Source: a virus (taxonomy: Duplodnaviria; Heunggongvirae; Uroviricota; Caudoviricetes). From it: a DNA stretch of 64,000 nt. Shown one piece after another: positions 1-64,000 of the stretch (position 1 is its first letter; the number at the start of each line of letters is the position of its first letter). The position numbers and the translations under genes are program-made. Below the pieces are notes generated by a model, which worked only from the letters and a program-made list of their open reading frames with translations, was not told the origin of the DNA and ran no database searches. Location: positions 37,455 to 101,454 of IMG/VR virus record IMGVR_UViG_3300042472_000628; one strand, written 5' to 3'.

Positions 1-759
1 TACAAATATGGTTTATCAGGTACTATACCAAAAGAAGGCACTTTAGATAGATTGACTCTAATGGCATACACTGGACCTCTAATCACTGAGATCAGTGCAA
101 ATTACTTGCAAAATGAAGGTCATATTGCAGGTTGTAAAGTAAAAATTATAAAAATGGACTACGCTCCGCAATCTACCAAAGATGCGTTTAGAGAGATGTC
201 ACAAAACAGGTATGAAAGCAAAGATGTTTTTAAATTTGAACAGAATTATGTTATTAATTCACCAGGCCGCCTTAACTTCATTACTAGCATTATTTCCAGA
301 GTTCGCGGTAATAGCTTGGTCTTATTCCATCGTATCGAGCACGGCAAAAAGATATATGATAAATTACGCAGAGAAAGTGATAAAACAGTTTACTATGTTG
401 ATGGAGGAATTGACCAAGATATTCGAGAGGAACACAAAAAGAAAATGGAAGCCGGAGAAGAAGTCGTTATTGTTGCATCGTACGGTACATTTTCAACAGG
501 TATCTCGATTAAGAAGATTCACAACATCTTCTTTACGGAATCTTTTAAATCGGAAGTCATAATTAGACAATCTATTGGTCGTGGTTTAAGACAACATAGT
601 TCAAAAGAGTCTGTTAATATTATTGATTTTGTAGATGATCTTTCATCACCGGATTGGGATAATTATTTAATGAGACATTCCAAAGAGAGACAACGTATCT
701 ATAAAGAACAGAAGTTTAAATTCGATATTAAAAATGTAGATTTTGAAGGAGATATATAA
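1..759 (+). CDS. uvsW: UvsW-like SF2 helicase, C-terminal part (5' end lies outside the window)
   Basis: Frame is open from position 1 (YKYGLSGT..). SF2 motifs V (ASYGTFSTGISI) and VI (RQSIGRGLR). Confidence 0.9.
   Translation, partial: YKYGLSGTIPKEGTLDRLTLMAYTGPLITEISANYLQNEGHIAGCKVKIIKMDYAPQSTKDAFREMSQNRYESKDVFKFEQNYVINSPGRLNFITSIISRVRGNSLVLFHRIEHGKKIYDKLRRESDKTVYYVDGGIDQDIREEHKKKMEAGEEVVIVASYGTFSTGISIKKIHNIFFTESFKSEVIIRQSIGRGLRQHSSKESVNIIDFVDDLSSPDWDNYLMRHSKERQRIYKEQKFKFDIKNVDFEGDI
751..758 (+). promoter_or_regulatory. Putative late promoter GATATATA
   Basis: One of about 15 GATATATA copies sitting just upstream of late/virion genes. Confidence 0.65.
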
Positions 760-795
760 TAAAATAATAACACACAAAATATAAAAAAAGATATT

Positions 796-2559
796 ATGCA
801 AAAATTAAAATCATTTGATCAGTTTTCGACTGAGACAAAAATTTCTCAGACTAGACAACTAGAAGAAGACAAGACTATCAAAAGACAAAATGAAGCTGAA
901 ACATTCAAAACATTACTAGCTGAATTTAATGTAACTTCTATCAAAGAGTTAACACAAGAGCAGAGAGTAACATTTTTTACTAAACTAAGAGGTGCTGAAG
1001 TTAATGAATCAGTTTCGTTAATCGAAGAAGGTACAAGAGGTCAAATCGGTAAAATTGATAAAAAAGGTAATATCACTTCAGTATATATGCAGTATGATTC
1101 ATATCCTGAAAATATTTTACCACATCTTAATAAAGGATTTAAAAACGGTAAAAATGTTGATGAGTTAATTAAAAAAGGTAGCTTTTCAGGTTTAGAAGCT
1201 TCTATCGATAAAATTAGTTTTTATGGAAAACCAGGTCATATGACTGGATCAGCTACCACAGATGCAGATATTAAGAAATACCTTACAAAAACATCAAACG
1301 AAGAATCAGCAGAATATGTTTATTTATGGGATGAAAATGCCAAACAATGGTTGATGGCTGATACTTATGCAAATACTGGTTTAGTTCCAGCATTTGAATC
1401 ACTTTCAGTTTCAGTAAATGAAGCAATTCAAGTACAGTATAAAAGAGATGCTAAAAAAGTACTTACAGTTTACAACAACTTATTCGGTAAAAAATTAACT
1501 GATTTTGGTGCAATGAACATTGACAGTAAATTAGGTTGTATTAAATACTTGTTAGAAGAAGCTATGATAGATGCTAACTTTCATAAAGAAGGACCAGTTG
1601 CATCAGCTGCTATTAAAGGTAACATTGGAACTTTTCAAGTTAAAATGGCAGGATTAGGAAATTATTTTATTAAAATCGGAGCAACGACAGTTAAAAGAAT
1701 TTTAGATCAATACGTGACTGATATTTCAGGAGCATCTGGATGGTCTGGAGTTGGAATAGCTGAAGGTACTGCACTATACTTAGAACAAATTGGACAAGAG
1801 ACTGCAGGTCAGTCTATGTTAAATGCATTTAATGGAATGTTTAATGAATCTTTTATTAATGAAGCTGAAAAGTTTAAATCAACGAAAGACTTTGAAGAAT
1901 TCTGTGAAGAAATCGACAGTATGCCAGAACAAAGGATTAAGAAAATAATGGGTAAAGATTACATTGATACTCCAGGTGGTTATAGAGACGAAGCTGAAGA
2001 TTATGACAATGACATAACTGAATATATGATTTCTAATATGGGTCGTAAAGACTTTGAAGAACTTAAATCATGGTGGGAAAATAATGTAGCTGAATCTTTC
2101 ATCAATGAAGCTGAAATTAATTCAGATGAAGAATTTAATGAATATGCAATGACTGTTTTGAAAAAAGCATTTGGTGCTGAATTCGATGAAGCTAAAGCTA
2201 AAAAAGTTGCAGATGGTATTCTAGCAAAATCAAAGGGTGATTATGGTACTGCCGTTGGTATGTTAACCAGTTCTTTAGGAGAATCAGTTACTAATGAAGC
2301 AATCGATACCAAATATTGGGCAGATTATAATACTGACACTTCAGGACAAGGAAATAAAGAATTTGCAGAAAAATCTAAAGATTTCGAAGATACATTTTCA
2401 TTAGCAGTTTCTGAGTGGAACGCTGAGGCAGACGGTGCTGAAAACAGAATTAAAGGTTCGCAAATTGATAAAGTTAAAAAATTAGCTCAGGAATTCTTCA
2501 AAAAAGAAGGTTACATTTCAGTTAACATTGCACAAGCAATGATAGCACAAGAATCATAA
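796..2559 (+). CDS. Putative head-internal multidomain protein with capsid-targeting N-terminus and repeated (V/I)NE-A/S cleavage-like junctions
   Basis: N-terminus MQKLKSFDQFSTE resembles the T4 CTS MKTYQEFIAE. Internal VNES, VNEA, SFINEAE (x2) and VTNEA separate 60-140 aa modules. Late promoter upstream. Confidence 0.6.
   Translation: MQKLKSFDQFSTETKISQTRQLEEDKTIKRQNEAETFKTLLAEFNVTSIKELTQEQRVTFFTKLRGAEVNESVSLIEEGTRGQIGKIDKKGNITSVYMQYDSYPENILPHLNKGFKNGKNVDELIKKGSFSGLEASIDKISFYGKPGHMTGSATTDADIKKYLTKTSNEESAEYVYLWDENAKQWLMADTYANTGLVPAFESLSVSVNEAIQVQYKRDAKKVLTVYNNLFGKKLTDFGAMNIDSKLGCIKYLLEEAMIDANFHKEGPVASAAIKGNIGTFQVKMAGLGNYFIKIGATTVKRILDQYVTDISGASGWSGVGIAEGTALYLEQIGQETAGQSMLNAFNGMFNESFINEAEKFKSTKDFEEFCEEIDSMPEQRIKKIMGKDYIDTPGGYRDEAEDYDNDITEYMISNMGRKDFEELKSWWENNVAESFINEAEINSDEEFNEYAMTVLKKAFGAEFDEAKAKKVADGILAKSKGDYGTAVGMLTSSLGESVTNEAIDTKYWADYNTDTSGQGNKEFAEKSKDFEDTFSLAVSEWNAEADGAENRIKGSQIDKVKKLAQEFFKKEGYISVNIAQAMIAQES
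1846..2116 (+). repeat. 25-nt direct repeat GAATCTTT(T/C)AT(T/C)AATGAAGCTGAAA at module junctions (1846-1870 and 2092-2116)
   Basis: Read directly; two mismatches; both copies encode ESFINEAE. Confidence 0.8.
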
Positions 2560-2583
2560 CAATTTAAACAAGATACATATCTT

Positions 2584-3873
2584 ATGAAGATTTATAATAC
2601 ATTTGAACATTTTTTAACAGAGAGTTTGCACGACAATCATGACTATACACCAATCTTAGAAGGTGGTGCAGCAGGTCATATGTCACACCCATTTGATAAT
2701 AATGAATTGACGTTTGGTGATTTCAAAGAAATGATTCAAGCCGGTCTTAGTGGATCTCTTAATTTCGAAGAAGAACCTACTGAAAAAACAGACGGTCAAA
2801 ATGTATTTGCAACCATTCAAAATGGTGAAGTAAAATTCGCAAGAAATAAAGGTGATATGAAAACGCCTATGTCTTTGTCTGATTTTAAGACAAAGTTCGA
2901 AGGACATCCTAGTAAATTAGTACAAGACACTTTTCAATTTGCAGCAGATGATTTAGCATCATCTCTTATTAAACTACCAACCAAAACTCAAGAAGAAATA
3001 TTTGCAAATGGATTAAACTTCATGAATATGGAATTAATTTATTCTCTTAATCCTAATGTTATTCATTATGATGTTGATGTTATTCAATTCCATGGTGTAA
3101 AAATAACAGACGGTGAAGGTAATATTACAGGAGAAGATAATTCAGCGGCAAAGAAAATTGCTGGTTTATTAAAAGATGTTGATGCTCATATTCAAAAGAC
3201 ATTCTCTATAATTCCACCACAAGTTATTAAGATAGCTAAAGATATTAACTTTGATGAAAATAAATCAAAGTTCATAGCTAAAGTTGATGCTCTTAGAGAC
3301 ACATTTGGTTTAACAGATGCAGATGCAGTTGCAAGATACCATGAAATGTGGTGGAGAGATCAAATTAATTCAATTTTCCCAGATGCACCACAAGATATTA
3401 AAGAAGGTTTACTATTAAGATGGGCATATGATGATAAGAAAACTCTTAACATCAGAGATCTTGAAAAAATGGGTTTATCAAAAACACAAGCAGATGCTGT
3501 AAAGAAATTTGACAAAGAAGATGTTAAAAAGAAATATAAAGAAAACATTAGACCATTCGAAGATTTATTCTTGGAACTTGGATCTATTATTTTAAAGAAC
3601 GCAAGTAACTTTGTTGCTGCAAACCCTACAGCAGAGATGCAAAGATTACACAACGAACTTAGATCAGAATCGGATAAAATTAAAGCAAACGGAGACCTTT
3701 CTCAAATTGCAAAAGTTGAAGCAGAACTAGCAAGACTAGACAGGATTGGCGGTATTGAATCAATCATACCAACAGAAGGTTTAGTATTTGTTTATAAAGG
3801 TCATACTTATAAATTAACAGGAACATTTGCTGCAGTAAATCAGCTTATGGGATTTATTAAATACGGTAGATAA
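2584..3873 (+). CDS. ATP-dependent ligase-like nucleotidyltransferase (Rnl-like fold) with CTS-like N-terminus
   Basis: Motif I TEKTDG, IIIa IQFHG, IV TEGLVF, V YKLTG. N-terminus MKIYNTFEHFLTE; EGGAAGHMSHPFD motif. Confidence 0.65.
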   Translation: MKIYNTFEHFLTESLHDNHDYTPILEGGAAGHMSHPFDNNELTFGDFKEMIQAGLSGSLNFEEEPTEKTDGQNVFATIQNGEVKFARNKGDMKTPMSLSDFKTKFEGHPSKLVQDTFQFAADDLASSLIKLPTKTQEEIFANGLNFMNMELIYSLNPNVIHYDVDVIQFHGVKITDGEGNITGEDNSAAKKIAGLLKDVDAHIQKTFSIIPPQVIKIAKDINFDENKSKFIAKVDALRDTFGLTDADAVARYHEMWWRDQINSIFPDAPQDIKEGLLLRWAYDDKKTLNIRDLEKMGLSKTQADAVKKFDKEDVKKKYKENIRPFEDLFLELGSIILKNASNFVAANPTAEMQRLHNELRSESDKIKANGDLSQIAKVEAELARLDRIGGIESIIPTEGLVFVYKGHTYKLTGTFAAVNQLMGFIKYGR

Positions 3874-5720
3874 TGGCATTACAAAACTTAAGAACATACT
3901 TTGAATCCTCTAACATTAATGACTTCTTGTCAATGATAGAGTTACCATGCGTTGTATCAGAAAAAATACAAGCATCTTCATTTCACGTTAGAAAAACCAA
4001 TACAGGATTTGAATATTTTAAAAGTGGTTCTAAATCAGCAATGGACAGAATAGACAGAACCATGGTTAAATACTATGAAAATGGTATTAATTATTTTAAA
4101 ACTATTTTACCAGAAGTTACTGAAGAAATGCCAGTAGATTGGAAATTTGGATTTGATTACATGATCGACAACAAGACTGTAGATATTGAGTATGATATTT
4201 TACCAAAAAATCACTTAATTTTAACACACATTCAAATATTAAATCCTACTGATCCAACTCAAATTAAAAAAGTAATTAGAGATCCACAGGTACTAAACAA
4301 ATGGGCTGATAAATTAGGAGTTAACAGAGCGCCAGTTATTTTTGAAGGTAAATTACAATCAAATCAAAAAGATGATCTAGTTAGACTTTTAGAAATATCA
4401 GATGCTGATTTCGCAATTAAATTTAAAGATCACTCTTTCACAAGAACAATATACAATATATTCAATAATGGACTTACAAATCCAGCATTGAACTATTCAT
4501 TAGATAATGAAATCGATGGACTTATCATTAACTTTTATGAAGGTAAAACAATTAAAAGTTTTAAATTAGAGAGATTTGATCGTAAACCACAAGAAGACAG
4601 ATCACCGTCTGATATGTACCAAATTTCAATTTTAGATTTGGTAGAGTACATTACTAACTACGATCTTGACAGTATTCAATTAACCGAAGAGTCAGCTGAC
4701 TTAAGATATATTGAATTAATCTCAGAACTATATAACGGTTACGTTTGGACAAATGCATCTAAATACATTGGTGCTAATTTTGATTCAGCAGATTTTTCAG
4801 ATAATCCTGGATTTGAACTTAATACAGATTTTATTAAAAACGAAAAAACTTTAGCACATGTGCAAAATAAGGTTTTAGCAGAATTATATAAAATTGCATT
4901 AGGAAGCTTTAGAAAGAGAAGAAATAAAGAGACAGATATTATTAACAAAGATTTGATGATTCAGATCAATGACATCGTAGACCATATAGAAACTTTAGTT
5001 ATGGCTAAAACAAATGAAAACGACGTTATGACATTCAAGTCATATCTTATTAATCAAAAACTTCAATATACAGATAGTCCAGTTTTAGAAGGACTTTCAG
5101 TTAAATATCCAGATCAAGGCAAAATGCCAGTAAATATGTTTGTTGGTAGATTCCAACCATTTACACTAGGTCATGTTAAAGTTATTGAAACTATTTATAA
5201 ACAAAATGGATTTCCAGTAGTTATATTTTTAGTTAAATCAAAAACTAAGAAAAAAGAGGATGCATTCTCAAGACCATATGACGAAGACACTCAACTTAAG
5301 ATGTTAGAAAAACTTAAAGGAAAATATCCTATTCAAGAAGTTTTTATAATTGATAGAGGTGCGATCGATTTAATGTTCAATACAATGAGACCTAAATACG
5401 AACCAGTATTATGGGGAACAGGATCAGACAGATTACAAACATATTCATATCAAGTTGATAAACCAGAATATAGAGAAGATTTAGGTTGTAGACCAGATTT
5501 CGGTTTGTTTGAAATACCAAGAACTGGCAAAAACATATCAGCAACTCAAGTTAGAGAAGCTATGTTGGCTGATGACGAGAAGACTTTTAAGAAGCTAACT
5601 CCAGCACCGATACATGATATGTACAATGAATTAAAGACAAAACTAGAAGCATCTATGGGTGTTACAGCAGAGTCTAACGAGACTACATTAACATTTGATC
5701 AGTTTATTAAGAATATATAA
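3873..5720 (+). CDS. Fusion: degenerate ligase-like N-terminal domain plus C-terminal cytidyltransferase/NMNAT-like (T/HxGH) nucleotidyltransferase
   Basis: N-terminal SEKIQAS (KxDG degenerated), IDGLII, SFKLE. C-terminal GRFQPFTLGH, GSDR, ISATQVR. TAATG stop/start overlap with the upstream gene. Confidence 0.7.
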   Translation: MALQNLRTYFESSNINDFLSMIELPCVVSEKIQASSFHVRKTNTGFEYFKSGSKSAMDRIDRTMVKYYENGINYFKTILPEVTEEMPVDWKFGFDYMIDNKTVDIEYDILPKNHLILTHIQILNPTDPTQIKKVIRDPQVLNKWADKLGVNRAPVIFEGKLQSNQKDDLVRLLEISDADFAIKFKDHSFTRTIYNIFNNGLTNPALNYSLDNEIDGLIINFYEGKTIKSFKLERFDRKPQEDRSPSDMYQISILDLVEYITNYDLDSIQLTEESADLRYIELISELYNGYVWTNASKYIGANFDSADFSDNPGFELNTDFIKNEKTLAHVQNKVLAELYKIALGSFRKRRNKETDIINKDLMIQINDIVDHIETLVMAKTNENDVMTFKSYLINQKLQYTDSPVLEGLSVKYPDQGKMPVNMFVGRFQPFTLGHVKVIETIYKQNGFPVVIFLVKSKTKKKEDAFSRPYDEDTQLKMLEKLKGKYPIQEVFIIDRGAIDLMFNTMRPKYEPVLWGTGSDRLQTYSYQVDKPEYREDLGCRPDFGLFEIPRTGKNISATQVREAMLADDEKTFKKLTPAPIHDMYNELKTKLEASMGVTAESNETTLTFDQFIKNI

Positions 5721-5728
5721 TATAAAAC

Positions 5729-7294
5729 ATGGAAACAGAAATGTCATTTAACGAATTCATTAACGAAAGAAATATTACTATTAAAAGGCAATATACTCAA
5801 AATCATCCAGCGAAAACCGTAGGTAAAGCTGCTAAGATTAGAAATAAAGTATTAGAAGCTATTAAAGACGGTAAACTTACTAAAGAAGAATTTGATACAA
5901 TTTTAAGAGAAATGACAACTGATTCTACAAGATGGATGAGAAGAAATTCAGGATATATCACAATGAATGAGGAAGGTATTTCACTTTCTAAAATGGGTAA
6001 AAGAATCTTAAGTCAAATTTTGGTTAACGATGAGATCAATGAGAAAGCTACTCCATTTAAAATTGCAAATGCAAAAGCAGAAGAAATATTTGGAGAATTT
6101 GGCATTGCTACATTAAGCTATGATCAAATTGAAAGAATCATCGATATTAAAAAAGCTGATGCGCTGGCAAAAAAATATGGTGAAAGTAGTTTTATGTCAT
6201 TATCAGAATTAGATATGGAAGAACTTCTTAATAAGAATAAAAACTTAATAAAAGAAAATAAAACAAATAATATGAAAACAAATTTTATTCATGAGTCATT
6301 CAAAGGATTCGTTAATGCTTTAAATGAATCAGATATTAATGAAGCATTTGCATCGATGCAGTTGGCAAATTTATTCACTAGAGATGGTGGTAAACTTGAT
6401 CAAGCTTTAGCTAAAGGATTCTATAACGCTACTAAAATCAAATTAGATTTAGTACAAGATGAAGATCTATTAACAATGGATGCTAATTCAGCTTACAAAA
6501 ACAAACAATCAGACACTATTATATTTTATATCTCTGACACACCTAAAGAAAATCCTTATGCACCTTCAGATGCATATAGTTCTGCAAAGAATATTCCAGG
6601 CGAAGGTTATTTATTAGCTGTAGCTTCAGGTGATAATAAATTCTATGATAACGCATGGTCTAAATATGCTAAAGATAGAAGTCTTAAGCAGGTAGATAAT
6701 AATCCAACAGACTCAATCGGTATTGGTAAAAGATATTCTGGATGGGATGCTACTGGATTATATAATGTAAAAAGAATTTCAGAAGTTGCTGACAGAGCAG
6801 TTGTAATTAACGTTGCATTACTTAAACAAAAGTATTCATCAGAAAACCAAAGAAGAGAAAGATCTGCGGCTAGATCAGGTGCAACAGCATTTAAATCTGA
6901 TAAAGATTTTAAAACTGAGAATATGAATAGATACCACCAAATCTTAGCTCAAAAAGCAGCATCAATGCCATTAGATACACTTGTAGCTGAAGCTATTGAT
7001 ACTTTAAGCAACCAAATCAAAGATGCTTTATTGAAAGGCGAAAAAGGAAAATACGGAGATATTATCATCGGTACTAGTTCAAAAGGAAGAGAATGTAAAA
7101 TGTCAGATGCAGCATACCATATGAAAAATATCTTAGATGAATATCAAAGATATGTTGGTTATGTTAAACAAGAAGAAGATAGTATTGCTAGATATGGTCA
7201 AGCAGAATCATGGTATAAAAAAGAAATGCAAAACTACGCAAAAAGTGTTAAAGACAAAGTTGATCAAATTGGATCAATGTCTTATGCATGGTAA
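5729..7294 (+). CDS. Putative head-internal protein (CTS-like N-terminus, internal NE-K/A/S sites)
   Basis: METEMSFNEFINER; internal EINEKA and LNESDINEAF; possible in-frame internal start at 6272. Confidence 0.55.
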   Translation: METEMSFNEFINERNITIKRQYTQNHPAKTVGKAAKIRNKVLEAIKDGKLTKEEFDTILREMTTDSTRWMRRNSGYITMNEEGISLSKMGKRILSQILVNDEINEKATPFKIANAKAEEIFGEFGIATLSYDQIERIIDIKKADALAKKYGESSFMSLSELDMEELLNKNKNLIKENKTNNMKTNFIHESFKGFVNALNESDINEAFASMQLANLFTRDGGKLDQALAKGFYNATKIKLDLVQDEDLLTMDANSAYKNKQSDTIIFYISDTPKENPYAPSDAYSSAKNIPGEGYLLAVASGDNKFYDNAWSKYAKDRSLKQVDNNPTDSIGIGKRYSGWDATGLYNVKRISEVADRAVVINVALLKQKYSSENQRRERSAARSGATAFKSDKDFKTENMNRYHQILAQKAASMPLDTLVAEAIDTLSNQIKDALLKGEKGKYGDIIIGTSSKGRECKMSDAAYHMKNILDEYQRYVGYVKQEEDSIARYGQAESWYKKEMQNYAKSVKDKVDQIGSMSYAW

Positions 7295-7309
7295 TAAAAA
7301 GATATAAAG

Positions 7310-7948
7310 ATGCCAAGTAAATCAGTTGCACAACAACACTTAATGGGAATGGCTTACGCTTATAAAAAAGGTGAGTTAAAGTCAGATGAAGTAAGCGGAG
7401 AAGTTAAAGACTTGGCTGATTCAATGACTATGCAACAACTTAAAGATTTTGCAAGTACAAAACATAAAGGTTTACCCCAATATGTTGAAGAGAATATAAC
7501 AACTGCTGCAATGGCAGGTATGGGACCAGTAGTTTTACCAATGAATGGTGTTAATGGTTCTGGTGATGTACCAGCAGGAAAAGGCGATGCTAAGAAAGCA
7601 TATAAGAAAAAGAAAAAGAAAACAGTGGTACATTTAACATTTGAAAATTTTGTAAACGAAGCATATGAGAACGACGACATCAATATGATGTATGGTTATT
7701 TTGGAAGCATGGAACAAGAATACGATGAAGCTAAAGCACATAAAGAGTTTGATCAAGCAGTAAAAGATTTAATTAAAGAATTTAAGTTTAAAGAACAAGA
7801 CGCACTGAACTTATTAAATTCAAAGGTAGGAAGGCAAGCAGCAGATGCTATCATTGCCAGAGAATGTGAAGAAGGTGCAGTTAACGGAGTTTATTGGTAT
7901 TTAGGTAAAGATAAAAATAAAGTTTTATCATACACTAAGAAATTGTAA
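7310..7948 (+). CDS. DUF3008-like N-terminal domain protein with internal CTS-like motif
   Basis: MPSKSVAQQHLMGMAYAYKKGE...MTMQQLKDFASTKHKGLP resembles DUF3008; internal HLTFENFVNEAY. Confidence 0.6.
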   Translation: MPSKSVAQQHLMGMAYAYKKGELKSDEVSGEVKDLADSMTMQQLKDFASTKHKGLPQYVEENITTAAMAGMGPVVLPMNGVNGSGDVPAGKGDAKKAYKKKKKKTVVHLTFENFVNEAYENDDINMMYGYFGSMEQEYDEAKAHKEFDQAVKDLIKEFKFKEQDALNLLNSKVGRQAADAIIARECEEGAVNGVYWYLGKDKNKVLSYTKKL

Positions 7949-7968
7949 TAATTAATATAGATATTTTT

Positions 7969-7998
7969 AAAGCCCAAGCGTAAGTTTGGGCTTTTTTT
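7969..7998 (+). terminator. Rho-independent terminator
   Basis: AAAGCCCAA-loop-TTGGGCTTT followed by a T tract; ends the late block. Confidence 0.85.
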
Positions 7999-8002
7999 AT
8001 GA

Positions 8003-8071
8003 ATTGTTCGTAACTTTTATGAAAATAAATGCAAAAAAGTTTTGGGTTGTCAAATATTAGTAGTATATTAG
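8003..8071 (+). promoter_or_regulatory. Putative early promoter: ATTGTTcgtAACTTTT ... TGTCAA-N10-TATATTAG
   Basis: Same tripartite motif at 10519, 11987 and 63012; the -7 part resembles the Bacteroidota TAnnTTTG element. Confidence 0.7.
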
Positions 8072-8096
8072 CCTTATAATTAAAACACTAACAGAT

Positions 8097-8363
8097 ATGA
8101 CAGTTACAACTTATACAAACTTTGACAGACATGAAAACATGGATTCTGAAACTAGAACAGAAATCATGTCAATCATTAGAGAACTTATGGACTTTGATAA
8201 TACTCGTCGCTTAGAAAATTTTATGTATGGTTTATTTGATGGGTATTTATATGCAGATCTTCAAATTGAAGCTTTACAGTTACCTACAGAAATTGCCTCA
8301 AGAATTATGAGAGTATTCGATATCTGTAACCGTTACCCAAAATTACAAACTCAAAACAATTAA
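8097..8363 (+). CDS. Hypothetical early protein (88 aa)
   Basis: ORF directly after the early-type promoter, with an A-rich leader. Confidence 0.7.
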   Translation: MTVTTYTNFDRHENMDSETRTEIMSIIRELMDFDNTRRLENFMYGLFDGYLYADLQIEALQLPTEIASRIMRVFDICNRYPKLQTQNN

Positions 8364-8366
8364 TAT

Positions 8367-8660
8367 ATGAACACTTTAGAACAAATTGAAAAAGTAAAAG
8401 AATTAGTGTCAAACTATTTTGACAAAAATGCAGAATGGTGTGGAGTAGCATCTCTATCAGAATCTGAAGCACAACATGTGATCCAAATCGGTGCATCAAT
8501 TTTATGTACTAAATGGGAAGTTGGTTATGCTGGTGGAGGTTTTGTACAATCATTCGTTAAAAATGATTTAATGGGTGCTTTAGGTAGTGCAGACTCAACA
8601 AGTCTTAAAGGATTTAAATTCTTTGCAGCCTTAATGTATAATATTGGAAAACCTTTCTAA
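8367..8660 (+). CDS. Hypothetical early protein (97 aa)
   Basis: ORF tightly packed behind the previous gene; GGFVQSFVKNDLMGALGSAD motif. Confidence 0.7.
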   Translation: MNTLEQIEKVKELVSNYFDKNAEWCGVASLSESEAQHVIQIGASILCTKWEVGYAGGGFVQSFVKNDLMGALGSADSTSLKGFKFFAALMYNIGKPF

Positions 8661-8667
8661 TATTTTT

Positions 8668-8695
8668 GAAACAATAAAAAACTTAGTAGTATAAT
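8668..8695 (+). promoter_or_regulatory. Putative middle promoter GAAAC-N17-TATAAT
   Basis: Motif recurs with fixed spacing upstream of replication-type genes. Confidence 0.7.
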
Positions 8696-8724
8696 TATCA
8701 AATTAGCAATTTAACATAGACGTT

Positions 8725-10152
8725 ATGAAATTAGTAGACGCTTTAAGACAAGAAGACATTTTAACAGAAAATGGCATGGCCACAAACTCAAGCTCATTAA
8801 ATGCTTGCGTAGATTTATTCTTTAACATTGGTGCAATGAGAGGCCAAGACAAACAACGTTTGATCGCAACCTTTTCGAAAGCGTTCAATGAAGATCCTAG
8901 ACGTGCAATGAAATTGTTATTTTGGGCACGTGATGTTAGAGGTGGTGCAGGTGAACGTCAAGTTTTCAAAGACATCTTAGTTTACTTAGCTGAGAATCAT
9001 GACTTGGTTTTAAAACCAAACTTACACTTGATTTCAGAATATGGTCGTTGGGATGACTTGTTAGTTCTTACAGGAACTTATTTAGAGAAAGAAGCATTTA
9101 CATTAATCTCAGATGCAATCATTGCTGAGAATGGTTTATGTGCTAAATGGATGCCACGTAAAGGTGCAGTAGCTGAAAAGTTACGTAAATTTACAGGTAT
9201 GTCACCAAAACAATATCGTAAATCATTAGTTGGTTTGACAAGTGTTGTTGAAACTAAAATGTGTGCTAAAGATTGGGACTCTATCGAGTTTGGTAAATTG
9301 CCATCAGTAGCATCAGCACGATACCAAAAAGCATTTGGTAAAAATGCATACGAAAGTTATTCAGCTTACATCGCTTCTTTAGTGAAAGGTGAAGCTAAGA
9401 TCAATGCAGGTGCAGTATATCCATATGATGTGATTAAGTCATTGACTCATGGAAATGCAACAGTTGCTAACGAGCAATGGAAAGCTTTACCAAACTACAT
9501 GGAAGGTGCAAACGATATGATTTTACCAGTTGTGGATGTTTCGGGTTCAATGTCAAGTCCAGCAAGTAAAACTGTAACTTGTATGGATGTTGCAATCTCT
9601 TTAGGTCTTTATATTTCTGAAAGAAATGAAGGTGCTTTTAAAGATGCATTCGTTACATTCTCAGATAATCCAAAATTACAAGTAGTTTCTGGATCTTTAG
9701 CTGACAGATATGCACAAATGTCGACAGCTGATTGGGGAATGAGTACAAACTTAGAAGCTACATTTAAATTGATTTTAGATCAAGCTACTAAGCACAAATT
9801 ATCTCAAGACGAAATGCCAAATAAAATCTTAATCTTATCAGATATGGAATTTAATTCGGCAACTGGTTCTAGAGGTTGGGGAAGTAATAGAACTGAAGCT
9901 TGGAATCCAACTGCTCAACAAATGATTGAGAACATGTACGATGTAGCAGGTTACACAATGCCTCAAATCGTTTATTGGAACATTCAATCCAGAAATGGTG
10001 GTGTACCAGTAGCATTTGACAAAGCGGGAACTGCATTGGTATCAGGATTCTCGCCAGCAATTATGACAAGTTTGCTTGGAGGTGATATTGAATCACCACA
10101 ACAAATAATGGATAAAACAATCTTGAGCGAGAGATACGCTCCAATTGTTTAG
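8725..10152 (+). CDS. Ro60/TROVE-related RNA-binding protein with C-terminal vWA domain (DUF2828-like)
   Basis: TENG, LFWARDVRGGAGER, YGRWDDL, AKWMPR, LPSVA and KINAGAVYPY; vWA MIDAS DVSGSM, ILSDMEF, YWN, LVSGFSP. Confidence 0.85.
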   Translation: MKLVDALRQEDILTENGMATNSSSLNACVDLFFNIGAMRGQDKQRLIATFSKAFNEDPRRAMKLLFWARDVRGGAGERQVFKDILVYLAENHDLVLKPNLHLISEYGRWDDLLVLTGTYLEKEAFTLISDAIIAENGLCAKWMPRKGAVAEKLRKFTGMSPKQYRKSLVGLTSVVETKMCAKDWDSIEFGKLPSVASARYQKAFGKNAYESYSAYIASLVKGEAKINAGAVYPYDVIKSLTHGNATVANEQWKALPNYMEGANDMILPVVDVSGSMSSPASKTVTCMDVAISLGLYISERNEGAFKDAFVTFSDNPKLQVVSGSLADRYAQMSTADWGMSTNLEATFKLILDQATKHKLSQDEMPNKILILSDMEFNSATGSRGWGSNRTEAWNPTAQQMIENMYDVAGYTMPQIVYWNIQSRNGGVPVAFDKAGTALVSGFSPAIMTSLLGGDIESPQQIMDKTILSERYAPIV

Positions 10153-10159
10153 ATATATA
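10152..10159 (+). promoter_or_regulatory. Putative late promoter driving the non-coding locus
   Basis: GATATATAATAAA, with no ORF downstream before the terminator at 10506. Confidence 0.6.
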
Positions 10160-10171
10160 ATAAAAGAAATT

Positions 10172-10232
10172 AGGTTCCTTACAGCAAACAATACACAAGC
10201 AATTACAAATTAAGCAAAAAGGAATGGAACCT
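10172..10232 (+). ncRNA. Candidate small structured RNA 1 (closing stem + TACAGCAA), possible Ro60 ligand
   Basis: AGGTTCC(10172-78) pairs with GGAACCT(10226-32). The stem is followed by N-TACAGCAA and an A-rich loop. Confidence 0.5.
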
Positions 10233-10234
10233 GG

Positions 10235-10494
10235 CGGATAGGTACAGCAAAAAGTACAAACACAGCTATGATAGAGTCTAGATAAAAACGTGGAGTTTTA
10301 AAATGGTTCGCCCTCTAAAACAGTGAAGCGCTAGACAAGGTGAAGGTTAACACTAGAAAATGGATCACAAGTCATACCACCCCAATAGGTGCAATTAGGA
10401 TGTAGTCGAAGTATAGTAGACTCTCGCGAAAGCAAAGCCGAAGACTATAAAGAGGGTTATTCTGCCGAGAAGAAAATCACGAACAACTATCCCG
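10235..10494 (+). ncRNA. Candidate structured RNA 2 (about 260 nt, closing stem + TACAGCAA)
   Basis: CGGATAG(10235-41) pairs with CTATCCCG(10487-94, one bulged C); same N-TACAGCAA after the stem. Inner helices CCCTCT/AGAGGG and TGTAGTC/GACTATA, plus a GC-GAAA-GC tetraloop. GC-richer than the flanks; no ORF. Confidence 0.5.
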
Positions 10495-10505
10495 TATTAG
10501 ATTAG

Positions 10506-10553
10506 AATCCTGGTAAAAATTGTTAATAACTTTTTTAACCAGGATTTTTTTTT
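10506..10553 (+). terminator. Rho-independent terminator overlapping the next early-type promoter
   Basis: AATCCTGGT ... ACCAGGATT followed by a T tract. Confidence 0.8.
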
Positions 10554-10576
10554 GTCAATTATTATTCGTATATTAG
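10519..10576 (+). promoter_or_regulatory. Putative early promoter
   Basis: ATTGTTaatAACTTTT ... TGTCAA-N10-TATATTAG. Confidence 0.7.
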
Positions 10577-10601
10577 CTTTATAATTAAAAACAAACAAAT
10601 T

Positions 10602-11336
10602 ATGCCACAAATATTTAAAGTAGGAGGTTGTATTAGAGATAAGTTTCTCGGAGTCGACTCAAAGGACATAGATTTCACATTCGTTTTAGACGATTTAAGT
10701 GGAACAGTAGAAGATGGTTTTCAAATCATGACGGATTGGATGACTGAAAGAGGATTTGAAATATTCTTAAGTACTCCAGATTGTTTTACGATTAGAGCTA
10801 AGTTTCCAAAAGATCACCAATTCACTGGACTTGTTGCAGATTTTGTAATGGCAAGAAAAGAAGTCGGTTACACTGAAGGAACTCGTCGACCAATCTTAGA
10901 ACTTGGAACTCTCGAAGATGATTTACTTCGTCGAGATTTCACAGTCAATGCTTTAGCAGAAGATATTGATGGAAACCTTATTGATCTTTTTGGTGGAGTA
11001 GATGACCTAAAAGCCGGTATTTTAAGAACTCCATTGGATCCACGTATCACTATGATGGACGATCCATTGAGAATCTTAAGAGCTCTTAGATTTACAATCA
11101 CTAAAGATTTGACAATGTCTATGGATATTTGGGAAGCTATTCAGCAACCAGGAATCTTAAAGAAATTAGAATTGACAGTAAGTAGCCAAAGAATCAGAGA
11201 CGAGATTGAAAAAATGATGAAATTTAATACCGTTAGAAGTTTTAGACTTTTAATGGATGTAGATGCTATCATTCCAGGATTTTTAGAATTAATCTTCAAA
11301 GATGGAATGTGGTTAATGCCAACCTTTAAACAATAA
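10602..11336 (+). CDS. cca: Class II tRNA nucleotidyltransferase (CCA-adding / poly(A) polymerase family), compact
   Basis: VGGCIRD, DIDF, RRDFTVNAL, DDPLRILRALRF; only 244 aa. Confidence 0.85.
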   Translation: MPQIFKVGGCIRDKFLGVDSKDIDFTFVLDDLSGTVEDGFQIMTDWMTERGFEIFLSTPDCFTIRAKFPKDHQFTGLVADFVMARKEVGYTEGTRRPILELGTLEDDLLRRDFTVNALAEDIDGNLIDLFGGVDDLKAGILRTPLDPRITMMDDPLRILRALRFTITKDLTMSMDIWEAIQQPGILKKLELTVSSQRIRDEIEKMMKFNTVRSFRLLMDVDAIIPGFLELIFKDGMWLMPTFKQ

Positions 11337-11340
11337 TATT

Positions 11341-11994
11341 ATGATAAACAATTTAGAATTAATTAGACCTTTATTGAACTTCGAAAAGAAGGGTGACTTT
11401 TACATGCTTTATGTTTTTAAACGTAAGAAAGATCAACCTGAAGGCGAACGAGATAATCATCAATCAGTAAGAACTATTAAGACTTATTGTATTGAAAGTA
11501 TTGACCATTTGGAACGTAGATGGGATGAGATTATTCAATTATGTGAGATGTTTAAGGCACGTGCTTATATTCATGTACAAAAACAAAATCACTTTGATGT
11601 GTCACTTAATATGATGGTTGCACTTGCACAAAGAATTCAAGATGGTAACACAAATCAAAAGGGACTATTCGATTCTGTTGTTGGTCAAATCAAAACTCAA
11701 GAAAAGAGATGGATCATTGATGTAGATGATATGATGGAAGCTAGTCCAGTGATGATGGCTTATATTGAATACAATTGTGCACCGATTACTAAAGTTAAAT
11801 TTGATGAAGCAGGAATGCCAATTGGGTATGAAGTTGGTCCAAAAATTGAAGCGATCATTCCAACTAAGAATGGTCATCATTTAATCACTAAGAAGTTCGA
11901 CGTAATGAAGTTCAAAGAGGCTTATCCTGATTTAGATATTCAAAAGAAGAATCCTACACTATTGTACTATCCTGATAGTCTAGAAAATTGTTAA
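11341..11994 (+). CDS. Hypothetical protein, possible AEP (primase-polymerase) superfamily fold
   Basis: WIIDVD (DxD), TKNGHH (xxGxH), LDIQK. Confidence 0.4.
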   Translation: MINNLELIRPLLNFEKKGDFYMLYVFKRKKDQPEGERDNHQSVRTIKTYCIESIDHLERRWDEIIQLCEMFKARAYIHVQKQNHFDVSLNMMVALAQRIQDGNTNQKGLFDSVVGQIKTQEKRWIIDVDDMMEASPVMMAYIEYNCAPITKVKFDEAGMPIGYEVGPKIEAIIPTKNGHHLITKKFDVMKFKEAYPDLDIQKKNPTLLYYPDSLENC

Positions 11995-12044
11995 CAACTT
12001 TTATTACTAATATTTTTTTATGTCAATTATTATTCGTATATTAG
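11987..12044 (+). promoter_or_regulatory. Putative early promoter
   Basis: ATTGTTaacAACTTTT ... TGTCAA-N10-TATATTAG. Confidence 0.7.
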
Positions 12045-12069
12045 CTCTATAATTAAAAACAACTATAAT

Positions 12070-12456
12070 ATGAAAAATTACAAAATGTACAAAGGACAAA
12101 ATCTTAAGATTGATAATATAATTATTAGCGCAAATACTGTCGTTAATGTATTGCAAGAAAATTCAACTTCGGCTGTGGTAGAAACGGTTTATTCAAATCA
12201 AGGAACAAGATTTCAATGTTCTCTTTATGACCTAAATGAATTAAATAGAATGGTAACCGAAGATATAAAGTTAGATTATTCTAAGATTAATAATGTAACA
12301 GTTGGAGGAATTGACATGGAAGATTATGGAGATTTTTGTGATGCATACATTGAATCTGCAGATTACGGAGATCGCGAAATGAGTGAAAAGGAATTGGACA
12401 TCTTAAATGAAGATAGCCAATTTGTTAATGAGTCAGTATTTGCTCAACTTTATTAA
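12070..12456 (+). CDS. Hypothetical acidic early protein
   Basis: ORF after the early promoter; C-terminal GIDMEDYGDFCDAYIESADY motif. Confidence 0.7.
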   Translation: MKNYKMYKGQNLKIDNIIISANTVVNVLQENSTSAVVETVYSNQGTRFQCSLYDLNELNRMVTEDIKLDYSKINNVTVGGIDMEDYGDFCDAYIESADYGDREMSEKELDILNEDSQFVNESVFAQLY

Positions 12457-12465
12457 AGGCAAAGC

Positions 12466-12493
12466 GAAACAAAATAAGTCTAATACATATAAT
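12466..12493 (+). promoter_or_regulatory. Putative middle promoter GAAAC-N17-TATAAT (heads the modification-like cluster)
   Basis: Exact spacing match to the other copies. Confidence 0.7.
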
Positions 12494-12507
12494 AATAAAC
12501 ACTTCAC

Positions 12508-12810
12508 ATGAACAAAACTAATATTTTAGAAGAAGCTAACAAAATTGTTAATGAACGCTCAGAAGAAAAAGAACGCATGTATGGACCTTTCGAAGAAGGT
12601 ATGCGAAGAGCTGCAATGATTTTTAATGGCATGACTGGTAAAGAAATGAATGGATCTGACATGTATGCAGCTTTAGTTGCACTTAAATTGAGTCGTCATT
12701 CATATAATTATAAACAAGATAATCTATTAGATGCAGTTGCATACTTAGGTGCTCTTGACAACTATGTTGAAAAACATGGTTATGGTGAATCAGAAGATCC
12801 TATTAAATAA
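12508..12810 (+). CDS. DUF6378-like small helical protein, putative dNTP diphosphohydrolase
   Basis: ILEEANKIVNERSEEKERMYG ... ALKLSR ... DNLLDAVAY pattern. Confidence 0.6.
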   Translation: MNKTNILEEANKIVNERSEEKERMYGPFEEGMRRAAMIFNGMTGKEMNGSDMYAALVALKLSRHSYNYKQDNLLDAVAYLGALDNYVEKHGYGESEDPIK

Positions 12811-12816
12811 TATCAT

Positions 12817-13890
12817 ATGTCAGAATTTAAGTACTTAACAGACTATGTTACCGATAAGTCGTCTCGTATAGCGATTGCAGCCTTAGTTGGTAAATTAAGT
12901 CCAAAGGAAAGCTCACACAAAAGCGGTTGGGCATTTCATTTAGCTAATCAAATAACTAACTTGGGATTTGAAAGAGTAGATGTCATTACAGATACTGAAA
13001 CCAAATGGCAAGATTACGACTGTATTCTTATCGAACATGGTATGGAATTCAAAGGTACTTTTAATATTTTTGGTGGTGCGAACGATGATTTGTACCACCA
13101 ATTAATTCGTATCAAAAGTGGTGTACAGATGTATAGTTTACATCATGATATGCCATGTATTGCTACACTTATCGAACAAAGACTTAAAACTGGAACTGAC
13201 TTATTTAAATCTATCGAACCAGATATCGAACCAATAAGAGAAATTTGTGCAAACGATATTCCAAGAATTGATCACATTGCTAAAACAGAAAAACTTTGTT
13301 TTGGTGATAGCCATTCATTTAGTCAATATACACCGGGTTACATGACTCAACGTCATGATGGTTTGACTATGCATGGTGCACTTAAACGAGGTCTAGACAC
13401 ATATGTATATCCATGGATCACTGATCTTAGGGTCTACATGGGTAACATTGATGTGAGACATCATTTAATGAGACAAGATAATCCTTCAGCTTCTGTTAAA
13501 AATCTTATGATTAAATATGAACAAGAATTATTGAAACTACAAGAACGCGGTGTTACCAATATTGAAGTAATACATTGTTTACCTATTGAAAACGAATCAA
13601 GAGTGTTGCCTAAAACAGGTTACTATAAAGGAACGCCATATACTGGAACTTGGTCAGAACGTGCAGCTTTAGTCAAAGAAATTAATTCATCTATCGATGA
13701 TATGTGTCAAAGAAATGGATGGAAATCATATAAACATCCAGAAGTGTATTTTAATGCACTTAACGAATTGACATTTGATGTTATGGAAAAACCAAAATCA
13801 GTACACATTGCCCGTGAATTTTACAGATGGGATGTTGCTAAGAATGAACCTAACAAAAAACTAATTAAACAAACGCTTGCACTTTTTTAA
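12817..13890 (+). CDS. Hypothetical protein with C-terminal SGNH-like domain
   Basis: FGDSHS, YMGNIDVRHH, KSVH. Confidence 0.5.
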   Translation: MSEFKYLTDYVTDKSSRIAIAALVGKLSPKESSHKSGWAFHLANQITNLGFERVDVITDTETKWQDYDCILIEHGMEFKGTFNIFGGANDDLYHQLIRIKSGVQMYSLHHDMPCIATLIEQRLKTGTDLFKSIEPDIEPIREICANDIPRIDHIAKTEKLCFGDSHSFSQYTPGYMTQRHDGLTMHGALKRGLDTYVYPWITDLRVYMGNIDVRHHLMRQDNPSASVKNLMIKYEQELLKLQERGVTNIEVIHCLPIENESRVLPKTGYYKGTPYTGTWSERAALVKEINSSIDDMCQRNGWKSYKHPEVYFNALNELTFDVMEKPKSVHIAREFYRWDVAKNEPNKKLIKQTLALF

Positions 13891-13891
13891 A

Positions 13892-14041
13892 ATGGAAAAG
13901 AATGATGAAAAATACAAAATAGAAATAACGTACACTAATGGTACGATAGAGATATTAGAAATTAAAACAAATGAATTAGAATGGTCTATGATGCAATATC
14001 AAAGAAATAGAGATCCTTTTAATTGGAAAGTAATTAAGTAA
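13892..14041 (+). CDS. Small hypothetical protein (49 aa), absent from the ORF track
   Basis: ATG at 13892 to TAA at 14041 (MEKNDEKYKIEITYTNG..) fills the gap between neighbours exactly. Confidence 0.6.
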   Translation: MEKNDEKYKIEITYTNGTIEILEIKTNELEWSMMQYQRNRDPFNWKVIK

Positions 14042-14042
14042 T

Positions 14043-15251
14043 ATGCAAATAAAAACTACCAGATACTATGAAGAATTCCTAAGATATTATGATCTTGCAC
14101 TTAAACAACAAGAGCTTAGTAATTTAGGTCATATTCCTCATCATGAAAGTGATGTTAATGACGAGTTAATGCACCATATTGAATTATATGATGTAGTAGA
14201 ACGTAAATTTGCAGGATTCTCAGCAATCATCAACGATTGTTTTTATGGTTGGACAGAAGATCATCCATATTGGTCTCGTATGGATGCAGGACTTTACACA
14301 CCACAAAGATTTGAGATTGCAAATAATTGGACAAACAAACAAAGAGTATTTGGATTAGAAGAGTGGCTTTATGTGTTTATATTACACAGAGTTTGTGGAT
14401 CTGCAATTAATTATGCAACCAAACCTTCTGGTTATCACAATACAATATTGCCATCTTTACATGATTGTAATACAATTGAAGAAATGTGTGAAAAGATTAA
14501 ATATCATCCAACACCATTTTATACTTCAGTTGGTTATCAATTTCCGGCATTTCCAAAACCACCTACACCAACTTCAGACGAAGATAGTTTTGTAGGTATG
14601 TCATCGTTTAAAAAACCAGAATATGTTTACAAACGAGGTGGAGATTATTTCTTATGTGAATATGCACCAAGATTAGCAAGAGATATGGCAACATATCTAA
14701 CAACTGGTGATAAAAAAGACTTAAGAGAATTAGGTGATTGGATGTTTAAGTGGAATGCAGACAATGGTTTAAGAGCTTATAGATTTCAATACGCTGCAGT
14801 AATTGCAGATGTTGCAGATTGGTTCCCAGAATATATGAACAGAGAATCTATGTTTTATTATGGAACAAATGCAGTAGAATGTATTGGTTATTTGGCAGAT
14901 CCAGTTTCAGGTGGTGGCAAGAAAAGTGAAGAATTCTTAGATTCTGTTATGAATAAGATCTATGAAGATACAGGATCATTGCCATATAACGCAGAAGATG
15001 TGGCCTGCGATTATATTAGATGGATCGAAAACTACTTAAGACCGGGAGCAGACTATGCCCACATCAACATGGACACTCTATGGAACTCTTCATCAATAAA
15101 CGATCATCCATTTGGTAGACAAAAAGCTATGTTAGATTTAGGTCTTGTAGAGACTTTCAATGGTATGACTTCGTTTCCATCAGATGACAAGATATTACAA
15201 GCTGCTGGAGTTTCAGTAGAAGATTATAAAAAAATGGTAAGTAAACTATGA
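14043..15251 (+). CDS. Amino acid:DNA transferase / aGPT-PPlase-like protein (HhH glycosylase fold) 1
   Basis: LHRVCGS, FQYAAVIAD, YYGTNAVECI and NAEDVACDYIRW resemble the family pattern. Confidence 0.55.
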   Translation: MQIKTTRYYEEFLRYYDLALKQQELSNLGHIPHHESDVNDELMHHIELYDVVERKFAGFSAIINDCFYGWTEDHPYWSRMDAGLYTPQRFEIANNWTNKQRVFGLEEWLYVFILHRVCGSAINYATKPSGYHNTILPSLHDCNTIEEMCEKIKYHPTPFYTSVGYQFPAFPKPPTPTSDEDSFVGMSSFKKPEYVYKRGGDYFLCEYAPRLARDMATYLTTGDKKDLRELGDWMFKWNADNGLRAYRFQYAAVIADVADWFPEYMNRESMFYYGTNAVECIGYLADPVSGGGKKSEEFLDSVMNKIYEDTGSLPYNAEDVACDYIRWIENYLRPGADYAHINMDTLWNSSSINDHPFGRQKAMLDLGLVETFNGMTSFPSDDKILQAAGVSVEDYKKMVSKL

Positions 15252-16375
15252 TTAACGACCAACAAGTAGTAAGAGAACCTCAGTGCGATATTGAACCTAA
15301 AAGAAAGGCTTCAAGTATAATTCAGAATAAATTATTTGAATTTGAAGATGACACTAATATGGTTTATAATAATATTTCATATGAAGGCACTTCAGATATT
15401 ATCATGCATAATGGTAAACCTAAGGAAAGCTGGATGAAAGATTGGACTCAAGAACAACGTTTTGATAAATTCTTTGAATTTTGTCATGCGTTTGATAAGA
15501 GACAAGATAAATTATTATCAGAAGATTATCAAATATTTTCACACAGATTACATTGGCACGAACATCCATACTGTTATATGATGCAAAATGAAACTAATCT
15601 AGAAAAGCTTCTTTATTATACGATAGTATTCTCATTCAGTAATGAACATTGGGGAACTATTATGAGGTTGATTAATGAAGGTGAAGAAAAAACAAGAGAA
15701 CACTTTGTTGAAAACAGACATGCACGTAATGATCTATTTCAAATCTATTATCCTAAAGGTACACAAGTTAAAGATTGGTTATTAGAAGGACCTAAAAAAG
15801 CAGCCAAAGATATGGCTTATGTTTTAGAAAATCTAGAGAGACCATATACGATGATGGAATTTGCAAAAATTCTAGAAAAGTATTTTAAAGAACACCAAAA
15901 CTTTAGAAGTCCATTATATCCATGTAAGAACACTGCACGATATGTTGCAATGAGTAGACCAGATCTTGTAGATCCTGAGTCAATTCTTTTTGGTGGAACA
16001 GGACACTTTGATGGTATGATGCAAATCTTTGGAGGACCAAACTTAAATGGTAAAGTAAAATATTCTATTGACAAAGATGGACAATTTATAGCAGAAAACA
16101 AGTATGCTGAAATGTGGATTGAACAAATGCATATTTTAGCTAATCATCCAAACAACCCAATGACTAGTCAAAAGATGTTAAACGTAGAAGATAAAACGTG
16201 CTTCATGTATAAGCATATTGCAATTAGTCATGGTATTAAATCTCCAACTAAGAGAATTCCATACACATGGATTTTTGATGGAGCATTCAATTTAGCAAAA
16301 CATCCCACAGAAAATATTATAGTAAATGCTGAAACAACTCGATACTTGTGGGGTAAAGATTATCCTAACGAATAA
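15248..16375 (+). CDS. Amino acid:DNA transferase / aGPT-PPlase-like protein 2 (paralog)
   Basis: KNTARYVAM, FGGTGHFDGM and NVEDKTCFMYKH parallel the motifs of the preceding gene; ATGA overlap. Confidence 0.45.
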   Translation: MINDQQVVREPQCDIEPKRKASSIIQNKLFEFEDDTNMVYNNISYEGTSDIIMHNGKPKESWMKDWTQEQRFDKFFEFCHAFDKRQDKLLSEDYQIFSHRLHWHEHPYCYMMQNETNLEKLLYYTIVFSFSNEHWGTIMRLINEGEEKTREHFVENRHARNDLFQIYYPKGTQVKDWLLEGPKKAAKDMAYVLENLERPYTMMEFAKILEKYFKEHQNFRSPLYPCKNTARYVAMSRPDLVDPESILFGGTGHFDGMMQIFGGPNLNGKVKYSIDKDGQFIAENKYAEMWIEQMHILANHPNNPMTSQKMLNVEDKTCFMYKHIAISHGIKSPTKRIPYTWIFDGAFNLAKHPTENIIVNAETTRYLWGKDYPNE

Positions 16376-16386
16376 AAATAAAGAAA

Positions 16387-17058
16387 ATGAAAAATAAAGC
16401 AGAAGATGCATGGCAAATCCTAAGAATTCAAGGAGAATTTACAAAAGGATTTGATACATTTAGCGAACTGGGCCCATGTATTTCCGTATTCGGAAGTGCA
16501 AGAACCAAAGTTGCAACTAAATGGTATGAAGAGGCAAAATTATTCGGCAAACTAATTGCATGTGAAGGTTTTGGTGTAATTACAGGAGGTGGTCCTGGTA
16601 TTATGGCAGCAGCTAATCATGGCGCAAAAGAAGTTGGTGGTAAATCTATTGGAATTGGAATTGAATTGCCATTTGAAGCAGGAATGAACAAGTATGTTGA
16701 CCTTGGAGTTGAGTGTAGGTATTTCTTTACACGTAAAGTTATGTTCTTAAAATACTCACAAGCGTTTGCAGTATTTCCTGGAGGTCTTGGTACAATGGAT
16801 GAATTATTTGAAGCTATTACATTAGCACAATGTGGACATAATGTAAAATACCCAATAGTTTTAGTTGGTAAAGAATACTGGACAGGATTAGTAGATTGGC
16901 TTAGAAACGTTGTACTTGAAAATGGTAAAATGAGTGATAAAGATTTTGATCTATTTAGAATCGTAGACAGTGCAGAAGAAGCAAGAGATAAAATCATGGA
17001 ATATCATAACAAATATATGACAGATCCAGAATATTTAGGAAGTAAAACAAATTTTTAA
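16387..17058 (+). CDS. LOG family (TIGR00730-type) nucleotide monophosphate phosphoribohydrolase
   Basis: SVFGSAR, TGGGPGIM, YFFTRK, PGGLGTMDELFE. Confidence 0.9.
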   Translation: MKNKAEDAWQILRIQGEFTKGFDTFSELGPCISVFGSARTKVATKWYEEAKLFGKLIACEGFGVITGGGPGIMAAANHGAKEVGGKSIGIGIELPFEAGMNKYVDLGVECRYFFTRKVMFLKYSQAFAVFPGGLGTMDELFEAITLAQCGHNVKYPIVLVGKEYWTGLVDWLRNVVLENGKMSDKDFDLFRIVDSAEEARDKIMEYHNKYMTDPEYLGSKTNF

Positions 17059-17060
17059 TT

Positions 17061-17957
17061 ATGTCACACGATAAACACACAAATAGTAATAGAAATCAGG
17101 ATCTAAATCTAATGATGCCAAATAGACAGGCTTGGTTAGATTTAGCAGGTGATTGGAAAGATCCATTCGATTCTCCTAAAATTGTAGAACATGATGGATT
17201 TAACGTAGTTCGAGAAGATTTAATGGGCTTTGGATCTAAATGTAGATTTGGTGACATCTTAGTTAGTAAATGTCAAACAGATACATTAGTATACGTTCAA
17301 CCTCGTTTTGGTTTTGCTGGAATTTCATTGGCATATTTAGCTGAAAAGTACAATAAGAAATTGGTCTTATTTAGTCCATCTCAAAAAGAGATTTCAGATC
17401 ATCAAGCTATTTGTATTGAGAATGGCGCTGAAATGAAATTTAAAAGAATCGCAGCAATGCCAAATCTGAATGCACATGCAAAAAGATGGGCTGAAGAAAA
17501 CAATGCAACTTTTATTCCATTAGGTTTAAAACATGAATTAGTTACAGCGGCTGCAGTTAAAGTAGCTTATGATCTTGCAGAGGAACATGGATACCCGAAA
17601 GAAGTTTGGTCTGCTATTTCAACAGGAGTTTTACAAAGAGCTTTACAAATCGCATGGCCAGATGCAGACTTTAATGCAGTGGCAGTTGCACGTAATATCA
17701 AAGATGGTGAATTAGGAAGAGCAAATGTATGGTCACATCCTAAACAATTTAATCAAGATGTAGATGCTGCATATATGCCACCGTTTCCTTCAGCTACTAA
17801 CTATGATGCAAAAGCATGGGAATTTATGAAAAAACATGGAAATCCAGGTGCATGGTTTTGGAATGTAGGTGGAGATCCTAAACCAAAACAAATGACTACT
17901 AAAGAAACTGTTAATTCTCAAAGAGGATGGGGAGAAGTTTTGGAAATGGATCAATAA
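17061..17957 (+). CDS. PLP-dependent enzyme, fold type II
   Basis: VVREDLMGFGSKCR (Schiff-base Lys), AISTG, YDAKAW, FWNVG. Confidence 0.75.
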   Translation: MSHDKHTNSNRNQDLNLMMPNRQAWLDLAGDWKDPFDSPKIVEHDGFNVVREDLMGFGSKCRFGDILVSKCQTDTLVYVQPRFGFAGISLAYLAEKYNKKLVLFSPSQKEISDHQAICIENGAEMKFKRIAAMPNLNAHAKRWAEENNATFIPLGLKHELVTAAAVKVAYDLAEEHGYPKEVWSAISTGVLQRALQIAWPDADFNAVAVARNIKDGELGRANVWSHPKQFNQDVDAAYMPPFPSATNYDAKAWEFMKKHGNPGAWFWNVGGDPKPKQMTTKETVNSQRGWGEVLEMDQ

Positions 17958-17963
17958 AAACCT

Positions 17964-17991
17964 GAAACTAAATTAAAAATATTCATATTAA
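17964..17991 (+). promoter_or_regulatory. Putative middle promoter (variant GAAAC-N17-TATTAA)
   Basis: Upstream of the dUTPase and polymerase N-terminal half. Confidence 0.5.
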
Positions 17992-18010
17992 TACTATAAC
18001 AAAATAAAAA

Positions 18011-18478
18011 ATGGCAAACATAGACAACGAATGTAAAGATCTAGAAGTACAAGACTTTTACGACCAATCGACAACACACTTAGAAGATATTATGTCGCAT
18101 CAAAAAGAGATGCAAGAAAAAACTTATGGAATTAAGTTTGACGAAATGTCAATTAGAGAAGTAATGAATTTTTGGCATGTTAATACTCACGCAGTTATTG
18201 ATGAGTTACATGAAATGACAGATGCTCTTGGTGGTATTAAAGATGGCTCTGGAAATGCAGTATGGAAATACTGGAAAAAAGACTTCTCAAAATATGAAAC
18301 TATGAAAGTTTCAGATCTATCAGAAGATGATCGTAAAGAGTTGTTCATGGAATGGATCGATGTATTACATTTCTTTATTAATTATGCAGCATCAATTGGC
18401 CTAGATGCAAAAACAGCATATAATTATTATTTCGCAAAAGCAGAAGAGAATAAAAACCGTCAAAAACGAGGCTATTAA
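18011..18478 (+). CDS. All-alpha dimeric dUTPase/dCTPase (gp56-like, MazG superfamily)
   Basis: DELHEM, KYWKK, EWIDVLHF, KAEENKNRQKRGY. Confidence 0.8.
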   Translation: MANIDNECKDLEVQDFYDQSTTHLEDIMSHQKEMQEKTYGIKFDEMSIREVMNFWHVNTHAVIDELHEMTDALGGIKDGSGNAVWKYWKKDFSKYETMKVSDLSEDDRKELFMEWIDVLHFFINYAASIGLDAKTAYNYYFAKAEENKNRQKRGY

Positions 18479-19890
18479 TGTTATTAGATATAGAACAAAC
18501 CGAAAAGGAACTAATAGTTTCATATTACGACAAAGAAGGAAAGGTTTCCTTCAAGAGATATTCTGTAAACCAATTCCAAAATTGGGTAGTCACAGAAGAA
18601 AAAGATAAGCATAAAGATAGTACCTATAGAAATTGGGACAATAGACCACTTAAAAGAGGTATTGCAAAATCTTTTAATAAATTTAGTTTGTTATATTTCA
18701 TGGACTCTTTGCCTGAAAAAGACAAAGAAGAGATCTATGAATTTAATATGCCACGAACATACTTCGTCGATATTGAAACCGAGATCGTTGATGGTTTCCC
18801 AAAACCAGAAGAGGCTAAGTCTCGTATCTTAACATTTTCAATTATTACGCCTGAACGTAAAGCAATTGTATTAGGTCTTGAAGATTTAACATCAGAACAA
18901 ATTGCTAAAATTGAAAAGGATACTAATGCACACTTAAAAAACTACGACACTGATTGGGACTTTTCATATCATAAGTTTGATGATGAGTACAATATGTTGT
19001 ATACATTCTTACATAAGTTTTTGCCTAAGTTCCCAATGATGACAGGGTGGAACTTCATTAACTATGACTGGCAGTATATAGTCAATAGATGTAAACGATT
19101 ACAGATTGACCTGACTGAAGTGGCAATCACTGGTAGCTTAGACAAGACAGATCAGCGACCAATGCACATGGGAATTTTGGATTATATGCAATTGTATGAT
19201 AAATATGACAGATCAGTTGCTGTAAAAGAATCAAATTCATTAGACTTTGTTTCTGGTGCAGTATTAGATGTTAATAAAATCAAATACAGCGGATCATTAA
19301 CAGATCTTTATAATAATGATTTTACAAAGTATGTTTTTTATAACGTAATTGACTCGTGTCTTGTATATTATATAGATCGACAATTAAGATCAATGGAAGT
19401 ACTTTTAACATTAGCAACTATTACAAGAATGCCTTTATATAAAGCTTCGTCACCTGTGGCAATCACAGAAGCTTTGTTAGCAAGAAAACTAGCAGAAACA
19501 AATAAAAAGATTGGTATAGAATACGGCAAAGCAGATTCTCTTAAAGAAGGTAAATTTGAAGGAGCATTTGTAAAGCAACCTATTGTTGGTTATTATAGTG
19601 GAGTAAGTGCATTTGACTTTGCATCACTATATCCTTCAATCATGAGACAGTTTAATATTTCTCCCGAGTCATTCGTTGAACAAGTTCCTGAATCTGAAAT
19701 TATCGAAAGACGAAAAGATACAGCTGTAATTGTTTGTGAAAATGGTGTAGTATTTAAGAAAGAAGACTCAATTCTTAAAAAGATTCTAAGTGATTTATAT
19801 GCTCAGCGTAAAGATTACAAAGCTACTTCATATAAATATTATGAAAAAGCACATGAGCTAGAAAAAAAACTAAAAAAAATTAAAAATTAA
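18478..19890 (+). CDS. gp43: Family B DNA polymerase, N-terminal half (3'-5' exonuclease + motif A)
   Basis: ExoI FVDIET, ExoII GWNFINYD, ExoIII YNVIDS, motif A DFASLYPS. Ends after RKDYK in the fingers. Confidence 0.9.
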   Translation: MLLDIEQTEKELIVSYYDKEGKVSFKRYSVNQFQNWVVTEEKDKHKDSTYRNWDNRPLKRGIAKSFNKFSLLYFMDSLPEKDKEEIYEFNMPRTYFVDIETEIVDGFPKPEEAKSRILTFSIITPERKAIVLGLEDLTSEQIAKIEKDTNAHLKNYDTDWDFSYHKFDDEYNMLYTFLHKFLPKFPMMTGWNFINYDWQYIVNRCKRLQIDLTEVAITGSLDKTDQRPMHMGILDYMQLYDKYDRSVAVKESNSLDFVSGAVLDVNKIKYSGSLTDLYNNDFTKYVFYNVIDSCLVYYIDRQLRSMEVLLTLATITRMPLYKASSPVAITEALLARKLAETNKKIGIEYGKADSLKEGKFEGAFVKQPIVGYYSGVSAFDFASLYPSIMRQFNISPESFVEQVPESEIIERRKDTAVIVCENGVVFKKEDSILKKILSDLYAQRKDYKATSYKYYEKAHELEKKLKKIKN

Positions 19891-19916
19891 TTTTCGAAGG
19901 TAACGCCAATACACTT

Positions 19917-19924
19917 GATATATA
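19917..19924 (+). promoter_or_regulatory. GATATATA motif upstream of nrdB
   Basis: Matches the late-type consensus. Confidence 0.5.
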
Positions 19925-19947
19925 AATTACAAAAAAATACAACTACA

Positions 19948-20928
19948 ATGAACAATAATATCTTCGAAAAAAGAGTAAACATTTTACCATACGAATACCC
20001 TTCATTATTAGCATACAAAGATGCAATCCGACACTCTTATTGGATTCATACGGAATTTAACTTTACTACAGACATTGATGACTTTATGACTAAAGTATCT
20101 GATTCTGAGCGTGAAGTAATTAAAAGATCAATGTTAGCAATTGCACAAATTGAGGTTAATGTTAAAACTTTTTGGGCTGATCTTTATAAGAGAATGCCAA
20201 TCACAGAAATTGGAGATGTCGGTATGACATTTGCAGAATCAGAAGTGCGACACAAAGATGCATACGCACAATTATTAAGAATCTTAGGATTAGAAGACGA
20301 ATTCCAACATGTAGTAGAGATTCCAGCAATTAAAGATAGAATTGCATACTTAACAAAGTATTTGGATGGTACAAGAAGTAAGGACAATAAAATGTATACA
20401 AAATCTGTATTATTATTTTCATTGTTTATTGAGCATGTTAGTTTATTTAGTCAATTCTTTATTATGATGAGTTTCAACAAGGAGAAAAACTTATTTAAAG
20501 GTATTTCAAATGTAGTTGAAGCAACTTCAAAAGAAGAGGAAATTCATGGAAACTTTGGATCTGAATTGATCAATATTATTAAGAGAGAAAATCCAGAATG
20601 GTTTGATGAGGAATTTGAACAACTTATAGATTCTGCTTGTAAAAAAGCTTATTTAGCAGAGGTTAAAATTCTTGATTGGATTTTTGAAAAGGGTGAACTT
20701 GATTTCCTATCAAAAGAAACTATCAAACAATTTATTCAAAATCGTTTCAATAATTCACTACAAAGAATTGGAATGAAACCAGTATTTGATGTTGATTTTC
20801 AAGAAGTAGAAAAATCTTTATGGTTTGACGTTGAAATTCTTTCAACAAAAGAGGGTGATTTCTTCTATAAAAAATCAATCGATTACAACAAAAAGTCTAA
20901 GGCAATTACCGAAGACGATCTATTTTAA
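19948..20928 (+). CDS. nrdB: Ribonucleotide reductase class I beta subunit
   Basis: QIEVNV, ESEVRHKDAY, IEHVSLF, SKEEEIHG, DFF tail. Start reassigned to the ATG at 19948. Confidence 0.92.
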   Translation: MNNNIFEKRVNILPYEYPSLLAYKDAIRHSYWIHTEFNFTTDIDDFMTKVSDSEREVIKRSMLAIAQIEVNVKTFWADLYKRMPITEIGDVGMTFAESEVRHKDAYAQLLRILGLEDEFQHVVEIPAIKDRIAYLTKYLDGTRSKDNKMYTKSVLLFSLFIEHVSLFSQFFIMMSFNKEKNLFKGISNVVEATSKEEEIHGNFGSELINIIKRENPEWFDEEFEQLIDSACKKAYLAEVKILDWIFEKGELDFLSKETIKQFIQNRFNNSLQRIGMKPVFDVDFQEVEKSLWFDVEILSTKEGDFFYKKSIDYNKKSKAITEDDLF

Positions 20929-20949
20929 AATAAAAAACAAAAGAACTAA

Positions 20950-22575
20950 ATGGAATATCAAAAAAATTACTGGCTTAATGAAGACAGTAGAACATTTTTA
21001 TCTAGAGGTTATATTACAGAATCTCCAGAGCAGCGAATTAAAGATGTTGCAAACACTGCAGAAAAACAATTAAAAATTGAAGGGTTTGCAAAAAAGTTTG
21101 AGGACTATATGACAAGAGGTTTTTATAGTTTTTCAACACCAGTTTGGATTAACTATGGAAAAGACAAAGGACTTCCAGTTAGTTGCTACGGATCAAACGT
21201 TGACGATACTTTAGATAGTATCTTAAACGGTTCTAGAGAAATTGGAATGATGTCAAAATATGGAGGTGGTACTTCAGTATTTTTAGGAAACATCAGAGCA
21301 AGAGGAACTAAAATCTCAACAGGTGGAACAGCAGATGGACCTGTCCACTATGCTAGAATGTACGATACAACAGTTGATGTATGTAAACAATCAGAAGCAA
21401 GAAGAGGTGCATGTGCAGCATGGTTACCAATCGAACACAATGATATTTTAGAATTCTTAGATATTGGAACTGATGGTAATCCAATTCAAAACCTACAATA
21501 CGGTGTTACAGTTACTGATGCTTGGATTGCTGAAATGAAAGCTGGAGATCCAGATAAACGTAAAGTTTGGGCTAAAGTTATTCAAAGACGTAATGAGTTT
21601 GGTTTTCCTTACATTATGTTTAAAGACAACTCAAATAATAATTCACCATATAAAGAATTAGGACTTGATATTACAGCAAGTAATTTATGTTCAGAAATTC
21701 AGTTACCAACAGACAGTTTTAATTCATTTGTATGTTGTTTAGGTTCTATTAACCTATTACACTGGGATGAAATTAAAGAAACTGATGCAATTGAAGTTTA
21801 CACAATGTTCTTAAATGCAGTTATGGACGAATTTATTTTAAAGTCTTATAATATGCCAGGAATGAAAAGAGCATGGAGATTTGCAAACGATCACAGAGCA
21901 TTAGGACTCGGAGTTTTAGGTTATCACTCACTATTCCAATCTAAATTAATTACATTTGATTCTCTTCAAGCAAAACAATTAAATCACGAAATCTTCTCAA
22001 CAATGAAAGAGCGTAGTGAAATAGCTTCAAGATGGTTACACGATGAAAAAGGTTACAGATCTATCCGACCAGGATATGCAAATACTACATTAATTGCAAT
22101 TGCTCCAACAAAAAGTAGTTCATTTATTTTAGGTCAAGTAAGTATGGGAATTGAGCCAATTAAATCTAATTATTTTATTAAAGATTTGGCAAAGTCAAAG
22201 ACCATTTATAAAAACCCAATGTTAATTGAGGAACTTGAGAAATATGGTTTAAATACACCAGACGTTTGGGAAGGTATTTTAAAAAGAGATGGATCAGTAC
22301 AACATTTAGATTTCCCAACTAAAGAAGTTTTTAAATCTTTTGTGGAAATAAGTCCAAAAGAAATTGTATTACAAGCAGCACAAAGACAACATTTTATTGA
22401 TCAATCACAATCGTTAAATTTAATGATTCACCCTTCAGTTTCAGCCAAAGATATTAATACATTATATCTATATGCACACGAAGAAGGAGTTAAAACATTA
22501 TACTATCAATTTAGTCAAAGTTCGGCACAGTCATTCGCAAGAGATATTCTTGAATGTTCAAGCTGCGAAGGTTAA
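20950..22575 (+). CDS. nrdA: Ribonucleotide reductase class I alpha subunit without ATP cone
   Basis: PVSCY, KYGGG, SNLCSE, CCLGS, APTKSS, KTLYY, C-terminal CSSCEG. Confidence 0.93.
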   Translation: MEYQKNYWLNEDSRTFLSRGYITESPEQRIKDVANTAEKQLKIEGFAKKFEDYMTRGFYSFSTPVWINYGKDKGLPVSCYGSNVDDTLDSILNGSREIGMMSKYGGGTSVFLGNIRARGTKISTGGTADGPVHYARMYDTTVDVCKQSEARRGACAAWLPIEHNDILEFLDIGTDGNPIQNLQYGVTVTDAWIAEMKAGDPDKRKVWAKVIQRRNEFGFPYIMFKDNSNNNSPYKELGLDITASNLCSEIQLPTDSFNSFVCCLGSINLLHWDEIKETDAIEVYTMFLNAVMDEFILKSYNMPGMKRAWRFANDHRALGLGVLGYHSLFQSKLITFDSLQAKQLNHEIFSTMKERSEIASRWLHDEKGYRSIRPGYANTTLIAIAPTKSSSFILGQVSMGIEPIKSNYFIKDLAKSKTIYKNPMLIEELEKYGLNTPDVWEGILKRDGSVQHLDFPTKEVFKSFVEISPKEIVLQAAQRQHFIDQSQSLNLMIHPSVSAKDINTLYLYAHEEGVKTLYYQFSQSSAQSFARDILECSSCEG

Positions 22576-22631
22576 AATATCCGGTGGTATGAAATAGGAC
22601 CACATTTTAGGACCGTTATAGTTAACGGGTT

Positions 22632-22670
22632 GGGCAGAGAAAAGTTCGCTACTATCTCTGCCCTTTTTTT
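22632..22670 (+). terminator. Rho-independent terminator
   Basis: GGGCAGAGA ... TCTCTGCCC followed by a T tract. Confidence 0.85.
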
Positions 22671-22715
22671 GTTTAATAAATTCAGATATATAGAATATAA
22701 TAAAATATTAAAATT

Positions 22716-23225
22716 ATGAAAACACCCATTAAACCAAAAACATTAAATCCAGAAGTAGTTAAAATTATTAACATCAGTATTGGTTTTGAATATACTTCAC
22801 ATATGTTCTGGAATGCAGCATCAAATTGGTGTGCAAATAAAGGTTATAATAAAGCAGCTGCTTATTATGCTAAGGAATCAATGCATGAATTAGAACACGT
22901 TAAAGATTTACAAAACTTTTTATTAGGATGGAATGTAGTACCTACCGTTCCTCAAGTGGAAACAGTTTATGAATTTGATAGTTTAGTAGACACTGTTAAT
23001 CAGTCATATAGTTTAATGGTAGAAGTCTTTGACAACTATGTAAACGCATCACATGATATTTTTGCAATTGATCTATCTACATTTGATTTCTTACAACATC
23101 TTAGAATTGGTCAAATAGGTGCATTAGCAAACTATTCAAACCTATTAAGTGGATTAGAATTAATTGACACAAACAATAAACTAGATATTTTATTCTTCGA
23201 AGACGAATATTTTACAGAAAACTAA
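22716..23225 (+). CDS. Ferritin-like protein (FtnA-like) with a partly degenerate ferroxidase centre
   Basis: GFEYTSHMFWNAASNWCANKGYNKAAAYYAKESMHELEH follows the non-haem ferritin helix A/B pattern. Confidence 0.75.
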   Translation: MKTPIKPKTLNPEVVKIINISIGFEYTSHMFWNAASNWCANKGYNKAAAYYAKESMHELEHVKDLQNFLLGWNVVPTVPQVETVYEFDSLVDTVNQSYSLMVEVFDNYVNASHDIFAIDLSTFDFLQHLRIGQIGALANYSNLLSGLELIDTNNKLDILFFEDEYFTEN

Positions 23226-23274
23226 TTTGAGTATCATCGAATTGTACCCCTCCTCCGATAGTATCGTTGGATCG

Positions 23275-23304
23275 AAGGCTTAGAGAAATCTAAGCCTTTT
23301 CTTT
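23275..23304 (+). terminator. Rho-independent terminator
   Basis: AAGGCTTAGA-GAAA-TCTAAGCCTT followed by T. Confidence 0.85.
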
Positions 23305-23305
23305 T

Positions 23306-23333
23306 GAAACAAACCCAAGTATATCGGTATAAT
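23306..23333 (+). promoter_or_regulatory. Putative middle promoter GAAAC-N17-TATAAT
   Basis: Upstream of the clamp-like gene and the polymerase C-terminal half. Confidence 0.7.
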
Positions 23334-23364
23334 ATTCAAATATCATTATCTAATAAACAAATTT

Positions 23365-24108
23365 ATGAAATTAAAAATTGATCGCATTGACCAACATGCA
23401 CTAACAGAGTTTATCAATCGTGTTAAACTTATTGACTCTTTCATCTACATGAAAATTAAAGATGGACAAATTAATTCAACAGTTTATCTTCCACAAAGAG
23501 ATGCTGTAAAACACCACTCAATTCCGGCAGATAAAATCTTCCAAGTAAGTGAATGGCCTGATACCGAAAAAGAAATGAAAATTGCATTCTTTGAAGGTAA
23601 CAAAGTTATCGAAGCTATTAAACACTTCGAACATGACGCAATTAAAGGTGAGTTTGAATTCATCGAAAACGATGAAGAATTCGTTGCATCTACATTACGT
23701 ATTTTCAATGACGAATTGGAAATCACATTATCTTGCTCAGAACCATCTTTAGGATTTAAAGATCTTTCACAAGAACAACGCGATGCTATCTTTGCAAGAG
23801 CAGATTCTAAATTTGATTTTAGATTGGACACTCACTCGATCGGTAAAGTTAAAAACTTGTTTACATTAGACAAAGACGAAACATTTGGTATCAAATCTGA
23901 TGTTGCAGGAATCAATGTAAATGGTAAATCATTTAATGTGGTACTTACACCAGACACAAACGGTAATGGTAAAGTTACAGTTTACAAAAAGTATTTAAAT
24001 CTATTAGACAAAGAGGAACAAACAGTTTATGTGTCAGATTCCAAAGTAGTATTCGAATCAAATGATTCACACACTTTATTGACAATTTCAACCTGCCAAA
24101 CTGCCTAA
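23365..24108 (+). CDS. Putative sliding clamp (gp45/PCNA-like)
   Basis: 247 aa, acidic, alternating beta/alpha pattern, co-transcribed with the polymerase half. No diagnostic motif. Confidence 0.5.
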   Translation: MKLKIDRIDQHALTEFINRVKLIDSFIYMKIKDGQINSTVYLPQRDAVKHHSIPADKIFQVSEWPDTEKEMKIAFFEGNKVIEAIKHFEHDAIKGEFEFIENDEEFVASTLRIFNDELEITLSCSEPSLGFKDLSQEQRDAIFARADSKFDFRLDTHSIGKVKNLFTLDKDETFGIKSDVAGINVNGKSFNVVLTPDTNGNGKVTVYKKYLNLLDKEEQTVYVSDSKVVFESNDSHTLLTISTCQTA

Positions 24109-24111
24109 TAC

Positions 24112-25320
24112 ATGACAATCGAAGAGTTAGAAAATAAATCAATTGACCAACTAACAGATGATGAGGCGAAGTTGCTTATAGACCACTATAAGCAACTTTC
24201 TGCCAAATTCACTGCGTATGAACAAGCAGTTAAGTTAACTCTAAACTCTATCTATGGAGCCTTTGGTAACAAATGGTTCCACTTTTTTAATCTAGATATC
24301 GCAGAATCAATTACCAAACAAGGTAAAAATGCAATCCTTTATTCAGAAACAATACTTAACAAATATGTTAATGATTTCTGGCATAAGGACACTGCGGTTC
24401 ATGAACAATTTGGAATTAAGGTTAAAGGTAAAGTTGAAAAACCAGCAGTAATCTATATTGACACCGATTCATGTTATGTGCAGTTTCAAGATTTATACGA
24501 ATCAATTATATGGTTAGATGAATCTAAGAAATTGACAATTGATGAATTCGTTCTAGCATTTTATGCATATCGTCTTAAAGACTATATCATGAAATGTATG
24601 GAGAAATATGCTGAAAAGAGAAATACTGATAACTTCTTAGTGTTCGAATTAGAATCACTTGCATACAATGGTATTTGGATGAGTAAAAAGAAATACATTC
24701 AAAATATTGCATGGGATGATAAGTTAGAAGTAACTGATCGTCACCCATCATTAAAGAAAGTAAAAACTATTGGATTCGATACGATCCAATCTTCAACTCC
24801 AAAATTTGCAAGAGAGAAATTAGTAGAATGTCTTAGAATTCTTTTTACTTCTAGAGTAACACCAACTGCAAATGAATTGCAACAATTGGTTGAATTCATG
24901 AAAAAATGTAAGAAGGAATTTAAGTTAGCAAATATTGATGACATCTCTTTTAATAAGAGAACCAACAATATTGATCAGTACATTATTGACGATCAAAAAG
25001 AATTGCAAATTGGACTAAAATGTCCAGCCAACGTAAAAGCTGCAGGATACTACAACTATATTTTAAATAACAATAAGAAATATAAGAACAAGTATAAACA
25101 TATCCAAAATGGTGAGAAGCTTAAGATCTACAATTGTATAGGAACTATTAGTGAAGTCTATGCATTTATGCCAAACGAATATCCTTATGAAATTGCACCA
25201 CAAGTTGATTACGATACTCAATTTGAGAAAGCAATGATTGATCCGCTAAATAGAGTACTTACTGCAATTGGTTTACAAACATTGGACACAAACTTAATTT
25301 ATGCTTCGGCACTATTTTAA
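24112..25320 (+). CDS. gp43: Family B DNA polymerase, C-terminal half (motifs B, C, thumb)
   Basis: KLTLNSIYG, YIDTDS, KKKY, C-terminal clamp-binding-like ASALF. Confidence 0.9.
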   Translation: MTIEELENKSIDQLTDDEAKLLIDHYKQLSAKFTAYEQAVKLTLNSIYGAFGNKWFHFFNLDIAESITKQGKNAILYSETILNKYVNDFWHKDTAVHEQFGIKVKGKVEKPAVIYIDTDSCYVQFQDLYESIIWLDESKKLTIDEFVLAFYAYRLKDYIMKCMEKYAEKRNTDNFLVFELESLAYNGIWMSKKKYIQNIAWDDKLEVTDRHPSLKKVKTIGFDTIQSSTPKFAREKLVECLRILFTSRVTPTANELQQLVEFMKKCKKEFKLANIDDISFNKRTNNIDQYIIDDQKELQIGLKCPANVKAAGYYNYILNNNKKYKNKYKHIQNGEKLKIYNCIGTISEVYAFMPNEYPYEIAPQVDYDTQFEKAMIDPLNRVLTAIGLQTLDTNLIYASALF

Positions 25321-25321
25321 T

Positions 25322-25507
25322 ATGGAACTAAAAGACATTTTATACTTACTAGAAAAAGAAAATCCAAACGATCAAGAATTTGGTAAGAAAGTTAGGCTAT
25401 TGATTTGGGAAATGAAAAAAACTCAAAGTGCAGAACTAGCCAAAGAACAATTACCTGGACAAATAGACATGTTTGGACCTGAATTTAAGTATCCGTATAA
25501 TGAATAA
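25322..25507 (+). CDS. Hypothetical protein
   Basis: ORF; start reassigned to the ATG immediately after the polymerase stop. Confidence 0.6.
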   Translation: MELKDILYLLEKENPNDQEFGKKVRLLIWEMKKTQSAELAKEQLPGQIDMFGPEFKYPYNE

Positions 25508-25522
25508 TCTTAAAAATAAACC

Positions 25523-25705
25523 ATGGAAGTTAATTTAACAAAAGAACAAAAAGAATACGTAGACGCTTATAACCATATTTTAAATAAGTTATCAGGTATT
25601 CAAGAAAGAATTGATGGGTTAAAAATTGAAGCTAATGAAGCTTTACAAGAATTAAACGCATTAAGATCTAGGGAACGTGATGCCTTTCCAGAACAACTAG
25701 ATTAA
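25523..25705 (+). CDS. Small coiled-coil hypothetical protein
   Basis: Heptad pattern, A-rich leader. Confidence 0.65.
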   Translation: MEVNLTKEQKEYVDAYNHILNKLSGIQERIDGLKIEANEALQELNALRSRERDAFPEQLD

Positions 25706-25733
25706 GAAACAATTTGGCATTTAACGATATAAT
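25706..25733 (+). promoter_or_regulatory. Putative middle promoter GAAAC-N17-TATAAT
   Basis: Upstream of the uvsX-gp41-gp47-gp46 block. Confidence 0.7.
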
Positions 25734-25751
25734 ATAAAAAATACAACAAAT

Positions 25752-26861
25752 ATGGCAAAGAAAGATTTCAGTTTTGACGATATTAACAGTGAATTAAAAA
25801 CTCTAAATCCAATGGGATCTGTTATGGAATTCTCAACATTTAGTGAAGTTACAGAATGGATCGATAGTGGTAACTACCACTTAAACGCATGTATCAGTGG
25901 TTCACTTTTCGGTGGATGGCCTAATAGCAGAACATGTTCAATCGCTGGACCTTCTGGTACTGGTAAAACTTACTTAATCCTAAACTCTGTTAAAAGAGCA
26001 ATTGATATGGGATACAATGTAGTGTTTTATGATTCAGAAGCTGCAGTAGATAAAGATCTTATGGTTAAGTTCGGTATTGATATAAGCAAAGTAAATTATC
26101 AACCTATTAATACTGTACAAGATTTTAGAACATCAGTTACTACGATTACTAGTAAAATGCAAGATGCAAAAGCAGCAGGTGGAAATGTACCAAAAATCAT
26201 GATTATTCTTGATTCTGCAGGTAACTTAGCAACTGCAAAGGAAATCGAAGATGCAAAATCAGGTTCTGATAAAGCTGATATGACTCGTTCTAAAGTACTT
26301 AAGTCGATCTTCCGTATTATCATGACTCCAATGGCAGATCTTAAGATACCTTTCTTATTTACCAACCATACTTATCAAACGCAAGATTTTATCTCACGAC
26401 AAGTAGCTGGCGGTGGAACTGGACCAGAATATGCAGCATCTATTGTATTATTCTTGAATAAGGCACAACTTAAAGATTCAGCTGGAGAAAAAGCAGGTAT
26501 TATTGTTACAGCGAAACCAAACAAGAATCGTTTTGCAAAACCAACAAACATTAAATTCCATTTAGATTTCTCTAAAGGTATGAACAGATATGTTGGATTA
26601 GAGCAATACATCGATTGGGATGAAATTGGTATTACCAAAGGTGTAATTGAAAAGGGTGAAAAGATTCCTAAAGCATCTTCAAGAAATTGGATCTGTAAGC
26701 ACTTAGATGAATCTGTACCAAACTCAGAATTCTTTACAGAAAAGGTATTTACACAAGAAGTATTAGAAAAAATCGAAGTAAGAATCAAACCAATCTTTAA
26801 CTACAACACAGAAGAAAGAGAGATTGACATTGATGCAATTTTAGAATCAGATGAAGATTAA
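25752..26861 (+). CDS. uvsX: UvsX/RecA-like recombinase
   Basis: Walker A GPSGTGKT, YDSE, IILDS, FTNHTY, GGGTG. Confidence 0.93.
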   Translation: MAKKDFSFDDINSELKTLNPMGSVMEFSTFSEVTEWIDSGNYHLNACISGSLFGGWPNSRTCSIAGPSGTGKTYLILNSVKRAIDMGYNVVFYDSEAAVDKDLMVKFGIDISKVNYQPINTVQDFRTSVTTITSKMQDAKAAGGNVPKIMIILDSAGNLATAKEIEDAKSGSDKADMTRSKVLKSIFRIIMTPMADLKIPFLFTNHTYQTQDFISRQVAGGGTGPEYAASIVLFLNKAQLKDSAGEKAGIIVTAKPNKNRFAKPTNIKFHLDFSKGMNRYVGLEQYIDWDEIGITKGVIEKGEKIPKASSRNWICKHLDESVPNSEFFTEKVFTQEVLEKIEVRIKPIFNYNTEEREIDIDAILESDED

Positions 26862-27150
26862 TGAAGATAAACTTCCAATCAAGTATATTCTAGGAATAGA
26901 AAAAGAGATTGTGGGTTATCCTTCAGGATTCGATATTCTTTTAGCAGAAATTAAATTATGTGTCAGAATGCCTGATAGACATAAAGGTAATTTCACTTTA
27001 CATGCTCTAAAAACTTATAGATTTCCAGAAACAGATGAAACACATCTTTTAACTTCTATTCAAGACTTAGTAAATCTTGATTTGGTCGAAGTCCTAAATG
27101 ATTCAGAAGGTAAAGAATCGTGGACAATTAAAACAAACCCATTCGAATGA
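26851..27150 (+). CDS. Hypothetical protein (possible winged helix)
   Basis: ORF overlapping both neighbours; helix-helix-wing-like C-terminus. Confidence 0.55.
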   Translation: MKINEDKLPIKYILGIEKEIVGYPSGFDILLAEIKLCVRMPDRHKGNFTLHALKTYRFPETDETHLLTSIQDLVNLDLVEVLNDSEGKESWTIKTNPFE

Positions 27151-27719
27151 TATTAGTAATAGACGATTTTATTAAAGACAAAGAATTATTAAGAGAAATA
27201 TCTCAAGATGTAAACTTCTTCAATGATCCAGGTATTTATTACTGGTGGGATGGTTGGTGGAACGGTGAAGCAAAGACTGTAAAACATAGATTAATCGAGG
27301 CTATTTGGGCAGATAACTGTCCACTTAGCCAACCGATGTCTATTAGAGGTTTTGAATACTGGACTGGAATTCAAACAGCTAACACAGAAACTGGATTCAG
27401 CAATAACTTAGGTAATCATTATGACAAAGATGAGGAACTATATGCACTTACAGGTGAAATAGTAACACCATCAATTGGCACAGTATATTATCCAGAACAA
27501 GATCAATTTGAAGGTGGTATGTTAGAAATTTATACTGAAGGTATTGATAAAAAACCAGAAGTAGTTTATGCCAAACCTAATAGATTAATAATTTTTGATG
27601 CTGGAAAATATGTACATGCAGTGACTCAAGTAACTCAAGGTACTAGAAAAGCTATAGCTATTAATCTATGGCTGACAGAACCAATGGGTAAACAAAACGG
27701 CGCTATGCGCATAGAATAG
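27147..27719 (+). CDS. 2OG-Fe(II) oxygenase (prolyl-4-hydroxylase-like)
   Basis: HYDKD (HxD), GGMLEI, KPNRLIIFD, distal H in YVHAV, RKAIAIN. Confidence 0.85.
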   Translation: MILVIDDFIKDKELLREISQDVNFFNDPGIYYWWDGWWNGEAKTVKHRLIEAIWADNCPLSQPMSIRGFEYWTGIQTANTETGFSNNLGNHYDKDEELYALTGEIVTPSIGTVYYPEQDQFEGGMLEIYTEGIDKKPEVVYAKPNRLIIFDAGKYVHAVTQVTQGTRKAIAINLWLTEPMGKQNGAMRIE

Positions 27720-27742
27720 AAATACAATTAAAAATAAACAAC

Positions 27743-29059
27743 ATGCAATTCGGACAAGACTTTGAAAAAATATTCTTTAGATTATCCTTAGTTAAAACTA
27801 AGTATTTAAAAAGCATTAAAGCTGGATTTTATACTTCTCAGGAAATTGATATTTTAAGTCAATTGTCTAATAAGTTCTTTGAGCGTTTTAATGAAACACC
27901 AAAAAGAGATCAATTACAAATGTTGATCCAAAGAAGTGAAAAGGCCAAAGAAAAAGTTACAGAAGATATTTTAAATATTATCTTTGAAGTAGACTTAGAT
28001 CAATATGACGAAGAATGGTTAACTACCACAGCTGAAGCCTGGATCAAATGGCGAACATTTGATACTTCATTGATCGATACCATAGAATTTATTAAAACTA
28101 CTCAGGTAACACCTGAAAACGTCGACAGTATAGTTCAAAAGGTTAAAGGTCTTATTAATGATAGAAATAATTTATCATTTAATTCAGATCTAGGATTAGA
28201 CTTCTTCGAAGTTGATTCTCACGATCAAAAAGACACCGAAAAAGTTAGTACTGGATATAACTTCTTAGACAGAATGTTAGGTGGTGGTTATGACAAAGGT
28301 GGAAACTTAATCGTTTATGCAGGTGAACAAAACATTGGAAAATCTATTTACTTAGCAAATGATGCTGCAAACTTTGTTAAAATGGGAACAAACACCGTTG
28401 TTGTAACAGCAGAGATGGCAGCTCATAAATTCATTAAACGTATTGGTTCTAATTTATTAACTATTAATATCAATGAATATGGTGATAAAGCAAAAAACAA
28501 AGAACATATTCAAAGAAGATTAGAAACCGTAGGTGATGGACTAACTCCTCCAGGATCTTTATTCGTAAAACAATTTCCGACATCACAAGCAACAGTATTA
28601 GATATTGAAGCTTATGTGAATCAAATTGAAGAGGAAAGACAAATTAAAGTTGGTGCAGTTGTAATTGACTACATCAATATCTTAGCAAACTACAGAAACC
28701 AAAATACAGAAAACACATACATGAAGATCAAGCAAATTGCAGAAGATCTTAGAGCTATGGGTATTCGTAATAACTGGTTAATTGTAACAGCAACACAGAT
28801 TACAAGAAATGGTTACAATTCATCAGACATTGGTATGACTGACATTGCAGAATCTGCAGGACTTTCACATACAGCAGATATTATGTTAGGTATTATTCAA
28901 GACGATTTAATGAGAGCTAATAATGAATACTGGCTTAAAGTTTTAAAAATCAGAGATGGTGAAGGAAAAGGAACAAAATGTAAATTAAACATTAATTGGA
29001 ATTATATGAGGTTAATAGAAACAGAAGAAACCACAAACTCCAATTTACACAGTATATAA
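27743..29059 (+). CDS. gp41: Replicative DnaB-like helicase
   Basis: GEQNIGKS, TAEM, VIDYINI, TATQITR, AESAGL, LKIRDG. Confidence 0.92.
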   Translation: MQFGQDFEKIFFRLSLVKTKYLKSIKAGFYTSQEIDILSQLSNKFFERFNETPKRDQLQMLIQRSEKAKEKVTEDILNIIFEVDLDQYDEEWLTTTAEAWIKWRTFDTSLIDTIEFIKTTQVTPENVDSIVQKVKGLINDRNNLSFNSDLGLDFFEVDSHDQKDTEKVSTGYNFLDRMLGGGYDKGGNLIVYAGEQNIGKSIYLANDAANFVKMGTNTVVVTAEMAAHKFIKRIGSNLLTININEYGDKAKNKEHIQRRLETVGDGLTPPGSLFVKQFPTSQATVLDIEAYVNQIEEERQIKVGAVVIDYINILANYRNQNTENTYMKIKQIAEDLRAMGIRNNWLIVTATQITRNGYNSSDIGMTDIAESAGLSHTADIMLGIIQDDLMRANNEYWLKVLKIRDGEGKGTKCKLNINWNYMRLIETEETTNSNLHSI

Positions 29060-29061
29060 TT

Positions 29062-29496
29062 ATGACAAACGATAAAATCTTTAACAACAATTTCGAATCT
29101 CCAGACACTGAATTCGGTAACATAAACTTTGAATTAGATTCGGCTACTAAGGACAATCAAGACGAAGAGGATAAAATTCATTATGAATTAATCGCAAGAG
29201 AAATTCATCAATTAATTACAGCTTCAAGATTCAAAGTATTTAACAATGTGGATGAATTAGGTAGATGTACAACACTGAAAAAATCAGACATCAATGATGT
29301 TTATGGATATATCACAGATGAAATGGCTGAAAAAAATAGTCGTATAGATATTTTCAGCGAGTTGTGTATTTATTTTGACATTAATCCTACTAAATTTTAT
29401 AGTTCATTATCTAACGTATACAAAGAAGATCTAATCCAAGAATTAGATTTACGAACAGGTATATTGAAGAGAAAGAATATAATGAAACTTTTCTAA
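29062..29496 (+). CDS. Hypothetical protein
   Basis: ORF; start reassigned to the ATG at 29062 to avoid overlap with gp41. Confidence 0.7.
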   Translation: MTNDKIFNNNFESPDTEFGNINFELDSATKDNQDEEDKIHYELIAREIHQLITASRFKVFNNVDELGRCTTLKKSDINDVYGYITDEMAEKNSRIDIFSELCIYFDINPTKFYSSLSNVYKEDLIQELDLRTGILKRKNIMKLF

Positions 29497-29497
29497 A

Positions 29498-30613
29498 ATG
29501 ATAGAACCAAGCGTTTTTAAAAAAGGTGCCAATAGAATATGGGTACTCGGTGATTTACACTTTGGTGTAAGAGCAAATTCAGTAGAGTGGTTAGAAATTC
29601 AAAAACAATTCTTTGAAGAAGTTTTTATACCAACTCTTATTGCAAATGTAAAACCAGGTGATGTACTAATACAAGTAGGTGATACTTTCGATAATAGACA
29701 ATCTATTAATATCAAAGTATTAAACTATGCTGTGAATCTTTTTGAAAGATTAGGTAAAATTCTACCAGTGCATGTTATCTGTGGAAATCATGATATTTGG
29801 GCTAAGAATTCAAATGATGTTACTTCAATTGATTCACTTAAATGGATCCCTAATGTACAGATCTATAAAGAACCTAAAATTTTAGAATGGTCAGGTAAGA
29901 AAATCTTAATGATGCCATGGAGAAGAGATACAGCACATGAAACCGAAACTCTAGCAAATTTCCCACAAGCACAAATAGTATTTTGTCATTCTGAAGTGAA
30001 AGGTATTTACTTAAATGCTAAAGTTAAAAATGAACACGGTACTGATTCCAATGTATATGACAAGTATACGAGAGTTTATAGTGGACATATTCATTACAGA
30101 CAAGAACGTGGTAAATTATTAATGGTAGGTACACCATATCAATTAACTAGATCCGATGCAAATAATGAAAAGGGATTTGATTTGGTTGATTTAGAAGACA
30201 TGTCAGAGACTTTCTTCGTAAATGATGTATCACCTAAGTTTATAAAATACAATATCCTACAACTGTACGATATGCCATTGGGTCAATTTAAAAATCAAAT
30301 TAAAAATAATTTCGTTGATTTATTTGTACCTTCTAAGATTGCAACTACAAATGCACTTAGTCAACTTATAAACAAAATTCAAAATATTAGTAGAAAATTA
30401 GAGCCTAATATTTATCAAGAAGACAATTATATCGATAAAGATTTTTATGATATAGACGAAGTAGAAGAAATGTATAAGAATTACAATATATTAAATCTTT
30501 GTAATACTTATGTTGAGGGTTTAGGCAGCGATGATGAAACCAAAGCCAAACTTAAAGAAAAACTTAAAATACTGTACAATCAATGTGCATACAATAACGG
30601 TAATGAAATATGA
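29498..30613 (+). CDS. gp47: Mre11/SbcD-like recombination nuclease
   Basis: GDLHFG, GDTFD, GNHD, SGHIH. Confidence 0.92.
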   Translation: MIEPSVFKKGANRIWVLGDLHFGVRANSVEWLEIQKQFFEEVFIPTLIANVKPGDVLIQVGDTFDNRQSINIKVLNYAVNLFERLGKILPVHVICGNHDIWAKNSNDVTSIDSLKWIPNVQIYKEPKILEWSGKKILMMPWRRDTAHETETLANFPQAQIVFCHSEVKGIYLNAKVKNEHGTDSNVYDKYTRVYSGHIHYRQERGKLLMVGTPYQLTRSDANNEKGFDLVDLEDMSETFFVNDVSPKFIKYNILQLYDMPLGQFKNQIKNNFVDLFVPSKIATTNALSQLINKIQNISRKLEPNIYQEDNYIDKDFYDIDEVEEMYKNYNILNLCNTYVEGLGSDDETKAKLKEKLKILYNQCAYNNGNEI

Positions 30614-32280
30614 GAATAGACTTTATAGAATTTAAAAACTTTGCTTCATATGGGAATCAATTACAACGATTAGAATTTGAAGAAGATCAATCTAAATTAT
30701 TCTTAACATTAGGCAAGAATGGCGATGGTAAAACTACTATCGCTAATGCCATTATATATGCTTTGTATGGTAGAATTGAAGGTGTAAAGCTATCAGATCT
30801 TCCAAACAGAATTAATAAAGAACTACATGTTAAAATAGGTTTAAAATGTGGTGCAATAAATGTAGAAATCGAAAGAGGTTTAATGCCTAATAAATTTAGC
30901 GTTAAATTAAATGGAGTAGATTTTGATAAAGCTGGTAAAAAATCAGTACAAGATTATCTAGAAGAGGAAATCTTTGGAATACCATATCATGTATTCAAAA
31001 ACATTATTATTTTATCAGTTAATGACTTTAAGTCATTTTTAACCATGTCTAATCAAGATAAAAAACAAATCATTGATAAGATGTTTGGTTTTTCAATTCT
31101 TAATGATATGCAAACTGCAATTAAGAACGAAAGAAGATCTGTTAAAATGGACATTGATTCTTATGAATCAGAATTAGCACAGATATTAGACTCTATTGCA
31201 TCAGTAAGAGGCAAACTTAATACATTATTAGAAGAATCACAGCAAAAGAACAATTCTAAAATAGATGAATTAAAGGCAAGCTTACTTGAATTAAATGAAA
31301 CTGTAAAAGCTCTTGATTTAGAGAAAACACAAGTAGACGCAGATATTAAAACAGATTCAGAATCATATGAAACTGTAAGATCCAGTGCATCTACATTGAA
31401 ACATGAGATTGAATATCTTAAAAGAAAGTTGGAACTATATGAGAGTGGAAAATGTCCAACATGCGAAACTCAATTAGATAGTCAATGGCACATAGATCAA
31501 AAAGAACACTTTTGTTCTAAAATAGAAACAGACACAAATAGTATTAAAACACTTAAGGATTCATTAGATACATTAAAAACTAATATTGATACGCTTAAAG
31601 AAAATAAAAGAATTCTAGAAAAGAAAGCCAATGATATTAGATATAATATGAAAACTTTCAAGACAGAACTCTTAAAATTAAAGGACACACCAGATGACCA
31701 ACAATTTGAACATCTTAAAACATTAATCGAAGATTTCGAAACAAAAGAATCAGAAAAATCTTTAAGCAAAGATGATCTTAGTATAAATTACAATTTCATG
31801 GAAATTGTTGAACAGGTTTTAGGTGAAGATGGTGTTAAGAATTTAGCTGTTAAAACTATTTTACCAGGATTAAATACTAATATCGCTGCAATGAGTCAAA
31901 CGATGCACTTGCCATTCCATATTAGATTTGATGAAAAGTTCAATTGCATTATTAACCACTTAGGTGAAGATATTAATCCAATGACACTTTCAACAGGTGA
32001 AAGAAAAAAGGCAGATTTTATTATTATCATTGCAATTATTAAAATTCTTAAATTAAGATTTCCACAATTAAACTTATTATTCTTAGATGAGTTATTAAGT
32101 TCAGTTGACCATGATGGTGTTTACAATATCCTAAAGATCTTGAACCAAGTCATCAAAGAAAATAAGATAAATACCTTTGTGATAAATCACTCAGTTTTAC
32201 CTCATGAAATCTTTGATAAGAAAATACAGATTTATCGTGAAAATGGATTCTCTAAGTTTACTATAGAAACCATTGACTAA
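30610..32280 (+). CDS. gp46: Rad50/SbcC-like ATPase
   Basis: GKNGDGKT, coiled coil, Zn hook CPTC, LSTGE, LFLDE, INH. Confidence 0.93.
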   Translation: MRIDFIEFKNFASYGNQLQRLEFEEDQSKLFLTLGKNGDGKTTIANAIIYALYGRIEGVKLSDLPNRINKELHVKIGLKCGAINVEIERGLMPNKFSVKLNGVDFDKAGKKSVQDYLEEEIFGIPYHVFKNIIILSVNDFKSFLTMSNQDKKQIIDKMFGFSILNDMQTAIKNERRSVKMDIDSYESELAQILDSIASVRGKLNTLLEESQQKNNSKIDELKASLLELNETVKALDLEKTQVDADIKTDSESYETVRSSASTLKHEIEYLKRKLELYESGKCPTCETQLDSQWHIDQKEHFCSKIETDTNSIKTLKDSLDTLKTNIDTLKENKRILEKKANDIRYNMKTFKTELLKLKDTPDDQQFEHLKTLIEDFETKESEKSLSKDDLSINYNFMEIVEQVLGEDGVKNLAVKTILPGLNTNIAAMSQTMHLPFHIRFDEKFNCIINHLGEDINPMTLSTGERKKADFIIIIAIIKILKLRFPQLNLLFLDELLSSVDHDGVYNILKILNQVIKENKINTFVINHSVLPHEIFDKKIQIYRENGFSKFTIETID

Positions 32281-32298
32281 AAATAGAATATATAATAA

Positions 32299-33438
32299 AT
32301 GGCAACGTATAACTTAAAATACAACAAAGACGATAGCGTTATAAGACACATTATAATTGGTCTTTTAGCAGATCTAAATAGTAAGCTTAGTTTTTTTAGA
32401 CAAATATCTAATGACGAGCGAGTTATTGTAGATGTTCCATTTTATTATGCAGTTTCAGGTGATGACAATTTCATTAAGGATAACTTTTTATTTTCTAATG
32501 TAAATGGACCAAGCTGTGATCCTGATGGTGACTATGCTAATGGTAACTATGATTCAGTACCACGAGGTATTGTTAATCTAACATCATTTTCAATAGATCC
32601 TTCTAAATTAGTTAACAAAAGAAATCTTGGTAATTATTCTATGATGAATGCACAAGGTTTAATGGAAGGTTATGTTGCTGAATTCGAAATGATTCCAGTG
32701 GTTATAAGTGTAGATGTTGAAATTCTTTTATCTAGTCAATTAGATACATTCAAACTTACAGAAGCCATTGTTAAAAAAATGTACAAAGCTAATTTCTTTC
32801 ACGTTGATGCTGGCCATTTAGAAGAAGGTTTATATAGAATTTCATCAGAATACATGATGCCAGATGATTATACACAAGAACGTCCTATTGAATACGGTTT
32901 TGATGATAAAGACAATTATAAGATAACATTTAGTTTAGAAATTAATACATTTATACCTTCATTCGATTTCGAAGAAGACATCTATACTAAATATACTAGA
33001 TCGGTATATACTAACGCAATAGTTGGAAATTATGAAGATCCTAATTTAGTTACATTAGATGCTACAGCACTATATGCAGATATTGCACCAGGTGATATGC
33101 CAAATCCAATACGATATTATGATAATAATGGTTCAATATGGGAATGGAATGCAGAAACTATGTCTTGGGTTCTAGTAGGTTACTTAGAGCGCGATCCAGT
33201 CCAGCATGAAACCGAAAATGCATTTGTATTAGGTTTAACAGTAGATACTTCAACATTCGGTGAATTATTAAATACAAACTCTCAATTCTTAAGAACTTCT
33301 GTTAGAAGAAAAAATTCAAATAGAATGTTTGCGTTTAGACAAACTTCAGATTATAAAGAAGGAACTCCAGATAAAGATAAGCCTATTTTGGGTGATAACA
33401 GAGATATTACATCTACTACACTCCCATTCACTGAATAA
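32299..33438 (+). CDS. Tail terminator / sheath stabiliser (gp15-like) with C-terminal extension
   Basis: IRHIIIGLLADLN...VPFYY...PRG...PV pattern of gp15-like proteins; late-type promoter at 32287. Confidence 0.55.
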   Translation: MATYNLKYNKDDSVIRHIIIGLLADLNSKLSFFRQISNDERVIVDVPFYYAVSGDDNFIKDNFLFSNVNGPSCDPDGDYANGNYDSVPRGIVNLTSFSIDPSKLVNKRNLGNYSMMNAQGLMEGYVAEFEMIPVVISVDVEILLSSQLDTFKLTEAIVKKMYKANFFHVDAGHLEEGLYRISSEYMMPDDYTQERPIEYGFDDKDNYKITFSLEINTFIPSFDFEEDIYTKYTRSVYTNAIVGNYEDPNLVTLDATALYADIAPGDMPNPIRYYDNNGSIWEWNAETMSWVLVGYLERDPVQHETENAFVLGLTVDTSTFGELLNTNSQFLRTSVRRKNSNRMFAFRQTSDYKEGTPDKDKPILGDNRDITSTTLPFTE

Positions 33439-33472
33439 ACAAAAGATATATATAAAAAATTAAATAACACAA

Positions 33473-34657
33473 ATGGCAAAATTAAACAAAGGAATTGTTT
33501 CTCCTGTTATAGAATCTAAACAAGGATTTGTATTTCATGCAGGTGGACAAAATTTCAGAATGACAGGAAGTCACATTGAAAAATTTGAAAATGTTTCAGA
33601 AGACTTTAATGCTCTAGTTAAAGCAAATGAAATGTTTAACATAACTAGCGAAGGTATTTCATTTTATTATGATTACAATAATAAGAAAACCATTTCTAAA
33701 ATTGAAGAATCAGCTATGGCTAATTTTGATAAATTAGTTGGTTTAAATGAAAAGATTGATTTCTTAAACGAAAACATTAAATCATACAAAGTAGCTGGTA
33801 AAACATTGGCAGTAACTGAAGTTGAAAATGAATTGAAAGTTTTAGAATCATTAAGATCTAATGTACTTACAAAATCAATAGTTGTTAAATTATCATATAA
33901 CGTTTCTGAGAATAAGTTTTATGCAGGTAATGTAGAACTAGCATTCTCACCTTCAATAGCTCTGGCTGAGTCTATGTTAGCAGCGGCTTACATTAGATAT
34001 GAAGATAAAGCATTGATCAACTTATTTGAATTTGCATCTAAAAACTTCAATCACTATAATGTATTAGAATTCATTTCAGAATCTAAAGATGGTGATGTTA
34101 GAGTTTTAGCAATGAGAACTGAAAGTAATGTATTTGTTTATAAAATTAATGAATCTACTAAGATCGATAAATTCTCTAAATTACTAGCAGATGCTGCAAT
34201 TGATTATGTTGCAGAAAGTACAGGAGCAGATATTACACCAATGGTTGAAGATATTTTAGAATCTTACAAAGAAAGAAGAGCGGCTAAATCAGAGAAAACT
34301 CAATTGATGTATGAAATGATCGCATTCTTAAAAGATCAAAAGGGTAGATTATCTGAAGCTAATAGAAACTTACCAGACATTAAAGCTGCAGATCAATTAT
34401 TAAATGCTGAAATCACAAGAATTTCAGAAGAATTAACAGAATTACAGAACGAAGACTTATTAACAAAAGACGATGGATATGTAGATGCAGAAATTACAGT
34501 AGAATCTGAAGGTTTACCAAAAGGTTCTAAAGTTAAAGTTGATGCATTAGAATTTACAGGAAAAGGTAAATCAGATATATTAACAGTATTTGTTAAAGAT
34601 GAACCATTAAGAGTAGAAAAGAATAAACTTCAAATTTCAGCCGAAGATTCTATATAA
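33473..34657 (+). CDS. Hypothetical late protein, possibly head-internal
   Basis: GATATATA at 33445; several (V/I/L)xE-S/N sites; coiled-coil stretches. Confidence 0.5.
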   Translation: MAKLNKGIVSPVIESKQGFVFHAGGQNFRMTGSHIEKFENVSEDFNALVKANEMFNITSEGISFYYDYNNKKTISKIEESAMANFDKLVGLNEKIDFLNENIKSYKVAGKTLAVTEVENELKVLESLRSNVLTKSIVVKLSYNVSENKFYAGNVELAFSPSIALAESMLAAAYIRYEDKALINLFEFASKNFNHYNVLEFISESKDGDVRVLAMRTESNVFVYKINESTKIDKFSKLLADAAIDYVAESTGADITPMVEDILESYKERRAAKSEKTQLMYEMIAFLKDQKGRLSEANRNLPDIKAADQLLNAEITRISEELTELQNEDLLTKDDGYVDAEITVESEGLPKGSKVKVDALEFTGKGKSDILTVFVKDEPLRVEKNKLQISAEDSI

Positions 34658-34676
34658 ACTCACATAATATTTAAGT

Positions 34677-34708
34677 AAAGCCCAATTGGAAACAGTTGGG
34701 CTTTTTTT
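34677..34708 (+). terminator. Rho-independent terminator with an embedded GAAAC promoter box
   Basis: AAAGCCCAA ... TTGGGCTTT followed by a T tract. Confidence 0.8.
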
Positions 34709-34716
34709 AGTATAAG
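34689..34716 (+). promoter_or_regulatory. Putative middle promoter GAAAC-N17-TATAAG for gp55
   Basis: Fixed spacing; sits upstream of the late sigma gene. Confidence 0.65.
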
Positions 34717-34735
34717 ATTAAACATATTACGCGAA

Positions 34736-35119
34736 ATGGCAAAAAAGAAAAATTACTTAAACAACAAGGATCTATTCGATGCGATTGTAGAATCAAAAGA
34801 ATTAGACAAGTTAACACCAACAGCAGAAAAAATGCTAGTGTTATTGGCCGAACGAGCTATTAATAAATTAAGTTATGTTAACAGCGATGATAGAGATGAT
34901 TGCTTACAGTTTGCATTATTAGATCTATTAAAATATTGGAGAAACTTCAATCCTAAATATCCTAATGCATTTGCATATTTTACAGAAATTGCAAAACGAG
35001 GATATGCCAAAGGTTGGAATAAAATTCATCCACTTAAATACAAAGGTACATTATCAATTGATCGCATTTCAACAGGTGGTTCAAGCGAAGATGGTGGCGG
35101 TGGAATGTTCAACATTTAA
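34736..35119 (+). CDS. gp55: Late-transcription sigma factor (gp55-like)
   Basis: NYLNNKDLF, DDCLQFAL, NFNP..PNAFAYFTEIA. Confidence 0.85.
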   Translation: MAKKKNYLNNKDLFDAIVESKELDKLTPTAEKMLVLLAERAINKLSYVNSDDRDDCLQFALLDLLKYWRNFNPKYPNAFAYFTEIAKRGYAKGWNKIHPLKYKGTLSIDRISTGGSSEDGGGGMFNI

Positions 35120-35593
35120 ATGTCAATAAAAAATCTCAAACCCACAGGTAATTCAGGTTTTGTACAAGGATATTATACACCAAAAAATCCAGATAAGTAC
35201 ATAGGACCAATCCCAATAATCTATAGATCATCATGGGAAAGAAAGTTTATGATTATGTGTGATACTAAAGAACATGTAATCAAGTGGTCCAGTGAACCTG
35301 TTGAGATTAAATACATATGGTCATTTGATAAAAGAGAACATAAATATTATCCTGACTTTTATATGAAAGTCAAAGGCGTTGAAGGTGATGAAGAATTTCT
35401 TGTTGAAATAAAACCAGAAGCACAAATTACAAAACCAGAACCACCTAAAAAGAATAGTCAAAAGGCTTTAAAGTCTTACAAATTCTTAGTAGAGCAGTAT
35501 GTAAAAAATAGAGATAAATATACATATGCAAAGGCATGGGCAGTCAATCGAGGTTGGCGATTCATCGTCTTAACAGAAAAGTCTCTTAAATAA
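35120..35593 (+). CDS. gp4: Head completion nuclease (gp4/TnsA-like)
   Basis: PKNPDKYIG, YRSSWE, WSSE, YYPDF, VEIKP, KYTYA, LTE. Confidence 0.85.
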   Translation: MSIKNLKPTGNSGFVQGYYTPKNPDKYIGPIPIIYRSSWERKFMIMCDTKEHVIKWSSEPVEIKYIWSFDKREHKYYPDFYMKVKGVEGDEEFLVEIKPEAQITKPEPPKKNSQKALKSYKFLVEQYVKNRDKYTYAKAWAVNRGWRFIVLTEKSLK

Positions 35594-36219
35594 TGGGTAA
35601 GATAAAGCAAGATATTAAAGATTTAAGTAAAGAAGCTGGAGGTAAAATCAAAGCACGGAAAGCTGCTGAAAAATGGTTTAAGGATGCTTCAAACTCTATT
35701 AAAGATAATACAGTTGCTAAACTTAGTAAACCATTTAAAACAGGCATGATCCATGTATTTAGATATGAAAAGCCTCTAAATATTAAAACACTAGAATGGT
35801 GGGATAAAAATCCAGTAGTATTGGCTCTTGAACCACATGAGAGTGGCACAGACGTTGGTATTAATTTAAATCTTTTGCCAGTACAATTTAAAGAGGATCT
35901 TTTGGACATGATATATGACAGAATGCAGGGTCAAATTAAATCTCAGAATGGAAAATCAAAAGAAAATAATGCATTAACACAAGGTCAAATTAAATTGATT
36001 TACAAAGATGTTAAAAAGTTTTTAGTTCAATTTGGATTTGATTATGCAATTAGACAATATGTACCACAATTAAAAAAAAATCAAAAAGTAGTTTCTTATG
36101 AAAGTTGGGCTAAAATAGCACTCTGTGATTTTCAAGATCTTAATGGTATTGGAATTAATGAGGTAAAGAGAGCGTTTCAAGAGCACTTAAAAACGCGTTC
36201 AAAAAGAAAAGATATATAA
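35593..36219 (+). CDS. gp2: DNA end protector (gp2-like)
   Basis: G.IHVFRY, WDKNPVVL, GINLNLLP. Confidence 0.7.
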   Translation: MGKIKQDIKDLSKEAGGKIKARKAAEKWFKDASNSIKDNTVAKLSKPFKTGMIHVFRYEKPLNIKTLEWWDKNPVVLALEPHESGTDVGINLNLLPVQFKEDLLDMIYDRMQGQIKSQNGKSKENNALTQGQIKLIYKDVKKFLVQFGFDYAIRQYVPQLKKNQKVVSYESWAKIALCDFQDLNGIGINEVKRAFQEHLKTRSKRKDI

Positions 36220-36242
36220 ACAGAACATAATAATATAATAGT

Positions 36243-37835
36243 ATGGCAGGATTTAACGACAGAAACGGACCATTAAGTAATGGATCAAGACCTTTTAGCA
36301 TTTCAAATGCTTTAAAGTCATTGTCTTCGTTTGGTATGCGCTATGATGATTTAGTCTTAAGACAATCACAAGCAATTGGACCAATGGAAGCCGAAATTGG
36401 TTATGGTCAAATGAACCCGTTTGGTCTAGACAATGATGACATATATGGAGCATTCGCTGCAATGTCAATGACCGACATTAATTTAAGATCTAATATTCCA
36501 TTTTTTGATAAATCATATGAAAGCAAAAGAGAAGAGCTTAGAAGATTTTCACTTAACGATGAGATTGAAGATATTTTAGATATTCTTTGTGATGAGACTA
36601 TTGTATATGATGAAAAAAACTTTTTTTGTTACCCTGAAATTTTAGGTATTGATATATCTGATGATGTTGACAAAGATCTTAATAAATATTTCAGACAAAT
36701 CTATCACTACTTTGGATTTAACTCCGATCAATCGGCATGGTACTTCTTTAGAAAATTCTTAATTGATGGATATTTGGCATTTGAGATCATTTATTCACCG
36801 GATCAAAAAGAAGTTATTGGATTTAAAGAATTAGATCCTATTACACTTATCCCAGGTTATAATCACGATGATGGTAAAAAAGTTTGGGTACAATACAAAG
36901 ATGATCCAATTAGAGAACGTAAACTATATGATTCTCAAATTATATACATTTCATACTCTTCGATAACTACAGCATCGAGAGTTTCTTACATCGAAAGATT
37001 AACAAGAGCATTTAACTTATTGAGAATCATGGAACATACCAGAGTTATTTGGGCTGTTACCAATGCATCTTTTAGAATGAAATTTGTTATACCTGTCGGT
37101 GGTAAATCTAAGACTAGAGCGAAGCAATCACTTTCTCAGTTAATGAACTCTTATAAAGAATCAGTAGATTTTGATTGGGAATCAGGTACATTAGCAACAG
37201 ATGGTAAACCAATGTTACAATTTAGTAAAGAGTATTGGCTGCCTTCGAAAGACGGTGAATCACCAGAAATTGAAACACTTAACAGTGATGGACCAGATTT
37301 ATCAGATACAGAAGCACTTAAATATTTCTCAGATAAATTAAAACACGTTTCAAAAATCCCTTACTCAAGATTCTTATATGAAGATGGTGGTGGAGATTTT
37401 AACTTGGCTGCTGATGGTATGATTAGAGATGAGATTAAATTTGGTAAATTTATCAAACGTTTAAGATCGATCTTTATGGAAATTTTATCTAAGCCATTAT
37501 TTATTCAAATGTGTCTTAAATACCCAGAATTTACAAACGATCCACAATTTAAAACACAAGTTGCCCTAAGATTTAATGAAGAGAACGTATTCTCAGAATT
37601 AAAAGACATGGAATTAATGGAAAAACGATTAGAATTCATCGGTACTATGAGAGATAGCTTGATGACAACTAATCAAGAAACAATGGAAGAAGAATACTAC
37701 TTTGATCAAGAATACCTAGTTAAGAAATATCTTAAACTAAGTGATGATGAAATTAGAGGTAACGAAGCTGCTAAATCTAAGTTAAAGAAAACAACGGCCC
37801 AAGAGCCAGAAGCTGAAGATCCATTCGCAATGTAA
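36243..37835 (+). CDS. gp20: Portal protein
   Basis: EIEDILDILCDE, FLIDG, YWLP, EIETL, LKYF, VSKIPYSR, RDEIKFGKFIKRLR. Confidence 0.93.
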   Translation: MAGFNDRNGPLSNGSRPFSISNALKSLSSFGMRYDDLVLRQSQAIGPMEAEIGYGQMNPFGLDNDDIYGAFAAMSMTDINLRSNIPFFDKSYESKREELRRFSLNDEIEDILDILCDETIVYDEKNFFCYPEILGIDISDDVDKDLNKYFRQIYHYFGFNSDQSAWYFFRKFLIDGYLAFEIIYSPDQKEVIGFKELDPITLIPGYNHDDGKKVWVQYKDDPIRERKLYDSQIIYISYSSITTASRVSYIERLTRAFNLLRIMEHTRVIWAVTNASFRMKFVIPVGGKSKTRAKQSLSQLMNSYKESVDFDWESGTLATDGKPMLQFSKEYWLPSKDGESPEIETLNSDGPDLSDTEALKYFSDKLKHVSKIPYSRFLYEDGGGDFNLAADGMIRDEIKFGKFIKRLRSIFMEILSKPLFIQMCLKYPEFTNDPQFKTQVALRFNEENVFSELKDMELMEKRLEFIGTMRDSLMTTNQETMEEEYYFDQEYLVKKYLKLSDDEIRGNEAAKSKLKKTTAQEPEAEDPFAM

Positions 37836-37863
37836 ATTATTCACGAAAAAAGATATATAAATT

Positions 37864-38205
37864 ATGAAAATTATTAAAACATTTGAAGACTTCTTAACTG
37901 AAGACGCTTTAAGAGCTGGAGAAGATTCACAAGTAGTTATCGATGATATCGATTTAGATTCAGGTTCTACTATAAAAGCAGCTGAAATTTTAGGAGCTAT
38001 TTCTGCCTCTATCACAGATGAAGAGTTTAAACAGTACTTCTATGATGAATACGGAGAGAATGCTTTCGGTGAAGGTGAGATTGATCAGTTAGTTAAAATA
38101 TATAACGATAAAGCTGCAGAAGACTTAGAAGCTGAGAAAGAAAAAGAAAAAGAAGCTGAAGGAGAAGAAGGCGGAGACGCTGAAGATCCACTTGCCGGGT
38201 TATAA
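37864..38205 (+). CDS. Small acidic prohead core protein (gp67/68 position) with CTS-like N-terminus
   Basis: MKIIKTFEDFLTE; lies between portal and protease. Confidence 0.55.
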   Translation: MKIIKTFEDFLTEDALRAGEDSQVVIDDIDLDSGSTIKAAEILGAISASITDEEFKQYFYDEYGENAFGEGEIDQLVKIYNDKAAEDLEAEKEKEKEAEGEEGGDAEDPLAGL

Positions 38206-38261
38206 TAAGATATTTCAATAATAAAGTATGATATATATTAAAAATAGAAAAATAAAATACT

Positions 38262-40244
38262 ATGAACAATACTAACGATTTATTAATCGTCGAAATGTCT
38301 TCTTCTACACTGAGTGTTAAAACTTCAGATAATAAAGAATACATCCTCGAAGGAGTTTTTGGTCAAATCGATCAAAAAAACAGAAACAACCGTATTTATA
38401 CGGAGTCGGAATATATTCCACAAATTGAAGCATTACAAGCTAAAATTAAAGCTAGTAAACTTTTAGGAGAACTAGATCATCCTGCTCAATTTGATATTTC
38501 TTTAAAAAATGTATCACACATTATTGAAGAATTGACATATGACAAAGCTAGTAAAGAAGTTAGAGGTAGAATTAAATTATTGGATACTGATGCAGGTAGA
38601 CAAGCTAAAGCTTTAGTTGATGCAGGTGTTCCATTACAAATTTCTTCTAGAGCTGCAGGTGCCGTTGAATCTAATGGTACTGTAAAGATCAAACAATTAT
38701 TCACATATGATTTAGTTGCTGACCCAGGTTTTGAAAACGCTGAGTTAAAGAGAGTTAACGAATCTTTTGGATATAGTAATGATGGTTTAATTTCTATTTA
38801 TGAAATTAACAGATCTTCTGAAACTTCATTAGAAACTATCAACACAATCGAAAACACAAACACACAAATAAAAGAAAATAAAAACATGGCAGAATTTGTA
38901 AAATCTGAAGATTTCAATAGATACTCTGAGTATTTAGCGAATGAAATCAAGACATTAAAAGAGTCTATGGAAGCCAAAAATGTTGAGGTTTCGGAAGACA
39001 ACACAGTAGACAACCTAAAAGAACACAATAACCACATTGTAGAAACTGTTAATAAATTAACAGACTACGTTGAATATGTTGCAACTAAATTAGATGAATC
39101 TATTCAATATTCAGAGCACGTTGCTGAAAAAGCAGATCAAGGTATTGCTTACTCAGAATCGTTAGCTGAAAAATTAGATCAAGGTATCTCTTATACAGAG
39201 CACGTTGCTGAAGCAGTTTCTAAAGTTAAAGATTTCGCTAATTATTTAGCTGAAGCTCATAACGAAGGTGCTACATCTCACACTACTTTATTAGAGTACG
39301 TTGAATACTTAAAAGAAAACTTACAATCAGTTTCTGAATATGCAGAATACATTGCAGAATCATTAAACGAAACAGTTATTACTGAAGAAGATGCACCTGC
39401 TAAAGATGCTGACGAAGCAGAAGAAACTGACGAAATCGAAAACATCGGTGATAATTCAGAAGAAGGTGCAGTAGCTAAAGATGGCGAAAACGCTGGTAAA
39501 GACGTTGAAGAAATCGAAGGTGAAGAAGTTGAAGCCGGAGATAATTCAAAAGAAGGTGATGTATCTAAAGACGGCGAAAAAGCTGGAGAAGATGCAGAAG
39601 ACTTAGAATCTAATGCTAAAACATCTGACGCTGAAGTTAAAGACAAAGTTGACGCAGCTGAACCGGGTGAAGGTGAAGAAGAAGCAGAAGGTGAAGAAGG
39701 TGCATTAGATCCTTTAGAAGCTTACAAAAATGAAATCTCTTCTAAATTAGATGCATTAGTTGAAAGCGCAACTAAAAAAGAAAATGAATCACCATCTTTC
39801 TTTAGAGTTGTTTCTTCTAATACAAGAGAAAAATACAACGCATTAACTGAATCTGCAAAATCAGAAGTTAGAAACACAGTTTCTAAAAGAGGTTTTATGA
39901 CTGAATCAGAAATCGTATCATTAATGAACAATGCTCAACTTATTGTTGAAAGCGCAGGTGCACAACCTACATTTATTGCTCTTATGCCAACTGAATACTC
40001 TGAAGCATGGACTAATTTATCTGAAGCTAAACAAAATCAAATCATTGCTCAAGCAAAATACCACACATTGAACACTGAATACCAAGTTGCTAATTTCTGG
40101 CAAACTAGAGATCTAAGAGATACTAAAGTTGAAATGGAGAAAGTTGCAATGGTTACTGAATCAAAAACTGAAGAGCCTAAATCAACACTAGGATATGATA
40201 TGACTGGTATGGCAGAAGCGTTCAAACAGAGATTTAACAAATAA
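38262..40244 (+). CDS. gp21: Prohead protease fused to a scaffold/core (gp22-like) coiled-coil domain
   Basis: KNRNNRIY, GELDHP, ISSRAAG, TYDLVADPG, followed by about 450 aa of coiled coil and acidic linker. Confidence 0.88.
   Translation: MNNTNDLLIVEMSSSTLSVKTSDNKEYILEGVFGQIDQKNRNNRIYTESEYIPQIEALQAKIKASKLLGELDHPAQFDISLKNVSHIIEELTYDKASKEVRGRIKLLDTDAGRQAKALVDAGVPLQISSRAAGAVESNGTVKIKQLFTYDLVADPGFENAELKRVNESFGYSNDGLISIYEINRSSETSLETINTIENTNTQIKENKNMAEFVKSEDFNRYSEYLANEIKTLKESMEAKNVEVSEDNTVDNLKEHNNHIVETVNKLTDYVEYVATKLDESIQYSEHVAEKADQGIAYSESLAEKLDQGISYTEHVAEAVSKVKDFANYLAEAHNEGATSHTTLLEYVEYLKENLQSVSEYAEYIAESLNETVITEEDAPAKDADEAEETDEIENIGDNSEEGAVAKDGENAGKDVEEIEGEEVEAGDNSKEGDVSKDGEKAGEDAEDLESNAKTSDAEVKDKVDAAEPGEGEEEAEGEEGALDPLEAYKNEISSKLDALVESATKKENESPSFFRVVSSNTREKYNALTESAKSEVRNTVSKRGFMTESEIVSLMNNAQLIVESAGAQPTFIALMPTEYSEAWTNLSEAKQNQIIAQAKYHTLNTEYQVANFWQTRDLRDTKVEMEKVAMVTESKTEEPKSTLGYDMTGMAEAFKQRFNK
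39447..39610 (+). repeat. Two 30-aa (90-nt) tandem units in the acidic linker of the protease-scaffold
   Basis: GDNSEEGAVAKDGENAGKDVEEIE / GDNSKEGDVSKDGEKAGEDAEDLE. Confidence 0.75.
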
Positions 40245-40365
40245 TCAAAAAGAACACGGATATATAATTAACAATCGACGATAAGGGTGACAGAAGCAGA
40301 AAACCCATTGAATGTCGAGTTTTTAACTAAACAATTAAACAAAACAAAAAAAACGATCATTAAAA

Positions 40366-41847
40366 ATGGCAAATTTATTAAACGAAGCTGAGATCAAGAA
40401 TACATGGGCACCGATTATCTCGGAAGCTACAGGTATCAACGAATCTAGCAAATTAGCGTGGATGTCGACTTACTGTCATAACCACAAATTGTATGAAGAC
40501 GCAAACATTATGTCTTTATCTAACAACCCTGGCCCAATGAACTTAACAGGTATGGGTGCAGTATCTTTTCCTTCAGCGATTGGACAAGGTGCAAATGTAG
40601 GAACTAACGGTTCAGGTGACAAATCACCAACGTTATTGCCTTTAGCAATGCAAGTTGCTGCTCAAACTATCGGTTTAGACTTAGTACCAGTAGTACCAAT
40701 GGCAGGTCCAATGGGATTATTGTCTTACTTAGACTTTACTTACGAAGGTGGTACAATCGAATTAGGTAAAACTGCTCCAACTTACATTAAAGTAGGTGTA
40801 GCTTCAGCTGAAGTTATCGCAGACGTTATCGCAGAGATCAAAGCATTAGCTTTAGATACTATTCCTGCAGCTGCAGGTTACGGTGCTTACGAATTAGTAG
40901 GAACTTCTAGAATTGATGGTAAAATGATTTTCAAAGTAGGAACAGTTGTAGCTGCAAACGTAGAAGCTGACGTTACTTTAGCATTAGCTTCATTAACTGA
41001 AGATGCTACTGCAACAGGTGTTACTTTAGTTGCTGCATTAGAAGATCATATTCCTGCATTCTCTGGAGCTGCTGCTAACGGTAGACCAATGTCTAGAGAA
41101 GTTGGTGAAAGAACTGCTGATAAAGTAATGGGTCTTTCTTTATTCTCTAAATCAGTTGCTGCTGAAACTTTCCAAGTTGCTGCTGCAGTTACTAGAGAAC
41201 AAGTACAAGATTTAAAACAATTCGGTGTAGATGCTGTTGCTCAAGTAGAAGCAGTTTTAACTAACGAATTAACTCAATCTATCAACAATCACATCTTATA
41301 CAAAATGAGAGAGATTGCTGAAACAGGTTTAGGTCTTCCTAGTAACACATTAACTTTAGATTACACTCAAGGTGGAAATACTTATGGTGATGTTAACAGA
41401 AGAATCTTAACTAACATTCTTGCTGCTGCGAACTTAATCGCAAACAGAGGAAGAAGAGGTGCTGGTAACTTCGCAGTTGTAGGAGCAAAAGTTGCTTCAG
41501 CTTTACAATCAATTGCAGGTTTCGTACCAAATCCAATGGCTAACACATTCAACCAAGTTGCAGGTGCTATCTACCCATTAGGATCTGTTGCAGGTGTTAA
41601 CATCTATACTGACCCTAATTTAGAATGGGAAGGTGCTACACAACAAGTATTAGTTGGTAGAAAAGGTGATGGTAACGGTGCTGGATTAGTATTCATGCCT
41701 TACTTAATGGCTGAATCAGTTCAAATGATTGCAGAAGGAACAATGGCTCCAAAAGTAGCTGTTAAATCTAGATATGCATTAGTTGAAGCTGGATTCCACC
41801 CAGGTACACAATACCAAAAATTCGAAGTTGCTGGTTTACAATTGTAA
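40366..41847 (+). CDS. gp23: Major capsid protein
   Basis: WAPII, VVPMAGPMG, QDLK, NELTQSIN, GRRGAGNFAV, PY, P...VKSRYAL. Confidence 0.95.
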   Translation: MANLLNEAEIKNTWAPIISEATGINESSKLAWMSTYCHNHKLYEDANIMSLSNNPGPMNLTGMGAVSFPSAIGQGANVGTNGSGDKSPTLLPLAMQVAAQTIGLDLVPVVPMAGPMGLLSYLDFTYEGGTIELGKTAPTYIKVGVASAEVIADVIAEIKALALDTIPAAAGYGAYELVGTSRIDGKMIFKVGTVVAANVEADVTLALASLTEDATATGVTLVAALEDHIPAFSGAAANGRPMSREVGERTADKVMGLSLFSKSVAAETFQVAAAVTREQVQDLKQFGVDAVAQVEAVLTNELTQSINNHILYKMREIAETGLGLPSNTLTLDYTQGGNTYGDVNRRILTNILAAANLIANRGRRGAGNFAVVGAKVASALQSIAGFVPNPMANTFNQVAGAIYPLGSVAGVNIYTDPNLEWEGATQQVLVGRKGDGNGAGLVFMPYLMAESVQMIAEGTMAPKVAVKSRYALVEAGFHPGTQYQKFEVAGLQL

Positions 41848-41871
41848 TCTTAAACTAGAATAATTTATATG

Positions 41872-41901
41872 AAAAGGTCATCTTCGGATGACCTTTTTTT
41901 T
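41872..41901 (+). terminator. Rho-independent terminator with a UUCG tetraloop
   Basis: AAAAGGTCATC-TTCG-GATGACCTTTT followed by a T tract. Confidence 0.92.
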
Positions 41902-41975
41902 GTTTTAAACTTTTGTAAATTAAGGTAGATATATAATCTAATAACATAATTAAAACTACAAAATAAACAAACATT

Positions 41976-43460
41976 ATGAAACTAAAATCAAAATTAAAAC
42001 TTTACGAAGAATTTGTAAATGTAACTCGTCAAGTAAATGATTCTAATGCAACAAAAACAGACGTTGCAATTGATAAGGTATCTGTAGACAAAGAAAATAC
42101 TATCAGAACAGAAATAACCAAAGATGTTGATTCAATTCTTAATAATTTAATTGAATTATCAGACAGAATCGGAGAAAGCACCGAAGTAGATACACTTTTC
42201 GAAGAATTATTCGAAGCTCTTAGTATATCAGATCTTAATGAAGGTATTATGGATATTATCAAAAGTCCTATCAAGTATATGAAAATTTCTAAAGCTTTGA
42301 AAGGTTATCAAAAAGCTTTAGTAAGTCAGGCTATTAATGATTTGGATTTTGCTAAGAAAAAAGAAGCAAGTGATGTAGATACTGAAGACAAGACTCCTGA
42401 AATGAAGAAAAAACTAGAAGTACTTAAACAATCAAACTTAGCTAAAAACCAAGCACTTAAAGACGAAGCTACAGGATATTCAGATAGAATGTCTGAATTA
42501 TCAAAAGGAGATGAAGGTCTAGCAACTGTTGTAAGTTTAGGTAAAGCAAAATCTAAAATTGCTGCTGCAAAAACTGCAATGAAAGCTGCTTCAGGTGAAG
42601 AATCAAAATCTCTTAAATTAGAAATTCAAGATTTAGAAGATAGAGTAGCTGATGATGAGAGAGAATTAAAAGATTATGCTAAAACTAATCAAAAAGATGG
42701 TGAACCTATAGATAAAGATAAAGAAGCTGCTGCTGCACAATCAGCTGCACAATTAGGTGGATCTGATGATAATGAAGAAGGAAAACCAGCAAAAACTAAA
42801 CCTGCTGCAAAAGACGATGATACAACTACACCTGCAGAACCAGCAACAGATGATAAAAAAGCTCAAGAAATTGAAAAATTAGAAGCAGATAAAACAACAG
42901 CTAAAGAAGCATATGATGCACTTCCAGAAGATGCAGATATGAAAACAAAAGCAGCTGCAAAAGTTAAACTTTTACAAATTCAATTAAAACAAGCTCAACT
43001 TAAAGAAGATGACGCAGAAGTTATAAACGGATTTAAATCAGAATTAGATATAGAAACTGCAAAAATGAATGCAAAGGTAATCCCACAAGTAGCTGCACCA
43101 ACAGAAGTAACAGAAGAAGGTTTAGCTTTTGAAGCATTACTTATTGAAGCATCAGTAAGTGGTTTAATGGCATCTGATGATGAAGGAGACGGATACAAAT
43201 ACCTTAAAGCTCAAGCTAAAAAATTAGGAGTTAAAGTAAGTGTAAATAAAGATCCTTACGGAGACGGTTATGATGAACTTGGTTTTTCTGGTGATAAAGG
43301 AGCTGTTATGAAACTAGCGGGTATATCAGGACATGCTGAAGATATTAACGATGGTGTTTATGATTTATCAGAATCAAAAGAAGTAGAATTACCTAAAACT
43401 ATTAAATTAGATGAAAGTATGACAATCGCAGAGAAATTTGCAAAATTGATGAATAAATAA
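41976..43460 (+). CDS. Putative head-internal protein (CTS-like N-terminus)
   Basis: MKLKSKLKLYEEFVN; LNEG, LIEAS, LDESM sites; late promoter at 41928. Confidence 0.5.
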   Translation: MKLKSKLKLYEEFVNVTRQVNDSNATKTDVAIDKVSVDKENTIRTEITKDVDSILNNLIELSDRIGESTEVDTLFEELFEALSISDLNEGIMDIIKSPIKYMKISKALKGYQKALVSQAINDLDFAKKKEASDVDTEDKTPEMKKKLEVLKQSNLAKNQALKDEATGYSDRMSELSKGDEGLATVVSLGKAKSKIAAAKTAMKAASGEESKSLKLEIQDLEDRVADDERELKDYAKTNQKDGEPIDKDKEAAAAQSAAQLGGSDDNEEGKPAKTKPAAKDDDTTTPAEPATDDKKAQEIEKLEADKTTAKEAYDALPEDADMKTKAAAKVKLLQIQLKQAQLKEDDAEVINGFKSELDIETAKMNAKVIPQVAAPTEVTEEGLAFEALLIEASVSGLMASDDEGDGYKYLKAQAKKLGVKVSVNKDPYGDGYDELGFSGDKGAVMKLAGISGHAEDINDGVYDLSESKEVELPKTIKLDESMTIAEKFAKLMNK

Positions 43461-43970
43461 TTAAAGACGACGCTTAGCGTTCTTCTTTGCAAGTTTAAGA
43501 AACTCCTCTCGTTCTTCGAGCAGGAGTTTTTTACATTTCTTGCGAAACTCAATAGAACTCTTTAAGATACGACTATCGATCATAGGTGCTTTTAATACAT
43601 CATAATATTCAGGATGTAAAAAGTTTTCCAGATCAAAATTCATGAATTTGGCTTGAATAGGTTTGAAACTTACTGCACAAATCCAATCAATCATATTACA
43701 ATTATTATACAAAGTAGCTAAATCTACTAATTTACCATTGGTATGATCCCAATACTTTTTAGTTAGTACAACACTGTTTACTGGAGGTTTTTGCATTCTA
43801 AGTACACATTGAACAAATTGATCATTGTCAGACCACCTTCTAATATGTCTGTGGTCTACTAGGAACTTTCTGAAGAACTTTGCTAATGGAGCAAGTATAA
43901 TACCGTATCTGTTCCTTGGATTAGGACCAGACGTGCGAGTGATGTTTATATGTGAATATGACATTGCCAT
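43461..43970 (-). CDS. Basic hypothetical protein, the only convincing minus-strand gene
   Basis: Fills the gap between two + genes with no competing long ORF; GATAAATA precedes the ATG on the minus strand. Track start is 43985. Confidence 0.65.
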   Translation of the reverse strand: MAMSYSHINITRTSGPNPRNRYGIILAPLAKFFRKFLVDHRHIRRWSDNDQFVQCVLRMQKPPVNSVVLTKKYWDHTNGKLVDLATLYNNCNMIDWICAVSFKPIQAKFMNFDLENFLHPEYYDVLKAPMIDSRILKSSIEFRKKCKKLLLEEREEFLKLAKKNAKRRL

Positions 43971-43986
43971 TAATCTATTTATCATT

Positions 43987-44015
43987 GAAACCTTTTAATG
44001 CATTAATCATATAAC
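43987..44015 (+). promoter_or_regulatory. Putative middle promoter GAAAC-N18-TATAAC
   Basis: Upstream of the clamp loader. Confidence 0.55.
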
Positions 44016-44038
44016 ATGTAAACATATCATATACATAC

Positions 44039-44995
44039 ATGAAATCAATAAATCAACTTTTTACAGAAAAGTACAGACCTTCAAACTTAGAAGAACTTAT
44101 ATTACCAGAAAGAGTAATGAGCAAATTCAAAGATGGTTTGGTACAAAACATGTTATTTGCAGGATCACCAGGTACTGGTAAAACCTCATGCGCAAAAGCA
44201 ATTGTTAATCAATTCAAGTTACCATACTTGTACATTAACGCGTCAACCGATACTTCGGTAGATGTTATTAGAACTAGAATCACAGATTTCTGTTCTACCG
44301 TTTCCATTATGGATGCACCTGGAATGTTCAAGGTAGTTATTCTAGATGAGGTCGATGGTGTATCTGATCAATTCTTTAAAGCACTTCGTGCAACTATGGA
44401 AACATTCTCAAGTAATTCGCGTTTTATAGCAACGTGTAATTACATTAATAAATTACCAGATCCAATTCTTAGTCGCTTTGAAGTTATTGATTTTGACTTT
44501 GATAAACAAGAGGAAACAGAATTGACTAAGAAATACATTAAGAGAGTGTATGAGATCTGTGGCAAAGAAGACATGACAATTGAAAAACCAGCATTGGTAG
44601 AATTTGTTAAAAGAAACTTTCCAGATTTAAGAACTACTTTAAATAAATTACAAGGTTACAAAACACAAGGTACTTCTAATATCACAGCAGAAGATGTTAA
44701 GAAATTTAATTCAGTTTACAAAGATGTATTCGAGTTAATCTTTAATGAAACAGATCCAGCTAAAAACTATCAAACATTGGTAGGAAATTATGCTAATAGA
44801 GTTGATGATGTATTGCAAACATTGGGTGCAGAGTTTATCGAATATATTCAGCAAGAGAAAGGACAATATATAAAACATATACCACAAGTTGTTATAACTG
44901 TCGCTAAACATCAAGCACAAAGGGTACATGTTATTGATCCTGTAATCACAATGTTAAGCTGTGTATATGAGATACAAAGTATAATTAATTCGTAA
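44039..44995 (+). CDS. gp44: Clamp loader AAA+ subunit (gp44/RFC-like)
   Basis: EKYRP, GSPGTGKT, INAS, ILDEVD, SRF, PDLR. Confidence 0.93.
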   Translation: MKSINQLFTEKYRPSNLEELILPERVMSKFKDGLVQNMLFAGSPGTGKTSCAKAIVNQFKLPYLYINASTDTSVDVIRTRITDFCSTVSIMDAPGMFKVVILDEVDGVSDQFFKALRATMETFSSNSRFIATCNYINKLPDPILSRFEVIDFDFDKQEETELTKKYIKRVYEICGKEDMTIEKPALVEFVKRNFPDLRTTLNKLQGYKTQGTSNITAEDVKKFNSVYKDVFELIFNETDPAKNYQTLVGNYANRVDDVLQTLGAEFIEYIQQEKGQYIKHIPQVVITVAKHQAQRVHVIDPVITMLSCVYEIQSIINS

Positions 44996-45017
44996 ATAAC
45001 TAATAAATAATTTTTTA

Positions 45018-45042
45018 GTCTCAATATTTTTTAGTATATTTG
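45018..45042 (+). promoter_or_regulatory. Putative early/host-type promoter (TCTCAA-N10-TATATTTG)
   Basis: TATATTTG is an exact Bacteroidota TAnnTTTG -7 element. Confidence 0.55.
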
Positions 45043-45063
45043 ACTAAGTAAAGAAATATAAAT

Positions 45064-46335
45064 ATGAAAGTGGGAAAACATACATTACTAATAGACGGTA
45101 ATTACTTTGTATTCAGCAGACTTTTTGTACTTCAAAAACCTAAGAGTGGACAACTTTTAGGAGATGATAAACAAAAATCTCAGTTTATGAGAAAATTAGC
45201 CATTGACTTTGCATCAGAGATGCGAAAGTTAAAAATGTTCGTGGATGACGTGGTATTGACAGTAGATTCAAAATCATGGAGAAAAGACTTATATCCAGAA
45301 GCTGATTATAAAGGTACCAGAAAACAAAGTAGCGATGTCAATTGGACAAACGTATACAGTGTATATGAAGAATTCCAAAAGATATTAGCAGCTAAAGGTG
45401 TTACTGTACATCAAATTCAAGGTGCTGAAGCAGATGATGTTATCTTCGGATGGTCAACTGCTCTTAACAATAGAGGTAAATCATGTATCGTATGGTCGGG
45501 TGACAGGGATCTTATCCAGTTAGTTAACTATTCTAAGACTAATGATGCACATACAATTTGGTACTATAACACCAAGAAGTCACTATACGTGTATGAAGGC
45601 TTTGAACATGATATGAATCAATCTATTGCCAATGATATGAGCACTGATGATTTACTCTTCAATATGGGTGGCGAGCACATGACAAGAGATACTTATCAGA
45701 CTAATATTTTAGCATGGGTAAAAGATCTTAAAATAGAGATGACAGAAGTTGATTGTGATAGATTTATCTTTAACAAAATACTAATAGGCGATAAGTCTGA
45801 TAATATTCCATCAGTAGTTACTTGGCAAAAAGAAATGAAAGGTGGTAAATTAAGAATCTTCTCAATTACTGAGAAAATGGCAGACACTATTTATGAGCAA
45901 TTTATTAAAGAGGTAGATAACTTTACAATTGAACACCTATTTAATCAAGAATATAAAAATAAGTTAACAGATATTATTTATAGAGTAGTTGGTCATGGTA
46001 ACACAACATTGATCAAATCATCATTATCTAATAATATAGCATTAATGCTATTGCATGTTAAAACTATTCCAGATTCAATTCAACGTGCTATCTATGATGC
46101 CATTGACAAAGACTGGGAAGGTGCTTTAGAGCAAGTAGATCAATTCATGGATATGGAAAAAATCTTAGAAGGTACGCATTGGTTAGATGATAAAGTTGGA
46201 TTTGGTGTAGATGCTTTTGCAGGTATGGATATTCCAGTAGAAGAAACAGTTAAAAAAGAACCAATTAAATTAGTTGGTAAAAAAACAGAACCTACTAAAA
46301 CTACTGTATTACCGATGACCAAAAAATTATTCTAA
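45064..46335 (+). CDS. rnh: RNase H / 5'-3' exonuclease (FEN-like)
   Basis: LIDGN, WRKDLYP..YKGTR, EADD, SGDRDL, GDKSDNIP. Confidence 0.9.
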   Translation: MKVGKHTLLIDGNYFVFSRLFVLQKPKSGQLLGDDKQKSQFMRKLAIDFASEMRKLKMFVDDVVLTVDSKSWRKDLYPEADYKGTRKQSSDVNWTNVYSVYEEFQKILAAKGVTVHQIQGAEADDVIFGWSTALNNRGKSCIVWSGDRDLIQLVNYSKTNDAHTIWYYNTKKSLYVYEGFEHDMNQSIANDMSTDDLLFNMGGEHMTRDTYQTNILAWVKDLKIEMTEVDCDRFIFNKILIGDKSDNIPSVVTWQKEMKGGKLRIFSITEKMADTIYEQFIKEVDNFTIEHLFNQEYKNKLTDIIYRVVGHGNTTLIKSSLSNNIALMLLHVKTIPDSIQRAIYDAIDKDWEGALEQVDQFMDMEKILEGTHWLDDKVGFGVDAFAGMDIPVEETVKKEPIKLVGKKTEPTKTTVLPMTKKLF

Positions 46336-46493
46336 TGACACTTGAAGATTACATATTAATTGAAGAAATTCTTGCTGAAGCTAATGCATATGGTATAAGA
46401 TCCAATGTGCAAAAGTTAGCTGAGCAATATATCAAAGAAGGTTCAGAAACCATTGATGCATATCACGCTGCATTCAAACATTGGACTACATAA
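46335..46493 (+). CDS. Small hypothetical protein (52 aa), absent from the ORF track
   Basis: TAATG coupling to rnh; MTLEDYILIEEILAEANAYG.. Confidence 0.55.
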   Translation: MTLEDYILIEEILAEANAYGIRSNVQKLAEQYIKEGSETIDAYHAAFKHWTT

Positions 46494-46522
46494 ACATAAT
46501 CATCACATAACATATAATTAAT

Positions 46523-46951
46523 ATGCTAGACGAAACTAAATTATTCGATTTTGTGAAAATTATGTTCACAAAACCAGATCAGTTCAACAATATGAAATTA
46601 CATACGAAGAAGCGTCATCATTTTATGATTAATCGCTTCTTCGCTATTAAGTACCCTGCTAATGCTAATATGTTCAATTTTAATGGCATTAACGGCGGTA
46701 ATGTAGTAGAATCATGGGGAATGGTCGCACAAAGATTCAAGAGTGTTCCAATGTGGTTTTACACTAAAACAAAAAAGGCAGAGAAAGAAATAGTAGATAA
46801 ATATACACCTAGCGAAGCTGTGATCGAATTATACCTAACTAAAAATGAAATAGGTATGAGAGAATTCAATGAATTAAAACAATTCGCCAAGGCTGATTTA
46901 TTCAGTGACTTACAAAAAATTGAAATACAGTTAGATGTCTATAGAAAATAA
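46523..46951 (+). CDS. Clamp loader small subunit (gp62-like)
   Basis: LFDFVKIM, FMINRFFA, WFYTKTKK; preceded by TAAAC-N17-TATAAT. Confidence 0.6.
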   Translation: MLDETKLFDFVKIMFTKPDQFNNMKLHTKKRHHFMINRFFAIKYPANANMFNFNGINGGNVVESWGMVAQRFKSVPMWFYTKTKKAEKEIVDKYTPSEAVIELYLTKNEIGMREFNELKQFAKADLFSDLQKIEIQLDVYRK

Positions 46952-47585
46952 AGATGATTTCTCGGAAGTAGTTGATATTACATTATACAAATATAACTCT
47001 ATAGATATTAAAATATGGGGATTAATTCAACGCGACCTAGAAAGTAAAAAATTAGTAGATGAATCTTATTTGGTTTCTGCTAGTAAGATGCAAATGTACA
47101 TTAATAAATGGTTTTCTGCTGATGTCAATAGATTTCAATCAGTAGGTGAGATGTCCATTCATAAAGAAGCCACTTCTGTTTATTTTATTTGGCAAATGCT
47201 AAATAACATATCTAACTTGTCATGGATCAAAGTTAACCTAAATAAAAATATAACTTACAATAGAATTGTAAATATTGATCAAATCAAAACGATTAGATAC
47301 AATATAAAAATTATACGAGGTAGCTTAAGACTTTTTGATTTATTTGAGACAAGAGAATTGAATATAGTCAATGATATAATGGATCGTTGTAAACTATTGC
47401 CAGATGGTCAAATGTACAAAGTATTTAAATTAAGAAAATTCATGAATGTTCTTGATATGTATTTAACAGATGATACTGGAAGTGAAACATTCAGTGTTAT
47501 AAATACTATTATTCAAAAATTAGAACCATATGAAATGGATGATCCGGAAATACTTTTAATAACGGACAGAAATTCAGATATATAA
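46935..47585 (+). CDS. Hypothetical protein
   Basis: 216-aa ORF overlapping the upstream gene. Confidence 0.7.
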   Translation: MSIENKDDFSEVVDITLYKYNSIDIKIWGLIQRDLESKKLVDESYLVSASKMQMYINKWFSADVNRFQSVGEMSIHKEATSVYFIWQMLNNISNLSWIKVNLNKNITYNRIVNIDQIKTIRYNIKIIRGSLRLFDLFETRELNIVNDIMDRCKLLPDGQMYKVFKLRKFMNVLDMYLTDDTGSETFSVINTIIQKLEPYEMDDPEILLITDRNSDI

Positions 47586-47613
47586 TAAAAAACAGACTAC
47601 TTGTCACTACTTA

Positions 47614-49563
47614 ATGGTAAGAAACTTTACAGCAGATCAAATAGGCGATGCATTTATAGCCAAACTAATTACTCCATATAATGATGTCGTAGGCATTAAT
47701 TCATGGAACATAATTGTTGGTGTAAGTAATTCTAATACTGTAGGTACTCTAACAATGACTACCGGAAATCCAGTAGTTACTGGTTATCGTACTAATTTAA
47801 ATCTATTAATGGGCGATAAGATCATTGTAGGTAATATTGAATTTGAAGTAGCGAGTATAATTAATTCTACAACATTCACTGTTGTAACGCCACCTGAATT
47901 TTCAGGAACTGGCCTTAAGTTTTACAAACCATTAGATGAAGACAATTTCTTTGACTATGAATTTAAATGGTCACAAGAACCTGCAAATAGCGATGGTGGT
48001 GTAATGTCAGAATATAGATCATTGAATAATGATACAGGTTCAATGGATTTATTAGGTTTAGCATTCGATCCATTAAAACCATTATGGATCACAGTTAGAT
48101 TTACAGTTAATAGATTATCTACAGCACATACACTATCTTTGTTAAGTCTTACATTTAATATAGAAACGGTGGCTGGTGAAATAATTTCATGTCCTCAGTA
48201 TTGTACAGATTGTACAGATCCATATGCAATGAATGGTTGTGCAAATATTATCGTTGATTGTGATGAGAACCTATTTAATCCGTATAATCTAACAAAACCT
48301 ACAAATTTATATAAGCAAATGTCTGATCTTTCAACTAATATGTTTGGCCACATGGTTAAATATTTTAGAGTAGAACCAGATCAAAGATCACGTGACGTTA
48401 TATTAATGGAATATTCATTGTATAACGTAAAAGAAACAGGCGAATTTAAAATCATGGTACCAGATAATGAGTTACCTTCTAATGACTTTAAATTTGACAT
48501 ATATGGAATGAGTTTTGAAGATTTTGAAATTCACGTAACTGCAACACAATTTAGTTCTGCATTTGGTTTTGGAAAAAGCCCAAGAGCTAGAGATTATCTT
48601 TACTTTCCATTAAATAATAGAATGTATGAAGTTACAGCAGTTACATTTGCAGATGAATTCAATATGAATATGACATACTGGAGAGTAATGCTTAAGAAAT
48701 TTGAAAATAGAACTAGTTCTATACATACTGATTCTGCAATAGAACAGGAACTTAGCGATTTAATTACTGGTATTGATGAAGTATTTGGCGAAGAAATTCA
48801 ACAAGAATATACACAAGTTAGTAAACCAGAACAATATCAAACTGTATTCAATACAGTAGGTGATGGTATACGCGATAGAGTCCATAACAATTTAAGTATA
48901 TTAGATACTGAGATTAGAAACAAATGGACTATTATTAGCAAGAACACATACGATCTAAGTTCTATTAGTGATGTGGGAATTGAAGCTGTTGTTTATAAAA
49001 GAAAATCAACTTTAGCAACAGATGAAAATTTAGCAGTAACTCTATGGTTTAGACCAGATTTATCTGCTGCTAATCCTTCTGCTGTTTTATTAGATGGATT
49101 AATAGACCAAAAAGGTCTAAAAATATCAACAACAAATGAAAACATATTTGTTCAAATAAATAATGATACACATCAATTTACATACAATGCTCCAGTAAGT
49201 TCAGCAGCATGGTACGGTATGGTATTTAATTTGAATAACAAATATAATCAAATATCGACCACTGTCTATAAATTAGAACCAGGTAACAATTTATTACCTA
49301 ATAATACAACGCAGAATAGTATTACGAATATATTAGATGAAACCAAATCTATAACGCAATACAGTTGGATAACTACGAAACAATATGCACTTATGCCAGG
49401 TAAAATAAAAATGACCAACATAAGAATGTTTAAAAAACCTATAGAATCAGAGCAAAGACTTAATGTATTACAACAATATGTGGTTAGAGATAATCAACTT
49501 GCAACGATTATAGACAACGCAATTCCTTCTATTCAGCTTAGACGTTACAATCAAGCCAGATAA
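47614..49563 (+). CDS. Virion structural protein (neck gp14-like core with a C-terminal LamG-like domain)
   Basis: Late promoter at 47577; GHMVKYF..DVILMEY..PRARDYLYFPLNNRMYEV resembles gp14; C-terminal TLWF/WYGMV beta sandwich. Confidence 0.5.
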   Translation: MVRNFTADQIGDAFIAKLITPYNDVVGINSWNIIVGVSNSNTVGTLTMTTGNPVVTGYRTNLNLLMGDKIIVGNIEFEVASIINSTTFTVVTPPEFSGTGLKFYKPLDEDNFFDYEFKWSQEPANSDGGVMSEYRSLNNDTGSMDLLGLAFDPLKPLWITVRFTVNRLSTAHTLSLLSLTFNIETVAGEIISCPQYCTDCTDPYAMNGCANIIVDCDENLFNPYNLTKPTNLYKQMSDLSTNMFGHMVKYFRVEPDQRSRDVILMEYSLYNVKETGEFKIMVPDNELPSNDFKFDIYGMSFEDFEIHVTATQFSSAFGFGKSPRARDYLYFPLNNRMYEVTAVTFADEFNMNMTYWRVMLKKFENRTSSIHTDSAIEQELSDLITGIDEVFGEEIQQEYTQVSKPEQYQTVFNTVGDGIRDRVHNNLSILDTEIRNKWTIISKNTYDLSSISDVGIEAVVYKRKSTLATDENLAVTLWFRPDLSAANPSAVLLDGLIDQKGLKISTTNENIFVQINNDTHQFTYNAPVSSAAWYGMVFNLNNKYNQISTTVYKLEPGNNLLPNNTTQNSITNILDETKSITQYSWITTKQYALMPGKIKMTNIRMFKKPIESEQRLNVLQQYVVRDNQLATIIDNAIPSIQLRRYNQAR

Positions 49564-49609
49564 TACGTATCTAGCATAGGTTGATATATAACCTATAAAT
49601 AACATTTTT

Positions 49610-50275
49610 ATGAGCGAAGAAAAGAAAAAGAATATATCTGAACAGGCAGATCAAATTCGTAGAGAATTAGACGATCTAATAGGAGACACAGGTATGATGG
49701 ATGTTGAGACTGATCCAGTAGATCTTCCAATCAAACAGCCTAGGACCGATTTGGCACCAAGAGTCAGTTATGAAGAATTAAAGTCAGCTGCAACCAAAAA
49801 AGCAGAAAAGACTATTACAGCTCTTATGAAATTTTATCTCGATGCAGATATTATTGAAAAGGACGAATACATTGCCGCAAAGAAAAAGATGGACGAAATG
49901 ACTATGTCATCTTTGATTTACCAATTACAAGCGGGAGAAAGAGCATTAACCACACTTTTACAAACTATTGATGATGGTGAATTAGCGCCTAGAATGTTTG
50001 AAGTACTTGCTACTTTACAAAAATCCATGTTAGATATTATCAAATCACAAACAATGTACTTAATGGCTTCTGAGGAATCTACTAAGAGAATTGCACGTGA
50101 CATCGAAATCTATAAAAAACGAGATGACGTTAGAGAAATAGAATCTTCTGGCGGAGATACTACAAATAAAAATCTACAAAGAGGTACTAAAGATTTAATG
50201 GCAGCCATTCAAGCCGGTATTAAACGAGGACCTGTAGAAGATATTGAGGACATCGAAGAAATAACAGAAGAATAA
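49610..50275 (+). CDS. Putative terminase small subunit
   Basis: Helical protein directly upstream of, and coupled to, the large terminase; PRMFEVLATL motif. Confidence 0.45.
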   Translation: MSEEKKKNISEQADQIRRELDDLIGDTGMMDVETDPVDLPIKQPRTDLAPRVSYEELKSAATKKAEKTITALMKFYLDADIIEKDEYIAAKKKMDEMTMSSLIYQLQAGERALTTLLQTIDDGELAPRMFEVLATLQKSMLDIIKSQTMYLMASEESTKRIARDIEIYKKRDDVREIESSGGDTTNKNLQRGTKDLMAAIQAGIKRGPVEDIEDIEEITEE

Positions 50276-52101
50276 TGAGTGATTATGTAGGCGATAATAA
50301 ATGGATCCCCAAAGATGAGGGTGATGTAATGTCAGATAAAATTGTTTGGTCTACTAAACAAGTAAATGATTTGATGATTGCAATGGATCAAGGTTTTAGA
50401 CCTAAGGTTGCCATGCCATTCTATGAAGGTAAGAATTTCTTACGTAAAGGTAACATTGTATTCGAATACACTGACGAAGAGATTACAGAATTAGCACGAT
50501 GTGCAACAGACATTGTTTATTTTGCAGAGAAATATGCAGTAGTAATGACAGATAATGGTATTCAACAAGTACAACTTAGAGAGTATCAAAAAAGAATGTT
50601 AAGAAATTTCCAAGATGAAAGATTTAACATTGTATTAGCATCAAGACAGATGGGTAAAACCGTAACCGCCAGTATTTTCAATGCATGGTACTTAATCTTT
50701 AATACAGATAAAAATACACTACTTTTAGCCAATAAATCTGATTCTACAAAAGAGATCATAGATAAAGCAAAAGTTGTAGTTGAGAACGTACCGTTCTTTA
50801 TGAAACCCGGTATTATCAAATATGACGTCATGAACGTTCGTTGTGATAATGGTTGTAGATTAGTTGGACAAGCTACCACATCTAAAGCAGGTATTGGATT
50901 TACGATTCATAACTTATACTTAGATGAGTTTGCGCATATTCACCCAACTATTGTGGATGCATTCTATGAAAACGTTTATCCTACATTATCAGCATCAAAG
51001 GTATCTCGTATCACAATTACATCAACACCAAATGGATTTAACAAATTTTATGAAATCTATGCTGCTGCTGATAGAGGTGATAATGAATACAAAGCAATGC
51101 GTATTGACTGGTGGGAACATCCAGACAGAGATGATGCATGGTATAATAGAGAATTAGGTAACTTAGGTACTATTGAGGCCTTTAATAGACAGTATGGAAA
51201 TGAATTCGTTTCGTCTTCTAACTTGTTATTAGATCCTATAGATTTAAAGAAAATGCGTAAACGTATGCAAAAATATGTTTATCATGATTTTGATGAATTT
51301 GATTATATTTCAATTGACGTTAAAGATTTCTTAATGTGGGATCCTAGATTTGATATAGAAACTACAAAAGATCCAGAAAATTTCTGGTTATTTTCAGTAG
51401 ATATTGCAGAAGGAAATGGTGGTGACTATTCAGTTATCAATATATTTCAAGTAGAACCTATGAATAAAGAAGAGATTAACAATGCTACAAATCCTGGAGC
51501 GATGTATGATTTCTTTAAAATAAATCAAATTGGTATATTTAGATCAAACGAACACGTTATTGAAGATTTCGCAAAGGTCTTATATACATTATCATGTGAG
51601 ATATTCTATAATGAGAATGTTAAGATGATCGTAGAATACAATACATATGGCTCAGTTTTATTCCAATACTTAAGATCAGTATTTCCACAGAAAAATGATT
51701 TTGATGATGAGATGGTAGTTAAGTTTAGACATAGACACGATTCTAAAACATTAAAAGCAGGTATAAAAATAAAATCTGATAATAAAGCTATATTTTGTCA
51801 AAATTTCGCAAAGCTCTACAAGATAAATAGGATAAATATAACAGATGAAACAACTGTAAATGAAGCAAGTCTTTTTGGAGGTTTACCAAGAGGTGGTTAT
51901 GGAGCTCAAATGGGAAATGATGATACTATCATGACTGTGATTAGTTCTACTGAATTTTTCAACACCACAGATTATGCCGATTATATTGAAGAGCTTCTGG
52001 ATTTTATAGATCCTGACTTACATGAAGAAATGGAAAAGATTTTATATAAAGATAGTTCATTTGATGGAGATTTACAGTACGACATATATGATTTGATATA
52101 A
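50275..52101 (+). CDS. gp17: Terminase large subunit
   Basis: QLREYQ, ASRQMGKT, YLDEFAH, TSTPNG, SVDIAEG, NDD. Confidence 0.95.
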   Translation: MSDYVGDNKWIPKDEGDVMSDKIVWSTKQVNDLMIAMDQGFRPKVAMPFYEGKNFLRKGNIVFEYTDEEITELARCATDIVYFAEKYAVVMTDNGIQQVQLREYQKRMLRNFQDERFNIVLASRQMGKTVTASIFNAWYLIFNTDKNTLLLANKSDSTKEIIDKAKVVVENVPFFMKPGIIKYDVMNVRCDNGCRLVGQATTSKAGIGFTIHNLYLDEFAHIHPTIVDAFYENVYPTLSASKVSRITITSTPNGFNKFYEIYAAADRGDNEYKAMRIDWWEHPDRDDAWYNRELGNLGTIEAFNRQYGNEFVSSSNLLLDPIDLKKMRKRMQKYVYHDFDEFDYISIDVKDFLMWDPRFDIETTKDPENFWLFSVDIAEGNGGDYSVINIFQVEPMNKEEINNATNPGAMYDFFKINQIGIFRSNEHVIEDFAKVLYTLSCEIFYNENVKMIVEYNTYGSVLFQYLRSVFPQKNDFDDEMVVKFRHRHDSKTLKAGIKIKSDNKAIFCQNFAKLYKINRINITDETTVNEASLFGGLPRGGYGAQMGNDDTIMTVISSTEFFNTTDYADYIEELLDFIDPDLHEEMEKILYKDSSFDGDLQYDIYDLI

Positions 52102-52157
52102 ATTTCGAAAAGAGAATAGATATATAATAAAAGTAAAAAAAATAAATAATAACAACT

Positions 52158-55004
52158 ATGGCATTAAGTCCTCAATTATTACAGTTCAAAAGCTCAGGTG
52201 TATATCGCCTAGAGTTTGACAAATCACAAACAGTTAATATTCCTGCTGAGACTATTAGACTTGTTGTTGGTAGATCTAAAAAAGGTCCATACAACACTCC
52301 AGTATTTATTGAAAACACTGAACAATTCATTCAAGTTTTTGGTAGTATTGATGCGTCTTTAGAAAAGAAAGGAATGTACTTTCACAGATCATGTTTAGAG
52401 ACTCTTTCAAGAGGACCTATCTTGGCTTTGAACTTAACTGCGGCAGATGCAGCTGACAGAGTTGCATTAGTATCTCCAGTAACTAATTCTTCTCAAGAAG
52501 GTTTAGCAGCAAGAGAAGCTTCTGTTCAATACAGTGACATTTTTGACACTGATAAATTCTGGGTTCCTTCAGACATCAAAACATTAGCAGCTGCTACAAA
52601 TACTGATGATGATTCAAACAACGCAATTACATTTGCAAACATTAAACAAGAGCCTATTTCAGTTATCATTAGACAAGCTGCTAATACTGCAGGTTTTGAA
52701 ATGACAGCTAGACAATGGTATGGTGAAGGTAATGTACCAGAAGGTATTGAAGATTTAGATTACGTATCAGACTACATGGTAGATGTATTCGTATATAAAG
52801 GACACTACGATGCTACAATTTTAAACAATGACCCAACTTACGGTGCTTACTTTAGCGAAAAAGGTTTATTTAGAGATCAATTAGCTAAATTCACTGCATT
52901 AAGAGAAGTTAGTTTAGTAGCACAATACACTGGATCAGTTATTCCTGAATTCCAAGATCAAGAAGGTAATTTATTATACATTGAAACTTTGATCAACTTG
53001 GAAGCAAGAAGAACAGGTTTATTCTGTGCAATTAATGAAGAAGCACTAGCTAACATTGATTTTGTTGGTAATGGTTTTAACATCTATCAAGATTATAAAG
53101 TTCTTTCTCATAGAGTTGAGCAAGATGCAGCACCTGAAAACATCGAAATCGAAAACATATTAATAGTTGACGGTAATGAATTAACAATAGAAGGCGCTAG
53201 CGTTCTAGATTTAACTTCAGAAGGTATTACAGATGCAGGTTTCTTAAGAGCAGCTATTGATGGAGAATATACACCAATTGTATCGGTTTCACAAGACGGT
53301 TTAAATGTTATTATTGAAACTGAATCTGCTATTAGAAAATCAACTTATGAAAGTTTTACTACTGGAACTGCAGCTACTTTTGGAGCTGGACCTATCATGG
53401 TTGTTAATGGTGAAATCATTATCGCATGTCCAACAGGTATACTTACTACAGCAGGAGATATTCAATTAGGAGGTTTCTTATTAGGAGCTAATAATCTAGA
53501 TTATGTAGAAATTTCTGCAGTGAATGAAGTAGTTCCTTATCAATTAGTACCAGGAGGACCAGATGTTCCTGTTGTAAAAATTACAGCAGCTGGTGGTGAA
53601 TCATTTAGCTCAAATTATATTACAGCTTCAGCTACTACGCTTCCAGCATACATAAGAACAGAATCACATACATTTGAATTCACTACAATTGAGCCAAACT
53701 CAAGAGCAGTTATGTTACCATCATTGGTTGATAACTACAACTTTAGTGACAAAGGAGCAGGTATCTTTACATTATCAGCTACTTTAGCAAATGATACATT
53801 TGATTGGTTAGATGTTAAAGTTGGTATGTATGTACCAGCAGATGGTGGTAAATTAGCGAGAGTTAAAAGAATTATCAAAACTACTGAATCTGGATCTAAC
53901 TTCTATACATTTGAATGTCACAGACCAGTATCTTCTAGACCAGCATACGCGCTTAAGAGATATGAAGAAAGTACAACTACTTACACTATGTTCCCATTAG
54001 CTGCAGCAACACAAGCAGATAAATCAATTGCAACCTTATTAACTCAAATGAAACCAGGTAATGGTTTATCAAACACATTGATTGATAAAGATGCTATCAC
54101 ATTCAGATATGTTGTAGATACTTTCGGTTCATTAGAAAATGGAGGAATCCTTAACAAAGAAGAAATTACAGCTCTTTGTAAAGAGAGACAAAATGCTTCT
54201 GCAATTCTTAACGCACCAATGGTGAAAGAATTTAAAGCAGCAACTAATCCATCATTCAAAGATCAATACACTGGATCATTCGAAACAAGATTAGTAGCAA
54301 CTGGAGGTAATTTAGAACTTAATCCTACTGCAATTTATACATTACCAAGTCTTACTGAAGGTGCAAACTTTGGTTTTTACTACTCACCAGGACTTAATAT
54401 AATTGAAAACGGTAGAACTAAAGTTATTCCACCAGCAGCTTACGTATCTAACAACTATGTTGATAAATATTTAAATGCATTGCCTTGGTCAATCATCGCA
54501 GGACCTAGAAGAGGTGTTGTAGGTGGTACAGGTGTACAAGGATTAGAATTCGCATTTGATAAAACAGATAGAGATTTCTTAGAGCCATTCGGTATCAACC
54601 CAATCGTATTCGAAAGAGGTGTTGGTTTGACTATCAAAGGTAACAAAACTGCACAACAATCAATTCAGTCAGCATTGTCTTCAGCTCACGTAAGAGAAGC
54701 AATGATCTACATTGAAGATGGTTTAGCAGAAATCTTGAAAAACTACTTATTTGAATTCAACACAGCTCAAACAAGATTAGAGATTAAAACTTTAGCAGAT
54801 TCATTTATGGAATCAGTTAAAAAAGACGGAGGTGTATACGACTATAGAAACATCATGGACGGAACAAACAACACAAATGAAGTTATCGATAATAACATGG
54901 GTATTTTAGATACATTTGTTGAGCCAGTTAAAGGTCTTGAAATCTTAGTATCGAGAGTAACTATCTTGAACACGGGAGAAATTGCAACCGGAAACTTTGC
55001 ATAA
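52158..55004 (+). CDS. gp18: Tail sheath protein with a large internal insertion
   Basis: SSGVYRLEFD, PPAAYV, AGPRRG, INPI, GNKT, HVREAM. Confidence 0.93.
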   Translation: MALSPQLLQFKSSGVYRLEFDKSQTVNIPAETIRLVVGRSKKGPYNTPVFIENTEQFIQVFGSIDASLEKKGMYFHRSCLETLSRGPILALNLTAADAADRVALVSPVTNSSQEGLAAREASVQYSDIFDTDKFWVPSDIKTLAAATNTDDDSNNAITFANIKQEPISVIIRQAANTAGFEMTARQWYGEGNVPEGIEDLDYVSDYMVDVFVYKGHYDATILNNDPTYGAYFSEKGLFRDQLAKFTALREVSLVAQYTGSVIPEFQDQEGNLLYIETLINLEARRTGLFCAINEEALANIDFVGNGFNIYQDYKVLSHRVEQDAAPENIEIENILIVDGNELTIEGASVLDLTSEGITDAGFLRAAIDGEYTPIVSVSQDGLNVIIETESAIRKSTYESFTTGTAATFGAGPIMVVNGEIIIACPTGILTTAGDIQLGGFLLGANNLDYVEISAVNEVVPYQLVPGGPDVPVVKITAAGGESFSSNYITASATTLPAYIRTESHTFEFTTIEPNSRAVMLPSLVDNYNFSDKGAGIFTLSATLANDTFDWLDVKVGMYVPADGGKLARVKRIIKTTESGSNFYTFECHRPVSSRPAYALKRYEESTTTYTMFPLAAATQADKSIATLLTQMKPGNGLSNTLIDKDAITFRYVVDTFGSLENGGILNKEEITALCKERQNASAILNAPMVKEFKAATNPSFKDQYTGSFETRLVATGGNLELNPTAIYTLPSLTEGANFGFYYSPGLNIIENGRTKVIPPAAYVSNNYVDKYLNALPWSIIAGPRRGVVGGTGVQGLEFAFDKTDRDFLEPFGINPIVFERGVGLTIKGNKTAQQSIQSALSSAHVREAMIYIEDGLAEILKNYLFEFNTAQTRLEIKTLADSFMESVKKDGGVYDYRNIMDGTNNTNEVIDNNMGILDTFVEPVKGLEILVSRVTILNTGEIATGNFA

Positions 55005-55039
55005 TAAAATAAGATATATAAAATAAACACATAAAAACT

Positions 55040-55597
55040 ATGGCTTTACCACATTATTCAGAAGATCAAACACAGAAGAAAGGAAAGAACTTCGAACCAG
55101 TACAGGCAAACCTGTTTGAGGTGACTATCTTACCTCCTGATGGAGTAACTGGACAAGAATTGTTATTACAACATGTAAACACAATTTCAGGTCTTGCAGC
55201 TTTACACAAAGAAGTTGCTGCAATCGAGCAAAAGTATAAATTCGCTACTAGATCATTCGCTGGTATGGTAGACAATACTTCAATCGATGTTACTGTAAAC
55301 TTTTCATTGAACTTAAATGACGCTAACCAAGCGTACTTATACAAAACATTACGTCAATGGTACAGAGCACAATATAATCCAGAAACTGGTGAAATGGGCT
55401 TGAAAAAGAATTACGTAGGAACAATTGTAATTGTACAATTCAACAGAGAAGGTGATATTTGGAGAAAAATCACATTAGATGATTGCTTCATCACTTCAGG
55501 ACTTGGATTTACAGATCAGTTAGACTATTCAGCAGCTGACGTTCAAACATTAGAAATCACTTGGAGATCTGATGTATACGCAGAAGAAGTAAACTAA
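55040..55597 (+). CDS. gp19: Tail tube protein
   Basis: NLFEVTI, WYRAQYNP.TG, LDY; follows the sheath gene. Confidence 0.88.
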   Translation: MALPHYSEDQTQKKGKNFEPVQANLFEVTILPPDGVTGQELLLQHVNTISGLAALHKEVAAIEQKYKFATRSFAGMVDNTSIDVTVNFSLNLNDANQAYLYKTLRQWYRAQYNPETGEMGLKKNYVGTIVIVQFNREGDIWRKITLDDCFITSGLGFTDQLDYSAADVQTLEITWRSDVYAEEVN

Positions 55598-55611
55598 TAA
55601 ACACTTAACAT

Positions 55612-55647
55612 AATAAGAAGGTGATGAAAATTACCTTCTTATTTTTT
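55612..55647 (+). terminator. Rho-independent terminator
   Basis: AATAAGAAGGT ... ACCTTCTTATT followed by T. Confidence 0.85.
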
Positions 55648-55687
55648 GCAAGATAAATATAATATATTATTAACATATCAAAATATT

Positions 55688-55909
55688 ATGAATAACCACA
55701 AACTAATTAAAAAACTTCAAGTTCTTCTTACAGAAGATGAAGTGGCTGCGGTTAATCGATGTATCTTAAATGATGCTATAGATACTGAAACAAGGCCAAT
55801 ATCTGTTAGTGCATGGATTAGAGACTTAATAAAAAAAGAATTAAGTATTAAATCAGTTGAACAACAGTCGTACGTAAAAAATAAAATTAAAAACCTAAAC
55901 AACAAATAA
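55688..55909 (+). CDS. Small ribbon-helix-helix-like protein
   Basis: KKLQVLLTEDE ... SVSAWIRDLIKKEL; start reassigned to the ATG at 55688. Confidence 0.5.
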   Translation: MNNHKLIKKLQVLLTEDEVAAVNRCILNDAIDTETRPISVSAWIRDLIKKELSIKSVEQQSYVKNKIKNLNNK

Positions 55910-55910
55910 A

Positions 55911-56912
55911 ATGAGCGAAGAATTAAACAAAGAAGAAATAGCAGCAGCAATGTTAGAAGCTAGAGATCAAATCAATAATCCTATAGCTAATCAACATGAC
56001 AACGAAGAAGTTGTAGTTGATATGTTAAGTGCTGTAGAATCAAATGGATTGGGTAAAGTTAACATGGATAATTTTGGACAAGCAAGACCTGAAAAATCTG
56101 CAGACCAATTTTTAGGATGGATGGTACTTGATCAAGAGGAATTGCCTTCTAAAGGTAAATTCTACCCACATGAAACAGTGATTAAAATCAGATCAGCGAG
56201 AGCTGCTGAGATTAGACATTTCTCAACAATGGATGAAAATAATTATATTGACATGGAAGAGAAATTGAATAACATTGTAGAAATGTGTACTCAAATTACA
56301 GCAGGCGAAAAAAGATTATCTTACAAAGATATTTTAGAAGAGGACAGAATTGTACTTTTATTAAGTATTAGAGATCTTACTTTCCCTGAACCAGAAAACA
56401 AACTGATTCTTAAAGGTAAAACTGAACACAGTAAAATCGCTGTAGATATTGAATTGGCTTCAAGATATTTAGTTGCTACACAAGTACCTACTGAAATCGA
56501 AGCTTATTACAGTTCTAAAGAAAGAACTTATGTTATCAAGACTAGATCTGCTGGTGAAGTTAGAATGCGTCCGCCTTCAATTGGTGTAATGCAAGAGATC
56601 ACCAAGTATCTTAAAGATCGTCAAGAAAAAGAAATTGAGTTCGATAAAGCATTTATTCAAGTATTGCCTTACATCACACCAGATTGGAGACAATTGAATT
56701 TGCCTAGAATCTTTAGCTTAGAAGTTGATTATAAAGCATGGGATCAAAATAAGTTTATGGTAATCTATAGACTTGCAGAAAAAATGAAAATTGGAGTTGA
56801 AACTACATTAGAAATGGAATACGACGGGGAGATCGCAAAAGCCCCTCTTGAGTTCCCAGGTGGCATCAAAAGTCTTTTCATTATTTCAGATCTCGCTGGA
56901 GAATTACTTTAA
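55911..56912 (+). CDS. gp26-like baseplate hub / tail assembly protein
   Basis: LPSKGKFY, IRSARAAE, DRIVLLLSIR, MRPPSIG; located upstream of the tape measure. Confidence 0.7.
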   Translation: MSEELNKEEIAAAMLEARDQINNPIANQHDNEEVVVDMLSAVESNGLGKVNMDNFGQARPEKSADQFLGWMVLDQEELPSKGKFYPHETVIKIRSARAAEIRHFSTMDENNYIDMEEKLNNIVEMCTQITAGEKRLSYKDILEEDRIVLLLSIRDLTFPEPENKLILKGKTEHSKIAVDIELASRYLVATQVPTEIEAYYSSKERTYVIKTRSAGEVRMRPPSIGVMQEITKYLKDRQEKEIEFDKAFIQVLPYITPDWRQLNLPRIFSLEVDYKAWDQNKFMVIYRLAEKMKIGVETTLEMEYDGEIAKAPLEFPGGIKSLFIISDLAGELL

Positions 56913-57159
56913 GACTAAGTTCTATCTGGGCATACATCTCCGAATGCAGCCGTCAGAGATCGAGAACATGTATTACTATGAATTTTGGTACTACTTGAAA
57001 AATCTCTCGGAATACATTAAAGAGAAAAATAATCAGAATAAGGATCAGGAAGAACAGTCAGCGAAACAACAGAGTGATATGAGCTCTAAATATAAAGCGC
57101 CGGCGATGCCTAAGATCCAGGGAATGAAAGCACCTTCTATGAAGATGCCTAAATTCTAA
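56848..57159 (+). CDS. gp51-like assembly chaperone segment, probably reached by frameshift from the upstream gene
   Basis: SLENYFKTKFYL...SEIENM..YE matches the gp51-like pattern. The conserved part overlaps the upstream ORF in the +1 frame and has no ATG before it. Confidence 0.65.
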   Translation: MSSQVASKVFSLFQISLENYFKTKFYLGIHLRMQPSEIENMYYYEFWYYLKNLSEYIKEKNNQNKDQEEQSAKQQSDMSSKYKAPAMPKIQGMKAPSMKMPKF

Positions 57160-57172
57160 AGATATATAAAGA

Positions 57173-57213
57173 GTATGGACAAACGCTACAATACAGTAGC
57201 GTTTGTCTTATAC
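57173..57213 (+). promoter_or_regulatory. Strong 5'-UTR hairpin of the tape measure gene
   Basis: GACAAACGCTAC/GTAGCGTTTGTC 12-bp perfect stem with no U tract, between GATATATA (57161) and the TTG start. Confidence 0.6.
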
Positions 57214-57233
57214 CTAAAAAAGACTAATATACA

Positions 57234-60200
57234 TTGGCTCAATTAATACCACCATTTTTAGCAAACGCATTTGAAAGATTAGGTGCCGGTAATAAATCCA
57301 TGGAACAGGTTGCTGTTAACACTGGTAGAACTGCAGCTGCAGTCTCAGTTGGAGGTGACTTGTATCAAAAAATGGATGAACTTGTCAAAGCACTTAAAGG
57401 CGGTGGCGCCGGAAAAGGTAAAGTATCCATAAAAGAAGCATTAGTACTTAGAATTACTGCAGGTGCACTTGAACCAATTGGACTTGGATTAGGTGTAATT
57501 ATTGATGCATTAAATAGAGCACCGGATGGTAAAGAGCTTAAAATAAAAATGGAAGCTTTAACCAATGGTTTATTAGCACTTAGCGATATTGGATGGTCAA
57601 TCTTAAAATTCGCAGGAATGATGGTCTTAGCGTTACCATTATTAATTATTGCCGGAGTAGCGATGTTATTAATAGTACCATTGATTGCATTAATGGTTAA
57701 AGGTCTATTATGGGCTACTAGTAAATTAGACGAAAAAGCACAAGCACAAATATCAATGTTAGGTGATATTGGAAAGAGTTTATTAATATTAACAGCGAGT
57801 TTAGTATTATTGGCACTTTTAGCACCGTATGCATTACAGGGATTATTAGTTGCCGGATTGATTTTATTAGGAATGGGTTTAATCATTAAGATTTTAACTA
57901 TGATGAAACTAGATCCTAAAGGAATGAAAGACTTTGCTGATTCATTAAAATCATTAGCACTCGGTTTATTCGGATTAAGTTTAACCTTGATATTAATAGG
58001 ATTCTTAGCACAACCTATCATGATAGGTTTAGGTGTAGCAGCACTAGTTATTTTAACTATCGGTGGTGTATTTTGGCTTATGGATAAAATGCAAGTTGAT
58101 AAAGCTATGAAACGAGGTGGAAAAGCATTAATGTATGCTGCACTAGCAATATTATCGGTTTCTATTTCATTAGTATTATCTAGTTTAATATTATCAGCAA
58201 TAGGTTGGGAAGAAGTAGCCAAAGTTATGGCAGTTGTAGTTGGTATTGGAATAGTATTTGGAATTATAGGAGGAGTTGCTGGTAAAGCAATTAAGAAAGG
58301 AGCAGATGGTCTTATAAGAGCTGCACTGGCAATATTTGTACTTGGTCTAGCTATCATGTTTATGAAATATGTGATGGGTAACTTTGAAGGTGAAGATGTT
58401 CTTAAATCATTTATGGTACTTGCAGTAATTGCAGGTGTTGGTATTGTTTTTGGATTATTAGGAACCGAAGATAAATTTATTAAGAAAGGTGCTACTGCAA
58501 TGATGTTAGCAGGTATTTCAATGTTAATATTATCACTAGGTGTTGGTGCCATGATGAATGCATTAAAAAGTGCAACATGGGAAAAAACACTCATGATGGG
58601 TGCAATTATAGTAGGAGTTGGTTTAGCATTTGGAATCGCAGGTGAAGGACCTAACGCAGGTTATATCGCACTAGGTTCGGCAGCAATGGCTGCTGCTGGT
58701 CTTGCGCTATATATATTTGGTGGCGGCGTAAAAGAGTTTATGACAGGACTTAAAGATGCTACATGGGAAAAGATAGGTATGATGGCTGCAATTATTGTAG
58801 GTGTTGGTCTTGCATTTGCTGGTGTAGGTATTCCAATAGTTGCTGGCTTTATCGCACTCGGTGCTGGAGCAATGATAATTGCTGGAGCAGCATTGATAGT
58901 AATGGCAAAAGGTGTAAGTGCATTTAATAAATTGCCAATACAAGATATGATGGGCTCAGGTCGTTTATTTGGAGACAGTGGTCAAGTAACTAAAGGCTTT
59001 ATGGGATTCGGTGGTGGTCGTAAAATGACTAACATGGAAGTTATGTTTTTAGCTATAGCAGATTCTTTCTCTTTAGGACCTCTTCAAATAGCATCATTAT
59101 ATGTAACAGCGCCTGCATTAATAATGGCAGGTTTTGCATTACAGCAAATTGGAAAAGGATTACAAGAATTCCAAAAGGTAATTGGAACTTCAGATATAAA
59201 ACTTATAGGTGAAAATGTAGGGACAATAACAACTACATTAATAGAAGCATTTGCAAAAGCAGGTAATATGTTACCGAGGCCAAAAACAATCATGGGAGCA
59301 TTACTGAATGCAGTTACTGATCAAAATCCAGTAAGTAAAGGTATTTCTTCTGTTTCAGGTATGGGTAATGCTTTAACTAGTATTGCGATGGGTATGCAAC
59401 AAATGGCTAACTTACGTTTTCCGGTTGCATGGGACAAAAATGGTAAACCTATTAAATTTGAATCGATGAAATCTGATGCACCTCAAAAGGTTGCAGCAAA
59501 TACAAAGATAATAGTAGATGCTTTAGTTAAAGTTTTTGCTGATGCTGGTAACATGTTACCTAGACCAACATCTATCATGGGAGCATTGTTAAATGCAGTA
59601 TCAGATCAACATCCGGTAACTAAAGGTATTTCTTCTGTTGCAGGTATGGGTGGTGCATTAACAGGTATTGCTATGGGATTCCAAGCGATGGCAAATCTTA
59701 GATTTCCAGTAGAATGGGATAAAAATGGTAAACCTATCAAATTTACAACAGTAGATAATATTGAAGCGACTGCACAAAAAGTTAATAAAAATATAAAAAC
59801 AATAATAACAGGATTAACTAGTACTTTTCAATCTATAGGTAAAAAAGAGGACTCTTCGTGGTTCGGAAGTACTGATTATGAAAAAGGTGTTAGTATTGCT
59901 AATAAATTAGGAACTCCACTTAAGAATCTGGCTGAAGGTGTTATAATGATGGCTAATCTTAAATTTCCAACAGGTTTTGATAAAAATGGTAAACCTACTG
60001 GATTTACAGATTTATCAAAAATGTCACCAGAAGCTTTAAAGGCTAGAGTAGGTACAAATACTAAAAATTTAATTCAAGCATTAACAGGTACATTTGTTAC
60101 GATCGGTGGAGGTACTGCAGCAGACGACGAAGCAACAGAATCTAGTTGGTGGCAAGATGATACTGCATATGAAAAAGGAATTTCTATTGTAAATTCATTA

Positions 60201-61163
60201 ACAAAACCATATAAAGCATTATCAGAAACTATAAAATCTGTACTTGGTTTTATTGATAAGAAAATCGACACTGAAAGATTAAAAACAGTAGTACAAGGTT
60301 TATTTGCAGCAGTTGTTGCAGTAGGTGAGTTAGATGGTACTAAATTCTGGTTTGGTAATGGTAGAATGAAAGCTGCTGGAGAAACTTATGATGATTTTGG
60401 CGATAACATTAAATCAGCTATTCCTATTATCATGAAAGTTGATGCTAAAAAATTCACAGAACAAGTTACTGCTTTACTTGCAGCATTTACAACAGCTGGT
60501 GGATCTAGTGATCCTGCAGTTTTAAATGCAGCTAAACTTTTAACTGCGGCTATAGGAACTACATATGAAAAAATGGGTAACTCTATTCCTGGTATAGTTG
60601 GTGCTACTAATAAATTTAATCCTTATATGGGTCAAATGGTTTCACGTTTACTATTCGGTCAAGTTGATGCAGGAAATGCAGTAGCAGGTTATACTGCACA
60701 ATATAAAATGCAATTAGCATTAGCAACTACATATGGTAAAGCTGGTGAAAACTTCCCGAAAATATCAAGTTCAATTAATGCGTTAGATTTAACAAAATTA
60801 ACTGAAAGTAGAAAAATGTTCGAAGCATTAGCTGTATTATCAAAAGGAGGTTCTCCTGGAGATATTCTAGCACAAATGGGTAGTTCATTAGAAGATGCAT
60901 TAAAGAATCTTGCAACAATGTTAGAAAAATTCAAAACAACAGTTAAAGAAGGTAATGAATCACAAGGTGGTATATTAAAAGAAGTTGGAAACGCAGTTAC
61001 CGGAGTTAAAAATGCAATTACCGGTGGCGGTGGAGGTGGTGCTAAACCAAGTGCTAAAGAAACTCCTGCTAAACTACCATCGAAAATGACAGTAGATATT
61101 TCTCCTGAATCTATAGCTGCATTAAAGAAAGGTAGCGGTATGGGTGGAGGTAATGGGTTTTAA
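57234..61163 (+). CDS. Tape measure protein (TTG start)
   Basis: 1309 aa, Ala/Gly-rich helical with long hydrophobic repeats, downstream of sheath, tube and chaperone genes. Confidence 0.75.
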   Translation: MAQLIPPFLANAFERLGAGNKSMEQVAVNTGRTAAAVSVGGDLYQKMDELVKALKGGGAGKGKVSIKEALVLRITAGALEPIGLGLGVIIDALNRAPDGKELKIKMEALTNGLLALSDIGWSILKFAGMMVLALPLLIIAGVAMLLIVPLIALMVKGLLWATSKLDEKAQAQISMLGDIGKSLLILTASLVLLALLAPYALQGLLVAGLILLGMGLIIKILTMMKLDPKGMKDFADSLKSLALGLFGLSLTLILIGFLAQPIMIGLGVAALVILTIGGVFWLMDKMQVDKAMKRGGKALMYAALAILSVSISLVLSSLILSAIGWEEVAKVMAVVVGIGIVFGIIGGVAGKAIKKGADGLIRAALAIFVLGLAIMFMKYVMGNFEGEDVLKSFMVLAVIAGVGIVFGLLGTEDKFIKKGATAMMLAGISMLILSLGVGAMMNALKSATWEKTLMMGAIIVGVGLAFGIAGEGPNAGYIALGSAAMAAAGLALYIFGGGVKEFMTGLKDATWEKIGMMAAIIVGVGLAFAGVGIPIVAGFIALGAGAMIIAGAALIVMAKGVSAFNKLPIQDMMGSGRLFGDSGQVTKGFMGFGGGRKMTNMEVMFLAIADSFSLGPLQIASLYVTAPALIMAGFALQQIGKGLQEFQKVIGTSDIKLIGENVGTITTTLIEAFAKAGNMLPRPKTIMGALLNAVTDQNPVSKGISSVSGMGNALTSIAMGMQQMANLRFPVAWDKNGKPIKFESMKSDAPQKVAANTKIIVDALVKVFADAGNMLPRPTSIMGALLNAVSDQHPVTKGISSVAGMGGALTGIAMGFQAMANLRFPVEWDKNGKPIKFTTVDNIEATAQKVNKNIKTIITGLTSTFQSIGKKEDSSWFGSTDYEKGVSIANKLGTPLKNLAEGVIMMANLKFPTGFDKNGKPTGFTDLSKMSPEALKARVGTNTKNLIQALTGTFVTIGGGTAADDEATESSWWQDDTAYEKGISIVNSLTKPYKALSETIKSVLGFIDKKIDTERLKTVVQGLFAAVVAVGELDGTKFWFGNGRMKAAGETYDDFGDNIKSAIPIIMKVDAKKFTEQVTALLAAFTTAGGSSDPAVLNAAKLLTAAIGTTYEKMGNSIPGIVGATNKFNPYMGQMVSRLLFGQVDAGNAVAGYTAQYKMQLALATTYGKAGENFPKISSSINALDLTKLTESRKMFEALAVLSKGGSPGDILAQMGSSLEDALKNLATMLEKFKTTVKEGNESQGGILKEVGNAVTGVKNAITGGGGGGAKPSAKETPAKLPSKMTVDISPESIAALKKGSGMGGGNGF
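59259..59996 (+). repeat. 95-aa (285-nt) internal duplication plus a partial third copy in the tape measure
   Basis: AGNMLPRP..MANLRFPV.WDKNGKPIKF at 59259 and 59544; MANLKFPTGFDKNGKP near 59949. Confidence 0.85.
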
Positions 61164-61176
61164 AGTCAATAACTTT

Positions 61177-61204
61177 GAAACAAAATAATTCAATCTTATA
61201 TAAT
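61177..61204 (+). promoter_or_regulatory. Putative middle promoter GAAAC-N17-TATAAT
   Basis: Heads the KTSC - ORF - tRNA unit. Confidence 0.7.
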
Positions 61205-61220
61205 ATTCAAAACAAGTAAT

Positions 61221-61475
61221 ATGAAAACATCAACTAGTTCAACTTATGATAGCTCTACTGTAGTATCAGCTTCATATAATTATCAATTCAAAACATTAGC
61301 AGTTCAATTTAATGGCTCTACATATGTTTATTTAGATGTAGAACCTGCAGATTTTGAAACCTTTAACAATGCAGAATCTCAAGGGATTGCTCTTAACGAG
61401 GTTATAAAACCTAAATATCAGTTTAACAAACTCTCAGCTGACGGTACGCCAATAGTTGAAGATCCACAAGTTTAA
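61221..61475 (+). CDS. KTSC domain protein
   Basis: SSTVVSASY...LAVQF.GSTYVY.DV....F..AES.G....VIKPKY. Confidence 0.85.
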   Translation: MKTSTSSTYDSSTVVSASYNYQFKTLAVQFNGSTYVYLDVEPADFETFNNAESQGIALNEVIKPKYQFNKLSADGTPIVEDPQV

Positions 61476-61494
61476 TTGATTTATTTTACGACAT

Positions 61495-61958
61495 TTCTTT
61501 AGCCAAGAATTCACAAAATTAAATTAATAACATATGGAACAAATAATTGCATTCGTTTTAGGTGTATTGTTGGTGGCAATTCCAATTGCTGTTTACGGTA
61601 TGTTTAGGACTAGTAGAAAATTAAGAGTACTTCGTAATGATGTCGAATATCTTACAGAAGTTATTGAAGACTTAGAAAGAAGTTTTGAAAACAGAAATGA
61701 ATTGATTGATCGTAGAATTGATCAAGAAATTGACAGATTAAATGTAACATCTGATAAAATCTATAAATATATAGATTCAAGAACAGATAAAATAGAATCA
61801 AGAATAGTAGCTGCTATAGACGATTTAGAAGAGAAAATGTATTCTGATATGAATGCCAGATTTAATGATAATACTGGTTTCGTTGATAAATTATTTCATC
61901 AAATTGCAGATCTAGGCAAAAGCAAAAGCAAAAATAAATAATATTCTTGGCTAAAGAA
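61495..61958. repeat. Perfect 16-bp inverted repeat (61495-61510 / 61943-61958) enclosing one ORF
   Basis: TTCTTTAGCCAAGAAT and its exact reverse complement ATTCTTGGCTAAAGAA. Confidence 0.9.
61534..61941 (+). CDS. Membrane-anchored coiled-coil hypothetical protein
   Basis: N-terminal hydrophobic helix followed by heptads. Confidence 0.7.
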   Translation: MEQIIAFVLGVLLVAIPIAVYGMFRTSRKLRVLRNDVEYLTEVIEDLERSFENRNELIDRRIDQEIDRLNVTSDKIYKYIDSRTDKIESRIVAAIDDLEEKMYSDMNARFNDNTGFVDKLFHQIADLGKSKSKNK

Positions 61959-61962
61959 TAAT

Positions 61963-62047
61963 GGAGGATTGGCAGAGTGGTCGATCGCGGCAGTCTTGAA
62001 AACTGTTGTACCGCAAGGTACCGTAGGTTCGAATCCTACATCCTCCG
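61963..62047 (+). tRNA. trnS: tRNA-Ser(UGA), CCA not encoded
   Basis: Acceptor GGAGGAT/ATCCTCC, D loop TGGCAGAGTGG, anticodon arm GCAGT-CTTGAAA-ACTGT, long variable arm, T arm GTAGG-TTCGAAT-CCTAC; followed by G-CAA. Confidence 0.95.
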
Positions 62048-62049
62048 CA

Positions 62050-62081
62050 AAAATGCAATCAGAAATGGTTGCATTTTTTTT
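62050..62081 (+). terminator. Rho-independent terminator after the tRNA
   Basis: AAAATGCAATC ... GGTTGCATTTT followed by a T tract. Confidence 0.8.
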
Positions 62082-62126
62082 GAAACAAACTCAACTAACC
62101 TAGATATAAATTATAAATTATTCAAC

Positions 62127-62456
62127 ATGAAACATATTATTATTGAAAGACTTTTAGATCAAGGTCATATTACGATTAAAATTGCTGATGTTATTATAAA
62201 TAACAAAACTGGTAAAGCGGATCACATTTCTGATTTAAAAGGTGATGGTATTATTACAAACAGTGAAGCTCTTACTTTATTAAGAGATAGCGAAGCACCT
62301 TCATTTCCATTTGGTGTTCCTAATCAACCATTTCCAACTATGCCATTGACATATCCTTATAATCCATTCAATACACCAGGTACTAATGATCCTAATACTC
62401 CACCGTGGACAGTAACATGTTCATATAGTGCAAATAAAAACTTTACTGATAAGTAA
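62127..62456 (+). CDS. Hypothetical protein with a Pro-rich C-terminus
   Basis: Start reassigned to the ATG at 62127 because the track start lies inside the tRNA; GAAAC box at 62082. Confidence 0.65.
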   Translation: MKHIIIERLLDQGHITIKIADVIINNKTGKADHISDLKGDGIITNSEALTLLRDSEAPSFPFGVPNQPFPTMPLTYPYNPFNTPGTNDPNTPPWTVTCSYSANKNFTDK

Positions 62457-62459
62457 ATC

Positions 62460-62672
62460 ATGACTGATAGTGAATTTATTCAAAAACACATCGAGAGCAT
62501 ATTAGATGTTCCTGGAGACATAGCATCTGGAATCAATGGTTGTATACTCAAATCTGCATACAAGAGAACCTGTAAGATACTAGAAGCCAATGGAGCACCA
62601 AGGCCAACTATAGTACAAGTCATTGAAGATCCTGAGGTAGAAACCACATATATTGTAGAAAATGGACAATAA
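62460..62672 (+). CDS. Hypothetical protein
   Basis: Compactly packed ORF. Confidence 0.6.
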   Translation: MTDSEFIQKHIESILDVPGDIASGINGCILKSAYKRTCKILEANGAPRPTIVQVIEDPEVETTYIVENGQ

Positions 62673-62811
62673 TTTTATATTCTGGGATGAAATGTGGAAT
62701 GAACCAAAACCTAAAGATAAAGAACCTAATAATGAATGTTGTGGCGATTGGGACGAAACCGGTAATTGTCAATGTAAAATAAAAAAAGATGAAAATAAAA
62801 ACCAAGAATAG
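62662..62811 (+). CDS. Small Cys-rich protein (49 aa), absent from the ORF track
   Basis: MDNNFIFWDEMW...ECCGDWDETGNCQCK; bridges two neighbouring ORFs. Confidence 0.5.
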   Translation: MDNNFIFWDEMWNEPKPKDKEPNNECCGDWDETGNCQCKIKKDENKNQE

Positions 62812-63010
62812 AGATTATAATTTTAACTTTTCCTTTCCAACTATAATATTTGCACTACCAACTGCATTTATTGGACACCATATTCATGGTAGTATTTTTT
62901 GGGCAATTATGGATTTAATATTCTGGCCATTCGCATGGATCAAATGGTTCATATATCACGAAGTAAATCTAAGTATAATCAAAGAAACATTTAGTTGGTT
63001 TTTTAAGTAA
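62789..63010 (+). CDS. Small membrane protein (2 predicted TM helices)
   Basis: Two hydrophobic segments. Confidence 0.65.
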   Translation: MKIKTKNRDYNFNFSFPTIIFALPTAFIGHHIHGSIFWAIMDLIFWPFAWIKWFIYHEVNLSIIKETFSWFFK

Positions 63011-63011
63011 A

Positions 63012-63069
63012 ATTGTTCGTAACTTTTTGACTTAATATTTTTTTATGTCATTTATTTGTGGTATATTAG
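63012..63069 (+). promoter_or_regulatory. Putative early promoter
   Basis: ATTGTTcgtAACTTTT ... TGTCAT-N10-TATATTAG. Confidence 0.7.
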
Positions 63070-63087
63070 CTTTATAAAATTAAGAAC

Positions 63088-63501
63088 ATGAAAAAATTAC
63101 TTTGGTTAGACGATATGAGAGACCCTCAAACAGACACTTGGTTAATGTCTTATGCACCTGATTTTGATGAAGATAGAGACAACGTAGTTTGGGTTAAAAA
63201 CTATGAGGACTTTGTTGCTTGGATCACAGAAAATGGTTTGCCATATAAAATTGCATTTGACCACGATTTAGGTCAAGATGAAGCTGATATGAAAGTTGCA
63301 AGTGGAATGAGCAAAAGCCAATCTAGAAAAGAAAAGAAAGGTATTAAAGATGGTAAGGATGCTGCAAATTGGTTAGTAGATTATTGTTTAGATAATGGTT
63401 TAAATATTCCATTGTTTACAATTCAAAGTGCTAATCCGACAGGTGCAGATAATATCAAAGGTTTATTATTAGGAGCTATCAAACATATTAATAAAAATTA
63501 A
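63088..63501 (+). CDS. Cyclic-phosphate-processing receiver-like domain protein
   Basis: LWLDDMRDP, AFDHDLG, G.DAANWL, QSANP.G..NI. Confidence 0.8.
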   Translation: MKKLLWLDDMRDPQTDTWLMSYAPDFDEDRDNVVWVKNYEDFVAWITENGLPYKIAFDHDLGQDEADMKVASGMSKSQSRKEKKGIKDGKDAANWLVDYCLDNGLNIPLFTIQSANPTGADNIKGLLLGAIKHINKN

Positions 63502-63502
63502 A

Positions 63503-63694
63503 ATGGAGAAAATTAAAGCCTTTTTCGATGCAACTGGAGCGTTCTTTCGTTGGATGTGGATGTATCCAACAACACCAATTGAGAATTTCCAAGATGCTAA
63601 ATTTCGATATGCTGCACAAACAGATCCTGAAATTAAAGCTGCTTTTGAAGAATTTGAGAAATCAATAAGAGAACATATAAGTAAAAATAAATGA
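63503..63694 (+). CDS. Hypothetical protein
   Basis: Compactly packed ORF. Confidence 0.55.
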   Translation: MEKIKAFFDATGAFFRWMWMYPTTPIENFQDAKFRYAAQTDPEIKAAFEEFEKSIREHISKNK

Positions 63695-64000
63695 AAGTAA
63701 TATTCTTAGATCATGATGGAGTTATATGTTTAGCTTCTGAATGGGGTAGCAGATATAAGAAGATGAAAAAAGCTAAACACTTTGGTTCTATTAATGATAG
63801 AGAAAATCCAGTTGATTTTAGGTTTGACAACTTCAATCAAAAAGCAATAACAATACTTAATGATATTATCGAACAAACCGGGGCTGAAATAGTAGTAAGT
63901 TCAGATTGGCAACGATGGTGTACAGTAGAAGAAATGGGTGGATATTATGAATCTAAGGGTATCATTAAAAAACCCATTGCTTTTACACCAGATCTTAAAG
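63691..64000 (+). CDS. HAD-family phosphatase of the Swiss-Army-Knife RNA-repair type (partial; runs off the window)
   Basis: MKVIFLDHDGV, L..II..TGAEIVVSSDW. Confidence 0.8.
   Translation, partial: MKVIFLDHDGVICLASEWGSRYKKMKKAKHFGSINDRENPVDFRFDNFNQKAITILNDIIEQTGAEIVVSSDWQRWCTVEEMGGYYESKGIIKKPIAFTPDLK

Follow-up and report, generated by a model that had tools for sequence, protein, structure and literature searches.

A conserved gene cassette beside the DNA polymerase gene of a marine T4-like phage and its possible role in pyrimidine hypermodification

Gene content of the locus

We analysed 64,000 nucleotides (the window) of the genome of an uncultured marine T4-like phage, whose record of 165 kb is a 61% complete fragment. 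All nine ORFs listed in an earlier sequence-only reading of this DNA were recovered at the same places (Table 1). On the + strand, positions 12508-18478 held a tightly packed single run encoding, in this order, a DUF6378 protein, P0003, a 54-aa product, P0001, P0002, a LOG protein, the PLP enzyme P0004 and a T4 gp56 homologue, and abutting the N-terminal part of a DNA polymerase (PolB). The intergenic spacing within the run was -14 to +53 nt, and no + strand terminator was found before 23274-23299. The sequence-only reading described the run as promoter-led and followed by PolB. The motif ATATAATAA does head the run (position 12487) and was present in 7 copies in the window, on the + strand every time, six of them preceding a gene start or an ORF-free unit by 9-27 nt and one (32290) abutting an ATG; however, 7 copies against 4.2 expected is not above chance, so the motif is a lead to a promoter only. 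PolB also adjoins the run, but only with its N-terminal half, as the gene is split and the C-terminal half lies at 24112-25320.

With the PolB half as its marker, the modification island lies in the T4-type position; this half is context, outside the pathway, and uvsX was found just downstream of the cassette and the DNA polymerase gene. T4-like phages keep their hmC-modifying genes in the polymerase-uvsX stretch (PMC8056088); the cassette lies near that stretch, which counts for cytosine as the modified base.

Table 1. Features of the gene run and its flanks, with the basis of each assignment.
Feature	Length	Coordinates	Strand	Basis
ATATAATAA motif, candidate phage promoter at head of run		12487..12495	+	motif recurrence
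DUF6378 protein, core member	100 aa	12508..12810	+	PF19905 1.1e-11, above cut-off
P0003, putative two-domain alpha/beta protein, SGNH-type motifs in C-terminal half	357 aa	12817..13890	+	conserved motifs
Small ORF, TTG start	54 aa	13877..14041	+	tblastn in related loci
P0001, core, amino acid:DNA transferase-like HhH fold, proposed catalytic Cys322	402 aa	14043..15251	+	AF2 model
P0002, accessory, distant P0001 paralogue, proposed catalytic Cys318	375 aa	15248..16375	+	AF2 model
LOG-family nucleotide phosphoribohydrolase, accessory	223 aa	16387..17058	+	PF03641, TIGR00730
P0004, putative fold-type II PLP enzyme, M6 gp52 decarboxylase family	298 aa	17061..17957	+	phrog_7093
T4 gp56-type dCTPase/dUTPase	155 aa	18011..18478	+	BLASTP vs T4 gp56
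Split family B DNA polymerase, N-terminal (exonuclease) half		18478..19890	+	PF03104, PF00136

Conservation of the cassette and relationships of its proteins

The three unknown proteins had 925, 419 and 502 relatives in the databases, the P0003 family comprising 502 representative clusters. Synteny was kept in 64 loci, with the P0003, P0001 and PLP genes all present, and one divergent locus carried these three genes in a different order. The DUF6378 gene was found in 61 of the 64 complete cassettes, the P0002 gene in 34 and the LOG gene in 13 (missing from 51). The core set is DUF6378, P0003, P0001, the PLP enzyme and gp56, with P0002 and LOG as accessory members. The small ORF was detected by tblastn in 57 out of 80 related loci (39-62% identity), and a thioredoxin gene occupies its position in the G001 lineage. 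The second transferase, the SGNH-like protein and LOG had been taken as extras in the sequence-only reading; P0002 and LOG are indeed dispensable, but P0003 belongs to the conserved core and is elsewhere fused to a transferase-type domain.

Both large helical proteins gave confident AlphaFold (AF2) models (pLDDT 82.6 for P0001 and 80.1 for P0002). In a VIA-align search of 48,161 chains, the best solved match was in both cases PUGT (8z2m_A; Z 8.7, rmsd 4.0 and 207 residues for P0001; Z 8.6, rmsd 4.1 and 223 residues for P0002), and Qng1 and the HhH glycosylases OGG, AGOG, AlkA, Mag1, Nth and MutY came next; for all-helical proteins, Z values of 8-9 support a shared architecture only. An HhH fold, on which the sequence-only reading had staked its proposal, was thus recovered for both. 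PUGT is PaMx11 gp46, a 5-phosphomethyl-dU glycinyltransferase with the catalytic residue Cys247 (PMC11472151). Among predicted structures (AFDB, BFVD), the neighbours of P0001 were HMUDK_hel and 'Amino acid:DNA transferase' proteins, protein-language-model neighbours of P0001 and P0002 also pointed in the AADT/HMUDK_hel direction, and UniProt homologues with 52-56% identity were automatically named 'Amino acid:DNA transferase domain-containing'. Neither protein matched any Pfam model even at E 10, ADDT and HMUDK_hel included, and genome-wide scans with PF18724 and PF18723, which together with PF18746 are the profiles of the AADT / aGPT-Pplase / HMUDK_hel superfamily, returned zero matches.

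The paralogy of P0001 and P0002, already put forward from the sequence, was not detected by BLASTP or hhalign. It is nevertheless supported by Foldseek, where P0002 matched the P0001 family (9.5e-4 and 6.2e-4) as well as aGPT-Pplase clade 1 (9.2e-4) and phiRSL1 HMUDK_hel (7e-3), by the bridging sequence P0307, which matches both family HMMs, and by shared motifs. Cys322 of P0001 and Cys318 of P0002 are invariant within their own families and share an alignment column with PUGT Cys247, inside an ExxxC motif, in a MAFFT alignment of low identity (15-18%). Only three columns were invariant across P0001, P0002, six natural fusions and PUGT, and one of them is that of Cys247.

P0003 had no match in Pfam or in a PDB sequence search. 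Its motifs GDSHS, Gly187, GNID and SVH were invariant across 16 relatives; Lipase_GDSL matches were weak (E 0.02 and 0.04), came from two members of the family and were absent for P0003 itself, so that 'SGNH-like' is a plausible description. Six full-length cluster representatives (e.g. P0271, BLASTP 1e-65 and 3e-46) were natural fusions in which a P0003-type domain precedes a P0001-type domain, and P0256 combined an FkbM methyltransferase, an HMUDK_hel domain (4.5e-11, above cut-off) and a P0003-type domain. P0003-type genes were also found in Aeromonas phages 31, 44RR and 25, which have genes 42 and 56 and no known glucosyltransferase (PMC2993671); their occurrence there speaks for cytosine as the target. 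The uncharacterised protein PHG31ORF233c of Aeromonas phages 31, 44RR2.8t and AS4 (795-805 aa), carried by hmC-type T4 relatives without glucosyltransferases (PMC2993671), is 33-35% identical to P0003 over its N-terminal 330 aa, and its C-terminal part is weakly HMUDK_hel-like (E 0.003 in two phages), with no likeness to P0001 detected by HMM. It differs from the cassette in holding the two parts in one protein, in the lack of a PLP gene and in its neighbour, a Na+/solute symporter.

P0004 matched phrog_7093 (9.9e-40, profile positions 15-278 of 279), the family of the PLP-dependent DNA-adduct decarboxylases M6 gp52 and ViI gp226. Its archetype is M6 gp52 (2.2e-159), a proven on-DNA amino acid decarboxylase (PMC8989533). 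P0004 and M6 gp52 have a C-terminal motif in common (BLASTP 8e-4), while the PALP match of P0004 (1.4e-5, 25 bits) was below the Pfam cut-off of 35. Judged by eye, K60 in GSKCR is the candidate PLP lysine. Erythrobacter phage R6L has a fusion protein that unites a P0004-type domain with ParB and a DNA methyltransferase. The LOG protein was above cut-off for both PF03641 (3.1e-31, 108.7 bits) and TIGR00730 (2.8e-43, 147.7 bits) and carries PGGLGTMDE, the PGGxGTxxE motif; the DUF6378 protein had no meaningful match in a PDB sequence search. With a PUGT-like fold and an M6 gp52-family enzyme, the cassette agrees with the sequence-only reading of a hypermodification cassette of amino acid:DNA transferase-type proteins and a PLP enzyme.

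The target base and known modification systems

The NTPase of the run, read from the sequence as an all-alpha dUTPase/dCTPase, was confirmed as a T4 gp56 homologue (BLASTP 6e-18, 30% identity over 97 aa), and both proteins have PHROGs 173 and 18650 as their two best. The 165-kb record contained no TS-family, Tet/JBP or HMUDK gene and no homologue of the 5-hmdU DNA kinases M6 gp54 and PaMx11 gp49; the observation that no hydroxymethylase or 5-hmdU kinase is visible in the window thus holds for the whole record, and the dUMP hydroxymethylase and 5hmdU kinase that the sequence-only reading proposed to look for in the rest of the genome were not found in these 165 kb.

Three cassette-bearing relatives (G001, G003 and G008) encode a gp42-like hydroxymethylase, one of them being a complete 256-kb genome. 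The best PHROG of these genes, the only divergent TS-family genes in cassette-bearing relatives, is that of T4 gp42, and they have Asp at the pyrimidine-specificity position, the same as T4 gp42, whereas Asn stands there in the dUMP hydroxymethylase of M6 and in the ThyA of these relatives. An ordinary, Asn-type ThyA is kept by the complete genome and by one other relative. The complete relative had no HMUDK_hel match and no dUMP-type TS-family gene besides ThyA; it encodes two unlinked small P-loop kinases, which may be DNA kinases. From the gp56 homology and the Asp-type TS genes accompanied by a separate Asn-type ThyA, the target base is probably 5-hydroxymethylcytosine and not 5-hmdU. The assignment to cytosine rests on the relatives (P0001 about 75% identical), because the phage's own record is 61% complete and holds no hydroxymethylase.

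The thymidine pathways of M6, ViI, PaMx11 and PhiW-14 combine a 5-hmdU DNA kinase, an AADT/aGPT-Pplase and a PLP decarboxylase (PMC5889632, PMC8989533, PMC11472151). The cassette resembles them in the HhH-glycosylase-like transferase fold with a conserved cysteine as putative nucleophile, in the M6 gp52-family PLP enzyme, in the clustering by nucleotide-metabolism and replication genes and in a dNTPase that would purge the canonical nucleotide. It differs from them in the absence of a 5-HMUDK and of radical SAM, FAD and acetyltransferase tailoring genes, in the P0003-type two-domain protein as an obligate, often fused partner, in the dCMP type of the associated hydroxymethylase, in that Pfam models miss P0001 and P0002, and in its carriers, which are large marine T4-like phages. 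With the T4 hmC system (gp56, gp42, alpha/beta-glucosyltransferases) it shares the gp56 homologue, the gp42-like genes (in its relatives), the adjoining of modification genes to gene 43 and a protein of beta-gt length with faint similarity, P0003; unlike that system, it has no recognisable glucosyltransferase and includes AADT-like and PLP enzymes, which to our knowledge occur in no hmC system. The enzyme set is unlike every characterised pathway, as the sequence-only reading had held for part of it.

Proposed pathway and alternative readings

We read the cassette as a post-replicative pyrimidine hypermodification of phage DNA, most likely on 5-hydroxymethylcytosine, and give this reading about an even chance. 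The gp56-type dCTPase and a gp42-type dCMP hydroxymethylase encoded elsewhere, and seen in relatives only, would swap C for 5-hmC during replication. P0003 and P0001, associated through gene fusions in other phages, would act together, with P0003 making the 5-hydroxymethyl oxygen a leaving group, e.g. by acylation. In known thymidine pathways the leaving group is created by the 5-hmdU DNA kinase, and we propose that P0003 occupies the place of this kinase and would activate the hydroxymethyl group in its stead. Going by its fold and cysteine, P0001 would flip the base and attack C6 through Cys322, like PUGT Cys247; loss of the leaving group would give an exocyclic methylene, and the nucleophile that traps it would most likely be the side chain of an amino acid. 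P0004, from its membership of the gp52 family, would then decarboxylate this amino acid on the DNA and leave an aminoalkyl group. P0002 could be an optional second transferase for another donor or sequence context, and LOG an optional nucleotide-pool enzyme.

The sequence-only reading had favoured thymidine hypermodification, in which 5-hmdU is incorporated and both transferases and the PLP enzyme lead to an amino-acid-derived thymine adduct. The dUTPase activity of gp56, and with it the hydrolysis of dUTP by gp56-type enzymes, fits this route, as does PUGT, the nearest solved structure, which works on 5-PmdU; every characterised AADT and gp52-family enzyme uses 5-hmdU derivatives (PMC8989533, PMC11472151). 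We nevertheless consider thymidine unlikely: the NTPase is of gp56 type, the record lacks a dUMP hydroxymethylase, a Tet/JBP dioxygenase and a 5-HMUDK homologue, the complete relative has no HMUDK_hel and ThyA as its sole dUMP-type TS gene, and the divergent TS genes of the relatives carry Asp (dCMP-type), while the Asn-type ThyA kept in two of them would make ordinary dTMP.

It is similarly improbable that P0003 is a diverged beta-glucosyltransferase type and the main product glycosylated hmC, with P0001, P0002 and P0004 tailoring or regulating that product and installing no amino acid. P0003 lies at the T4 beta-gt position, is of similar length and in both halves resembles T4 beta-gt weakly but colinearly; this resemblance is not significant (BLASTP E 0.077 at equal positions for the N-terminal halves; hhalign E 0.016, probability 2.8%, for the C-terminal halves). 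In Aeromonas phage 25, the gene next to the P0003-type one encodes a UDP-galactopyranose mutase, and the cassette of the G001 lineage contains a GT2 glycosyltransferase and a UDP-galactopyranose mutase. However, sugar-nucleotide genes are absent from the window, the motifs GDS, GNID and H, together with the weak matches to GDSL, favour an esterase/acyltransferase fold, and a purely sugar route would explain neither why the cysteine is conserved nor why a gp52-family enzyme is present. A free-nucleotide cassette, with the helical proteins as Qng1-like nucleoside/nucleotide hydrolases that remodel the precursor pool or salvage precursors with LOG, the NTPases and RNR, would account for Qng1/DUF2419 as the second-best structural match (Z 8.3 for P0001 and 6.8 for P0002) and for a run that holds LOG and two NTPase-type genes, with RNR genes after it; but it is very unlikely given the rarity of LOG among the cassettes, the DNA-acting AADT and HMUDK proteins as the best structural and predicted-structure neighbours, the correspondence of the invariant cysteine to a DNA transferase nucleophile and the fusion of the PLP domain elsewhere to ParB and a DNA methyltransferase.

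We therefore retain hypermodification of 5-hydroxymethylcytosine as the preferred reading. Because the cassette goes with an hmC pathway and without a DNA kinase, the phage DNA probably carries a previously undescribed cytosine modification.

Genome setting and composition of the cassette

The IMG/VR phage record that contains the window is 165,454 bp long and has a CheckV completeness of 61%. The window has a G+C content of ~32%, carries nearly all its genes on the + strand and shows a T4-like gene content: a split family B DNA polymerase, a class I ribonucleotide reductase, UvsX and a gp41-type helicase, together with gp46/47-type nuclease subunits, a late sigma factor, portal and head-completion genes. 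The cassette is a run of nine ORFs (12508-18478) with the polymerase gene next to it and intergenic gaps of -14 to +53 nt. The motif ATATAATAA occurs seven times in the window, on the + strand every time (754, 10155, 12487, 22695, 32290, 47580 and 52122); six of the seven sites lie 9-27 nt 5' of a gene start or an ORF-free unit and the one at 32290 abuts an ATG, though the count alone does not exceed chance in the window. Neither a sigma-70 promoter scan nor TATAAATA showed enrichment.

Features of the cassette and its surroundings in the window
Feature	Position	Strand	Remark
Ro60/TROVE-like protein (DUF2828 + DUF7788) and CCA-adding tRNA nucleotidyltransferase	8725-11336		just upstream of the cassette
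ATATAATAA motif, candidate phage promoter	12487	+	recurrent motif; cassette run starts just after
DUF6378 gene	12508-12810		
P0003	12817-13890	+	357 aa, two domains, SGNH-type motifs
Small ORF	13877-14041		54 aa
P0001	14043-15251	+	402 aa, helical
P0002	15248-16375	+	375 aa, helical
LOG gene	16387-17058		
P0004	17061-17957	+	298 aa, PLP enzyme, probably fold-type II
gp56-type gene	18011-18478		
PolB N-terminal half	18478-19890	+	C-terminal half separate at 24112-25320
Terminator	23274	+	first on this strand after the cassette start
2OG-Fe(II) oxygenase	27147-27719		190 aa; uvsX on one side, gp41-type helicase on the other

Four names given to these genes by the sequence-only reading were substantiated by the searches: DUF6378 (1.1e-11), LOG (PF03641, 3e-31; TIGR00730, 2.8e-43; PGGxGTxxE motif present), the PLP enzyme, probably of fold type II (phrog_7093, 1e-39; PALP at 1.4e-5, below the cut-off), and the all-alpha NTPase, which is a plain homologue of the T4 gp56 dCTPase/dUTPase (BLASTP 6e-18, same two best PHROGs). 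The gene read as PolB does encode polymerase at that place, though its N-terminal half and not the whole gene. The two halves lie 4.2 kb apart, with the small and large RNR subunits, a ferritin-like gene and a 247-aa ORF between them, and the same split is kept in relatives. The sole PDB match of DUF6378, to a designed PPR protein, was spurious. The 2OG-Fe(II) oxygenase was dropped as a candidate T- or 5mC-dioxygenase, as it matches 2OG-FeII_Oxy_3 and not Tet_JBP.

We fetched 80 related IMG/VR loci, 64 of which carried P0003, P0001 and the PLP gene together. DUF6378 was present in 61 of these 64 and the gp56-type gene in 52; in the latter group it lay 3' of the PLP gene in all but 2 loci, and 51 of the 52 also held the polymerase gene. 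P0002 was found in only 34 and LOG in only 13 of the 64, in all four combinations, and one divergent locus had the P0003/P0001/PLP trio in a different order. Other lineages add a GT2 glycosyltransferase and UDP-galactopyranose mutase, and a thioredoxin replaces the small ORF. With a fixed core and varying P0002, LOG and inserted modules, the locus is therefore a variable modification island. The cassette of the complete relative G001 (L094, 9684-15423) has the thioredoxin between P0003 and P0001, and the GT2 and mutase genes between the PLP gene and the gp56-type gene.

Fold, conserved cysteine and partners of the cassette proteins

P0001 and P0002 gave no Pfam, NCBIfam or PDB sequence match, as single sequences or as profiles, and no similar gene was found among 50,697 cultured phage records at the DNA or protein level. 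Their metagenomic relatives (925 and 419, respectively) are all unnamed and many are marine. AlphaFold models based on the family alignments were confident (P0001, pLDDT 82.6, pTM 0.83; P0002, pLDDT 80.1, pTM 0.80). In an exhaustive VIA-align comparison with 48,161 solved chains, both models ranked first PUGT (8z2m_A), the 5-phosphomethyl-dU glycinyltransferase PaMx11 gp46, with Z 8.7 and rmsd 4.0 over 207 residues for P0001 and Z 8.6 and rmsd 4.1 over 223 residues for P0002, values that in helical proteins such as these predicted models show a common architecture, homology not being thereby proved. PUGT was followed, for both models, by the queuine salvage enzyme and then by a long coherent series of HhH DNA glycosylases. 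The fold of P0001 was resolved only by this exhaustive comparison, Foldseek against the PDB giving nothing significant. Independent lines of evidence pointed the same way as the PUGT match: the Foldseek neighbours in AFDB and BFVD were proteins named as 5-hmdU DNA kinase helical domain, aGPT-Pplase clade 1 and amino acid:DNA transferase (AADT), and the protein-language-model neighbours carried the same families.

Although P0001 and P0002 did not match each other significantly by BLASTP or hhalign, each model recovered the family of the other with Foldseek (9.5e-4 and 6.2e-4), the metagenomic protein P0307 matched both family HMMs (6e-17 and 2e-8) and the two had ordered motifs in common, the last being N-x-E-D-x-x-C. 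They are distant paralogues, as had been proposed from sequence. When P0001, P0002 and six natural fusion proteins were aligned with PUGT, there were only three invariant columns, one of which holds P0001 Cys322, P0002 Cys318 and PUGT Cys247; the last is the nucleophile that acts on the pyrimidine C6 (PMC11472151). On the structural matches, the neighbours and this shared cysteine column, the HhH fold on which the earlier proposal turned holds for both proteins.

P0003 likewise had no Pfam, NCBIfam or PDB match as a single sequence or profile; its family comprises 502 representative clusters. In its C-terminal half the blocks GDSHS, Gly, GNID and SVH are invariant and recall SGNH enzymes, two relatives gave weak GDSL matches, and a non-significant colinear likeness to T4 beta-glucosyltransferase was seen in both halves. 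In six cluster representatives one polypeptide starts with a P0003-type part and ends with a P0001-type part (e.g. P0271; 1e-65 and 3e-46). The metagenomic protein P0256 (981 aa) has three parts: an FkbM methyltransferase, a domain that significantly matches HMUDK_hel, the helical domain of 5-hmdU DNA kinases (4.5e-11), and a domain of P0003 type. Aeromonas phages 31, 44RR and AS4 encode a fusion protein whose P0003-type part is followed by a C-terminal region that matches HMUDK_hel weakly; hhalign of the P0001 or P0002 family with this part of the phage 31 protein was not significant. Judged from these sequences, the P0003-P0001 partnership is firm. This fusion architecture mirrors the kinase plus helical-domain form of some 5-hmdU DNA kinases, with P0003 in the place of the kinase.

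The P0003-type fusion gene adjoins a phage-encoded Na+/solute symporter in Aeromonas phages 31 (L086) and AS4 (L089), and in phage 25 (L088) the stand-alone P0003-type gene adjoins a UDP-galactopyranose mutase. Phages 31, AS4 and 25, cultured and of hmC type, are a tractable entry point.

The archetype of phrog_7093, the family matched by P0004, is M6 gp52 (2.2e-159), an experimentally proven PLP-dependent decarboxylase of a DNA-attached amino acid (PMC8989533), and both proteins have a distinctive C-terminal motif in common. In cultured phages, relatives of P0004 occurred solely as a domain of Erythrobacter phage R6L gp1, joined there to ParB and a DNA methyltransferase; this fusion is independent evidence that the P0004-type domain works on DNA. 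The 807-aa gp1 of vB_EliS_R6L (L087) combines a ParB-like, an N6/N4 DNA methyltransferase and an M6 gp52-type PLP domain and is annotated as a methylase only, and a PAPS-reductase-like gene lies nearby.

Probable target base and proposed pathway

The cassette would work like the thymidine pathways of M6, ViI and PaMx11, and thymidine, through 5-hmdU, had been the target suggested at first. Two defining features of those pathways, the kinase and the dUMP hydroxymethylase, have no counterpart in the cassette, and the curated family profiles miss it. The sequence-only reading had seen neither gene in the window, and this extends to the 165-kb record, which at 61% completeness had no TS-family, Tet/JBP, ADDT or HMUDK_hel match and nothing homologous to M6 gp54 or PaMx11 gp49, both characterised kinases. 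The complete relative G001 also lacked an HMUDK_hel match; it encodes two unlinked small P-loop kinases that are candidates for DNA kinases.

We found a divergent TS-family protein in three cassette-bearing relatives, G001 (256 kb, with terminal repeats) and the fragments G003 and G008, with ~30% identity to T4 gp42 and the same best PHROG. At the specificity position it has Asp, like T4 gp42, whereas M6 gp58 and the G003 ThyA have Asn. This Asn/Asp switch decides between dUMP and dCMP, Asn being the residue of TS and dUMP hydroxymethylases, and its role was reportedly demonstrated by the exchanges TS N177D and T4 CH D179N. A canonical-type ThyA is also kept in G001 and G003, so dTMP is presumably made normally. 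The gp56 homologue inside the cassette counts toward cytosine. The cassette adjoins the polymerase gene and is closely followed by uvsX, a place near the polymerase-uvsX region in which T4-like phages have their hmC-modifying genes (PMC8056088). P0003-type genes are present in Aeromonas phages 31, 44RR and 25, which have genes 42 and 56 and no glucosyltransferase (PMC2993671). Taken together, these observations make 5-hydroxymethylcytosine, rather than 5-hmdU, the more likely substrate. The weakest point of this assignment is that the hydroxymethylase comes from the relatives and not from this fragment. ClpX/ClpP, the neighbours of their gp42-like gene, are likewise absent from the 165-kb record, so the whole syntenic region either belongs to the portion of the genome outside the record or does not exist in this phage.

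The folds, family memberships, conserved cysteine, fusions and synteny are established; the chemistry of every step and the nature of the adduct we infer as follows. DNA containing hmC would be made as in T4, and P0003 would make the oxygen of the hydroxymethyl a leaving group. By a PUGT-like addition-elimination through Cys322, P0001 would then install a nucleophile, most likely an amino acid joined through its side chain, from which the gp52-family enzyme would remove the carboxyl. That the cassette serves pyrimidine DNA hypermodification we regard as highly probable; for the full cytosine-directed, kinase-less, amino-acid version the chances are about even.

Significance for T4-like phages

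To our knowledge, amino acid:DNA transferase chemistry has so far concerned thymine only and depended on a DNA kinase. We found no description in the literature of AADT-type modification of cytosine or of a P0003-type partner. Somewhat more tentatively, we propose that large marine T4-like phages may make an undescribed cytosine base with an amino-acid-derived substituent on the hmC 5-methylene, by a route that would have the hydroxymethyl activated for an AADT-type cysteine enzyme by an esterase/glycosyltransferase-like protein instead of a kinase, and that optional modules (second transferase, LOG, GT2 with UDP-galactofuranose synthesis, thioredoxin) may yield a family of related new bases.

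If true, a cytosine-directed, kinase-independent version would mean that AADT enzymology reaches beyond thymine to another base and that the hydroxymethyl can be activated in a novel way; it might also yield novel tools for hmC labelling in DNA. Marine and freshwater viromes are rich in the cassette genes (hundreds of cluster representatives), and work on sequencing, restriction and host defence in a major phage group could be affected by a base that goes unrecognised. The proposal also offers a testable answer to a question open since 2010, the fate of hmC in hmC-type T4 relatives that have no glucosyltransferase, such as Aeromonas phages 31, 44RR and 25.
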